A stretch of 63,260 bases of DNA, counting the filler, from Octopus bimaculoides (taxonomy: Eukaryota): assembly GCF_001194135.2 (NCBI RefSeq). It is 6 parts of 4 records of this genome, joined end to end, with 100 filler letters (N's around TTAATTAATTAA, not from the genome) between each part and the next. Parts side by side here need not be neighbours in the genome. Positions count along the whole stretch, not along the records: positions 49,160 to 57,403 come from NC_068982.1; 5 more parts are not named here. The stretch is one strand, 5' to 3'. The notes under the pieces were generated by a model. It did no database searches. It saw nothing but the letters and a program-made list of their open reading frames with translations, and was not told where the DNA came from. Of this stretch, positions 1 to 63,260 are shown one piece after another; position 1 is the first letter of the stretch, and the number at the start of each line of letters is the position of its first letter. Made by a program: the position numbers and the translations under genes.

Positions 1-180
1 AGGAGGAGGAGGAGGAGGAGGAGAAGAAGAAGGAGGAGGAGGAGGAGAAGGAGGAGGAGGAGAAGAAGAAGGAGGAGGAAGAGAAGAAGAAGAAGAAGAA
101 TAAGGAGGAAGAGGAGGAGAAGAAGAAGAAGAAGAAGAAGGAGGAGGAGGAGGAGAAGAAGGAGGAGAAGAAGAAGAATA
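1..180 (+). repeat. (GGA/GAA)n purine microsatellite
   Basis: Direct reading. Confidence 0.95.
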
Positions 181-244
181 ATATGCTAAGGATTCTGTCA
201 GCTCACTGCCATCCTTTCCTATATAATTCTTTGTAGTCCAGATA

Positions 245-1050
245 TTTGAAGGGAGCGAGCTAGTTAACTACGCCGACCCCAAGTGCTCGATTGATACACG
301 TTTTATCGACCCCGAGAAGGTGGAATGCAAAGGCGACCTCGGTAAAATTTGAACAGAGAACGTGAAGTCAGAAGCAGTGCTACTAGGCACTTTGACCAGC
401 ATGGTAACAATTCTGCCAGTCACCGCTATGATGTTGGTTTCAAATTTTGAGACAAGGTCAGCAATTTTGTGGGAGGGGGTAAGTAGCTTACATAGACCCC
501 ACTGCTCAACTGGTACTTACTTATTTTATCAATTCCAGGAAGGATGAAAGCTAAAGTCGACCTGGGCGGAATTCGAACTCAGAACGTGAACACGGACGAA
601 ATACCGTGAAGCACTTTGCCCAGTGTACTAACAATTCTTTCACCTCCCCGCCTTCCTTCCATCTATAATACTAGAAAGTTTATCTACCGAGATCGACTTT
701 GCCTTTTATCCTTTCGAGGCCGATGAATTAAATACCAGTTGCGTACTGGGGTCGATCTAATTGACTGGCTCCCTTCCCCCAAAACTTCGGGCCTTGTGCC
801 TAGAGCAGAAAAGAATATTAGAAAGTTTATAAGGCGGTGAACTAGCAAAAGCGTTAGCACGCCGTGCAAAATGCTTAGCAGTTTTTCGTCTGTCTTTACG
901 TTCTGAGTTCAAATTCCGCCGAGGTCGTCTTTGCCGTCCATCCTATCGGGGTCGATAAATTTAGTACCAGTTGCGTACTAGGGTCGAACCATAGACTGGC
1001 CCTCTCCCCCAAAATTTCTTGCTTTGCGCCTAGAATAGAAAAGAATATTA
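245..1050. mobile_element. Cluster of four tRNA-derived SINE-A copies (two minus: about 245-428 and 470-655; two plus: about 685-819 and 832-1049)
   Basis: Recurrent core GTTCTGAGTTCAAATTCCGCCGAGGTCGACTTTGCCTTTCATCC with A-box-like AGCTGGCAGAA.CGTTAGC and B-box GTTCAAATTC. Confidence 0.85.
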
Positions 1051-1933
1051 GAAAGTTTACACGTACTATTATTGCAGGTGAAACCAAATTAAACGTTAAC
1101 TTATTTGTTTCCAACTTTACCACGTAAAGAAAGAAACAAATAAATAAATTGTTAGATAAACTTCTCCCCAAACTCTACTGTTTGGTTCCACTCGTCTTAT
1201 TACCATGTGTGCCAAGACTGCAACAAGTCTTCGGCAATCACCCACGTAACGCAAGCGCATTCTCATACTTTGACAGTTATCGTTATCGACTCTTAGCTTT
1301 TAATATATATATTAGCAAACATATTTTTTCGAAACATTGTAAATGACCTTTCTGCAGAAGAAATAATGGATTGTGGAACACAAGATGCATTTATGTATAA
1401 ATGTGTGTGTACATATGCCTATGTTTTAGTACGACTATGTACGTGTATGTTTGTACATATGTGCACATATATGGATATATGTATGTATATGTGTGTACGT
1501 GCGTGCGTGTTTGTATGCATATGTGAATGCAAATATCTATGTATGCGTGTTCGTGTATGGGTAAATGTATGTATGTATATATGTATATATATATATATAT
1601 ATATATACACGCATAAATAGATACACGCGCGCCTGCACACACACACACACATATATGACCTATAACAGTCAAAGGCAACAACTATACTAAGCTCAAATGA
1701 AGCTAAAATATATTCACATTGCTTTACTTAGCATGACCTTAAAGACAAATCATCACAACGGGATTCTACTAATAGTCTTCATTTTTTATTTTATTTTTTC
1801 GTGATATTATGAAGATAAGAGATAGATTCCTTTGTTGAAGCAGCTAAATTTATCGTTGGTTGGGTTGGCGTACCGTCCATGAATATGGTTTTGCCTTCTA
1901 TTTGGTATTACCGCTGTATAAACATCTGCAAAA

Positions 1934-2380
1934 GAAGTGGATCGATATTTGTTTAAACAAATAATAATATACATTATGATGGTTAAGGTCATATCGTCGT
2001 CGTGGTCGACATTATTAGTATCATCGGTTCATCATCATTATTAACGTCGCCGTTATCGTCGTCATTATAATCATCATAATTGGATTTCGTAAAACTTGGT
2101 TAATTCTGTTATGTCACTTACCTGTGGGTTTTTGTCCTCAGAGAGTTGGGTGAATATAGTGTTGTTGCCCTTAACATCAGCAAAGTATACAATCATATGT
2201 TTTCACATGTTAAACATCCCATCTGTCAACGCAATCCACTTCTTGTCTCTTAGATCTGTATCACCTTGACATATCATCTTGACCGTTTTGTTGTGTCCTA
2301 AATGGAGTTCTCTCTGTTGTGGAAACCTATATCTCAGGTTAGTTCGAAGTGGATCGATATTTGTTTAAACAAATAATAAT
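1934..2380 (+). repeat. Perfect 35-bp direct repeat (1934-1968 and 2346-2380)
   Basis: GAAGTGGATCGATATTTGTTTAAACAAATAATAAT occurs twice. Confidence 0.95.
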
Positions 2381-5359
2381 TTACATTTTTTTGCCAATCT
2401 TCCCCTCATATATCGTTGGTTTACATATTGCCTCTTTTGCCGAAGCTTACTCCTATAGTAATATTACCAAATTTCATTCGTCCTCATTGTTCCTAAGCAA
2501 TGACTAGACACCTCATACCAAACCTGCAGAGATAATTGGAAAACATCGTCCAATGGTGTCCAACCAAGCTTGCCTTTCAGCAGCTCAAAGACATAATCGA
2601 TATCATTATCAAGAAAACATTATTACACTTAACATAAATATCTTGCAACTGGAACGCTCTAATTCTAGGTGTGCAGATGCCTCGTAGTGTTTACGCATCT
2701 TCAACATAAACAATACTGTATTACAAAGACTAGCTTTGCTCTTCAGAGTCAGAATATACTTCGTCTGCCTACAAAGCTCAGGTGTGATCCACGATGCTGT
2801 ATTGCTCTTATTGTTTTGATTGTAATGCTGCTATGCACACTGACATCCTACACCACTTCTACACTATGTCCACTAGATTGATTGGTTATGAAGCAGTTCA
2901 CAATCACAATTTAACTTCCAACAAATATACATGCTGTCTCCTCTCTCAGCCTTTTCTATCGTGACTCAAAGCTTTGCTGACACACATCTGTCTTCTCTCC
3001 TCATCCACCATGGTTTATCTACCACAGAGACCGCATTAATCACTCCGTCCTGTTCTCTTCCTCTTTGAACGTCCTTCCCCTGAAGAGTGTTTTCTTACTG
3101 CCATTGTCTTGCAATTGTTGAAAGAGAAAATTAACCGAGGCAGTCTCACCAATCCTGAAGAATTTATTGTAGTCAAGGGCACATCTGCTTTCTCCAAGTT
3201 AAACCAATGAATAAAATATCACCCTGACTGATGATTCTGTGAGAAACAACCACAAACAATGTATGTATTGCAAGGAAATTGTTACATTCTAAGCCAAATG
3301 CCAACACATGGAACCGAATCGAATCTGAAAATCTAATTATTTATCTGCTTCGCTGACGAGATCTAGAACTGAAATATTCCAAAGCCATTACTTTTTCCTG
3401 TCAACAAACATCATATTTCCCTTCTTCAGCATGAAAATTAAATTTCCTCTTAAATTAATTATTAATCTCTTGAAATTATATTCATTGAAAAAAATTGCTA
3501 TGAACCGCTGCTAAGATTTTTTGCCTTCTTTCTCCAGTTTATTGGAAATTTCAACTCTCTGAAAATTGCATGTGTACGTCATTCAATACAAGGAGGACTG
3601 CCTAATTTTTTAAATTAATGCTATTGTCCAGCTAGAGTTATTTCTCGTAATTCACTTTATCTTATATACTTCTTTTGTGGTCAAAATTCTTATTGTGAAT
3701 TAATCAAGTTTATGTTGTACTGGCGTCTTCTTATTTGTCTTCATTAATGAAACATTGATTAACTCAGTCTTATGAGACCGAAACATAATTGTACTTTGTA
3801 TCTTGCCTGCCCAGAAAGATCAGTTTTACTCTACGCATGAACATCTTTAATTTTCATTGAAAGTAACTCCCATTTCACCTGTGAGCTGCTAACAATTGCC
3901 ACGAAATATTTTTTTCTCTTTCTCCGACTAAACGAAATATTTTAGTTTATTGCGTAGCTTATTCTGCTGGTTCCTCGACCACTCCATGTCATGGTAAACT
4001 GAAAGAGAATAGAAGACCCTCAAAAAAGTATTGTTCCAGTTAGAGTAACATGTAGGAAATTGAATGTGATTGACACATCTATGAAGCATTGAGGTTCATC
4101 GTACGTGAATCTGTACAACTTAAATGAGCCAAAAGAGGAGTAAGGTAGTATCTGTAAAGATGTTGTTATACTTTCTAGACAAATTAATTATGTCTGATTG
4201 ACTGAAGAACCGCTTAATTCATTCTGATTCATTCTAGTATCGATTGCTTCTTGGCTGGAAGAATGATCTTCCAAAAGTAATTTTTATTAATATATTGTTA
4301 TTTATTAAGCAATCGAATAGGAAAATTTGACTTATTAAATAGACTGACTTCGAAGAATAACGGTTGTCGCTAAAAGTAATGTTTGAAGTAGTTATCTGTC
4401 ATTGTTGAGTGGACAGTTCATCTGAATGAATGATAATGCTACAGGAAAGTTATAGACATAATACAACAGTCTCTCACCGTTCTGATAAAAATAACGTAAA
4501 CTCATCCTACATATTGATTACTAACTTTTGACAAGTGAGTGTAAACAGACTCAAAGATCTAGGTCCCGCTTTTTGCCACTGGCGAAATGAAAAGTTAGAT
4601 AGTCAATAGATTACGTTTAAAAAATATTACGTAGCTGGTGGAAATAAGACTGATGTATAATTGAAATTTATGACGTTAGCTGTATAAAATCCAAGCGTAA
4701 TGTGAAATTCCATTTGAGAAACTCGAATGTAAATGCCTTACATCGTTTCCCCGATGCTGTTTTCACCTTTCTTCTCGAACAGATAAACACAGATTTCGCT
4801 CATATTTGTGCATTGCTTTGCTTTTAAAATATTGCCTAGGAGAATATATTCAATTTTGCCAACAGAAAGAAATAACAACATTAGTGCAGAAAACAATAGA
4901 TTAAATCCATCATAAATTATCCCAATCTTGCCTGGGGCCGAAATGTCTCCATAGCGAACCCAAATAATCGATAACGATTTTAGCATATTCCACATCATAT
5001 CGAGCTGCATACAGACCACACCCACAGGCCTTTTACGCAACGAAACAAGGTGATTTAAAAAGTAATTTTTACTGGGATATGAGTGGAGCGTAATTTATTA
5101 CATTAACATGGTCCAGCCTTGACATACCGCGATACTACACGCACAATCAACTCCAAACAAAAACACGCATGGATAATAACTCCGACCGCTGACACAATAT
5201 CAGTATAGAATATATTCCTTTCTCCCAGTATAGGTTCACATACACGTACACTCAAAAATAACAAATATGAGTAGCTTATTAACCCTAAAAAAACCTTTAG
5301 GAATAACCGCTGGGATGAGAACACCTAAAATCGTTTCTGACATAGATATAAGTCCTGAA

Positions 5360-6190
5360 ATTTGTAGGAAGGGGTTATTCGATTAACTCGACTCCAATAC
5401 CTGACTGGTATTTTATTTTACTGACTCAAGAGAGCTCAAAGGCAAGGTTTTGAAATTAGTAAAGGGCCGAAAGAAATACTACAAGACATTTTTCGATTCC
5501 ACCGGCCTCAGCACTCCTTATAATTGATTGTAAATTAGGCGCATAATCCATCAAAAGGATAAAAGGTGAAGTTGACCTCGGCTGCGTTTGACCTCAGACG
5601 GACGAAATCCTGCTAAAAATTGTGTCCAGGGTGTCAACAATTCTGCCAGTTCACCGCTTTAGTCCCCCTATGATGCAAGTTCAATGATTTTAAGGGGAGA
5701 GGTTTAGTCGATATCATCGACTGATACATTATTTTATTGACTTCGGAGAGATGAAAGGTAAAGTTGGCCTCGGTTGGTTTTGAACTCAGAACCTAACGAG
5801 CCGGAAGAAATGTCGCTAGGTATTTTGTTCCGTGTTCTTCTAAGAAAGTGGCCAATCCACCGGTTTCAACAGCCCAATCTAATTTAGGCATAAGCCAACA
5901 ATTTTGAGTGGACTGTGTAGTCGATACCTTCGACTCAAGTATTTAGCAGATACTCTATTTCGTGTCTGACGCTTCGGTTTCTCTACCAGCTCACCGCTAG
6001 TTCACAAGGCCATCAGTTTTGAAGGGAGGGGTTTGTTGATATAATCATTCTCAACACTTTTACTGGTACTTTCTGTTATCAACCTTTTATGAATAAAAGA
6101 CAGGAATGCTCCTGGAGGGAATTGAATCAGAAAAATCAGAAAAATACCGCAAATTCCAACACTCCAACGATTCTGCCGGCTTGCTTCTAT
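5360..6190 (-). mobile_element. Tandem run of about five degraded SINE-A copies
   Basis: Repeated reverse-complement cores (AAAGTTGACCTCGG...TTTGAACTCAGA...CTGCCAGTTCACCGC). Confidence 0.7.
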
Positions 6191-7854
6191 GAACACCCCT
6201 AGCAAAAAATGCAAGTTAGTAACAATCGTGTTCTGAGGGAATCCACATCACAGGGCTTTGCGACGCGTGCCATCGCAATATGGATATGTAAAAGATTTAA
6301 CTGAATTAGTGACCAAATCCTCGTTCAATCAGATTCCGTTGTCATAAAAGAAATGACTTTAAAATATGTAGTCCGTAGTTTATTTAGCTGGTCACTCGAT
6401 CACACCATGTCACAGTAAGTATACAGAAGCACTGCAAGAAATTATTGCTCTAGTTTACAGTGACATATAGAACAGCGGACAAGATTGGTCTACATGTGAA
6501 GCGGGAAGATCACCCAATACTAAATTCTGTAACACCTTTCATGATACAGCTGCTCTAACAAGGAGAACAAGCAAGTAGAATTAATCAATACAGACTATTG
6601 TGCGCATGCACACGGTGAGAATTGGGGAAGGAAAATAAGAGTGGGAGAGGTAAAAGAAGCAGTTAAATTCTGTATCCATTACCTTAAAATAGAATATGGA
6701 CATTTTACAAAATTACAATTTTAATTAAAATTTCATTATTAAAAATAAACAAATTCGCTCAGAAAGTAAGGGAATATATAGCTTCACAGAAGCAAAATGA
6801 TTGAAATAATAATGATTCTCTTTTAATGACCGTTCATTGAATGAAACCAAATTAAAGAGAAACAGTATTTATTCTGGTTACTGTTTGTACAGGGTACGTT
6901 TATGCTGGAAAAATTAACACATTAATTAACTTTCCTCTACGAAATATCTTAACTCATTTCACACTACACATCATTTCCATTTCTGAGTTCTCCAATTGAT
7001 TGTCGATAAAATTTCAAATTTGCAAACGTATTTTAAAAGCATATTATTTTGGATATCATCATATTAATAAACTTCATTTTAACCAAAACAAGATTTTTTT
7101 TCTCCAAAACAATTTAATTTCACGAAAGTAATTTTCCATATAGTTCATGCACAGAAGGATTGTAAAACTTGATAAATAAAAACTACTAACATTCGCGAAT
7201 TGTTTGGCGTTTAAAAAGAATTGACAGGTTTGTTTTAAGAATTCATTGATTAACCAAATAATACATCAAATACCGGTACCTTATCGTATCTCAGTGATTC
7301 ACTCCTTGCAATGGAGTAATGGGTAGCATTAAGACAACCGTGATCAAGGAAACCCTATGATAAAAGGAATTTCAGTTATGAGCAGCCCATCTTTTGGGGA
7401 GGGTGTCTAGGTTTATATTATCAAATATGTGCTTCCCCTCCTTAAAAACGGTGGAGTATGATTTGGTTGGTATCTTTAGCAAATCGAATCCAGTCTATTG
7501 TTACAAGTAAGGTCTCACGCATAGTTTGGTTGTAAAATTTCGATCATCGAGGTGTATTTAAGCAGTAGACTCCCTCTACTGATGCTTAAAATCTAGAAAG
7601 AAAAATAAAATAAAACGACAGTAATGAATATAAAGGAAATAAATAAATCAGTCGATCACAATTTATGACAATATAGAGAGTACATATGGAGATGAATGTG
7701 TTTTATTTTAAACCAAATGGTGAAGGGAACGGATATGTTCTAGTCATATGAGAGCTTCTCAGCGAAGCATATTCTACTCAGCAAGGCTAAGAACGAGTAA
7801 ATTATTGAAGGCTGAGGGAAAATGCCTCAAGTGTAAATTGAACACAAATGCGAC

Positions 7855-7857
<3 letters not shown>

Positions 7858-7946
<89 letters not shown>

Positions 7947-7990
7947 ATACGCACACACCACATACCCCCACACACATACACACGCATATA
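7858..7990 (+). repeat. Compound (TC)n(CA)n microsatellite
   Basis: Direct reading. Confidence 0.95.
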
Positions 7991-8689
7991 TATATCACAT
8001 GAAGTTAAAGAACTTTGGTCACCTGAGATTATCTAAGCATTAAGTAGACAGATTTTCCTCAAGGAATGTTTTTAAATAATCTATAAAGAACATTAATGAA
8101 AGTAAAAGTGGAAAGTCCAGTAAGAATAATTGATCAAGATTCTCTCTACAGAAGTATTCATAGTACATTATAGTTTCCATCAATTCTAGGACTTCTATGT
8201 TAGAACTAGTTGAGCCAACATCAACGAATTTGTATTTCTAAGCTGTCAATGAAACTATAGACTACTGCTATCCCAACGCCTGCCAATCTATTCATCTTCG
8301 TTTACCGACCAATGGCTAAATCTCCGATAAATTGTAAGGTTCTTTGTGATCTTTTTGATTTATCTTGAACGTGGCTTTTTCATGAAAGAAATTTATAATT
8401 TCGAGAACCGTTGTACACAAACCAGATAACACGACATACTATTGAATATTTCAATATATTGAACAATTGTATCACAACAGAGGTAGTTATTTGATGCGTG
8501 ACAAAGCATTTGCCTTAAGGAATTGGTTGTTGCATATATCGTGCAGCATCATAAAATGAAAACCAGTAAGATGAACCGAAACACACTATCAAGTGATAAG
8601 TAACAGATGTAATGTAAAAAAGAAGATGCAACAAGAAGTATTTCATTATAATACCATTGTGAATAGTGTGACCGAAGAATGCATAACAT

Positions 8690-8830
8690 TAACATAGAGA
8701 GTTGGAACCATGATGCTAAGATCGCGTATTCGATTCCTGTATTGTGCCTTGTGTCCTTCAGCAAACCACTTTTGTCCACTGTTCCTCTATCTACTCCTGA
8801 GTACCAACCGAGAGATGATGCAACCATATC
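8690..8830 (+). mobile_element. Old degraded CORE-like SINE
   Basis: B-box-like GTATTCGATTCC followed by TTGTGTCCTTCAGCAAACCACTT, resembling the C2 central domain. Confidence 0.4.
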
Positions 8831-9334
8831 TTCATCCAGTTATTACATTCTGAATGTTCTGCTGGATAAAGAGTTGAAGGGTCAAAGCAATGTCTTTGGT
8901 TACTCGTGACTATGTAGTCGCCTAAGATAATTAGCGAAAGCACGGTACATGCTACGAAGTAATACTCACTCACGAGTAGTTTTTATGCGTGTGTTTTAGA
9001 AGCGCGTTATCTAAATCGAAGAACTCAACAGTTCCAACATACATACAGTATTCCTTCTATAACGATAAAAATATATTTAATCGTTATGTTACGGAGTTGT
9101 TACATTAAGATGCTCCGAGTAAGTTGATATGTTTTCGTCCTGTAAAAATAACTGCATATATAGAAATACAATATTCTAATTATTCTAATCTTCAGTCGTT
9201 GGATTACGGCATGCTGTGGCCCCCGCCTTGAAGTGTTCTTATTCTATCGGTTTCTTTCCTATCGAACCGCTTTTATTACAAACCATATGTGTGTTTGTGT
9301 CAAGGACCATGACACAAACACACGTATACTCACG

Positions 9335-9510
9335 CGCACAAACATACATATACACTGAGTTTCTATACAGTTTCCATCTACCACATTCATTCACAAGGCA
9401 TTTGTTGACCTGGGGCTATAGTAGAAGACACATATTCAAGTTGCCCTCCGCTGAGATTGAACCCGAATACATGTGGTTGTGAAGTAAACTTCTAGAGCAC
9501 ATGACGTTGC
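9335..9510 (-). mobile_element. SINE-B copy
   Basis: GCTATAGTAGAAGACAC..TGAACCCGAATACATGTGGTTGTGAAG, shared with 12910-13050 and 24963-25125. Confidence 0.7.
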
Positions 9511-9549
9511 CTAGATAGTTTTCGATAGTCTACAAAGTAACGACAGCGA

Positions 9550-9770
9550 TCTAGTTGAATCACTAACATATTGCGCAAAATGCTTAACGGCATTTTTTCC
9601 GGCTTCACATTTTTAGTTCAAATTCCACCGAGGCCTACTTTGCCTGTCATCCTTTTGGAACCGATAAAAGAAGTCCATTTGAGCACTGGGCTGAGATGTA
9701 ATCGGCTTACTCTTCCCTCCAAAATTGCTAGCCTTGCGCCCAAAAAACTGGCTTTGTGCCAAAATTAGAA
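9550..9770 (+). mobile_element. SINE-A copy
   Basis: GCGCAAAATGCTTAACGGCATTT...GTTCAAATTCCACCGAGGCCTACTTTGCC. Confidence 0.7.
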
Positions 9771-10477
9771 ATAAAATACTCCACAAAGCAATAATAAATT
9801 GTTTATAAAATTAGGCATTCTTTTGTTCTTTTCTAATACCTGCAGGATGGTGTTAAAAGATAAATACTGTACAAATCACATTTCTAGTCTTGTATATAAA
9901 TAATTAAATTATATACTGTATGGTCTGTTATTTAATTTTCTTGGTACTCTAATTTCAAATGTTTACTTGTAGGTTATTTGTTTCTGATGTGTAAACATAG
10001 ATTGATGGAGCATATGTGGTACTGGCGGCCCTTACACTAAATATAAAACAACTGAATACAATTTGTGATTTTTCGATTATCACACTTCGCTATTTTTTCT
10101 TCAGTTTATAACTGCAAGGCTATTATATTGTAAGATTATAAATATGTCATAATAGAGTATTAATTAATTTATGTGATGTATATATATAATTTTACATAAG
10201 GAAACTATAAACAAGATTATGAAATCCGCAGTCCTCACCACTATAACTCACTAACATATCAAAGACTCAACTAAATCTTTTCTGTTGTTTAAGATGCTAG
10301 ACCTTTCAAATTTGTTATGCTTTTGAAAAATGGACACACTAGATGATGTGATTCTGAAACATTAACGGAAAAAAGACAAGATGGTCATGGCTGGAACGTT
10401 TTCGAGGATAACCTTATTCATAAGGGCTACCATGGTGCTAAACGACAACATCCATGACTAAAATGTGTAGATGGAAA

Positions 10478-10860
10478 GTTGGCACTCCATCGGTTACGAC
10501 GACGAGGGTTCCAGTTGATCCGATCAACGGAACAGCCGGCTCGTGAAATTAACGTACAAGTGACTGAGCACTCCACAGACACGTGTACCCATAACATAGT
10601 TCTCTGGGGAGATTCAGCATGACACAGAGTGTGACAAGGCTGGCCCTTTGAAATATAGGCTCAACAGAAACAGGAAGATAGAGTGAGAGAAAGTTGTGGT
10701 GAAAGAGTACAGCAGGGTTCACCACCACCCCCTGCCAGAGCCTCGTGGAGCTTTAGGTGTTTTTGCTCAATAAACACTCACAACGCCCAGTCTGGGAATC
10801 GAAACCGCGATCCTTCGACCACTAATCCACTGCCCTAACCACTGGGCCATTGCGCCTCCA
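10478..10860 (-). mobile_element. SINE-C1 (tRNA head; 3' tail shared with 23470-23750)
   Basis: Reverse complement reads TGGAGGCGCAATGGCCCAGTGGTTAGGGCA..GGTTTCGATTCCC...ATTTCAAAGGGCCAGCCTTGTCAC...CGTAACCGATGGAGTGCC. Confidence 0.8.
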
Positions 10861-10931
10861 CAGATGGAACGTGAAAGAGGAAAATAGACTAAGATGACGA
10901 ACAGAACAAGAACAGAGAGGGAGAGAGAGAG

Positions 10932-10987
<56 letters not shown>

Positions 10988-11715
10988 AGAGAGAAAGAGA
11001 GAGGGGGGAGGGAGGGAGGATAGACAGTAGAGAAATAAAAAGAACGAAAACGATTAGAAAAGGTAAGAGAAATGAAATAAACGCTTGTGTAAGACACGAA
11101 TAAAACGAGTTACGTGTGAAATATCACATGGTTATTTACAGCCTACTTACATCGTCACCACTGAAGCGCACACGTTGCTGCTGGGCCCCAACTCAGTCTT
11201 GCTTAGTATGAAACGCTTCTGGCGACATTTTTAATGTTTTTTTGTTTGTTTGNNNNNNNNNNNNNNNNNNNNNNNNNNNNNNNNNNNNNNNNNNNNNNNN
11301 NNNNNNNNNNNNNNNNNNNNNNNNNNNNNNNNNNNNNNNNNNNNNNNNNNNNNNNNNNNNNNNNNNNNNNNNNNNNNNNNNNNNNNNNNNNNNNNNNNNN
11401 NNNNNNNNNNNNNNNNNNNNNNNNNNNNNNNNNNNNNNNNNNNNNNNNNNNNNNNNNNNNNNNNNNNNNNNNNNNNNNNNNNNNNNNNNNNNNNNNNNNN
11501 NNNNNNNNNNNNNNNNNNNNNNNNNNNNNNNNNNNNNNNNNNNNNNNNNNNNNNNNNNNNNNNNNNNNNNNNNNNNNNNNNNNNNNNNNNNNNNNNNNNN
11601 NNNNNNNNNNNNNNNNNNNNNNNNNNNNNNNNNNNNNNNNNNNNNNNNNNNNNNNNNNNNNNNNNNNNNNNNNNNNNNNNNNNNNNNNNNNNNNNNNNNN
11701 NNNNNNNNNNNNNNN

Positions 11716-11751
<36 letters not shown>

Positions 11752-11796
11752 TACATACACATACATACACACATATTGATACTGCTTCCGTCACAA

Positions 11797-12410
11797 ATAA
11801 TTAAGTTTTAATAAGCCTGCTTTCTGAAAAGATGCTGATATTCTATATATTGTAGAAGCAAAATATGACTGCCATGCAGTAACAGGATGCCTCCTACTGA
11901 TGATTTCCAGTGGAATGAAATCACGTTATATGGGAGTTCCGATGCCCATGACATACATTGATCGTCTTCTACGATCAGTATATATGCATTTACTCACCAA
12001 GCGCCGATATGAGAGGGTGTCTCAAGGCTAATAACAAAGTATTTCGTTTTCTAACAAGACGTCCGTGTTAAGTTGAATATAAAGATTACCTTTTGGTATT
12101 GATATTGTTGACGCCGTTAATAATTAATTTCTAATAAGCCTACTGGCTGTTTGCGACATCAGTGTCTGGATGCTGGTGTTCTATATATCGTAGCAGCGGG
12201 ATTTGTTTGGCATGTGGTGACCGGATACCCCCCCACTGATGATTGCCAATAGAATAAAATCACGTGATATGGGAGTTCCAGCGCTCATGTTAAACGATTC
12301 TCGTCCGCTACGATCTCTGTGTGTGTATACTTGTATGTACCAAGCGCCTTCATGAGATGATCTTTCAAGGCTAATAGCGCAGTATTCGGTATTAATACAA
12401 CTTCTGTCGC
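11797..12410. repeat. Diverged tandem duplication, two units of about 300 bp (about 11797-12068 and 12119-12410)
   Basis: Shared colinear blocks TAATAAGCCT, TTCTATATAT, ACTGATGATT, AAATCACGT.ATATGGGAGTTCC, ACCAAGCGCC, TCAAGGCTAATA. Confidence 0.8.
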
Positions 12411-12429
12411 TGATTAATATTTATATATA

Positions 12430-13050
12430 TTTGTGTTTGTGTGTCTGCGTGTTTATGTTTGTACTTGTTCCTCACCACCGATTGATAAAATGTGCTGGTT
12501 TATGTCTCTGTAAACTATGGGTTCGGCAAAAGAGAACAACAAAATAAGTACGAGGTTTAAAAAATGTGTGGGGTCGATGCGTACGACTAAAACTCGTCAT
12601 AACCGTGCCCCAGCATGATTGATACAAGCAAAAGGTGAGACAAATGTGATGACCCACGGGATAATTATCTATTTATTCTTTTACTTGTTTCAGTCATTTG
12701 ACTACAGTCATGCTGGAACACCACCTTAGAGGGTTTTTAGTCGAACAAATGGACCCCAGGGCTTATTCTTTGTAATCCTAGTACTTATTCTATTGGTCTC
12801 ATTTGCCGAACCGCTAAGTTACAGTTGTCAAGTTACGGTAGTCAGTTGTCAAGCGATGGTGGTGGGAGACAAACAGACACAGACGCACAAAAAGATACAT
12901 ATATATACGTATACGACGGGCTTCTTTCAGTTTCCGTCTACCAAATCCACTTGGCCCAATGCTATTGTAGAAGACAGTGGCCGAAGGTGCCACACAGTGG
13001 CACTGAACCCGGAATCATGCGGTTGGGAAGCTTCCTAGCCACACAGCCTT
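12430..13050. mobile_element. SINE-B tail (+, about 12430-12640) and near-complete SINE-B (-, about 12660-13050)
   Basis: GACGGGCTTCTTTCAGTTTCCGTCTACCAAATCCAC body and GGTTCGGCAAAAGAG..AATAAGTAC..GGGGTC tail in opposite orientations. Confidence 0.75.
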
Positions 13051-13644
13051 GTTGTTTTTTCATAAGAATAATGTTACATGAGGAAGATTTTGGTTACTAT
13101 TTCTTTTTGGTGAAACGACCACATGGTAGATCCCGCATTAGCTTTGGCTGAGAGAGTTGCTAACAAGAAAGAATTTGTAAGGAGTGTGTTAAAGTGAAAA
13201 TAAACGATGAAAAAATATAGGGAGAAAAATTTTTTTAAAAAAGAGTTAGGTATGGAATACCAAATGAGCAGTTACGTCTTGTAATAGTCAATTGAATCAA
13301 ATGGAAAATTTGTAGCATGTTGCCTGACGCCCCAAGTCAAACTTGACTGAGTAGACTTTCGATTGAGTAATGAAAGTATTCAACCGTAACCATCTTACTA
13401 CCTTCTTTTTAGCATATTCATGGAGCACCATGGACTACATTGTCCAAATTTGGTCAACAGTTTTCTTTATGACCGTACGATGTCATTTGAAATTGCAGTA
13501 AGTCGGCCTTGGTTGAAAAGACGACATAGTATCAAGCGCTTCCATCCGTGATCATTCCATTCTTTCTTCTCCTTTCTTTTTTTTTTTTTGGTCATGTATA
13601 GTATACGATACTGGTTGTTTCTTTAGCACTTTAAGTTTTTACAA

Positions 13645-13850
13645 GGTCGAGCTGCTAGCCCAATGCCTAACCTTCCTCCTTTCTCATCCTGGACTTGGGA
13701 CCAGGCCACCACGGAGATAATTGGCTATCACTGATTGCCCGATGTGCCGCTCGAAGACACCAACGGACCGAAGGAGAAGAAGAAGGAGGAGGAGGAGGAG
13801 GAGGAGGAGGAGGAGAAGAAGAAGAAGAAGAAGAAGAAGAAGAAGAAGAA
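13645..13850 (+). mobile_element. Probable LINE 3' end with (GAG/GAA)n tail
   Basis: Short C-terminal-like peptide NWLSLIARCAARRHQRT running directly into a purine trinucleotide tail. Confidence 0.35.
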
Positions 13851-16800
13851 GCGTGTACCACAAGCTGTATTATTCAATGTGGCCTTCTGTTTTTTTTCCG
13901 CCTTAGTCTTGCTAAAGACGGCAAATGTGATTGAGGGAGATTCTGGCTACTGTTTCTAGTGAACGGAACGAGCACGTAGTGGTTCCTTCATTAGTTTGGG
14001 TTGTGAGAAATGCAGACAGTGGGCGCCGTGCTATCGAACTTGCGAGACATAGTGCATTGAAATGAGGAATCAGTTTACTAGCATCGTTTAGCATAGCTGT
14101 CGTTAAATGTAATATATTTTGTTTACTAAATTGTCTATATTTGCTTTTCTGTTTTTTAGAGGAATTACAACAACAACAACAACAACAACAACAAAACACC
14201 AATGACAATAAAAAAACAACCACGATAATGGACAAAACACACACACACACACATACAAAAAAGGAAGAAAAAACCAGTAAATATAGACCTTTTTTTCCTG
14301 AGCCTGTTAAAGAGTTATATATTACTGCAAACGAAAATGATATCTACCTAAGTTAACAAGTGAAAACAAAAATAATTATAACATTTAAACCAATTAAGTC
14401 CTGGTGATGGAGTTAATGTATGTTAAGCGATATACTTTTATTTATTTGATTATTTATTTATCAATTGAATTATTTATTTATTTACTTATTTAATCATTTA
14501 TTCATTCATTTATTTAGATTTCCTTCTAGACAAACGTGTGTGCGTGTGTGTATATGTGTGTGCGTGCGCGCGTGCGCGTTTCTGCTATTTTGTTCCTGTT
14601 CTTTCGTCGGTTTTTTTTTTGGCGGGAGGAGGGGTTGTTATTTATTGCTATTGTTGTTATTGTTGCTGCTGCAGCTGCTGTTGACGTCGTTGTTTTAGTT
14701 TAATCTACCAAGCATATGGTGTGTCTTCATAGTAGCACAACCTTCTCGTAGGTTCGTCAATTACATGTCGATAACTCGTTACCTGTTAACCAGCCAGACG
14801 TAAGAAAATAAACCCAAAACAGATCATTCATCCATTATTGCACAGTAAAAACACGCACGCGCACACGTTTACATTAATATGCATGCACATGTAAAAAAAT
14901 AAATAAATGTGCATTCACGTACAGTTATGAATTTGCATCACACACACACACACACCCGCATACACGTATATACTGATAGAGAGAGGCATGAAGGCAGATT
15001 CACTTATATACTCACTCATGCGCACACATATTCACACAGATACATACAGCAACACGCGCATCTTTATATATCCTCTAGCAGTTCATGCAACTACTTCTAC
15101 AGAAGGCAGATTTTTTTTTCTTTTACTGCAGGTCGCTGTGATTTTTTTTATTTATTTACCAATTTGTTATTTTTGCATTTTCTAATATTGACAATCTTTC
15201 CAAACCATTTATATAACTGTCTGTCTTTTCTAACATCTTTGTACCGATTAAAACACAGTCTGTGAAGAATTACTTCAATAATACCGTACTACTTTAATGC
15301 ATCTGTGCAACTAAATAGATTAATATAATCAATTAATTTTATTTCTTTTCATTTCAAAAGCAATTCTTTTGTTTACTCGTTTGTTTGTTTTTTTCCCGCT
15401 CACTCAGAAAAAAAAATCTTATAGCAGAGAATAGCGCAGAATTTTGCCGCGTAAATTATACAGCGATTCTATGTCATACAGTTCTACTTGATGTAAACAT
15501 TATCATATGACATCATCACGATCACATTCGTCTTCACTCATGAATTTTATAAATTTGATAAAAAATATTCTTGAAAATGCCTTACTATATAATATTATAT
15601 AATACTACATTAGATATTTTTTTTTTTTAATCTATAAGAATGTATAGGTGCACGCTGAGATTAAACCGAATAAAAAGATTTGCAGGTGCCACGCGTTTTC
15701 AGTTCAATTTTTTCAACCGGAGTCAACATTACATTTTAACTATCAAGAGTTCATAAAATAAAGGTAAGATAGTGGGATGAATTTGAATAACTGTGTAACC
15801 TTCTTTAATAGAAAATTATTGTTATTAGATTAGAATAGTTGTGGTCGGGTAACAAAAATTGAAAGGGAGAATTAGCTGAAACAAAAATCTTATGCTACTA
15901 GGGACCAGGTTTATACTTGAATTCTCCCCCGACGACGATATCTATAAAACGAGGGTCCTTATCTGTTTACATTATCCCATCCTTCCTTAAACCAAAGATT
16001 GATTTTCTATAATACAACAATATTTTTGCTTATTGTTGATTTTGTTGCTTCTATTGTTGACATGAAAAACAAATATGACGAATAAAACATGTAACAAAAA
16101 GACAAAGCTACAGTGCAATTCATGACTGTTTGTGCAGTTTACTGCTATCGTTGTAGCAACGTAACTGCTCTAAAACTACTCCGATGTCATTTGTCATTCC
16201 TATGTGAATAGATTAAAAAAAGGAGGTATCTATAATGAACAGGGTTCAATCGATTATATTCTTTGGTATAGAGAAAATAAATCACCTCTAGTGTTATCTA
16301 GTCGCTATTAAGAAATAACACAAAGGGAGTTATAATGCTACACTCGCTTCTGAATCCCTATCTCATTACAAAGGTTGCATTCAGTCTTTGTGTGAAGAAT
16401 TTAATTCTACTTGCCTGAAGCTTCATAGTTAATTAAGAACACTTTTTTATTATTATTGATTGACACATCATCCTGCTAACTTGAATCGACTGGATTGTTC
16501 ATTGACTAGTTCAAAGAGTTGCGCTGGTAAAATGATAAGCGTTGCAACCCTTCTTTTCTAAGTCCTATACATCTAAGATGCTTTACTTGCACGGGCTAAA
16601 TTACACTAAGAATGGATTGTTTCATTCGTTTGAGACTGATAAAATAATGGTTAATTAATAAACAAATATGGATTATATTAACTCTATGACGTCTCTTTAT
16701 AGTGTTATATGTGTATATAAAAGAAATTATATTTTACGTACTTTTGCTAATTCCTTGGAAATATATTTCAATGTCACAACCTGACACTTACCTGCTTTTA

Positions 16801-17277
16801 CAAACAATAAATTTGCAGGTATTAACTATTGCTTTGTTTTTTTTTGTAAGGTGCCGAGACAACATTATGCAACAGTAAATTAAAAAGTAGTTTATGTTAA
16901 ACAATAACAAAAAAAAATCACTCTTTACTTTTTAGTTTTTTTACAAAACTGTAGCAATTTGTAGGAGGTAAAATAGGTTCAATGATTGTATTTATTCCTG
17001 AAAGATATTAACAAACCATCATTATATTTGATAATATTGTTTAGTCATAGGTGTTTCTTGATTGAATAACTATGACCAATTGCTTCCAGCCTGTGATCAT
17101 CCCTTTTATTTTTTTATTTTTATATCAGGGAGTTTATTATCGTAGGAATTTGACTGCTTATTATCAAAGGAACGAGGACTGGTCGCAGAATAATCAGGGC
17201 GTGTAGACAAGCCAACACATAATGCACATCACGGTTACTGGGTTTATAGTTTTTCAAAGAGTTTCTTTCAGACTTAC

Positions 17278-17444
17278 TTGATCTTTAGTTATTGGTCGTA
17301 TCACCTTCCCCGTAAGGCAATAGAGGTTTAAATTTAGGACACTTGTTATTCCGAACTTTGTTACAGACTGATCAGCATGGTAGCTAGCATTGTCAATTTG
17401 AAGAGCAGCCCAGGGAAACAGGGAAATAACTGGATTGGGGAAAG
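17278..17444 (-). CDS. Candidate exon E (167 nt): FPNPVISLFPWAALQIDNASYHADQSVTKFGITSVLNLNLYCLTGKVIRPITKDQ; DSP-like motif FGITSVLNL
   Basis: TACAG| acceptor (alternative CCAG| at 17429) and CAA|GTAAGT donor. 55 open codons; phase 1 in, compatible with the exon D donor. Confidence 0.35.
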
Positions 17445-18359
17445 CTGTATATTATGCTTGAGTATACCTACACCAGATCTTACGATTTCTAACAAAAAGC
17501 ATTCGTTGACAAAACAGTATACAAAGGAGGAAGTAAAGTTGTTCAAGTATATTTCCTTCCTATCTTCATCGCCCTTCCCCACTCTCTTCTTCGCTTTTGC
17601 TCTATGAATTTATTTGTGTATTCCATGTCTGTTCCCCCACCTTGTAATGATAAAAAAATGTTTTGTTCTGTAAGCAATAGCTTGACATTTTTTAAAAAAC
17701 TTCCCTCGTAGTACTCAGTAAGTAACTAAGATAAGCCTTATCTTAAAATCCTTTATTGGAGGCAATCAGTGGACATAAGAATGAATAGAATGTGGATCAC
17801 GTTTGACAACCAAAAACAACTAATTTTACGCATCTCTGGAATTAATATAGCAAATCCGTATTTGCTGTTTTGGTCTCTCGGCAAAGATACTTTCAGTTTT
17901 TACCGCTTCTATGTGCAGTCAACAAGAAATCTATAGGTTCAGTCTGACTAACTGCAGTTTGGTGCCATTAAGAAGTTCAGTATGGTAAATAAAACTTTGA
18001 TAATCTAATCATATGCATATATATTATGAAGTGGCTTTTATATTAGCTTTGACGAAAAATTTTTCTGCCCCTGTGCAAGAGAAGTAAAGTGAAATGATCG
18101 TTTCTTCAATTTTTCATTCTAATGATACAGATGATAGAGAAAATGGATGTGTGCTGGTTCTTCATTTCTTGAAAGTTATCAGAGAACTGAGTGAAAGATT
18201 GGAACTTGGAATCAATCGATACCGTGTGGCAAAAGTGATTTCCTATAAAGCATTGAAGGCTCGAAGAGTATTGTCATTTCATAAACGTATTTTCCACAGA
18301 GATTTTTGAACTAAGAACCAAAAACTTGTCACGCACTCATTTCCGAGCATACCTCCGTG

Positions 18360-18425
<66 letters not shown>
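18360..18425 (+). repeat. (CTA)n microsatellite
   Basis: Direct reading. Confidence 0.95.
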
Positions 18426-18834
18426 AGATAGTGCTGCTGTGCTGCTGCAGCTGATAATGTTGCTGAAGGTGATGATGATGAAGTGGTGGACGACAACGAC
18501 TACGATAACTACGACGATGGCGACAACGACAACGAAGCCATGTTAACAACAATTTCTCATATTGGTATAAGTCCAAAACTTCAATGGTGGTTTTTAATCT
18601 TTTGCATCGACGTAGTTATTTGTGGAAATAGTCATCAAAATATTAATAATAATTTTAAAATTAGGACGCGGTCGATAACTTGTTTTCGAAAACAGTCATG
18701 TTGATCAAATCATTTCCTTATCTGACACATTACATTGTCCGGGATTTACATTCAGAACATGTAGGTAATAATAATAATAATATTAATAATAATAATAATA
18801 ATAATAATAATTTCTACTAAAGNNNNNNNNNNAT

Positions 18835-19017
18835 TTTGGGGGAGGGGCTAGTCGATTACATCGACCTCAGCATTTGACGGGTACTTCATTCATCGACCCG
18901 AAAAAGTAAAAGACAAAGTCGACTTCGGCGAAGTTTGAACTCAGAACGTAGCCACGGTCGAAATACCACTAAGTATTTCGTCCAGCGTGCTAACAATTCT
19001 GCCAGCTCATCGCCTTA
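18835..19017 (-). mobile_element. SINE-A copy, CpGs retained
   Basis: Reverse complement of the SINE-A core ending CTGCCAGCTCATCGCCTT. Confidence 0.8.
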
Positions 19018-19267
19018 ATAATATTAATTTCCCATTTCCCCACTTTATTTTCTTTGTCTACTTTTTTTATTTTTCATTTTTTTATTGTTTCTCTCTGTCT
19101 TTCTGCCCTTTCTCTCTATCACTTGACTTTGTAAATGGACAATTTGGTATGTTTATTTTAATGGCCTACCAATGTATACAATGCGTTTCTCTGCCCTAGG
19201 TGTCAAGAAGACACTCGGCAAGAAATAGAAACAGAATGGAAAGAAGATGATAATGAAAATGGTTTTG

Positions 19268-19324
<57 letters not shown>

Positions 19325-19327
<3 letters not shown>

Positions 19328-19614
19328 TTCCAGGGAGACACGCTCTCTCCACTCCCGTTCTGCCTGGCATTCACACCTTTAACAGAATTGCTAAATAGAA
19401 CTGGATGCGGTTACAAATGCTACGGAAAAACAGTCAGCCACCTTCTATATATGGATGACCTAAAATTATATGCTAAAAACGACAAAGAGCTAGAAACACT
19501 ACTACAGACAGTACACGGCTTTACCAAGGAAATAGATATGAAATTCGGATTAGAAAAATGTGCCAAAGCAACCCTGAAAAGAGGAAAATTAGTTAAAAGC
19601 AGCAATATAACACT
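19325..19614 (+). mobile_element. R4/Dong-like RT fragment starting directly after (AAT)n, running into a gap
   Basis: IFQGDTLSPLPFCLAFTPLTELLNRTGCGY..SHLLYMDDLKLY..FGLEKCA with intact YMDD; homologous to ORF 55118-56011. Confidence 0.9.
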
Positions 19615-19714
19615 NNNNNNNNNNNNNNNNNNNNNNNNNNNNNNNNNNNNNNNNNNNNTTAATTAATTAANNNNNNNNNNNNNNNNNNNNNNNNNNNNNN
19701 NNNNNNNNNNNNNN
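19615..19714. other. Assembly placeholder gap: 44 N + TTAATTAATTAA + 44 N (also at about 37346, 49060, 57404 and 61488)
   Basis: An identical 12-mer sits centred in 100-nt N runs. Confidence 0.9.
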
Positions 19715-19835
19715 TATAAAGTGCCATGCAGTTGGGGAAAGAAAACAACCCTTACTGTACTTTTTAGGGACTCTCAAAGGAAAGGGAAAATAATTTCAAT
19801 AAATAAACATACACACACACACATATGTATATATC

Positions 19836-20330
19836 ATCAACATTGTTTAACGTCCACTTTCCATGCTAGCATGGCTTGGATCATTTGACTGAGTTCTGGT
19901 GAACCAAATGGCTGCACCAGGCTCCAATCTGATCTCGCAGAGTTTCTGCAGCTGGATGCCCTTCCTAACGCCAACCACTCCGAGAATGTAGTGGGTGTTT
20001 TTACGTGCCACCAGCACGAGGGCCAGTCAGGTGGTACTGGCAATGGCCATGCTCAAAATGGTGCATTTTACATGCCACCTGCACAGGAGCCAGTCCAGTG
20101 ACACTAGCAATGACTGCGCTCGAATGTTTTCTAACGTGCCACCGGCACAAGTGCCAGTAATGCGACGCTGGTAACAATCATAATCAAACGGTGCTATTTA
20201 TGTGCCACTGGCACGGAGGCCAGACAGCTGCTCAGGCAATGATGACACTCGGACGGTGTTGTTAGTGCTCCACTGGCACAGGTGCTGTCATCGAATATGG
20301 TTCAATTACGATTTCGGTTTCGATTTGGGA
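19836..20330 (+). mobile_element. Retroposon/SINE-D with internal GTGCCACC.GCAC repeats; an inverted second copy at about 36050-36335
   Basis: GCTGGATGCCCTTCCTAACGCCAACCA core with five (T/C)GTGCCAC-type subrepeats. The reverse-complement homologue lies at 36050-36335. Confidence 0.65.
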
Positions 20331-20489
20331 AGATAGTATGAGGATGGAGGGCAATATGGTGAACTTGTATTTAAAGGTGCTCTGTGTGGGAATTGAACAA
20401 AATGCACTCTTACAAAGTAAACTTCTTCTTGGCTATGCAGCGGTGCCTGTTCCAATCTCTCTCTCTCTCCCTATCTCTCTCTCTCTCTA

Positions 20490-20533
<44 letters not shown>

Positions 20534-21063
20534 GCTCTCTCTCTNNNNNNNNNNNNNNNNNNNNNNNNNNNNNNNNNNNNNNNNNNNNNNNNNNNNNNNN
20601 NNNNNNNNNNNNNNNNNNNNNNNNNNNNNNNNNNNNNNNNNNNNNNNNNNNNNNNNNNNNNNNNNNNNNNNNNNNNNNNNNNNNNNNNNNNNNNNNNNNN
20701 NNNNNNNNNNNNNNNNNNNNNNNNNNNNNNNNNNNNNNNNNNNNNNNNNNNNNNNNNNNNNNNNNNNNNNNNNNNNNNNNNNNNNNNNNNNNNNNNNNNN
20801 NNNNNNNNNNNNNNNNNNNNNNNNNNNNNNNNNNNNNNNNNNNNNNNNNNNNNNNNNNNNNNNNNNNNNNNNNNNNNNNNNNNNNNNNNNNNNNNNNNNN
20901 NNNNNNNNNNNNNNNNNNNNNNNNNNNNNNNNNNNNNNNNNNNNNNNNNNNNNNNNNNNNNNNNNNNNNNNNNNNNNNNNNNNNNNNNNNNNNNNNNNNN
21001 NNNNNNNNNNNNNNNNNNNNNNNNNNNNNNNNNNNNNNNNNNNNNNNNNNNNNNNNNNNNNNN

Positions 21064-21123
<60 letters not shown>

Positions 21124-21375
21124 GTATAAATATATACAGACACACAAACATACATATATATGTGTGTGTGTACTCATATATATATATATATCTATATATA
21201 TCACATGTATATACACACACACTCTCTTTATCCCACCCCCTCACTCACTCACACATACCTATAATGAAAACCAAACCAACTGTAGTTTCTTTTGTTGTTC
21301 ATTATAAGGGTGTTGTATGTTCATACAGTTATTGTTATCAACATTTGATGGTGGTGGGGTTTAGTTGTTGTTCTT

Positions 21376-21415
<40 letters not shown>

Positions 21416-22481
21416 CTTACTTATTTTTGGTTCTTTATGAAAGTTATTTATGGCTATTCATTGTTTCTGAAAGGTCCACTGGTCAAATATTCTCACATAT
21501 GCACATATGGCGGCATGCACACAGATGCAGAAACATAATAATATCCGAGAGTTTTGAAATGACATAAGAACAATAGGCGAACACTTAATGAGAAACTTGG
21601 CCCCAAAAATAAGCAATATGACAAATGGTATTGTTGCATTTTCTTATTAACAAAAACAAAAAAAAAAAAACCAACAAAAAACTAAAACCCAAACAACGGC
21701 CATGAATGTACAACAAATGAAATAACTGCTGAACAAGCTTTCTGGCTATTGTTGTTTGAGGTGAGTGAGGAGGGATTATTTTTATCATAGACTGTAACTT
21801 GTAACTTATTATTACATAGTCGTTCCACTATTTTGGTTATGACATCTTATATACGTGTGTATAAGCAATGTATGTTTGGATAAATATTTTTGTGTTTTAG
21901 CATATTGGCTCTATGTGTGCATGTAATATAATTCCCTTATTACACATCTCCCTTAACAATATAGATATATTTATTTTGTGGGATGGTGTGCTTTGCTATT
22001 TCCTCTTTTTCAATTGCCATACCAAAAGTGGTATTATTTAGTTGGGCATTATGCCTACGAGACAAAAAAAAAAAAAATCCCTGGTTTGGTTCCAATAAAA
22101 TACTTAGTAATATTTTTGTTTTTCTATTTAAACAGCAATGCATGGTTTTCTCAAGATTTCCTGAAACAGCATAAAAATAGCATAGCATCAGCTTTGAAGA
22201 TTTATTCCATAAAAGATGAAACCATTTATGATATTTAATTGTTTTAAATACATTTAGATCTCAGATTTTGGGGGTTTTTCTTTTTTTTTTTTGGTGGTGG
22301 GGGGGACAAGAAATATTGTATTTGTTGGTGGGCTTACTTGATATTCCCCGCCATTTCACAAACTGTATGTATTAAATAGAAGTTCTTAATGTACTTAAGT
22401 ATTTGAACATAACTAAATTCTGACAAAAAATCTTAACAGAGCTAAAGAAGAAGAAAATCTGTCTCTTAGAATAAGTTATGG

Positions 22482-22550
22482 TAATGGCTGTGTGGTAAGT
22501 AGCTTGCTTACCAACCACGTGGTCCTGGGTTCAGTCCCACTGCATGGACA
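22482..22550 (+). mobile_element. SINE-B tRNA head only
   Basis: ATGGCTGTGTGGTAAGTAGCTTGCTTACCAACCACGTGGTCCTGGGTTCAGTCCCACTG. Confidence 0.75.
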
Positions 22551-22769
22551 AGATATCTCAAGAACTGCTGGATGCATTTGGATGAAACTTTCAGGAATGT
22601 TTTAGCCTTGTCACTGGCAGGAACTGATTAGCTTTTGGGATTGATCCAGTACCAGACAAGGATTCTGGATTATTTTTCCTGTTTTTCTATTTAATTTTTG
22701 AGAGCAGTCGGCTTCATTTTTAGCATTCTTGTTTGTGAGAGCAGTTGAGTTTATTTCAGATATTCTCAT

Positions 22770-23256
22770 TTAAAAATCATCTCTGAATAATCGTTGAGAG
22801 GACGTTGGTGTTGCCATGGTGGAGATAGATTTGCTCTCTCTGAGTGCTCTTGTTTATATTTGAAAAGTTTCCTCCTACTTTTTTGAATTACAAAGTCTTT
22901 GATCAGATCCTCAAAATTAATCTTAGGCAATAAATCTGCATCTATACTTAATAGAAACAAAGGCATCCCGAATATTAATTTAGCAAGTTTAAAATGATTT
23001 CTTTTGTGCTGTAAACCATTTACTATTTCTGTGGTGCCCCACCACTCCTTCCCTTGATGCTCTAGGCATGTGCTTATTTTGCTTAATGGTTAATTCAGCG
23101 CTGGCCCCATAGGTTTAGGGGCCCAATACCGATTTATGCATGCTACAGCTTGCAGTCAATAAACAAGTGCTAAAGGGCTCAGTGCACTGATTTGTACAGG
23201 TGTCTACAATACTATAGTACTGCTAAGACAGTCCTGGTCAAGCACACAGCTGATGC
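22770..23256 (-). mobile_element. hAT transposon remnant (C-terminal dimerisation motif + terminal sequences)
   Basis: LFLLSIDADLLPKINFEDLIKDFVIQKSRRKLF resembles hAT C-termini. TGCTAAGACAGTCCTG (about 23241-23256) and GGTTAATTCAGCGCTG resemble hAT-type TIR ends. Confidence 0.6.
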
Positions 23257-23469
23257 TCCTCTGACTTTTGGGAGTAAGGGACTTTGTATTCTTCTGTCTC
23301 AGAAACTTATTGTTTTTTTCTGATCTTATCACAGATAATAAAACAACATGCAATAATATACTGCAGATTATTCAAGCGAAAATTATGTCATTGAATAATC
23401 AAAAAAGAGCTTTGTATCAATCTGATAAACAAAGTGATTCTAATTGCACACAAAATTTTCTGAAATCGT

Positions 23470-23750
23470 GAAGGTGCATAGCTTAGTGGTTAGGGCATTT
23501 GGCTCATGATCATAAGGTTGTGAGTTTAGTTCCCAGCGATGCGTAGTGTCCTTGAGCAAGACACTTTATTTCATGTTGCTCCAGTCCACTCAGCTGACAA
23601 AAATGAGTAGTACCTGTATTTCAAAGGGCCGGCCTTGTCACGCTCTGTGTCTGTGGATTGCTCAGTCACTTGCACGTTAATTTTACGAGCAGGCTGTTCC
23701 GTTGATCGTATCAGCTGAGACTTATCGTTGTCGTAACCGACGGAGTGCTC
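23470..23750 (+). mobile_element. SINE-C2 (tRNA head + CORE-like central domain + shared tail)
   Basis: GCTTAGTGGTTAGGGCA..GTGTCCTTGAGCAAGACACTTTATTTC..CCAGTCCACTCAGCTG..ATTTCAAAGGGCC..CGTAACCGACGGAGTGC. Confidence 0.8.
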
Positions 23751-24896
23751 CTTTCTGAAATCAGTAGAGTTTACTCAATAATAGATTGCTAAACTCATGC
23801 AGTCTTCTAAAAAACATAACATCTTCCTGTGATATTAACAAAACTGTTTTACCAATATTTTCCGGAATATACCAAAGTAAACTACTTCAATTCAGAGATT
23901 ATTGCATAGCATTCTGCTTAATTAGAATGCTTAGTTTTATACTAAATACATCAATCTTTGACTGATAAATAAGCTTTATTCAGAATTTAACATTGTGCAT
24001 TTAAAGATTCAAATAAAATTAAAATAAACAACATAATAACATTTGCTAAGTTTTACAGGTGAATTTAATCATTTTCACCTCTTTGAGGATTCATACTATC
24101 ATTCTGTATCCTTTAATTGTTATCCATCATTCTATCATTGATTTGATTTTATTCCCATCGTCTGTCAAGTATTTCGACCATTCATTTGCTTACTTTCACC
24201 TTTCTGCTACATAATCATCCACCGACTTTCAGATCTAGTGAACCTCGACGGTTTTGTCAAGTCTTTTCCATCTTTTGCTTGATGCGCAGAGAAGTAATTA
24301 TGCTCCATTGGCAACACATAACTGATTACGGTTAACTAATTTCACCTTTACAATGACTATTACATCAAGAATAGTTTGAAATTCTTCTTAGTGATTTTAC
24401 AGATAAACTGAATGATACTCTGTGAACTTAACTTTAGGTCTTGATTTTTAATTGTAAATATTTGTGTTAACTTTTTAGAATGACCAACTTAAATGGTAAG
24501 GAAATAAAAGTGAAATCTAGAATCAACCCAAAGAGGTTATCATTACCAGAAAGAATTAGGGGTTTGATGAAAGTGTGAGGAGCTGCAAACAATAAAACAA
24601 GGTGTTTAACGTTTTTAAAATACCAGATTTGTTCAGCTATCTGTGCATATGAATGTGTGTATGTGTGTGTGCATGTGCATGTGTTTGTGTGTGTGTGTGT
24701 GTGTGTTCATGTGTTTACGTGTGTATATNNNNNNNNNNNNNNNNNNNNNNNNNNNNNNNNNNNNNNNNNNNNNNNNNNNNNNNNNNNNNNNNNNNNNNNN
24801 NNNNNNNNNNNNNNNNNNNNNNNNNNNNNNNNNNNNNNNNNNNNNNNNNNNNNNNNNNNNNNNNNNNNNNNNNNNNNNNNNNNNNNNNNNNNNNNN

Positions 24897-24935
<39 letters not shown>

Positions 24936-24962
24936 ATGCGTGTGTATATATATATATATATA

Positions 24963-25125
24963 TATGACTGGCTTCTTTCAGTTTCCGTCTACCAGATCCA
25001 CTCCTCATAAGGCTTTGGTTGGCCTGAGGCTATAGTAGAAGACATTTGCCCAAGGTGCTACACAGTGGGACTGAACCTGGAACCATAGGGCTGGGAAGCA
25101 AACTTCTTATCACATAGCCATGTTT
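24963..25125 (-). mobile_element. SINE-B copy
   Basis: GCTTCTTTCAGTTTCCGTCTACCAGATCCAC..GTGGGACTGAACCTGGAACCA. Confidence 0.8.
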
Positions 25126-25354
25126 GCGCCTATGGTGTCATACATACATAGGCACAGGCGTAATGTGTGTGTGTGTGCGTGTGTGTGTGTAAGAAATGGA
25201 CAGAAATAATGGGTTGGATACATTTATTTATTTATTATTGACTTACAGCTGTTTCAGATATGCATTTGAATGTGTCCATGGTCCAATTTTATCAATAAAT
25301 TGATTGATTGACTGAAAATATAGGGAACAATCCTCGCAATGTTTGTTTGTTTGT

Positions 25355-25390
<36 letters not shown>

Positions 25391-26029
25391 AATAAATATA
25401 CTTTCCTGGCATAACCCCCACCAAAAAAAAAAAAAAATGGAGAGCAAAAATTAAAAGAAACTGATAAAACAAAAGCCATATGATATTTAAAAGATTAAAA
25501 AGGAAATAAAAGGTTTTCAGAAAAAAATCATCAAGTGTGTGCATGTGGTTTAATTTATCATGAGTTTAAAACAATAGTTTTTGTTTGTTTTTTATTGTTT
25601 ATGCTCTCATTTAAAGCTATGTTTAAGTACCTGAATCCTACAAATCTCTGAAGCAAACATTTTAATTATCCAAAGATAATGTCTCTCCACTCTATCCAAG
25701 CCAAAACATTTCGCCATTAATTATTAGAATTACAATTTTAAGCTTCAATATTACATTATTTTAGAAATGGTGTCAAGAATTTGGAATGGCTTCAGATTCT
25801 ACAAAAGAATTATTTTGCTGCCCATCATAATTATCTCCCAACTATGAAAGGAATATATCTCTCACAATTTTATATTCAGAACTACAAGTCTGAATGTTTA
25901 AATGTATTGCCAATGTTTAAATGTATCAAATCTGTGAACAATACTACATGTCTGACTGTGACCCTTTTTTTACAAGTATCTTGCGACACATAGACAAGGA
26001 GGTATAAACCCATGCTCCATCACCACACC

Positions 26030-26205
26030 ATCATCACACGCATACAGATATACATAATGGGCTTCTTTTAGCGCCCATCTACCAAATCTGTTTCCAAAAC
26101 TTTCATGGCTTGAGATTATGGTAGAACATACTTGCTCAAGGTGCCAGACTGACCCGGTGACCATATAGTTGGGAAGCAAACTTTTTAACTCCACAGCCAT
26201 GCCTG
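26030..26205 (-). mobile_element. SINE-B copy, degraded
   Basis: GGGCTTCTTT..CTACCAAATC..GGTGCC..AGTTGGGAAGCAAACTTTTTAACTCCACAGCCAT. Confidence 0.65.
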
Positions 26206-27158
26206 TGCTTATATCTATAAATCTTAATATTTTTGTATATGTGAAAGTGTGCATGTGTAAGTATACATAAAGTTGTCCTTGAATGAATGTGTGTATATTC
26301 ATATATTTATTTACTTAAATTACTTGAATGTTTTGTAAAACAACTGTTTCCTTCCATCATATCGAATCCTCTTCTATTATTTGTTAATTATATATATATA
26401 TATATATATATNNNNNNNNNNNNNNNNNNNNNNNNNNNNNNNNNNNNNNNNNNNNNNNNNNNNNNNNNNNNNNNNNNNNNNNNNNNNNNNNNNNNNNNNN
26501 NNNNNNNNNNNNNNNNNNNNNNNNNNNNNNNNNNNNNNNNNNNNNNNNNNNNNNNNNNNNNNNNNNNNNNNNNNNNNNNNNNNNNNNNNNNNNNNNNNNN
26601 NNNNNNNNNNNNNNNNNNNNNNNNNNNNNNNNNNNNNNNNNNNNNNNNNNNNNNNNNNNNNNNNNNNNNNNNNNNNNNNNNNNNNNNNNNNNNNNNNNNN
26701 NNNNNNNNNNNNNNNNNNNNNNNNNNNNNNNNNNNNNNNNNNNNNNNNNNNNNNNNNNNNNNNNNNNNNNNNNNNNNNNNNNNNNNNNNNNNNNNNNNNN
26801 NNNNNNNNNNNNNNNNNNNNNNNNNNNNNNNNNNNNNNNNNNNNNNNNNNNNNNNNNNNNNNNNNNNNNNNNNNNNNNNNNNNNNNNNNNNNNNNNNNNN
26901 NNNNNNNNNNNNNNNNNNNNNNNNNNNNNNNNNNNNNNNNNNNNNNNNNNNNNNNNNNNNNNNNNNNNNNNNNNNNNNNNNNNNNNNNNNNNNNNNNNNN
27001 NNNNNNNNNNNNNNNNNNNNNNNNNNNNNNNNNNNNNNNNNNNNNNNNNNNNNNNNNNNNNNNNNNNNNNNNNNNNNNNNNNNNNNNNNNNNNNNNNNNN
27101 NNNNNNNNNNNNNNNNNNNNNNNNNNNNNNNNNNNNNNNNNNNNNNNNNNNNNNNNNN

Positions 27159-27191
<33 letters not shown>

Positions 27192-27443
27192 CAGGACCAA
27201 GACTGATAAATTATTGTCATACTTCAGGTAGGTGAATGCATGTGTGTGTCTGTGTGTGCTTGAGTGTATGTGTGTTTGTGTGTGCATGTGCATGTGTGTG
27301 CTCATTCTTTTAATTAATGCCAGAGGCATCTTGCAACTTTCCTGCAGTTTCATCTTATCCTTCCTACTATCACTACTATTGATACCTCTACTGAACCTTA
27401 CCCTACCCGACCACAATCACCACCACCACCACACTCCGTTCGG

Positions 27444-27521
27444 TTACTCACTAAGCCTTCTTGCTGACATAGCGTGAAGACCAATTCTAGTTTCAGGTTT
27501 GATCTCTTCGACGAGGAGAGT
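27444..27521 (-). CDS. Candidate exon D: TLLVEEIKPETRIGLHAMSARRL, either terminal (..RRLSE*) or spliced at A|GTGAGT (27452)
   Basis: Strong GTTTTTGTTTCAG| acceptor, phase 0, open frame with coding-like composition. The donor overlaps an in-frame TAA at 27444-27446. Confidence 0.55.
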   Translation of the reverse strand, partial: TLLVEEIKPETRIGLHAMSARRLSE

Positions 27522-27989
27522 CTGAAACAAAAACCAGATATTTTAGCTTGGCTGGATTAAACTGCAACACACCATACCGTTCCCTCTGCAACTCTATCAA
27601 ATTAATAAATCTTAAGATAGGAAAGAAAGCTTCACAAAAGTAGTCTGCTGAACATTTTGTGGATTAGAATAATACTTGCAGATAATCTCCTAGTGACGCT
27701 CGTGTATAGAAATCTGACACCGATCATTACCATTGGAATTATTTCCAGATAGAAATCAAGCTTCAGTTAATTCCATTGCCCAAAAGTGCCAGTTCCAGAG
27801 AACTAAATACTCATATGAAATTCAGTAAGCCTTCATCGAATTCCATGCAATGTTGCAATGAAATGCTGGATCACAGGATTCCACAATAGCTGAACGACTC
27901 ACAGAACAGGACTTTGTAGCAAATAACGTATACACTTCTTTGCATTATTTTTCGGTTAGAAACATGCGTACATAATTATATACATATAA

Positions 27990-28029
<40 letters not shown>

Positions 28030-28285
28030 ATGGATGGATGGCTGGATGGCTGGATGGATGGATGGGCATATATGTATGCATATGTATGAATATATATGAA
28101 TCACACTGCTGAACAAGAAAATCGATACTCAGATACACGCATACAAACATATATATATATATACATATATATATAGGCTCGAAACGTAAAAGACTTTCTC
28201 ACTTCCCGAGGCGTTAAACTAATACATCTATCTGTTGTTTATACACCCGTCTTCGAGTTTTGTCTTTTTGTAAATTCTCACAATT

Positions 28286-28324
<39 letters not shown>

Positions 28325-29957
28325 NNNNNNNNNNNNNNNNNNNNNNNNNNNNNNNNNNNNNNNNNNNNNNNNNNNNNNNNNNNNNNNNNNNNNNNNNNNN
28401 NNNNNNNNNNNNNNNNNNNNNNNNNNNNNNNNNNNNNNNNNNNNNNNNNNNNNNNNNNNNNNNNNNNNNNNNNNNNNNNNNNNNNNNNNNNNNNNNNNNN
28501 NNNNNNNNNNNNNNNNNNNNNNNNNNNNNNNNNNNNNATATATATATATATATATATATTCATACACACACACATATACACATACATACATACATATATA
28601 CACATATATATGTATATATGTATATATGCGTATATATATATATTTATATATATATATATAAAGTGAGAGAGTTAGGGGTTGGGGGTACAACCCACTAAGG
28701 GATAGTATCTATCCAGTATACTGCTGATATATATATATATATATATTTATTATTTTGATTTCTTTCTTCCTACAATTTGTTCGTCAGAAAGAAAGGGTTA
28801 ATGTTAATTTAAGGTCCATTGATTGTCCCTGTTAAGTATAATGAAGAATTAACAGGTAGAATTATGATATCAACTCATTCCATGTTTGAAACCTTTAGAG
28901 GTCAAGCTGAAGACTTACTTTCCTGTGAATTTGTTCTTAATTAACCAAAATGTATAGCATAAAATATTTCCTAATTAATGTGGAACACACAGATTCAGAT
29001 CAATTTCTTCACTATTCCAATATGTCATGTTGTGATTAACAATATATCACTCTCTCCATTGATAATGAACAAGTCAATCATAAACTCTTAGTAAAAGTAA
29101 CATACTAGTTAAAAAAAAAACACAAACTGCGGAAATTATCAAAATAAACTAAACTATATTCACACATATTATCAATTCTTAAATGACGTTAACAAGTTTT
29201 GAGACGTAATATCCATAATTTAGTCGCAAGATGAATAATATTAACAATCCAAATAATATAATCTTGATTGTCTCCTCTAATCTTAGCACCAACTCATGAA
29301 ATATCGACAATTTATATTATATGTTTTAGATTTCAAGATTTGTTATTGTTTAAAATATTTAATAACTGGATGATTTATTAGAGTACTATGAGGTCATTTT
29401 TCTCAAATTTAATTTAGTGTTTTGAGCTTTCGTGTAATTCATCTTGATTTAAAAATGAACACATATCAAGTATTATTTCAGTACAAAACCGACAGATAGT
29501 ACAACTTGATTCATATATTAATCATAGCAAGATTAAACAAAATGAATAGCATTCATTCTTATATTGAGATGTGTTTGATATAAATACATATTTCACTGTA
29601 TGTATTTCGTTGACTCTCTATGCAATAAATTTAGCTTTACTTGCATTAGTTAACCTTGCTACAAATAGAGATCATGCTCCTCTAGTGAAAGATCAGTGTT
29701 TCATCCACCTGCTTAAGACTACAGGATTTGAGTTAAGCATAAACATTATGCATTCTTGAGGCTTGTGAAATATTTAACATAGGCAAACATGTTAGAATGA
29801 ATGTGCTTCAAGTAAAACATACAGTTAAGTGCGGCTTACATGTAAACGAAGGTGTTACTACCTTGTACCAATAGAAATTTTAGAAAATATACAGAAAAAA
29901 ATCCTTCACCTGAATAGCAATCATTCACTTACCAAAATGCTGCCAACATCAACTTAC

Positions 29958-29976
29958 AGGTGTTGACTTCTGTTTT
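29958..29976 (-). CDS. Candidate micro-exon C (19 nt): (R)KQKSTP
   Basis: GCTAATTCATAG| acceptor with CTAAT branch-like motif and CCT|GTAAGT donor. Phase 2 in, phase 0 out bridges exons B and D without a stop. Confidence 0.4.
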
Positions 29977-31532
29977 CTATGAATTAGCTAAGTTTTATAG
30001 TTGCATATTTGCTCTTCATCCAAACCTATCCCTCTATTCTCTTTCAATCACTTGTGTCTCCTCACTACAATCCTTTTTCTGTGTCTCCTCATTCCTTTTG
30101 TCCTTGGAACTGCACCTCTTGGACCTGGCATCCCGTTGAAGGGGAACTGTTGTGATCCCAGTCACGTTTATGCCATAAAAGCTGAGCAATCAGCTGCATG
30201 AGTCTTGGGGACACAAAACAGCTATGTCTAGAGGCCAATGATGATAAACCCTTTTGGAATTATCTCCCTGACCATGCTTTTCTTGAAAACATTGACTTTC
30301 ATTTACAACCAACTGAAAAAGCCTGGAAAAAGCATGAGAACTGCTCCTTCTGTGTTTGAATCAGTTCTTCTATTGATACCATCTAACTAAAATCAAAAGG
30401 ATTAAATTGCAAATATGAGACTGTCATCTAAACCTCAAGGGGCCTTTAAGAACTTGTGCTTTTCAGAAGTTCACTGATATAAAACTAATGAGACAAACTT
30501 CTCCCTGGATGAGAAAGCAATGATCTATCTCAGACAACATTTCCAAATGATCTTATAGTTTGATGCACTGAGTCACATAAAACTAAAAACTGTGCTTAAA
30601 TGAATGCTGAGGGTTTAATGTTAAAACTTTGATCAGGAAGGTCAATATCATTCTCACTTAATCAGTTGCTTTTATAGTTTGCTTTGTCAAAGCAAGAAAA
30701 ATATTAACCCTTTATTATTCAGATAATTTTGTCAAATGTAATATTCGTTCCTTTATATTGTTTTCAATTAATCTTATCGCTTAGAGATTTTGGTGAAGTG
30801 ATTTAAAAAAAAATTTAGAATGACATTGTAGGGATGAGGTGAGAGGTTGGATCTGGCAATTTCAACATAAAACAGAATCATATGGTTGGGAAGCAAACTG
30901 CTTACCACACAGCCACATTACAGGGTTTTTTTTTTGTTTTTGTTTTTGGAGAAGTGGGTCTGAAACTTTCGAAACTTTTATTTACTGTTGAAAGCTTGTG
31001 GTGGTAATAAGTTATTGATGTAACAGCAGATGTTAGCATCAGGGTTCAGGATGCAGATTTAAATGAATCCCTAAGTTATATACAGCCTTTTCATATCATT
31101 TCATCATTACTGGAAAACATTGGAATATGTTTAAGTGAAGATGGCATATGACACATAGGGTTCTTTTTTTAGGTGGTCATTACTTTATATTTTCATTTTT
31201 ATCCTTGTCACCAAAACACTGAAGAGATGCATTTGATTTAAATGAACTAGGTGTACGTGAAACATGATACTATCCCTCCACTAAGATAAATGAGGGGTAT
31301 AAATGATGCCACATGACGAATATCTTAGATTTAGACAATCCTAAGCTTAGTTGAAATAGTTATAACAGAATGCAAACACAGTTAGCCATTCAAATCCTAA
31401 TTCTTTTTCCTTTTATATTACACAAATTCTGTTTATTATCGAAAACAAACCACATCATTAAATACAGAATTTAGAACTATGCAGAGAAATATTAACTCAA
31501 CATGACTGGTATTGTATTATTTTCTCATTTAA

Positions 31533-31730
31533 AGGCAGCGAGCTGGCAGAAACGTTAGCATGCCGGGTGAAATGCTTAGCGGTATTTCGTCTGTTTTTAC
31601 ATTCTGAGTTTAAATTCTGCCGAGGTTGACTTTGTCCTTCATCCTTTCAAGGTCGATAAATTAAGTACCAGTTGTGTACTGGAGTCAATCCCCCAAAATC
31701 TCGAGCCTTGTACCTAGAGTAGAAAAGATT
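31533..31730 (+). mobile_element. SINE-A copy, partly CpG-decayed
   Basis: AAGGCAGCGAGCTGGCAGAAACGTTAGCATGCCGGGTGAAATGC...GTAGAAAAGATT. Confidence 0.85.
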
Positions 31731-31795
31731 ATTTTTTCATTTAGTTTTTTTTCTGTTTGGTCCATCATTATTTACTAAGGACTTCCTATCACTGG

Positions 31796-31867
<72 letters not shown>

Positions 31868-32039
31868 ATTTTGCAAGTGAAATGCTTTTTCCTTGTCCAC
31901 ACTCTTTCTTTACCTCAATAAAATGAAAGCTGGTTTTCAAAATTGTGATGAGAGAAGCAACAAATAAATGACACAATAATATCTACAACATCAATGCTGC
32001 AACGATTATGACAAAAAAAAAGCAGCAGCAACAGCAGCA

Positions 32040-32177
32040 ATAATGATGATGATGGTGGGGGGGCGGTGAATATGATGATGACACTATTACTACTACTAAT
32101 GATGATGGTGGTGGTGGTAGTGGTGATGATGATGATGATGACGACGACGATGACGATGACGATGATGATGGTGATGG

Positions 32178-32236
<59 letters not shown>

Positions 32237-32250
32237 GTGATGATGATAAT
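32040..32250 (+). repeat. (GAT/GGT/GAC)n compound microsatellite
   Basis: Direct reading. Confidence 0.95.
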
Positions 32251-32923
32251 CACAGCAACAATATTGTCTCAGATTATTGTTTGAGTTCACTCAAGAAATC
32301 TCAAGAACTATTGTTACAAAAACTCTATTAAACAACTTAGCATTTTTGAAGAAGGAGAGGAAGAAAAAGAAGAAAGCAAAAAAAACATTTTCAATTTGCC
32401 AAGAAAAATAATCCTTGATTTCAATGGTGGAGAAAATCCCAAAAGAAAAAAAAAAATGGAAAAAAAAAATCATGCAAAAGCAAAAACAAAAAAAAAGGAA
32501 ATTTTCATCAGGGTCTTAAAAGAATTTTGGTGGGAATTATTATGCCCCTGCTGTTATTTCAGTTGAGTCAGAAGGTACTTTATGACAGGGCAGCCATTCA
32601 CTTCAGGAAACCTAATTAGGAAAGACAGGGGCAGTATCCCTAGAGATATTGTGCGTTCTAGTTAAAGTTAAACAGAACAAAAAAAAAACATGTCTGTTCA
32701 GAACATTGAAATTGAGATAAACTCATTATTTTAATCAATGTTTTTGTAATGGAATTCATTTTCTAATTATATCTGTTTCGTAACTTATGTTTTCCAAATT
32801 CACAGCTGTAAATAATGCTTATTGGTGGTACCACTTAAAAATTATCAAAGTTAGGCTGGTTTCACCTCACACTTCTACGGTCTCTGATTCTTCACGCCCT
32901 TAAACCATACATACATACATACA

Positions 32924-32957
<34 letters not shown>

Positions 32958-33013
32958 CTTATATATATACATATATATGTATAAATATGTATGTATATAT
33001 ATATGTGTGTGTG

Positions 33014-33073
<60 letters not shown>

Positions 33074-33220
33074 TACACACACATACATACTTACACACAC
33101 ACACATGATTCTTAGGTTTCAAAATAAATATATAATTATTCACATATTGCACTCATTTAGTTTGACTATTTGATATTTGCATGCTTTTCTCCCCCTCCTA
33201 TGCGTCAATAATAATGCGAT

Positions 33221-33259
<39 letters not shown>

Positions 33260-33774
33260 AGAGAGAGAAAGAGAGAGAGAGTAAGAGAGAGAGAGTAAGA
33301 GAGAGAGAGAGAGAGTGAGAGAGTATAAAACTACGATTACAAACTCATGCTATGCAGATTGCTGGTTCAGAGGAGAATAGAAGACTAACTTGTAGTCAAT
33401 CTTCAAAAAAGCTTTCTTATTGGTCATTATTAAAAATTTTGGGGAGTTTTATTTTTATTCATTTATTTCTTTATTTGTTTGTTTGTTTTTTTTTGTTTGT
33501 TTTTTTTACAAAAGACAAGCCAAAGGAGAAAAAAAAAATGTCACTAGGTTTCAACTGGCATGATGCTGTTCAGTGTGACTGAACCAACCTTTGACGAAAC
33601 AGATGTTTTGACGAAGTCTGACAATTAACTCTTCTCCACTCAAATCATTACGTGTGACTTCTTTTTAAACATTTCAAAGAACAACAAACTGTTATTTTCT
33701 AATGTTCACATTTGCTGCAGACTACAACCATTTTTCTTTTTTTTTTTTTTTGGTCATGTCAACAGAAAAACAGA

Positions 33775-34189
33775 TATCGTCATCATCACCATCATCACCA
33801 TCGTCATCATCACCACCATCATCATCATTATTCTCATTGTCATCGTTATCATCATCGTCATCATCATTAACATCATCATCATCACCTAACCCTAACCCTA
33901 ACCCTAACCCATCATCACCATCACTATCACCGTCATCATCATCGTCATCATCATCCTCCTCACCCTCACCAGTATTATCATCATCATTATTCTCATCATC
34001 ATTGCTATTGTCATTATCATCACCATCACTGCCTTCGTCATCATAATTGTCACCATCACCACCATCATCATCACCATCATCACCATCACCACCATCATCA
34101 TCATCATCATTTTCACCATCACCACCTTCATCATCATCGTCAACATCATCATTATCATCATCGTCACCATCACCACCATCATCGTCGTC

Positions 34190-34221
<32 letters not shown>

Positions 34222-34245
34222 AATCACTATCATCACCACCACCAC
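33775..34245 (+). repeat. Degenerate (CAT)n array with embedded (CCTAAC)4
   Basis: Direct reading; telomere-type hexamers at 33885-33910. Confidence 0.95.
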
Positions 34246-34317
34246 ATTCGTTTAACATTTATCTTCCATGCAGGCATGAGTCGGACAAAGTAACAGAATC
34301 CATACATTCCCACTTAC

Positions 34318-34384
34318 CTTGTAAAGAGTGGAATTAAATGAATGTGTGAATTGTGGACAATCAGAGGAAAATATTCACTGACAG
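34318..34384 (-). CDS. Candidate internal exon B (67 nt): AVSEYFPLIVHNSHIHLIPLFTR
   Basis: TATTTATTAAAACAG| acceptor and perfect AAG|GTAAGT donor. Only one frame is open (phase 1 in, phase 2 out). Confidence 0.55.
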
Positions 34385-34407
34385 CTGTTTTAATAAATAT
34401 ATATTCT

Positions 34408-34495
34408 AAGGCAATGAGCTGGCAGAAACATTAGCACACCTGGCAAAATTCTTAGTGGCATTTCATCTGTCTTTACATTCTGAGTTCAAACACAG
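34408..34495 (+). mobile_element. SINE-A 5' part, fully CpG-decayed
   Basis: AGGCAATGAGCTGGCAGAAACATTAGCACACCTGGCAAAATTCTTAGTGGCATTTCATCTGTCTTTACATTCTGAGTTCAAA. Confidence 0.8.
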
Positions 34496-34610
34496 CCACA
34501 CCTGTGCCCATACCTGTCTATTATACAAACTGAAGTTTTTGTCTTTTTTTCTGAAGCATTTAAATTTGCCCTTTAAATAACATAATTCATAAAACTTATT
34601 CTTCCCTATT

Positions 34611-34647
<37 letters not shown>

Positions 34648-34658
34648 GTAGTTTTATA

Positions 34659-34876
34659 CTGTCAACTTAACGTGACAGTCCCAATAAGAGAATCATACTG
34701 CTGCTATTTAGCCCTAGGAAGCTGGACCGCTTCCTGCCGGCCTTGACACATTTCCTGTGCCCTTATGTTTATGAGGGGAGACAAGCACCTCCTCCCAGCC
34801 TAGCCTGCATTCAGGGACATGTTTCTGAGTCTTTGTCTATGATTCCCATATTGGGACTGTCACATTGAGTTGACAG
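34659..34876. mobile_element. MITE, Tc1/mariner-type (218 bp)
   Basis: TIRs CTGTCAACTTAACGTGACAGTCCCAAT / ATTGGGACTGTCACATTGAGTTGACAG (2 mismatches); TA on both sides. Confidence 0.85.
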
Positions 34877-34945
34877 TATACAACTGCCTTATCGTAACAC
34901 TGCTGCTTAAGTCTCGCTGAGAGATTTATAATTAGATCATTGCTA

Positions 34946-34989
<44 letters not shown>

Positions 34990-35974
34990 TAAAAATCAAA
35001 TTGAATTTTAAAAGATATATANNNNNNNNNNNNNNNNNNNNNNNNNNNNNNNNNNNNNNNNNNNNNNNNNNNNNNNNNNNNNNNNNNNNNNNNNNNNNNN
35101 NNNNNNNNNNNNNNNNNNNNNNNNNNNNNNNNNNNNNNNNNNNNNNNNNNNNNNNNNNNNNNNNNNNNNNNNNNNNNNNNNNNNNNNNNNNNNNNNNNNN
35201 NNNNNNNNNNNNNNNNNNNNNNNNNNNNNNNNNNNNNNNNNNNNNNNNNNNNNNNNNNNATATATATATGTATATATATATATATGCGAAGAAATGACTT
35301 CAAAAATATAGTAAAGTCTCAATCAAGTGCATAGTGTTACAGATATGAGTAGAAAAAGTATTGGCTGATAAATTATATGTCAATATAAAGCCATTAATAA
35401 ATATCTAATCAGAATGAAAATCATTCAGAAGAGTACACTCAACTGATTCCACTCTGGCTTCTATAAATCTTCTATAAATCTTCTACCTTTATTACCACAG
35501 TTCACAGCCTATAACCATCAGACGTCTGAAATTTAAGTAAAGAGAGAGACAGAGAGACAGAGACAGAGAGACAGAGAGATAATCCCTCAGCAGTTCAGAC
35601 GGTTTTAGACGAGACGAAATGATTGACTGTGTTCAGTTTAGTATCTGTCTTTCACTTGCATGTCTCCATAATCAATGTAAGTATCAATGATAGTTGAATA
35701 AGACATCAAAAGCTCATCTGTAACTAAAGCGTTTAGGTGATGTCCAAATGCTCCATCACCTACATCTATGCCGAGAGTACAAATTGATCAAACTATGCTG
35801 TCTAATAACAATAACAGAAACAACAGCTCGTTCATACTGAGCGTTACATAGTCTTTCTTTTTGTTGTTTGAGAAAGTTCCCTATAGAACTTATGCTCCTG
35901 CAAATCTGAGACTATAAATGTCCACAACTTTGTATTTTCATGCAAAGGACTGCTTTGTCTTTTCATAAACTCAC

Positions 35975-36003
35975 CTTTGCCGATATGCTGTGCTTGAGAA
36001 GAC
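35975..36003 (-). CDS. Candidate internal micro-exon A (29 nt) of an unidentified gene: xSSQAQHIGK
   Basis: TTGGCCTAACAG| acceptor with branch-like CTAAC and AAG|GTGAGT donor. Phase 2 in, phase 1 out, compatible with exon B. Confidence 0.5.
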
Positions 36004-36049
36004 CTGTTAGGCCAAGCGAAACCACAGTCTTCACTGATGCCAGTGTCAT

Positions 36050-36335
36050 GTAACTGGTACTCGTGCTGGTGGCATATAAAAAGCACCCTTTGAATGTTGG
36101 GGAATATGATGTGCTTAGGAAGACCTCTCAAGCCAAGAGAGATTGTAGTCATGGCCGATGCTGGTGTCATGTAGATGATACCCGTGCTGGTGGCATATAA
36201 AGTGCACCCACAACATTCTTCCAGTGGTTGGCTTTAAAAAGGATATCTAGCTGTATAAACCCTGCCAAATCAGATTTAAACCTGGTGCAGCTCCTCAGCA
36301 TATCAGTTTTCAGTCAAACCATCCAACCCATGTCG
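36050..36335 (-). mobile_element. SINE-D copy, degraded
   Basis: GTGCTGGTGGCATATAAA repeats, CTGCCAAATCAGAT..CCTGGTGCAGC..CAGTCAAACCATCCAACCCATG. Confidence 0.6.
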
Positions 36336-36612
36336 ATGATGATGACTGATTAATACCAACTAAAGATGGCTGACCTAGAATATAACTTTCAGAAAGAAAT
36401 TTAGTCAAGTGATGTTTGACATTATCAACAATAGCAATCATAAGATTTCTGATTTTAAAGATTTTGCAATGAAATTCTGGTATCATTTTAGAACAATTTT
36501 GGGAACTATTAATTATTAAAAACTAAAATTAGAACGAGGTTAATTTTTAAACAATTAATACCATCTTTTGTATTCTTTTTTAGTCTTGGTTATATAGATG
36601 AGCAAAATAATA

Positions 36613-36703
<91 letters not shown>

Positions 36704-36980
36704 CAGAGAGAGATTTCATCTTGTCAAAATATTTTAAAATTTTATGGTCTGAGTAGGAAATTTCCATATGCTGGCCATTTTTTTTTAGTTTAATTATTTT
36801 CATTTTTTGTTTTTTGAAATGGGAATGTCTATCTCTTGTGGAACATTGGAGAATAATCCATCCTTATTGTAGCAAAAGGTACAATCAGGAATTTTATTAC
36901 AAGGGACTTGCATACATTTACATATACTTAGTTAAATATAAATATTTTTACCATATTTTTACCATATTTTTACCATATAA

Positions 36981-37345
36981 AGAGAATGAATGGGAGAAAG
37001 AGAGCCTGCCTTATGTCGACCCAATAGAGGGACCAGCTATCCGAGTTGATAGTACCAGGGTAGATACAGCAATTAAGAGTATGAAGACCGGGAAAGCCCC
37101 CGGCCCATCAGAAATCACTGCAGAGATGCTCAAAATATCTGGCAGTGTTGGCTATAGCCTAGTCACCCGTATTACGAACCAGGTGATACACGAAGGAGTC
37201 ATACCCTATGACTGGTGTAGCAGCATCATAGTCAACTGCTACAAAGGTAAAGGGGACGCTTTAGATACAAATAATTACAGAGGCATCAAGCTGTTAGATC
37301 AGGTTATGAAAGTTACAGAGAGGGTCATAGCCCAACTAATTAGGG
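36981..37345 (+). mobile_element. RTE-clade LINE RT fragment
   Basis: AIKSMKTGKAPGPSEITAEMLK..IPYDWCSSIIVNCYKGKGDALDTNNYRGIKLLDQVMKVTER: RT domain 0-2 motifs; ends at a gap. Confidence 0.85.
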
Positions 37346-37597
37346 NNNNNNNNNNNNNNNNNNNNNNNNNNNNNNNNNNNNNNNNNNNNTTAATTAATTA
37401 ANNNNNNNNNNNNNNNNNNNNNNNNNNNNNNNNNNNNNNNNNNNNATATATATATACATTTATCAAAACATACACATGCACACATACATGTATATTCTGT
37501 GTTACTTTTTACGGCTCACGTAACATTGACTATCTTCTATTTTAATCACAATGTTTTGTACCATCTACGTTTTTAAACAGTACTTTTTCACATTTTG

Positions 37598-37663
<66 letters not shown>

Positions 37664-37916
37664 CTTTTATTATTGAAATTTAGATTAGCTCTCAGTGTAT
37701 TTTCGTTACACCTCTATGACATTGTCATGTTACAAGGTTATAGCTGCGTTTAATACTCATGTGACGAAGATTGTAATGAAAATATTCTGTGATATAAGGT
37801 ATCAATTTGATAGTTATAATAATAGTTATAAAAACTGCGAAATGTGAGATGGCACTGACACTCAGTGCATTTAAAACATCGGCAGTATTGTTGCGTACAA
37901 CGAAATAATTGAAGTG

Positions 37917-37917
<1 letters not shown>

Positions 37918-38003
<86 letters not shown>

Positions 38004-38070
38004 ACACATACACACATACACACACACACACACACATACACACATACACACACATTCATACTCACACACA
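37918..38070 (+). repeat. (CA)n microsatellite
   Basis: Direct reading. Confidence 0.95.
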
Positions 38071-38329
38071 TATGAATATAATCAAATGTGCGAGATGAAT
38101 ATAAATTTTTCTGACCATACAGCTTTCATAGGATTACGACTATTTCGCATTCTAGTATACATATTAATTTAATATTAACTTCAGATATTTGCATATATGC
38201 TTGCGTTATTATGCAATTGTATATTCACAAATTAATGCAAAGAAAAATGAATTTTTGATGTGGCCAGAATACAGTGGAGATCTTATGAGCTAACTTTCTT
38301 TCTTTGAGAACCTTTATTAGTGCTCACTC

Positions 38330-39265
38330 TCTCGATTCCCTTTCAGTTTTCTTTTTGTTATATGACGATTTTTTCAGGCAGCAGAGGTGAAGCCTGGTTC
38401 TTCAGTGTGTTTGAATTTGGAGTTATTCCTCAATTTCTGATTTGCATGTTGGACTCGTTCATATTTCGGTTGTGGCTGAAACAGAAACGTGGTGTATAAT
38501 TCTTTTTATAAGAAGGCAGGACGCTTTCTGGTGGTTGGTGCTTTCGCAAGTTTAACACCTGGACCCCACTGCCTTCTACTACAACTCTTACGAGATCACC
38601 GGTCTCCAAGGGAATACCTTAGAGGATTTTAGGAAATTTTCTTCAGTGAGCAGCATATGTATTTGTATGTTTAGTTCGGACCAGTTTTTGTGTAGGGTCC
38701 TTGCCATATAAACAACATACTCCTCCTACTCCTCAAAAGTCATTCTAACCAAATTGAATTCAAGTTCATTTCAGAATGCACATTATATAGTGTCACCTTA
38801 TACATTTCCCGAAATAAGAGTGTAGGTTTATATATATTCCTGGGAGGAGCATGTATGTGTGAATATTTTATTGCCCCTTCGTTGAATTATAATACTTCTA
38901 CTGTTCTCTACAGCCTACCTTTCTCACATGCCATACTGATTCCAGCACGCCCTTGAAGTATTTCTCTACTTGTCCTGGTATTGGATTATTACTCCTCTAT
39001 TGATTCAGTTTGAGGTGATAGTTCTTTTTAAATTTTCTTTCCCTTACAGAGGAAGCACGATTATGTCCGGTATGTCTAAGCAATGCTGATGGCTGGGAAC
39101 CCACTCCATGATGGTTTCCTCTGCTAAGTCAATCAACGTTTGCCTTTCACTGTCAGGCAATGGGTTTGGTTTGATGTTGTAGTTGTGGCTCCCATTGTTG
39201 TAGGCGTTGTTCTCGCTGTCCTCAGGTATCATTATTATTTTGCACTGAGCCATGCACTGCGGCAC
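38330..39265 (-). mobile_element. Decayed LINE ORF1 (Tx1/L1-like) with CCHC zinc knuckle
   Basis: Frameshifted minus-strand peptides (EETIMEWVPSHQHCLDIPDIIVLPL*GKENLKRT ... LVRVVVEG ... RC*TCESTNHQKASC); Cx2Cx4Hx4C at 38516-38557. Confidence 0.6.
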
Positions 39266-39269
39266 GGTG

Positions 39270-39515
39270 CATGTAATCGACTAATTCCCTTACTTCAAAA
39301 ACTTCTGGCCTTATACCAAAACTTGAAAGAACGTTAACACGTTGGATGAAATGCTTAATAGTATTTCGCCCGTCGCTACGTTCTGAGTTCAAATTCTGCC
39401 GAGGTCGACTTTGCCTTTCATCATTTCGGAGTCGACAAAACAAATACCACTAGTCCCCTGCCCTAATCAACTAGTCCCTTATCCACACATATCACGCTTT
39501 GTACCTTTAGTAGAA
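39270..39515 (+). mobile_element. SINE-A tail plus adjacent SINE-A copy
   Basis: GTTCTGAGTTCAAATTCTGCCGAGGTCGACTTTGCC core. Confidence 0.75.
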
Positions 39516-40068
39516 AGTGTTATTATTATATATCATTATTATTATTGTTCAGTAGTTTTAGTTTTATAACGTGCTTTCACTTCACTACNNNNNNNNNNNN
39601 NNNNNNNNNNNNNNNNNNNNNNNNNNNNNNNNNNNNNNNNNNNNNNNNNNNNNNNNNNNNNNNNNNNNNNNNNNNNNNNNNNNNNNNNNNNNNNNNNNNN
39701 NNNNNNNNNNNNNNNNNNNNNNNNNNNNNNNNNNNNNNNNNNNNNNNNNNNNNNNNNNNNNNNNNNNNNNNNNNNNNNNNNNNNNNNNNNNNNATAAGAA
39801 AATTATGTGTTTGCTTTAAAATTTGAGATCACATTGACAATATTTTACGTAGGATATGGGCAGTTCCCATGAGCACTATCTTTTGAACTTCAGCCATTTT
39901 GGGGTTTCCTGGTATCTGAGCTAGGTAGTAATCAGCCCGTTTCGCTGTCATTCCCAGGGCACCTATGACAATAGGTATTGTTTTCGTCTTCAGATTCCAC
40001 ATTTTGCTAATTTCTATTTCAAGATCTTTATATTTGCTCAGTTTTTGGTAGGTCTTGACAGATACGTC

Positions 40069-40144
<76 letters not shown>

Positions 40145-41052
40145 GCACTTTTACAGTTAGGTCAAGACTAGTAATATTTGAACGAGTATTAACGATACAG
40201 ATCTAGTACTACAACGAATACTATAACAATTATTACAACAATTTGTCTTCTACCATCAACAACACCGCTATTATTCTTTGTAAACCATCTGCAAAAATAC
40301 CTTGTTTCCAATTCATAAAACAATGATGCTTTCTTTGTCTTTTTTTTTTACCAATAAAACCGCTACAATTAATGCCAGTAAATTCGCCATCAACACCGCT
40401 GTACCAACAGCCAACGTCACCATTGTATCAACACCGACACTGCACAACAGATACCAAATTAACTTTATTTGCCGTCCAATCTACTTCATCAAACTAACAA
40501 CAGTATGAAAACTAAAGCAACGACCACCGCCACCGTAACGACTTTGATTACTACTCGATTGTGCCGAATATAAATAAAGAAAAAAACAATGTTCGTTTTT
40601 TAATGTATTCCCCTTGATGGCTCTTTTAATGCTCGGTGACTTCAATGTTAAATTTGGATGGTTTCAGAATGTGTGTTTAATAAACCCACCGCCGTCAATT
40701 GTATTGTCTTTTCCTCTTAACTGTCCAGACTTCCGTTTTCGCTTACATTTTGTTTTATATAGTGTCTCACCAAGATGTATTACATATTCACTCACACACT
40801 CACGCACGCACGCAGAGACACATACACACACACACACGCACTCACACACACACACAAACAGAAGATTAACAACATAGTCGCATACACTATCACGCACATG
40901 AATATATACATGTATATGTAACTACATTCACACACAGGTATATGCAGGTATAAATAGATACATATACATAACATACATACAAACACATACACACACACAC
41001 ATATATATATAAATGTATGTATATATACATATAAGTATATATATAAATTTAT

Positions 41053-41087
<35 letters not shown>

Positions 41088-41149
41088 CATATAACTATAA
41101 TGAGATAATGTTATATGTCTATACACACATTATATAAACGTATACAAAC

Positions 41150-41214
<65 letters not shown>

Positions 41215-42014
41215 ACTGGCACATACGTCTATATTTATCAGTTAGCATATGTCCATGTGTGGGGGCTTGTGTCTCTATAAATACAGAGAAAGTGAATGGA
41301 GGTGTGGCGATGGTGAACGATTAACTCCAGATAGGCAATGTCACTTAAGTGGACAGCGTACATTGAACTATACTACTAAATATAACAAGAAAGCTCCATA
41401 ACTCATGCATACATGATTTATGTATGTATATATATATAGACGTACATACATAGAGAGAGTGAGAGAGAGAGGGAGGTATATGCATATAAAGTAACTACAT
41501 ATACATATTCTATATAAATGTATATCTAGAAATGTGATGCAGTATGCTTATGCTGAAAATATTTCAAATTATTATTTCCGGGGAAGCTATAAAATTTACT
41601 CTATAATCATATGACATTAATATAAAGTTGTTTCGTATTTTCATCTCGCATTTGTCAAATATTTATTTCGAGCCATCTTGCTTTCTTTTTGTTTTTTACT
41701 GACTATTTTTGGAGCTTGACATTAAAATGAAAAAAGAAGAAAACGTATCAAAACAAACAAAAAATGTGTGCATATGTGCATTCCAAAAGGGTTGCTATGT
41801 ATGTGTGTGTATGTTTATGAGTGCGTATATGTGTGTGTGTGTGTAAGTTTAATGGAGTCATTTTTAGCCTCATAAAATATCTTGTATTAAATACACATCG
41901 CAATACAAATTTACGCGTACCTCCGTAAATAAACCATTTACAAATATACGAGGTATATGCTATGTGTTTGTTTGTGTGTGTGAGAGAGGTTGTGTGCGTG
42001 TGCGTGCATGTATG

Positions 42015-42100
42015 TGCGTGTATTAGTGTGTGTGTGCGTGTATTAGTGTGTGTGTGCGTGTATTAGTGTGTGTGTGCGTGTATTAGTGTGTGTGTGCGTG
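42015..42100 (+). repeat. 20-bp minisatellite x4 (CGTGTATTAGTGTGTGTGTG)
   Basis: Four identical units. Confidence 0.9.
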
Positions 42101-42134
42101 TCTGTTTCTGTGTCTATGTTTTGTGTGTTGTGGT

Positions 42135-42270
42135 AGCATCGAGCGAAAATGCTTAGCGGTATTTTACTCGTCACTTCTGCCGAGGCCGACGTTGCCTTTT
42201 CATAATTTCAGGGTCGATAGGACAAGTACCAGTTGAACACTAGGATCAACGAAATCGACTTAACTACTCC
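42135..42270 (+). mobile_element. SINE-A copy, internally deleted
   Basis: GAAAATGCTTAGCGGTATTT..CTGCCGAGGCCGACGTTGCC..GGGTCGAT. Confidence 0.65.
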
Positions 42271-42780
42271 TGTGTATGAAAAGCTGCACCTCTCTGCCCA
42301 GCCATATCGAGCTAATGTGACGTACTAGGCTCATCAACCCATTATGATCTCATGTTCAAATTCACGGAGTCCGCATCAGTCTCTTACAGAAGTATGTACA
42401 CCCCTAAAGATTTCAGTAAAATTGCCATTACTCTGATAATATCGAAGGAAATCAAACGAAATTTATACTGCATGGAATATATAGTCAGGTGAAACTCTAG
42501 TAATACGGAAGGACCGCTGTTAGACTCTTGGTTCACTAATAGTATGAGTGATGTGTCTAACGCAGGTCATGTGTAGGCGAGCATGTGTTGAATAAAATGA
42601 GACAACAAAGCCAAGGCAGTGTGAAATTTCTAGAAATTTATAAAGAGAAAGGTAGTCTTACAGCTATTGCATCTATATAAAAGATATTCCATCATCAGAG
42701 ACAATACGAGAGAGCTAAATGGGAGCAAATAGGACAGTTCAATATAAAAATTTATTTTGGAAAGAGATAGATATAGGAAG

Positions 42781-42811
<31 letters not shown>

Positions 42812-43639
42812 GTATAGTATAGAGGGAAGTATGTATAACATTTCCCTTTATACTACCTTTCTCTTTATAAATGTCCTAGANNNNNNNNNNNNNNNNNNNN
42901 NNNNNNNNNNNNNNNNNNNNNNNNNNNNNNNNNNNNNNNNNNNNNNNNNNNNNNNNNNNNNNNNNNNNNNNNNNNNNNNNNNNNNNNNNNNNNNNNNNNN
43001 NNNNNNNNNNNNNNNNNNNNNNNNNNNNNNNNNNNNNNNNNNNNNNNNNNNNNNNNNNNNNNNNNNNNNNNNNNNNNNNNNNNNNNNNNNNNNNNNNNNN
43101 NNNNNNNNNNNNNNNNNNNNNNNNNNNNNNNNNNNNNNNNNNNNNNNNNNNNNNNNNNNNNNNNNNNNNNNNNNNNNNNNNNNNNNNNNNNNNNATATAT
43201 ATATATATGTCTGTTGGTATGAATGTACTCACATACATGCCAACATTAATGGTGACATAAAATATTTCACTCCTGGTTTATCTCAATATGGGAAATGGTC
43301 TTATGGGAGTTATCACCTTCACTGTCTGCTTTTAGAACCTAAACACTCTCCAGAGCGAATAGGTGTTTATTAATTACCATTTCGTCTGAGACAATCTTTA
43401 TTTTACCGATTACAACATCACATATATCGGAACCTTGCATATTTGTATATAGTCATTATCTCCCCTGACTTCTATTGTTGATAGAAATAATCAATATCCG
43501 TGGATCACCTTCATCTTGTAAATTGAACATTCTCAGACTTAAAAGATATTCAACTGAGTAATTCGAATGAGACGGAAATATATTTGTTAATGTCCTCACA
43601 TTTCAACTTTTGCCTATCCAAGGGTTTCATGTATTTTGC

Positions 43640-44040
43640 CTAAACGCATTTTCATGATTACTTCTCAACGACATGGCCCTGGTTTCAGTCCCATTGCATA
43701 GCATCTTGGGTAAGTGTCTTGTACTTATAGCACAGGGCCGGTCACATCTTTGTAAATGGATTTGGTAGACGAAAACTGAAAGAAGCCTGTCATATATAGG
43801 TATATGTATATAAACGTGCGCACGTGTGCATGTGTGTGCGGTTGTGTGTATATGTGTGTGCACGTGCGTCTTTTCGTCTGTGTACTTATCACCGCCACCA
43901 CTTGACACCCGGTGTTGGTCAGTTTCCGTCCCTGTAACTTACCGTTTCAGCAAAAGATAAGATATAATAAATACCAGGCTTAAAAATAAGACCTGGTGTC
44001 CCGGCAAAGCTTCTGTTCTATGACTAAAACATGTAAAGAA
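43640..44040 (+). mobile_element. Full-length SINE-B with internal (TA/TG)n segment
   Basis: Head GGTTTCAGTCCCATTG, body GGATTTGGTAGACGAAAACTGAAAGAAGCC, dinucleotide tract, tail CCACTTGACA..GTAACTTA..CAAAAGA. Confidence 0.75.
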
Positions 44041-44260
44041 ATAATTAACTTGTACTCAGTCTGTTACGACAACGAGGACAAATATCCGTGAAATGTAAAT
44101 AATGTAAATAATGTACGTTCGATTCGTTTTGAGATCGAATGAGACTTGCCTCGTTTCGGGATCAATCTAAAATCATTCCCTTTGAAGCCCAGAGATCGAT
44201 GTAATCGACTAATCCTGGTTCTCTGTAATATTACTGGCCTCGTGCCAAACTTTGAAATTA

Positions 44261-44751
44261 CAGTAACCCCTCGCCATATCGCGGTTCACCTATCGCCCAC
44301 TCAGTACCTCGTGGATTTTTCTGGTTAAAATATGTAAATTTTCATATCGTGGACTCCTCAGTATATCGCGGGTTTCTGCGGCCGATAGATATTTATATAT
44401 TTTTTAGATTTTAGTTATTTCTATAGTAAAATAAGAATATTCACGCCTAAAAATTAATAAGTTAATAAATAAAGATACAGAACAGTACTGCACTACATAA
44501 CACATTAATTAAAATGTATTATTAAAAGAAAACACGTAGTGTACCGCAGATGAGTAAACAAAGGATTGCACATACTGTATGGAAACGAAACACGGGAGGC
44601 GAATGTGTCGTATTGTTTTGCATTTATAAGGAAATAAATATATAAAAATGATTTTAGAATATATACAGTACAGTACTGCTTCTACTTCGCGGATTTTCAC
44701 TTATCGCGGGAGATTTGGAACGTAACACCCGCGATAGTCGAGGCAATACTG
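44261..44751. mobile_element. MITE, pogo/Tigger-like (491 bp)
   Basis: TA|CAGTAACCCCTCGCCATATCGCGG ... CCGCGATAGTCGAGGCAATACTG|TA imperfect TIRs; AT-rich interior. Confidence 0.75.
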
Positions 44752-44784
44752 TACTACTGTTATTGTTCTTGTTGTTGTTGCTAA

Positions 44785-45360
44785 GGCGGTGGGTTAGCTG
44801 AATGATTTGCACGCTGGTTGAAATGCTTAGCAGCTTTTCGTCCGTTCTGAGTTCAAATTCCTGCTGAGGCTTTGTATAGAAAGGGTTTTCTTTTTCTGTG
44901 AAGGTGGTGAGCTGGCCGAATCGTTAGCACGCCGGGCAAAATATTAGGCGGCATTTCGTCCGTCTTTACGTTCTGAGTTCAAATTCAGCAGAGGTCGACT
45001 TTGCCTTTCAACGTTTCGGAGTCGGTGGATTAAGTACCAGTTGAGTACTGGAGGTCGACGAAATCTATTTAGTCCCTACCCCCACCCCATGACCTGAAAT
45101 TGCTGTCTTTGAGCCAAACTTGAAATCATTATTATTGTTGTTACTTCAGCTAAGGCGGCGAGCTCGCAGAACCGGTAGCACGCAGGCAAAGTACATTATT
45201 TTGGCCGTTTTTATGTTCTGAGTTCAAATTCCGCCGAGGTTGACTTTAACATTCATCCCTTCGGTGTTGCTAAAATATGTAGCGGTCAAATAGTGGCGTT
45301 GATGTAATCGACTTCCCCGCCCTCCTACAAAAAGTACTGGACCTGTAGCGAAATTTCAAA
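44785..45360 (+). mobile_element. Three head-to-tail SINE-A copies
   Basis: Three AAGG(C/T)GG(T/C)GAG.. heads at about 44785, 44900 and 45152, each followed by GTTCTGAGTTCAAATTC. Confidence 0.85.
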
Positions 45361-45639
45361 CCATTATTATTATTATTTCTATTAGTAGTTGTTGCTTTTG
45401 TTGTTGTTATTTTGTTGTTGTTGTTGCTGTTGTTGTTGGTAATGGTGGTGGTGGTGATGGTTGTGGGGATGACTTTGCACTTGTTCTATGGTCATGGCAC
45501 TAGAGGCAGTAATAAGGATAAGGGTAGTGGTGGTGGTTTTGCTCGTGTCGGTAGTGCTTCATAAGGATGTCACTTTGTACGCCTTTGTTGTTCCTCAGTT
45601 TGTTGTATGAAACGCAAATAAGGTTAATTTCCTTTGCCT

Positions 45640-46080
45640 AGAAAGCCCCGCGTGGCGGGAAGTCAATAGAATGCAAACCCAGGAAGGTCATTGGACAAAA
45701 AAAAAAGTTAGACAAAAGGAAGAAACAAGAAAGAAATTCTTGCTGCATGCATTGGCTCTTGTTTGTTTGCTATTTCCTAAATCAACAACCACCAAAACAC
45801 GCACACAAGAAGAAACAAAAAATCTAACAAAACAAACAGAGAAAATGCACAATCAATGAGATAGCAAAGAGAGCATAAATTGTTAAGGAGTCACTTTATT
45901 AGAAACCACTAAGTGTTCGCTCGGTTGAAATTTATTAACGAGTTTCGTTCTGTTTACAGCACAATAGTGCGCTTGATTAAAAGAGATATCAGTTTGATAT
46001 TATGTGGTAATCGATATGGCTATTTCTTAATCTATATAGTTTTTTTTTATATTACATTTCGCCGGAAGTGATTTTCTTTC
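45640..46080. promoter_or_regulatory. Possible promoter (ETS CCGGAAGTG at 46062-46070; E2F-like TGGCGGGAA at 45653-45661)
   Basis: Motif match only, in unique CpG-retaining sequence upstream of the minus-strand exon chain. Confidence 0.2.
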
Positions 46081-47045
46081 GTCTTTTCTCTATGTTTTTT
46101 TCATTATATTGAACAAAAATTTTCAACAGATTTAATAAACTTCGATTTTAAGTTACTTTTTATATGCATATATACATACACACGTACAAACGCATATATA
46201 TACATGCATGCATATACATATCTGCACATATGTATACATAAATATATAGATACATATCTTATCATATATATATATGTACATATATATATATACTATATAT
46301 ATATACGTATATATATATATATTATATATTATATATCTATATTATATATGTATATATGTATATATAATAAGATNNNNNNNNNNNNNNNNNNNNNNNNNNN
46401 NNNNNNNNNNNNNNNNNNNNNNNNNNNNNNNNNNNNNNNNNNNNNNNNNNNNNNNNNNNNNNNNNNNNNNNNNNNNNNNNNNNNNNNNNNNNNNNNNNNN
46501 NNNNNNNNNNNNNNNNNNNNNNNNNNNNNNNNNNNNNNNNNNNNNNNNNNNNNNNNNNNNNNNNNNNNNNNNNNNNNNNNNNNNNNNNNNNNNNNNNNNN
46601 NNNNNNNNNNNNNNNNNNNNNNNNNNNNNNNNNNNNNNNNNNNNNNNNNNNNNNNNNNNNNNNNNNNNNNNNNNNNNNNNNNNNNNNNNNNNNNNNNNNN
46701 NNNNNNNNNNNNNNNNNNNNNNNNNNNNNNNNNNNNNNNNNNNNNNNNNNNNNNNNNNNNNNNNNNNNNNNNNNNNNNNNNNNNNNNNNNNNNNNNNNNN
46801 NNNNNNNNNNNNNNNNNNNNNNNNNNNNNNNNNNNNNNNNNNNNNNNNNNNNNNNNNNNNNNNNNNNNNNNNNNNNNNNNNNNNNNNNNNNNNNNNNNNN
46901 NNNNNNNNNNNNNNNNNNNNNNNNNNNNNNNNNNNNNNNNNNNNNNNNNNNNNNNNNNNNNNNNNNNNNNNNNNNNNNNNNNNNNNNNNNNNNNNNNNNN
47001 NNNNNNNNNNNNNNNNNNNNNNNNNNNNNNNNNNNNNNNNNNNNN

Positions 47046-47085
<40 letters not shown>

Positions 47086-47339
47086 AATGTGTGTGTGTGT
47101 ATACGTGCGCATGTGTGCATGTGTGTGTATGTGTGTGCTGGATTTATGATGTTAATGATCGCTAATTGTTGTCTTTTAACAGGACAGGAAGTCAGCAAGC
47201 AAACACAGAAACTGAGCAAAACCGGAAATGATTATTGCATAATATGCATCAAATTGCACATTGAATATTGATGCGGTTAATTAGTTAGATCGCGATAATC
47301 TATGATGTGGTCCCATGCAGCCACTGGAAGCGTAATAGT

Positions 47340-47785
47340 TTTAATTTTGCGGAAATTACTCTTAAGGATGGGTGGATTGGGACTTGTGTGCGCCAATTAA
47401 TCTCAAGGATCATGAGTTCGAGTCCAAAGCACTACTTTTAGCTACAGCAAATATTCTGCTCAATACCACGGATTTGCCTGTCAGTTGTTTGATCTTAAAT
47501 AGTTGAGTATGTCCCTTAGTTAATCTGTTAATTTAACAATTTAGATATATGTCCCTTAGAGGTTGACGATATGTGAATCTCTGATCAAGAGCAGAAATTG
47601 TCGGCGAGCATCGTAGCCATGTGTTGAGAGGGATTCTTTGGAGCTTGAATAATTCACCTCTGGAAACGTGGATGTTTCGTTTAACATTCTTAAACAACCC
47701 TTATTCAAGGACCTTTTGAGTGAGATGGGCAACATGACCTGAAAAAAAATTCTAACTCGGCCGCACTTCCAAGATCATGCGCTAT
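47340..47785 (+). mobile_element. Unclassified SINE-like retroposon
   Basis: B-box-like GAGTTCGAGTCC near the 5' end, followed by a GC-balanced non-coding body. Single copy in the window. Confidence 0.35.
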
Positions 47786-47786
47786 T

Positions 47787-47845
47787 GTGGTTGTGATGCA
47801 TGTGGTTGTGATGCATGTGGATGCATGTGGTTGTGATGCATGTGC
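47787..47845 (+). repeat. 15-bp tandem repeat (GTGGTTGTGATGCAT) x3 plus a partial unit, at the Tc1 truncation point
   Basis: Direct reading. Confidence 0.85.
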
Positions 47846-47859
47846 CTGGTGTACACTTA

Positions 47860-48892
47860 TCAGACGGGTCGTCATGGTGCTTATACTGGGCCTCGTATAT
47901 TTCAGCCGTGTGAATTGGGGCATTATCATCCTGAAAGTCTGCGATTCCCTCCTGAAACAGTTCCGCATCCATAGCATGAATTTGATCAGATAAAATGCCT
48001 AAATAGTTTTGAGTATTAATTCTGCCATGAAGAGAAACCAATGGACCGGTGCATTGGTTTCTCNNNNNNNNNNNNNNNNNNNNNNNNNNNNNNNNNNNNN
48101 NNNNNNNNNNNNNNNNNNNNNNNNNNNNNNNNNTCTCCATATTTAACAGTTGGAAGTAGGCAGTCTAGATCAAATGCTTTTTTTTTTTTTAGCTGTCTCC
48201 ATACGGATACTCGGCCAGTGGTCGAAAATAAGGTAAAGGATTACTCGTCCGAGAAAATAACATTCTTCCACTGCTCTAGGGACCAATTCTGTAGGTTGTT
48301 ACTCCAGTCTAATTGATTTGCAACGTTTGATTTTGAAAGTAACGGTTTTCTGATTGCAGCTCTCCGTGATATCCTACTTTTTTGCAGATCCCAGCGAACG
48401 GTCTTTGTGGAATCTGGCTTCTCGAGGTGGTCATTAAACTCTGCAGTAATTTTGGGAGCTGTACGTTTGTGACCCTTTCTAACAATTCGCGTAAGAGTCC
48501 AATGATCCCAGTCTGAAAGTTTTCGTTTTCTTCCGGAGTTTTGTTTCCATGAGGTAGTTTTCCCTCTTTCTCAAATGCTGCTATTACTTTCGAGACAGTA
48601 CTTCTTGACACACCAAACATTCGGCTGTTTTAGTTACGCTAGCGCCTGCCATACGAGCACCAACAATTTGACTTCTTTGAAAATCTTATAGATCTGTGAT
48701 TTTAATGAATTTTAATTACCGTTTTCTGAGGACATCTGAAAAGAAACAGCAATTTTAGCAAAACTTATTAAGCAACACTAATAATAAATAAAAAAAAAAC
48801 ATAGAAATGAACAAGATTTTGACAGTTTTATTGGTATTTCCATATTATGATGCTATTATGGTAGATGTTGCCATTATTTTGTCCAACCTCTG
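47860..48892 (-). mobile_element. Tc1-like DNA transposon, one TIR, decayed transposase
   Basis: FGVSRSTVSKV (HTH), RKPLL, WKNVIFSDE and FQDDNAPIHTA (DDE core). TIR-like CAGAGGTTGGACAAAATAATGG at 48871-48892 abutting TA. Confidence 0.88.
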
Positions 48893-49224
48893 TATGTATG
48901 TATTATGTATGTATACGCACATACATACATATATAACGTTATACATATAATATATATTCTAGTGACTATACACGCAATTTTCCTTTCATGTGAAATACCA
49001 TTAACACCAGCGACGCAGTTGTTATCCGTAAAATACCGTTATGCGTTCAACGAAGTTTGNNNNNNNNNNNNNNNNNNNNNNNNNNNNNNNNNNNNNNNNN
49101 NNNTTAATTAATTAANNNNNNNNNNNNNNNNNNNNNNNNNNNNNNNNNNNNNNNNNNNNATACAGATATCTATACATATATACACCCATCACACACACAT
49201 ACACATGCACACAAACACACACAT

Positions 49225-49923
49225 TAGTCATGTGTTTTCTTATCCAAAACTCCGTCAAAAGTACTGAATGGATCTTTATGAAATTTGGAAATTATATTCT
49301 TTGCATAACGGCCATAACTCCCATGAAAATTCATATATTTTTGATGTTGATGAAATTTTAACCCGAACATAACAGATGAGCATTATTTAGAAAATGATGT
49401 CACACGTTATCGAGGCTACCATTCTTTCTGGACGTGCAAAAGGGGATGACGTCTTTATTCCAAGAATTCCTCTTACTCCATCAGGAGCAGACATTCCTTT
49501 TACTTTTAGAAGACTACAATTTCCTCTTCGTGTGACTTTTGCCATGCCCATAAACGAATCTCAGTGTCAAACACTGTCTGTAGCTGGTCTTCTCTTGGAA
49601 GAGCCCTGCTTCTCACATGGACAACTGTATGTTGGCTGCTCAAGAGTGGGCAGCAAAAAAAACCTATTCGTATATGCTCCACAAGGAACATTGTTTACAA
49701 CGAGGTGTTATAATCACAACAGCAAGAAAGTATGTACATGATCACCTTCTTTTACGAAACTTCATTGACTTTCGTATATTTATATTGATATACATATATA
49801 TACGTGTGTTTGGGTGCGTGTGTGTATATACATCTCTATATATAAAGATGATGCGTAGTCTAGACGGCGTTTTTAGATTTCATTATTCTCTTTAACCCGG
49901 GCAAGGCCGGGTATTTCTGCTAG
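49225..49923 (+). mobile_element. Helitron 3' portion (PIF1 helicase C-terminus + terminal hairpin/CTAG)
   Basis: VIEATILSG..VFIPRIPL..PFTFRRLQFPLR..FAM.IN.SQ.QTL..CFSHGQLYVGCSRV. ACCCGGGCAAGGCCGGGT hairpin followed by CTAG|T at 49920-49924. Confidence 0.9.
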
Positions 49924-50231
49924 TATATATATATATATACACATGCACACATACAATCAGTCATACACATATATGTGTGAATGTGTGTTTATGTGTGTAT
50001 ATGTGCGAGCGTGTATGCATATATGAATATATTATTTAAGAAACATTAAACTATCATTAATTCATTTTTAATATACTGACCATTCAAATGATGAAAACTA
50101 AAAATAATTTAAAAGTAAATGAACGAAATAATGTAATTATCATTATTATTTTTTTTAAAACAAAGTATTCCTACCATTAGTTACACTAATCAAGCAATTA
50201 AGCTCACCAAACAATTACATCCATCGAAAAA

Positions 50232-50539
50232 TTAACTGGCAGGACATCGGTACTTTTTGCTCAATTCGTCTAATTTCTTACCGGCAAAATTTGTATAAGT
50301 CCTGTAATATGTGTCTGATGGTAAGATTAACTGAATCTCATGTCTTTCATGAGGATTTATGAAACCGATGACCAAATAATCTTTGCCCTTTATCAACTTG
50401 GGACAGTGGCAACCATTTGCCAAGTAAATGAATTCTCTCGACATCAGTGGTAAAGTGTAGCGGTAAAGTTTTCTCACGGCGACGTCGTAGCGGACTTGAT
50501 TTTTCACTTTACTCACAGATCTCACACTTATATGACTCA
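50232..50539 (-). CDS. ADAMTSL5: Terminal coding exon, NTR (netrin C-terminal/C345C) domain, ADAMTS-like protein 5-like; upstream exons not visible (in gaps or beyond the window)
   Basis: Minus-strand acceptor (TTA)n-TTTCTTCTTTCAG| at 50540-50541 (phase 1), then open frame SHISVRSVSKVKNQVRYDVAVRKLYRYTLPLMSREFIYLANGCHCPKLIKGKDYLVIG...QLILPSDTYYRTY...RCPAS* to TAA. The CxCPxL..G..YLV.G motif is diagnostic of NTR. The RYxV..(V/L)Y....PL..RE(Y/F)...CxCP.L and QL.LP...Y.R pattern matches my recollection of the vertebrate ADAMTSL5 NTR. The domain call is strong; orthology needs BLAST. Confidence 0.8.
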
Positions 50540-50550
50540 CTGAAAGAAGA

Positions 50551-50620
<70 letters not shown>

Positions 50621-50622
<2 letters not shown>

Positions 50623-50809
50623 TCAGACAAATACATAACAAGTATATGTAGCATGCAGAAAATAGTACTACTAGACATCGCAAACATCCTACGTAAAACA
50701 CTTTCAATACAGTAACAATAAGAACACCACAACAAATCCCAGCACATATCCAAGGCACACAGAGTTGCGCTCCGTAGTGCAGTGAAAGCAAGTGATAAAA
50801 ATAAGGCTG

Positions 50810-50812
<3 letters not shown>
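50621..50812 (+). mobile_element. R4/Dong-like LINE extreme 3' end inserted in (AAT)n
   Basis: SMQKIVLLDIANILRKTLSIQ* plus a 3'UTR near-identical to 52198-52418; (AAT)n on both sides. Confidence 0.8.
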
Positions 50813-50875
<63 letters not shown>

Positions 50876-51405
50876 TTCACCATTCAAACTGACAGAAAGA
50901 TAGACGCAAATAGGCCATACATCATACTGAAAGACTTCAGACAAAAATCATGCCTCCTCATTGATATNNNNNNNNNNNNNNNNNNNNNNNNNNNNNNNNN
51001 NNNNNNNNNNNNNNNNNNNNNNNNNNNNNNNNNNNNNNNNNNNNNNNNNNNNNNNNNNNNNNNNNNNNNNNNNNNNNNNNNNNNNNNNNNNNNNNNNNNN
51101 NNNNNNNNNNNNNNNNNNNNNNNNNNNNNNNNNNNNNNNNNNNNNNNNNNNNNNNNNNNNNNNNNNNNNNNNNNNNNNNNNNNNNNNNNNNNNNNNNNNN
51201 NNNNNNNNNNNNNNNNNNNNNNNNNNNNNNNNNNNNNNNNNNNNNNNNNNNNNNNNNNNNNNNNNNNNNNNNNNNNNNNNNNNNNNNNNNNNNNNNNNNN
51301 NNNNNNNNNNNNNNNNNNNNNNNNNNNNNNNNNNNNNNNNNNNNNNNNNNNNNNNNNNNNNNNNNNNNNNACTTGTACAAATGCAAAACAAAAGTCAAAC
51401 ATAAA
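50876..51405 (+). mobile_element. R4/Dong-like LINE 3' fragment spanning a gap
   Basis: FTIQTDRKIDANRPYIILKDFRQKSCLLID starts immediately after (AAT)n. After the gap comes the subfamily-2 terminus ..AAAGTCAAACATAAA(AAT)n. Confidence 0.75.
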
Positions 51406-51439
51406 ATAATAATAATAATAATAATAATTCTTTCTACTG

Positions 51440-51681
51440 GAGGCACAAGGCCTCAAATTTTAGAGGAGGGTACTTGTCGATTACATCGACCCCAGCGTTT
51501 CACTGATACTTAATTTATAGACCGCGAAAAGATGAAAGGTAATGTCGACCTCGGCGGAATTTGAACTCAGAACGTAGTGACGGGCGAAATACCGCTAAGC
51601 ACTTCGTCTAGCGTGCTAACGAAATGCTTAGCGGTATTTCGCCTGTCGCTACGTTCTGAGATCAAATTCCACCGAGGTCGA
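51440..51681. mobile_element. SINE-A (minus) with its own 5' portion duplicated in inverted orientation
   Basis: Arms 51545-51606 and 51620-51681 are reverse complements (5 mismatches in 62 nt). Confidence 0.85.
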
Positions 51682-51689
51682 ATAATAAC

Positions 51690-51773
<84 letters not shown>

Positions 51774-52057
51774 TTTTTATTAACCACAAGGGTTTACATT
51801 CAGAAAAACATTATGGACAGCACAGGATAAAACAAAGAATGTATGTGTGTGTGTGTATGTGTGTGAGTAGTTGTGAGGGTTTTGTGCGTAGACAAGAGTA
51901 GCAAAATTAAAAAGAAATAGAAAAAGAAATCAACAACGTGTAATCGTCAGTAGGGAGGACACATTCAAGGCCTGCTCATGGAAAAGCCCCATAAAAAATG
52001 GCATAAAACCAAGTTTAGCACAAACAGATGGATAGGCATAAAACCAATTTAGTACAG

Positions 52058-52140
52058 CTCCAGAAAACAGTGTTATTAGAGACAGGATACTTAGGAGGGT
52101 TCTTGACATCTAGGGTTACTTATTGTCACCCGATGTTAGG
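52058..52140 (+). mobile_element. Short degraded RLE-LINE 3' remnant
   Basis: CTCCAGAAAACAGTGTTATTAGAGACA = LQKTVLLET.., the conserved RLE C-terminal motif. Confidence 0.45.
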
Positions 52141-52197
52141 AATTTTTTTTTCTTTTCCAACAGTCTAATCTGTTGTGCGTTTATGTATAATAATAAT

Positions 52198-52415
52198 GCC
52201 TTAGGTATAATAAAAAATATATTCAGACAAATACATAACAAAAACACCAGGACTTACAAATATATATAACATACAGAAAATTGCACTACTGGGCACTGCA
52301 CACATCCTACGCGAAATACTTTCATAAGAGCATCACAGCAAACCACAGCACATACCCAAGGCACACAGAACTGCGCTCGGTAGTGAAGTGAAAGCACGCT
52401 ATAAAAATAAAACTA

Positions 52416-52418
<3 letters not shown>
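52198..52418 (+). mobile_element. R4/Dong-like LINE 3' end inserted in (AAT)n
   Basis: YITKTPGLTNIYNIQKIALLGTAHILREILS* plus a 3'UTR ending AAACTACTG(AAT)n; preceded by (AAT)3. Confidence 0.85.
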
Positions 52419-52474
<56 letters not shown>

Positions 52475-53430
52475 NNNNNNNNNNNNNNNNNNNNNNNNNN
52501 NNNNNNNNNNNNNNNNNNNNNNNNNNNNNNNNNNNNNNNNNNNNNNNNNNNNNNNNNNNNNNNNNNNNNNNNNNNNNNNNNNNNNNNNNNNNNNNNNNNN
52601 NNNNNNNNNNNNNNNNNNNNNNNNNNNNNNNNNNNNNNNNNNNNNNNNNNNNNNNNNNNNNNNNNNNNNNNNNNNNNNNNNNNNNNNNNNNNNNNNNNNN
52701 NNNNNNNNNNNNNNNNNNNNNNNNNNNNNNNNNNNNNNNNNNNNNNNNNNNNNNNNNNNNNNNNNNNNNNNNNNNNNNNNNNNNNNNNNNNNNNNNNNNN
52801 NNNNNNNNNNNNNNNNNNNNNNNNNNNNNNNNNNNNNNNNNNNNNNNNNNNNNNNNNNNNNNNNNNNNNNNNNNNNNNNNNNNNNNNNNNNNNNNNNNNN
52901 NNNNNNNNNNNNNNNNNNNNNNNNNNNNNNNNNNNNNNNNNNNNNNNNNNNNNNNNNNNNNNNNNNNNNNNNNNNNNNNNNNNNNNNNNNNNNNNNNNNN
53001 NNNNNNNNNNNNNNNNNNNNNNNNNNNNNNNNNNNNNNNNNNNNNNNNNNNNNNNNNNNNNNNNNNNNNNNNNNNNNNNNNNNNNNNNNNNNNNNNNNNN
53101 NNNNNNNNNNNNNNNNNNNNNNNNNNNNNNNNNNNNNNNNNNNNNNNNNNNNNNNNNNNNNNNNNNNNNNNNNNNNNNNNNNNNNNNNNNNNNNNNNNNN
53201 NNNNNNNNNNNNNNNNNNNNNNNNNNNNNNNNNNNNNNNNNNNNNNNNNNNNNNNNNNNNNNNNNNNNNNNNNNNNNNNNNNNNNNNNNNNNNNNNNNNN
53301 NNNNNNNNNNNNNNNNNNNNNNNNNNNNNNNNNNNNNNNNNNNNNNNNNNNNNNNNNNNNNNNNNNNNNNNNNNNNNNNNNNNNNNNGTTCAAAAAATAA
53401 AACATCTAAAATCGCGCTCTTCGTTTTGAC

Positions 53431-53520
<90 letters not shown>

Positions 53521-53570
53521 TGATGATGATGATGACAACAACAACAACAACAACAACAATAATAATAATA

Positions 53571-54143
53571 GCAAGTGGATGTAAGAGCCTTTCACAAAAA
53601 GCATACAAGCGCCGCCACGATAGAATGTGTGTGTATCTTCATTGGTTATTATACCGTAAATACCAATATGAAATATCAGAGAACTGGTATTAGCGTGTAC
53701 CTAGTAAAGTTATGCAGAAGGATAGAAAAGTAACGATACTCTGGGACTATGATTTTCAGACGGATCATGAAATCAAACACCGTCGGCCGGATATAGTCAT
53801 ATTGATAAAAGAGACAAATACTGTCGGATCATTGATGTAGCCATACCAAATGACATAAATGATGTGAGTAAAGAGATTGAAAAAACCACCAAGTACTCCG
53901 AATTGAAAGTGAAAATGGCAAGACTGTATGGAATGCGAGAGGGTAATGTAAAAGTGAAAGCAGTGGTGATCGAAGCATTGGGCTCAATCCCATTGAAACT
54001 TCAAAACTTCTTAAGGCAACTGCACAAGGCAGCCTTATTGGACACAGAACACATCTTGAAGAAAGTATTATCTGAGGTCTTGTTGTGACTTGACAGATGA
54101 CTATAGACTCCGGTGCATTTTTACCTACACTGTGTTACGAAGG
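53571..54143 (+). mobile_element. R4/Dong-like LINE 3' fragment (RLE endonuclease + 3'UTR) with (AAT)n at both ends
   Basis: IASGCKSLSQKAYKRRHDRM..ILWDYDFQTDHEIKHRRPDIV..IDVAIP..EKTTKYSEL..ALGS..LHKAALLDTEHILKKVL: PD..D/E RLE signature. Ends ACGAAGG(AAT)4. Confidence 0.9.
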
Positions 54144-54156
54144 AATAATAATAATA

Positions 54157-54420
54157 CCAGGAATCCCCAAAATGGCAGAAATTCATGGGAACTGCCCATA
54201 TCCTACGTAAAATACTATTTACGTAATCTCAAAATTTAAAAGAAACTCAAAATTTTCTTATGTTTTCTTAAACATTCTCTAGAATAATACTATGTGCAAA
54301 ACCAAATATATGACACCCTAGGCATAACACCAACATGAACTTCTAACTGGTTGTCTCTAGAGGTCTCTGGGTGAGACTTGGAGCCAACTTGTACAAATAC
54401 AAAGCAAAAGTCAAACATAT
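54157..54420 (+). mobile_element. R4/Dong-like LINE 3' end, second subfamily
   Basis: PGIPKMA../MGTAHILRKILFT* remnant, then a 3'UTR ending ACTTGTACAAATACAAAGCAAAAGTCAAACAT(AAT). The same terminus recurs at 51371-51405. Confidence 0.75.
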
Positions 54421-54451
54421 AATAATAACAACAACAACAACAACAACAACA

Positions 54452-54482
<31 letters not shown>

Positions 54483-54489
54483 TGATGAT

Positions 54490-56790
54490 GATGATAAAGA
54501 GAAAACATAAATTATCACCAACAGAACTGCTTTCAACAAAAGAAACATTGCAAACAAAAGCTCAAATAATACGAAGATTTGAGAAGAAAAACAAATTTTA
54601 CAAGCAAAATAAACTGTTAAGATCCAATACGAAAACATTCTACAGAGAAATAGGGAGGGAGAAAATAACAGTTGAATACACCCCACCCGTAGAAGAAGTT
54701 GAAGACTTTTGGAAAAATATCTGGAGTGATGGACAGATTTACAATGAAAATGCAGACTGGATTAGACGCACAGAAGGATCCTACCAAAACTTACCAAAAC
54801 AAGCATGGTATGACATCACAATAGCATACCTAAGGAGGTCACTCACAAAGGCTCCTAAGTGGAAATCCCCTGGTAATGATAGGGTGCCAAATTTCTTGCT
54901 CACATCGCTCTCGTGCGTACACGAAAATTTATTTCAGTTAATCAATGAAATTATGAGAGATCCTACGGTAGCATCTGACTGGCTAGTAAGAGGTATTGCT
55001 TACATACACCCGAAGAATAATGAAACCAAATGTCGCCAAAGCTATCGGGCCATGGCATGTCTGTCTACCACGTATAAAGTTCTAACGTCCATCCTCGTGG
55101 AGAAAACATAGAAATTTATGGAACAGAACGATATTTTCTCCACTGAACATAAAGTGTGCCAACGAGACTCATATGGATGCAAAGACCAACTCTTAATCAA
55201 TCGCATGGTCCTTGAGAACTGTCATCACAAACGCAGAAATCTCAGTTCCACATGGCTCGATTATAAAAGGGCCTTTGACAGAATGTCGCATTCATGGATC
55301 TTGAAATCGCCGTTGATCTTCAAAATTTTTCTAGTGATTTTAAATTTCCTGAAGCACAACATGTCAGTGTGTAATACGAATCCCCAATTATACCACTGTA
55401 ATGGAAAACTGACCACAAAGAATATTAGTATCAACTGCGGCATTTTCCAGGGTGACTCACTTCCACCTTTAATTTTTTGCATAGTCCTAATATCACTTAC
55501 AAGTGAACTTAACACAACAGGGTGTGGGTATAAAATTGGCGACAAGAAAATAAGTCATTTATTTTATAAGGATGACTTAAAACTCTGTGGCAAAGACGAT
55601 AATGAGCTTGAAGGACTACTACGTACTGTGAAAGCATTCAGTGATGACATCGGGATGGAATTTAGTCTTGATAAATGTGCCAAGGCCAATTTCCAGAAAG
55701 GGAAATTGATGGCCTCACATTCAGTGGTGTTGGATGTTGACACAGTCATAAAAGAACTCGAGCAGGAACAAACTTACAAATACCTCGGAATAAATGAGGG
55801 CTCTGGCATTCAGCATGCAGACATGAAAGAGAAGATCGAGAAGGAGTGTTACAGGAGCGTTCGAGCAGTCCGGCAATATGAGTACAATACACGTAACAAG
55901 GTGTTAGCTATAGATTCCTTAGCAGTTCTGGTTGTTATTTACAGTTTCAATGTGTTGAACTGGAATATCAGCGAAATAAGACGATTGAAAGGAAAATCCG
56001 TAAGCTGCTGACTTGCAAAAGATGCACCACTGAAAGGCAGATGTAGATCGTCTTTACCTAACCAGAGCTCAAAAAGGTCGCGGCTTCATCCAATTTGAAA
56101 TCTCTTACAAAACCACTACAATTGGACTGGCAAAATATCTTGAAACATTTAACGACTGGATGTTAAAGATCGTTGAAAACTACAAGAGACGTAAGAAGCT
56201 TCATTTGTTATGAAGGAGAGCAAAAAATCTGCTAGTGAGTTTACGCATAACAGACAGGTTGAACAGCATGATGGAAGTAAGGCAACTGTAGTTGCAGATG
56301 TGAAATCAATAGCAAAGCAAAATGCGTTTGAACAATTAGCTGATAGGTGGGAAGAAAAACCGCTGCATTGCAAATATGTGGCCTGTAAGAAACGAGCTGA
56401 TATAGACCAGAAGTACACCCATCAGTGGCTACGGAGCTCAGGGCTAAGAGCAGACAGCGAAGGCTTTATTTTGGCTGCTCAAGATCAGAGCATATTGACC
56501 GGAACTATCAAGCCAATGTGATGAAAAATGGAGTAGACTCAAAGTGCAGATGCTACAACGATGGGATTGAAACAGTAGACAACCTAATCTCTGGGTGTAA
56601 GGTTTTAGAACCTCTAGATTACAAATCAAGATATGACAGAGTTGGCCAAAATCTACATTGGATAATGTGTCGGCATTATAAAATCAAAACCACTGACAAA
56701 TGAGGCTGTAATTGAGGGAAAAATTGTAACGATTCTTTGGGACTTTCCAGTATGTACATACTAGACCATCAAAGCAAGTATGGATGCTCA
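54490..56790 (+). mobile_element. R4/Dong-like non-LTR retrotransposon (RT + degenerate Zn knuckle + start of restriction-like endonuclease), 5'-truncated and decayed
   Basis: ORFs 54371-55111, 55118-56011, 56210-56521 and 56425-56703 give KSPGNDRVPN, IFQGDSLPPLIFC, HLFYKDDLKL (YxDD), KYLG, AAQDQ, CRCY..ETVDNLISGC and WDFP. Stops and frameshifts are present. Confidence 0.9.
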
Positions 56791-57685
56791 TACAGAAATA
56801 TCAAAAACCCAGCAAAATACGTAGAAAGCAAACATAGCAAATGATGTAAAATAAAAGTAGACATTTCACAATCTATAATTAAGTGAAAAATAAATGGAAT
56901 ATTGAAATAAATTAATTTAAATAATACCTGAGACAAACATTTTATTAAATCACAGAGAATATGTTGTTATAGATAGCGAAAAGGATCCTTGGGAGTTACA
57001 AAGTATCTACATGAAGACGAAATCACATTACCAGGAACTACGTAAAAATAAATGGCAAATCAAAGCAATGGAAAAGATGTGGAATAATTTTACTTGGCGG
57101 TCTATGGACTACTATGTAAACTGACACGAATGAGAAAGTTCAACACAGGTGCAGCAGTAACAAAATTGTGAGAAATGATAACAGCAGAAGAAAGTGATAG
57201 GATGGTGTAAAAAAATAAAAACTAGAAGAAAAAAAAAAATGATAAAAACCGGTGGGTGAAATATTTAGCAAGTACACATAAGATACTCTTACACTGAAAG
57301 ATGATATGTGTAAAAAACAAATACAAACATAGCTACAAACATGTGTGTGTATGTGTGTGTGTGCGTCTTTGCGTTTGTGTATTTGTAAATATATATATAT
57401 ATANNNNNNNNNNNNNNNNNNNNNNNNNNNNNNNNNNNNNNNNNNNNTTAATTAATTAANNNNNNNNNNNNNNNNNNNNNNNNNNNNNNNNNNNNNNNNN
57501 NNNATATATATGCGTATGTGTGTGTGTGTGTGTAATCTTTTGGATCAATGAGTATATGTCAATTAGGGTGCTGGGTAAAGCACATTAAGTGTTTGGGCTA
57601 CCTGGTGTTACCCACAGTTGGGATACATTTCCCCTGGATCTAAGTCAGGAATTCCGCAGTGTTAGTTGAGATAATAATTGATGAA

Positions 57686-60600
57686 TGTTATAATGTGAAT
57701 CCTCGTCCATCTGTATGTTGTTGTCGGCACTGTAATATTCATGTCTCCACTATTATGTTGTGGCGGCATTCTGCGTCTAATTATCTTTGTCTCGTCTATC
57801 GTGCTATCGCTGATAACTCCGCAAGACAACGACTTTGTAACGTCTATTTTGACGGTAACTCGAACTCGTATGTATCACGTAACTGACACTGACTCCATCT
57901 GAGAACTCGTACAACGATTCTACTACTACTGACTTCTTTCAACGACTGACTGCCTGACTTTGCCACTTGGGAAGGAGTGTACGTCCGGTATGCCAAATCT
58001 TGTGAATAATTTGTGCAAAACATTTATTATCGTTGCGGAGATTGGTCTTTTGCACTTAATAATTTCCAACCATTTTGTAAAACTATCAACTACTACTAAG
58101 TAGCAACAACCATTTAACGGACCCGCAAAATCGATGTGTAGTCTTGTCCATTGACTTTTTACTACTGGCCAAGGTTCTCATTTTTGAGTAGGCAATTTCG
58201 CTGCATGAGCACATCTTCTGCAGCCTTTTACAACGTTTTCAACTTCCTTGTCCATCTTCGGCCAATACACATAACTGCACATAATCGTTTTCATTCTTGC
58301 GATCTCTGGATGTTCAACATGGAATTCTTTCAACATTCTTTTTGTAGTGTCTCAGATATCATTACCCTTCCGCCAAACATCAGTATGCCGTCGCATGTTG
58401 AATATATGTTTACCTCTTGTTGTTTTTCCTTACCGAACCTTTTTTTGTTTTCTTTCACTGACTGCAGAGTTTTTTGTTTCATTAGTGAACTTGTCTTTTA
58501 ACGCGTGTCGTTTTGTCTCCTCAGAGTTATTGGTAACTCTCGTACAATGTTCCACATTATGTGTTTAATTTTCCCTTCGGATCTTAAGGCTACTATTATT
58601 GTGTCCTCGAATAGTTCGCCATTTCTGGGTATAAACTTGGATAGGCCGTCAGCATGTCCTAGCTTTTCGAAGGTGAATATTCCATTGCGTAGTCGTAGTT
58701 TAGTAGTATGGTGCCTCATCGCTGCAACCTGTTTGCAGTATGTACTGGGAATCCTTTCTTAGATCCATAAATCGTTAGCAATGGGCAATGGTCCGTTTGT
58801 AGTCTAAGCCGTCTACCATGTATAAACCTGTGGAACTATGATATTTTATGCCAAATATAATTGCCAATTCCTATTTTTCAATTTGGCTATAATTTTTTTC
58901 CGCTGGCAATAGCATACTTGACACGTGAGCTATGACCTTTTGGCTGCCATCTTCACATTTGTGTAAGAGTACGGCGCCTTCCGCCTTCTCCATACTCTCT
59001 AGCAGCTGTTGCCATTATCTTTTCCAACTTCCTCGTCCGTCTTCGACCAATACACATAAGGTGTAAGAGACAAGTCTGAAGTTAACATGCATTTTAGTTC
59101 TTTAAATGACTTCTGTAATTTTTCTGACCAAAAATGCTTCTTACAACTTGACGTTCGTTGGGGGTGTCATAATTCGTATTGCTATCGCCCTTGATGGGTC
59201 TGACCTTCGTCCCTTTCGTCAATTATCTGAACCAAATATTCGATTTTTTTTTTACCAAAAATCCACACTTTTCCTCTGTTAGTCTAAGCTGGTATTCATT
59301 TATTTTTCCGAATACGTTTTTAATATTTTCGAAGTGTTGCTCTACTGATTCACTCTTTATCAAAATATCATGGAGATAAGCAATAGCGAAATCGGAATCA
59401 TTTAACATTGCGTCCACCACAAGTGCCATTTTTACTGCAAAAGAAGCCGCTCGAATTTATACAATCCACGGTATGCGCTGGTTGTTAAAAGGTGTGCGCA
59501 ATCTTCCTCTACCTGTATCTGTAGACAGGCCTCCGAGAAAAAAACTTTTCCTCCATTTAGTTTTGAGAACACTTCTTCTGGGTTTGGTAATGGATAGTTG
59601 TGTTCGAATAAACAGTCATTTAATCCAGTTGAAAAGTTCGCACACACTCGTAGTTTATTATTATTATTCTTTACATAAACCGTCGGAGCTGCCCAATCTG
59701 AATGGTCGACTTTTTCAATTATAGCTAGACTTTCTAGTCTTTCTAGCTCTTTGATAACCTGGTCCAAGGTCACAAACGGCACGTTCCGTTTTCGCCAAAA
59801 AACAGGTGTTGCCTCTTCTTTTACGGTGATCTTCGCTTTTGTTTTAGTGCAAAAGTGTAATCCTTCGAAAAACACATTTGGAAACAATTTTTTAATTTTC
59901 TGTCTCAGTTGTTCAACCTCATCCGAACTTTTAACCGTAGCGACTACATTTTCAATAACTCCATGAATTCTGTGCTCAATAGGTTTAGTGATTTTTTTCA
60001 ACAGATAAATGATTGTCCTTTTCGTTTCACCTCGAAAAGTTACATTGCAAATACATTCGCCGATGAAATATAATTTCTTTTCTGTAACACTGTATGCTAC
60101 TTTATTTGATTTAAATAATTTTTGCTTACCGAATTGTCGCCGTTTCTTCATTTATGATAGTGATGTCACTACTCGTGTCTAATTGCATTTTGACTCTAGT
60201 GATTACAATTCTCACAAACTGTTTTCTCTGATGAGAAACTATTTATTTTTTCTCGCTTGTCCAAATTTTCGTCATCTTAGTTCTACAGTGTCCTGTGTTT
60301 CCACAACGAAAGCACTTCGCTTTTTTGAACGGACACTCTTTTCTCATGTGCCTACTACCACATGCCATACATGGACTTATCTCTTGATATACATCGTGTT
60401 TTTTGTGAAACAATTTATCCGTCTTTCGACTTTTTTGCACTGGTTTTATCTGTAAAGAGTCTCTGCGTCGGATTTCTTCTGTGTCGTGCCTTACTTTTAA
60501 CATCATATCGCACTCTTCTGACAGTTTCTGGAGAGTTATAACCTTGTTCTTTTCCAGCTTTTCGAGAACTTTCGTTCAGACTTCTGCATCCTTTTTTGAA

Positions 60601-61287
60601 CAAAAATCAGGTACTTGAACGAGTCTGGAGTTATTTTATCCAGTTTAAATCTCTCGCATTCTCTGTTCACTCTACCCGTATATGTAGTAAAGTCTTCGTC
60701 ATCGCTTTTCTCCGTGTTTAAACACTTCCAACTTACAGTATTTCTCATGCTCTATCGTCACCAGTTTCCTCAGAATTAAGCGCATTTTCCTTTCATCCGT
60801 CCACTCGAAAATTTACTCAAAACTTCCGTAATATGCCTCGAAAGTGATTCCTGTTTTAGGGTCATATTTAAATTCATTTATTGAATTTGCAACTGGTCTG
60901 GCGATAACGTATTTTCCAGTTTTGTTACCAACTTCATTAGTTGTAGCATTTGTTGCTGTAATATTTGTTTTTGTTCTTTGAGTTGTTGTTGTTGCTGTTT
61001 TTGCAACTCAATTAAACCCTCTAACAAGTTTTCTATAATTTTACGGATTTTTCGTAAAATATATACAACAAAAATATTTGTTACTCCTCCTCTGTCGAGT
61101 TTTTAATTTTTCCACGTGAAAACCTTTTCAACGATGTCTGCGTGATTTGCTTATTTCTCATGAAAAAATAATTTTTTTCTTCAATGTTGTCCGCGTAAAT
61201 TGTTTATATCCTCGTTGCTACTGTTATAATGTAGATCCTCGTCCACTTGTATGTTGTCGTCGGCATTGTAATATTTTTGTCGCCACT
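57686..61287 (-). mobile_element. Ty3/Gypsy LTR retrotransposon, decayed and internally deleted
   Basis: Gag knuckles CMACGSRHMRKEC/CFRCGNTGH; RT PVF..RNVPF, SDWAAPTVYV, LRVCANFSTGLN; RNase H GAVLLH..AEKNYSQIEK; integrase WTRLHIDFAGP..VVVDSFTKW. LTR-end direct repeats at 57686-57751 and 61222-61287 (9 mismatches in 66 nt by manual count). PBS-like TAGCAACGAGGAT next to the 5' LTR end. Confidence 0.9.
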
Positions 61288-61455
61288 GTGTTCGGACGTA
61301 AAAATAACTAACAACATAAATAGGATTCTATGAAGGATTGATGATGTCAGCAAACAACTGACCACTTAAAGAAGAATCCTAGTGTTAAAAACAACATATG
61401 ACAATGTCGTTAATAAATGTTGTCTTTAATGTCTTTCCTTTGACAGACGATTGGA

Positions 61456-61487
<32 letters not shown>

Positions 61488-61623
61488 NNNNNNNNNNNNN
61501 NNNNNNNNNNNNNNNNNNNNNNNNNNNNNNNTTAATTAATTAANNNNNNNNNNNNNNNNNNNNNNNNNNNNNNNNNNNNNNNNNNNNTTGCATACATACA
61601 TACATACATACATACATGCATAC

Positions 61624-61680
<57 letters not shown>

Positions 61681-62019
61681 CATACATACATAAGTACGTA
61701 CGTACACACATACAATGCATATTTTCATACATATATACATACAGACAGACAGATAGGCAGACATGTACACACATATGAATCCCTGAAATTTCTTGGCTAA
61801 CGACGCTACGACATATCGTTTACTGAAGACAGCATTTATTTTCCCAATTATTCACACAGAAAACAGAGTGATGCGCAATCAGATGTTTGTCTTCTTGTGA
61901 CAAGAGCCTAAACAGTAAACAAAACCAGAAAAGACCGAGGAAGGGGTGTGAGTTAGACAAGGGAGGAGTAAGATCGAGGTAGACCGATGGCTGATGAAGG
62001 TGTCAGGGTGGAGTTATGT

Positions 62020-62420
62020 TGGTGTTGGTGTTGGTGATGGTAATAGCCATACAACTGTTAATAGTATTGGTGGTGGTGGTGGTGGTGGTAGTGGTTGCGA
62101 CAGTAGTATATAGTATTTATAGTTGTGGTAGTAGTAGTAGTAGTAGTAGTAGTAATTGTTGTTGTTGTTGTTGTAGTTGGTGGCGAGGGTGTTGTGGTTT
62201 GGTGGTGGAGATGGTGGTCGTGCTGGTAGTGTAGTGATTGTACTATGGTAGTAGTGGTTGTTGTAGCGATACTATTGACTGCAGAAATGTTTATTGTAGT
62301 AGTACTAGTAGTAGTAGTAGTAGTGGAGATGGTGATAGTGACGATGGTGGTGGTGGTGGTGGTGATGCTGGTTTTAGCCGTAGAGGTGGTGGTGATGGTG
62401 GTAGTGGCAGTGACGGCGGA
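62020..62420 (+). repeat. Low-complexity (GGT/AGT/TGT/GAT)n array
   Basis: Direct reading. Confidence 0.9.
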
Positions 62421-63260
62421 GGATATTGAAACAAGTGGATTTCCATTTTATTTGATAAAATTGCATGAATAGCTAAATATTTTTGACAGTGAAATCAAAA
62501 TGGCAATGAATAATACAAAAACAACAACATAAACAACATCAACAAAGGCACCAAAGAGACAACCCACCCTCTTCTCATAAAAATACCTAAAGAAAAGAAA
62601 AGAAAAACAAAAGTACTGAACAAAAAAGCAAAGTAATAGAATTTTAAAAAAAAAATGGAGGATGGATAAAAACATTTTTGTTTTCTTCAAAATATGGAAA
62701 TGGTGAAATGACTTCTAACTAACTGTGTTGAAAGACGTATAAGACTTGAGTAAAAGGCTTATAGCACAGCGACAACAACAGCTAAAATAACCAGATTTCC
62801 AGCATGGAGAAGAAATAAAAATCGATACAGACAGAAATTACATCTTCAACACCGAACAAAAAGCGATTCTATCAGTAATTGAACGGCAAAGTAATGTTTA
62901 GTGCTTAGAAAATTCAACTATTTCTAGAGTGCAATCTAGATTAATAAAGACATGGCGAATACGACGACAGCAAGCGAAATTAAACATGGTTGCCAAAGCT
63001 TGCTCAAAGCTTTGTAGTCGTCGCCTTGCGCAGTCGTCGTTGTCGTCGACGGCAGGAAGGTTGTTGGTAGGGGGGGGGGGCGGTGCCGGTGGCGCTGGCA
63101 GCGGCGTATTTGTCTTCGTTGATGTTAAATGTTGAAGAAGAAAAGGGGGGAAGCGAAGAGGGGGAGAACGAGAAGAAGAAGTAAAGAAAGGAAGGAGGGA
63201 AGATGAAGAGAAGACATGAACAACAACAACAACAATGACGATGACGACGACGACGGCGGC

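What the first reader, a model, noticed from the sequence alone, without database searches (positions are those of the whole stretch)
50553..56790. Self-renewing (AAT)n landing pad: stack of at least seven same-strand R4/Dong-like RLE retrotransposons from several subfamilies
Seen: RLE-LINE pieces at 50621, 50876, 52058, 52198, 53571, 54157 and 54490 are all on the + strand. Five (50621, 50876, 52198, 53571, 54157) start abruptly after an (AAT)n tract and end in a 3'UTR plus (AAT)n. The 54490 piece follows an AAT-derived compound tract and lacks a tail. At least three different 3'UTRs occur (..ACTACTG/GCTGCTG, ..AGTCAAACAT, ..ACGAAGG). Established: Dong (R4 clade, restriction-like endonuclease) from Bombyx targets TAA repeats, and TPRT produces 5' truncation. 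Inference: each insertion leaves an (AAT)n tail that is the target for the next, so several site-specific families build a unidirectional array and keep extending the microsatellite. This could be a generator of octopus AAT repeats and of intron growth. I do not know whether it has been described in cephalopods.
Basis: partly seen in the sequence, partly recalled or inferred. Interest (0 to 1): 0.72.

Follow-up and report, generated by a model that had tools for sequence, protein, structure and literature searches.

The report
Stacked Dong-like retrotransposons in AAT repeats
This is a real pile-up of dead, truncated copies of Dong-type jumping genes, a family already known to insert only into (TAA)n/(AAT)n repeats and already catalogued in octopus genomes, so it is a textbook-quality example rather than a new mechanism.

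Summary
Seven + strand fragments of LINEs that carry a restriction-like endonuclease (RLE) lie at the stated places. Six end in a 3'UTR plus (AAT)n. Five begin directly after (AAT)n. No fragment lies on the minus strand. I add an eighth 3' end (53388-53430) and a non-LINE hairpin element (51429-51680) that also sits between AAT tracts. The copies belong to at least five lineages and all are dead.

Full-length relatives (about 1240 aa) have RT, a CCHC knuckle and a PD..D..ExK endonuclease, and no AP endonuclease. Their nearest solved structures are R2 proteins. In 53 related loci the first tract after the ORF is sense (AAT)n in 29 and (ATT)n in 4. Truncated copies abut (AAT)n at the 5' side. 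Mb-scale contigs from other organisms hold same-strand stacks of four to six elements.

This is the published behaviour of Dong (R4 clade): (TAA)n-specific in insects, molluscs, cnidarians and an ostracod. Dong-R4 is already annotated as abundant in octopus.

That it generates octopus AAT repeats genome-wide or drives intron growth is untested. Clade membership rests on architecture and target, not on a phylogeny. Assembly chimeras through the AAT hub cannot be excluded for this gapped piece.

The parts
50551..50622 (+). (AAT)24, leftmost landing tract. It abuts the polypyrimidine tract and AG acceptor of a minus-strand exon.
   Evidence: TRF, 24 copies, 100% matches; sequence
50623..50812 (+). 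A1: 190-nt 5'-truncated copy of lineage A (last ~20 codons plus 3'UTR ending ..GGCTGCTG)
   Evidence: Weak profile hit at hmm 1216-1237; 76-83% identical to A2
50813..50874 (+). (AAT)20.7: tail of A1 and landing tract of B1
   Evidence: TRF
50875..51400 (+). B1: lineage B copy truncated at about residue 1121. It spans assembly gap 50968-51370. The left part is RLE coding sequence, the right part the last 30 nt of the 3'UTR.
   Evidence: hmm 1121-1152, iE 2e-8; 3' end 28/30 identical to B2; expected missing length ~422 nt against 403 N
51401..51428 (+). (AAT)9.7: tail of B1
   Evidence: TRF
51429..51680 (+). S: non-LINE insert between two AAT tracts. Its 3' half is a 63-nt-arm hairpin. SINE-like by eye only.
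   Evidence: Inverted repeat I1, 92% complementary; RNA fold -135.6 kcal/mol, z -13.8; no tRNA; no LINE homology
51681..51770 (+). (AAT)20 followed by (ATG)10
   Evidence: TRF
51771..52057 (.). X: unassigned 287 nt (T9, a TG-rich microsatellite, a short internal duplication). Possibly native intron DNA that separates two pads.
   Evidence: No profile or tblastn hit; TG-rich similarity to the outer flanks
52058..52198 (+). C: 131-nt 3' end of a third lineage (LQKTVLL..ILRRVLDI* with one frameshift, plus UTR) and its (AAT)3 tail
   Evidence: Translation; blastn to the ORF ends of L028 and L026
52199..52418 (+). A2: second lineage A copy, truncated 22 nt further 5' than A1. It differs from A1 by 18-nt and 12-nt indels.
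   Evidence: hmm 1202-1236, iE 5e-8; alignment
52419..52474 (+). (AAT)>=18.7: tail of A2, runs into gap 52475-53387
   Evidence: TRF
53388..53570 (+). D: 43 nt of a further, unidentified 3' end (..CTTCGTTTTGAC), then a 140-nt compound (TAA)n/(GAT)n/(AAC)n tract
   Evidence: Sequence; TRF
53571..54157 (+). E: copy truncated at about residue 1060. It carries the whole RLE domain (RHD, PD, D, ExK), one frameshift and several stops, a 3'UTR ending ..TTACGAAGG, and an (AAT)4 tail.
   Evidence: hmm 1056-1236, iE 5e-28 and 2e-15; tblastn; translation
54158..54495 (+). B2: 263-nt 3' end of lineage B (..GTAHILRKILFT* plus a 194-nt UTR), then (ATA)3 and an (AAC)9(ACG)10(GAT)5 compound tract
   Evidence: Translation; blastn to A2 and to the L042 3'UTR; TRF
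54496..56790 (+). F: 2.3-kb copy covering about residues 352-1133 (RT, CCHC, start of RLE). At least four frameshifts and several stops. The 3' end, UTR and tail are missing.
   Evidence: Pfam RVT_1 E=1e-19; tblastn and profile; 53% identity to the best relative
50232..50539 (-). Context: probable terminal exon encoding an NTR module. The stack lies in the intron just upstream of it and is antisense to it.
   Evidence: Pfam NTR PF01759 E=7e-9; AG acceptor and stop codon read from the sequence

Best explanation
The region is a graveyard of at least seven, probably eight or more, independent, 5'-truncated and now dead insertions. They belong to at least five lineages of (AAT)n-specific LINEs of the Dong/R4 type, which carry a restriction-like endonuclease (RLE). 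One non-autonomous hairpin element lies among them.

Mechanism, inferred by analogy with R2 and from the junction anatomy:
1. The element's protein nicks the (ATT)n strand of an (AAT)n.(ATT)n tract.
2. The free 3' end primes reverse transcription on the (UAA)n-tailed element RNA. This is target-primed reverse transcription (TPRT). Base pairing between the tail and the tract probably helps.
3. Synthesis often stops early, which gives 5' truncation.

Because the nick is strand-specific, orientation is fixed by the polarity of the tract. Each insertion splits one tract into two and adds its own tail. The number of target tracts at the locus therefore rises with every hit, and later insertions of any (AAT)n-specific lineage pile up head to tail.

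Shown:
- The identity of the pieces, their shared strand, the tails and the junctions.
- The same anatomy in many unrelated loci.

Inferred:
- Which strand is nicked, and the role of tail pairing.
- The order of insertions.
- That every junction in this gapped assembly is real.
For: In the window:
- Seven fragments, all on +.
- Six 3' ends abut (AAT)n, and five 5' ends abut (AAT)n at five different truncation points.
- A1 and A2 differ in truncation point and by about 17-24%. E and F are only about half identical in DNA. The pieces are therefore separate insertions, not duplicates.

Family:
- RT.
- CCHC, RHN, PD, D and ExK motifs are invariant across 12 full-length relatives.
- zf-RVT is present and no AP endonuclease is found.
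- R2 proteins are the closest solved structures, E=4e-28.

Target, in independent loci:
- Of 53 relatives with a complete C-terminus, the first trinucleotide tract downstream is sense (AAT)n in 29 (median 91 nt after the ORF) and (ATT)n in 4. Binomial p=1e-5.
- By my reading, all eight full-length copies with at least 400 nt upstream have (AAT)n 5' of the element.
- Truncated copies abut (AAT)n at L023, L032, L059/61, L060, L074 and L076.

Stacks elsewhere:
- L001 has 3 elements. L005, L008, L013, L015 and L060 have 2 each. In those loci only one minus-strand hit turned up, 3.4 kb from the main element.
- Mb-scale contigs: L084 has 6 elements in 15.7 kb with different truncation points, L086 has 5, and L083 has 4 on + with (AAT)n plus 2 on - next to (ATT)34-35.

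Literature:
- Dong is (TAA)n-specific (PMC3812793, PMC7998251).
- The Bombyx Dong 5' junction is (TAA)n|GCTCCC.. (PMC3774820).
- Dong-R4 is abundant in octopus (PMC9115989, PMC13282606, PMC8967140, PMC10294476).
Against: - No named Dong or R4 sequence was available, so clade placement against HERO or NeSL is not shown by phylogeny.
- The N-terminal Myb/SANT-like domain reported for Dong was not detected by sequence or fold search.
- No HDV-like 5' ribozyme was found in relatives.
- F lacks its 3' end and tail, and C does not start at a tract. Deletions or other events have therefore also shaped the locus.
- The piece has two gaps, and every junction runs through a pure microsatellite shared by thousands of copies. 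That is where assemblers mis-join.
- No copies from the same genome could be retrieved. No within-species enrichment test or dating was possible.
Confidence: 0.85

Rival explanations
1. Assembly artefact. Some or all junctions are chimeric paths through the (AAT)n hub of the assembly graph. A fragment ending in a 3'UTR plus (AAT)n can only be joined to one starting with (AAT)n plus a body in the same polarity, so a mis-assembled path would also look like a same-strand stack.
For: There are two N gaps inside 6 kb, one starting inside an AAT tract. The tracts are 100% pure and 56-72 nt long. That is hard to span uniquely with short reads.
Against: Each of the three ungapped blocks already holds two or more same-strand elements. 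The compound, mutated tracts at 53431-53570 and 54427-54495 are unique sequence and are not hub-like. Identical stacks occur in Mb-scale contigs of other organisms.
Confidence: 0.1
2. Multi-template single events. Adjacent pairs separated by only (AAT)3-4 (C|A2 and E|B2) arose in one TPRT event. The reverse transcriptase jumped from the 5' end of one RNA to the (UAA)n tail of another, rather than the two arriving by successive insertions.
For: The spacers between C and A2 and between E and B2 are very short. Full-length tandem copies in L001 and L013 are separated by only (AAT)4-6. End-to-end template jumping by R2 reverse transcriptase is known (my own knowledge).
Against: Other neighbours are separated by 20-24 units. 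The partners belong to different, old lineages. Nothing distinguishes a template jump from a nick close to the 5' edge of a tail.
Confidence: 0.1
3. Local duplication. Unequal crossing-over or replication slippage between AAT tracts amplified a smaller original cluster.
For: Lineages A and B each occur twice. AAT tracts are good substrates for unequal exchange.
Against: A1 and A2 have different 5' truncation points and are only about 76-83% identical, with indels. B1 starts at residue 1121 and B2 at about 1222. The order of neighbours differs: A1-B1 against A2-gap-D-E-B2.
Confidence: 0.04
4. Not site-specific. These are ordinary LINEs that merely carry an (AAT)n tail, like the Drosophila I factor. 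They accumulated here by chance or because antisense intronic insertions are tolerated.
For: The I factor ends in TAA repeats without being (TAA)n-specific (PMC3747384). The whole stack is antisense to the NTR exon.
Against: The 5' flanks of full-length and truncated relatives in unrelated contigs are (AAT)n in the same polarity. The elements have an RLE, not an AP endonuclease.
Confidence: 0.02

Closest known systems
Dong (Bombyx mori), DongAg (Anopheles), DongBg (Biomphalaria glabrata, a mollusc), Dong1/2 (Darwinula): (TAA)n-specific members of the R4 clade
   Same: One ORF with RT plus a C-terminal restriction-like endonuclease. Insertion into (TAA)n with (TAA)n on both sides. Frequent 5' truncation. 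Annotated as 'Dong-R4' in octopus repeat libraries (PMC3812793, PMC7998251, PMC9115989, PMC13282606).
   Different: No tree against a named Dong was made here. The diverged Myb/SANT domain and the 5' HDV-like ribozyme reported for Dong were not recovered in the relatives. The papers I could read state the target specificity but do not describe multi-lineage stacks.
R2 (28S rDNA-specific RLE LINE; solved structures 9nl3, 9dou, 8gh6)
   Same: Closest solved structures (E=4e-28 over RT through CCHC). The TPRT mechanism assumed here was worked out on R2.
   Different: R2 has N-terminal zinc fingers plus Myb and targets one site in 28S rDNA. Its insertion destroys the target rather than renewing it.
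R4 (Ascaris), Kibi, Koshi and microsatellite-specific HERO families
   Same: RLE LINEs that target repeats: 28S rDNA, (TC)n and (TTC)n (PMC3812793, PMC4640811).
   Different: The target sequence differs. HERO is mostly non-specific. Among the relatives fetched here some carry (ATT)n, (TA)n, (AATA)n, (TTATT)n or poly(A) tails. Target switching of that kind therefore occurs inside this group too.
Drosophila I factor
   Same: The 3' end is made of TAA repeats (PMC3747384).
   Different: It has an AP endonuclease, not an RLE, and it is not (TAA)n-specific.
Head-to-tail arrays of telomere-specific LINEs (HeT-A/TART in Drosophila, SART/TRAS in Bombyx). Cited from my own knowledge.
   Same: Same-orientation arrays built because each insertion lands in, or recreates, the repeat that the next one uses.
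   Different: Those elements are of the AP-endonuclease type or are end-primed. They sit at chromosome ends, not in interstitial microsatellites.

Membership tests
RLE-type (R2 group) non-LTR retrotransposon | Reverse transcriptase domain of the LINE type | tested here: met
   Pfam RVT_1 E=1e-19 in F. All 12 full-length relatives match RVT_1.
RLE-type (R2 group) non-LTR retrotransposon | C-terminal CCHC knuckle followed by a PD-(D/E)XK restriction-like endonuclease | tested here: met
   C1050, C1053, H1062, C1067, R1078-H1079, P1135-D1136, D1151 and E1166-K1167 are invariant or nearly so in 12 relatives. E carries RRHD..RRPDIV..IIDVA..KEIEK, and F carries CRCY..ISGC..RYDRV. All 12 match zf-RVT.
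RLE-type (R2 group) non-LTR retrotransposon | No N-terminal AP endonuclease | tested here: met
   No Exo_endo_phos hit in any of the 12 full-length relatives. This cannot be tested on the window copies, which all lack the N-terminus.
RLE-type (R2 group) non-LTR retrotransposon | Sequence homology to R2 proteins | tested here: met
   9nl3_A E=4e-28 and 9dou_A E=8e-28 over residues 469-1084.
Dong / R4 clade | Insertion into (TAA)n, with the repeat in the same polarity at both junctions | tested here: met
   Window junctions. Downstream tract counts of 29 sense against 4 opposite. Upstream tracts and truncated copies that abut (AAT)n. Orientation follows tract polarity in L083.
Dong / R4 clade | Groups with named Dong/R4 in an RT phylogeny, apart from R2, NeSL, CRE and HERO | not testable with these tools
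   No named Dong/R4/HERO sequences are in the accessible collections. Xiong & Eickbush 1993 and Kojima & Fujiwara 2004 are not held. The NJ tree only relates unnamed relatives to each other.
Dong / R4 clade | Diverged N-terminal Myb/SANT-like domain without zinc fingers (PMC7998251) | tested here: inconclusive
   A conserved N-terminal block with invariant W75 and W106 folds as a confident four-helix domain (pLDDT 92.7). It has no Pfam or PDB sequence match and no significant fold match (best is Sap1, TMq 0.57, E=3). No zinc-finger family is found N-terminal of the RT.
Dong / R4 clade | HDV-like self-cleaving ribozyme at the 5' end (PMC3774820) | tested here: inconclusive
   Rfam finds none at seven full-length 5' ends. 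RNAalifold on five 5' ends gives an invariant 7-bp helix around a variable hairpin, with too little covariation to decide. This does not apply to the window copies, which are all 5'-truncated.
I-clade LINE with a (TAA)n tail (I factor) | AP endonuclease, no target specificity | tested here: not met
   No AP endonuclease. The 5' flanks are (AAT)n.

The most novel reading that the evidence does not exclude
Dong-type LINEs, together with non-autonomous riders such as the hairpin element S, are the main source of long (AAT)n tracts in octopus. Multi-lineage 'landing pads' grow by positive feedback, because each hit adds a target. They would then act as safe harbours that let many Dong lineages coexist for a long time, and they would measurably lengthen introns. 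The stacks found in Mb-scale contigs of other animals would make this a general mode of microsatellite and intron growth, not a local oddity.
Probability: 0.25. Interest if true: 0.5.

Novelty: new member of a known kind. Interest (0 to 1): 0.27.

Why it matters
This is a clean, annotated example of how a microsatellite-specific LINE turns its own tail into the next target. It explains why AAT tracts and Dong fragments travel together in cephalopod assemblies.

Practical consequences:
- (AAT)n tracts next to Dong 3'UTRs are poor microsatellite markers.
- These junctions are places where assemblies break or mis-join.
- Repeat annotation of octopus introns should expect same-strand Dong stacks whose orientation is set by the polarity of the tract.

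It does not reveal a new mechanism. The target specificity has been published since 1993-2004, and the family is already catalogued in octopus.

Tried and rejected
- **Copies from the same genome.** A protein search with the NTR exon and one with the E translation found nothing. The search with F found only relatives of 53% identity or less from other organisms. Within-species enrichment and dating were therefore not possible, and the organism stays unverified.
- **Named Dong/R4 references for a tree.** The two founding papers are not held. No accessible collection names such sequences.
- **HDV-like ribozyme.** Rfam at E<=0.1 on seven full-length 5' ends gave only noise. A pairing scheme I drew by eye for L013 and L001 was ambiguous and I dropped it. 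RNAalifold was uninformative.
- **Myb/SANT domain.** The profile against PDB and Pfam gave nothing. The AlphaFold model is confident but has no significant Foldseek match.
- **Identity of S.** No tRNA. Only sub-threshold miRNA-hairpin hits in Rfam, which I treat as hairpin artefacts. A full-text search for three S sub-strings found no paper.
- **Is X (51771-52057) a decayed part of element C?** No profile or tblastn signal, so it is left unassigned.
- **Does F continue beyond about 56790?** No homology and only short ORFs.
- **Literature on stacks.** I searched for an explicit description of Dong stacks or self-renewing pads. I found only the target specificity and occasional tandem insertion of other RLE LINEs (Utopia, PMC4640811).

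Full report
**What is in the sequence**

The piece 49160-57403 holds a run of A-rich trinucleotide tracts, all in the same polarity on the + strand (TRF):
- (AAT)24 at 50551-50622
- (AAT)20.7 at 50813-50874
- (AAT)9.7 at 51401-51428
- (AAT)20 followed by (ATG)10 at 51681-51770
- (AAT)18.7 at 52419-52474, running into a gap
- a 140-nt compound tract at 53431-53570
- an AAC/ACG/GAT compound tract at 54427-54495

Short (AAT)3-4 tracts lie at 52189-52198, 54146-54157 and 54421-54430. No (ATT)n tract occurs in the array.

**The pieces between the tracts**

I searched with full-length relatives by tblastn and with a profile HMM built from 12 of them, run on all six frames. Positions are in residues of the 1237-aa reference P0001.

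| Piece | Window | Reference residues | Note |
|---|---|---|---|
| A1 | 50623-50812 | ~1206-1237 | weak, iE 0.011 |
| B1a | 50876-50967 | 1121-1152 | |
| A2 | 52199-52418 | 1202-1236 | |
| E | 53571-54145 | 1056-1236 | |
| F | 54496-~56790 | 352-1133 | |

- Every hit is on the + strand and none is on the minus strand.
- C (52058-52188) and B2 (54158-54420) are too short for those searches.
  - They carry the family's C-terminal motif: LQKTVLL..ILRRVLDI* in C and GTAHILRKILFT* in B2.
  - By blastn they match the ORF ends or 3'UTRs of relatives.
- F has a Pfam RVT_1 match (E=1e-19). It then carries a CCHC knuckle and the start of the endonuclease domain.
- E carries the whole endonuclease domain, with RRHD, RRPDIV, IIDVA and KEIEK.
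- Both are riddled with stops and frameshifts.

**Junctions**

- Six of the seven 3' ends (A1, B1, C, A2, E, B2) run from a 3'UTR straight into (AAT)>=3.
- Five 5' ends (A1, B1, A2, E, B2) start directly after an AAT tract, at five different points of the element.
- F starts after the compound tract. It is cut at about residue 1133 with no UTR or tail. The sequence to its right has no homology to the family.
- C is preceded by 287 nt (51771-52057) with no LINE signal. The array may therefore be two neighbouring pads.

- D: 43 nt of a further 3' end (53388-53430), followed by (TAA)n.
- S: a 252-nt non-LINE element (51429-51680) between two AAT tracts. Its 3' half is a hairpin with 63-nt arms (fold z -13.8).

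**The gaps**

Gap 1 (50968-51370):
- The left side is endonuclease coding sequence.
- The right side is the last 30 nt of a 3'UTR that matches the end of B2 in 28 of 30 positions.
- From the relatives and from B2's 194-nt UTR, about 422 nt should be missing. The N run is 403.
- One lineage B copy spanning the gap therefore fits but is not proven. Reading frame does not matter because the right side is UTR.

Gap 2 (52475-53387):
- The left side is the tail of A2. The right side is the end of a different element (D).
- The two sides are not continuous parts of one element. At least one more body is hidden.

**How many lineages**

- A1 and A2 are 76-83% identical, with 18-nt and 12-nt indels. Their truncation points differ by 22 nt.
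- B1 and B2 share the 3' end but start at residues 1121 and about 1222.
- E and F are only about half identical in DNA where they overlap.
- The C-terminal peptides and 3'UTR ends of A, B, C and E all differ.
- That gives at least five lineages. The copies are independent insertions, not local duplicates.

**What the family is**

- A search with the conceptual translation of F found 621 proteins at E<=1e-10. The best is 53% identical. Many are full length, at about 1200-1260 aa.
- In an alignment of 12 of them the CCHC knuckle, an RHN motif and PD..D..ExK are invariant or nearly so.
- All 12 match RVT_1 and zf-RVT. None has an AP endonuclease.
- The closest solved structures are R2 retrotransposon proteins (9nl3_A, E=4e-28).
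- The elements are therefore LINEs of the restriction-like-endonuclease (RLE) group.

**Is (AAT)n the target, or only the tail?**

I fetched 80 related loci from metagenome contigs and six from ENA assemblies.

- Downstream tracts:
  - 53 relatives have a complete C-terminus and at least 60 nt downstream.
  - The first trinucleotide tract is sense (AAT)>=4 in 29, at a median of 91 nt after the ORF.
  - It is (ATT)n in 4 (binomial p=1e-5).
  - No such tract lies in the available sequence in 20. Many of those contigs stop early.
- Three of the four (ATT)n cases fall in one sub-clade of a rough NJ tree.
- On the 5' side, by my reading, all eight full-length copies with at least 400 nt upstream have (AAT)n in front of the element.
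- 5'-truncated copies abut (AAT)n directly in L023, L032, L059/61, L060, L074 and L076.
- A LINE that merely carried an AAT tail would have random 5' flanks. These do not.

**Stacks elsewhere**

- Same-strand tandem elements separated by (AAT)n occur in L001 (three elements) and in L005, L008, L013, L015 and L060 (two each).
  - Across the loci fetched up to that point there was a single minus-strand hit, 3.4 kb from the main element.
- Mb-scale contigs:
  - L084 holds six elements in 15.7 kb, with different truncation points.
  - L086 holds five.
  - L083 holds four on the + strand next to (AAT)n and, further along, two on the minus strand next to (ATT)34-35.
- Orientation therefore follows the polarity of the tract. 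Stacking is a general property of this group and is not peculiar to this window.
- This also argues that the stack here is not just an assembly artefact.
  - For this gapped piece, however, a chimeric path through the AAT hub would give the same same-strand picture. It cannot be excluded without reads.

**Comparison with what is known**

- TAA microsatellites are the published target of Dong in Bombyx, Anopheles and the snail Biomphalaria (PMC3812793, citing Xiong & Eickbush 1993 and Kojima & Fujiwara 2004).
- The Bombyx Dong 5' junction used for ribozyme assays is (TAA)7|GCTCCC.. (PMC3774820).
- Dong-R4 in cephalopods:
  - It is a standard class in cephalopod repeat annotation (PMC8967140, PMC10294476).
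  - A full-length Dong consensus exists for O. bimaculoides (PMC9115989).
  - O. vulgaris has five recently active Dong-R4 families with 1129 insertions (PMC13282606).
- Among the RLE clades, R4 is target-specific, and some HERO families also target microsatellites (PMC4640811).

Membership in R4/Dong:
- The architecture and the target criteria are met.
- The phylogenetic criterion could not be tested.
- Two further reported features were not recovered in the relatives: the diverged N-terminal Myb/SANT domain and the 5' HDV-like ribozyme.
- I therefore call the elements Dong/R4-like with about 0.8 confidence. The mechanism does not depend on the name.

**Mechanism**

Shown: strand-coupled insertion into (AAT)n, a tail of the same repeat, 5' truncation, and repeated hits by several lineages.

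Inferred by analogy with R2:
- The RLE nicks the (ATT)n strand. The nick primes reverse transcription on the (UAA)n-tailed RNA, probably helped by pairing between tail and target.
- Each insertion leaves an upstream remainder of the tract and a downstream tract made of the tail plus the remainder. One target becomes two.
- The short (AAT)3-6 spacers in front of A2 and B2, and in front of the full-length copies in L001 and L013, suggest that nicks often fall near the 5' edge of a tail. A template jump from one RNA to the next in a single event would leave the same picture.
- The mutated compound tracts around E, B2 and F, and the loss of F's 3' end, suggest that the right part of the array is the older one.

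**Context**

- On the minus strand, 50539-50232 is an open frame encoding an NTR module (Pfam E=7e-9).
  - It has an AG acceptor and a polypyrimidine tract that merge into the first AAT tract. On the gene strand that tract reads (AUU)24.
  - The stack therefore lies in the intron just upstream of a probable last exon and is antisense to it.
- A Helitron helicase fragment lies at 49400-49700 (Helraiser 7lcc_A, E=1e-21).

**Verdict**

It is the known behaviour of a known family that is already annotated in octopus.

What may be under-described is how regularly multi-lineage, polarity-locked stacks form. I found no paper that describes this explicitly. It follows directly from the known target specificity. 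The claims about genome-wide generation of AAT repeats and about intron growth remain open.

Noticed in passing
window 51429-51680 (+): A non-LINE element sits between two (AAT)n tracts. A unique 116-nt 5' part is followed by a near-perfect hairpin (arms 51545-51607 and 51619-51681, 92% complementary; RNA fold -135.6 kcal/mol, z -13.8). It has no tRNA and no Rfam family above threshold. From memory, the 5' two-thirds resembles the abundant octopus SINE. A 3' stem-loop next to an (AAT)n tail could mimic a Dong 3'UTR, so this may be a Dong-mobilised rider.
   Followed up: partly
L086:18955-19155 (also 9036-9130 and 18040-18112): In an unrelated Mb-scale contig, another element that recurs after AAT tracts is present once as a perfect palindrome. 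The palindrome even includes part of the AAT tract (..AATAATAAGACCAC...GTGGTCTTATTAAT..). Snap-back or inverted-duplication structures inside AAT-tract stacks therefore occur in two unrelated genomes. I have no explanation.
   Followed up: partly
L008:84-167; L017:10-85; L019:25-100: Some Dong-like relatives begin, directly after the microsatellite, with a tRNA-like module. L008 passes Rfam tRNA (30.3 bits, cut-off 29) and ARAGORN calls tRNA-Gly. L017 and L019 show A-box and B-box-like motifs by eye only. This could be a 5'-end processing signal (RNase P/Z) in place of the HDV-like ribozyme reported for Dong, or a SINE-like addition.
   Followed up: partly
L034, L038, L040 (also L039, L030, L009, L028, L007, L032): Three relatives that cluster in an NJ tree carry (ATT)n, the opposite polarity, after the ORF. 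L038 also has (ATT)n upstream. Others end in (TA)n, (AT)n, (AATA)n, (TTATT)n or poly(A). Tail and target switching therefore occurs inside this group.
   Followed up: partly
window 50232-50539 (-): A probable terminal exon encodes an NTR (UNC-6/C345C) module (Pfam E=7e-9). Its AG acceptor and polypyrimidine tract merge into the first tract, which reads (AUU)24 on the gene strand. The word-index protein search found no homologue.
   Followed up: partly
window 49400-49700 (+): A fragment of a Helitron Rep/helicase C-terminus. It matches Helraiser 7lcc_A residues 1377-1459 (E=1e-21) and, more weakly, PIF1 helicases.
   Followed up: yes
window 56780-57403 and 51771-52057: F is cut at about residue 1133 with no UTR or tail, and the sequence to its right has no homology to the family. 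The 287 nt before C also has none, and it carries a TG-rich microsatellite like both outer flanks. Deletions have also shaped the locus, or these are remnants of native intron DNA.
   Followed up: partly
P0001 residues ~68-146 (relatives only, not in the window): A conserved N-terminal block (invariant W75 and W106) folds as a confident four-helix domain (pLDDT 92.7). It has no significant match in the PDB; the best is the Sap1 DNA-binding domain (TMq 0.57, E=3). It is a candidate for the module that reads (TAA)n.
   Followed up: partly
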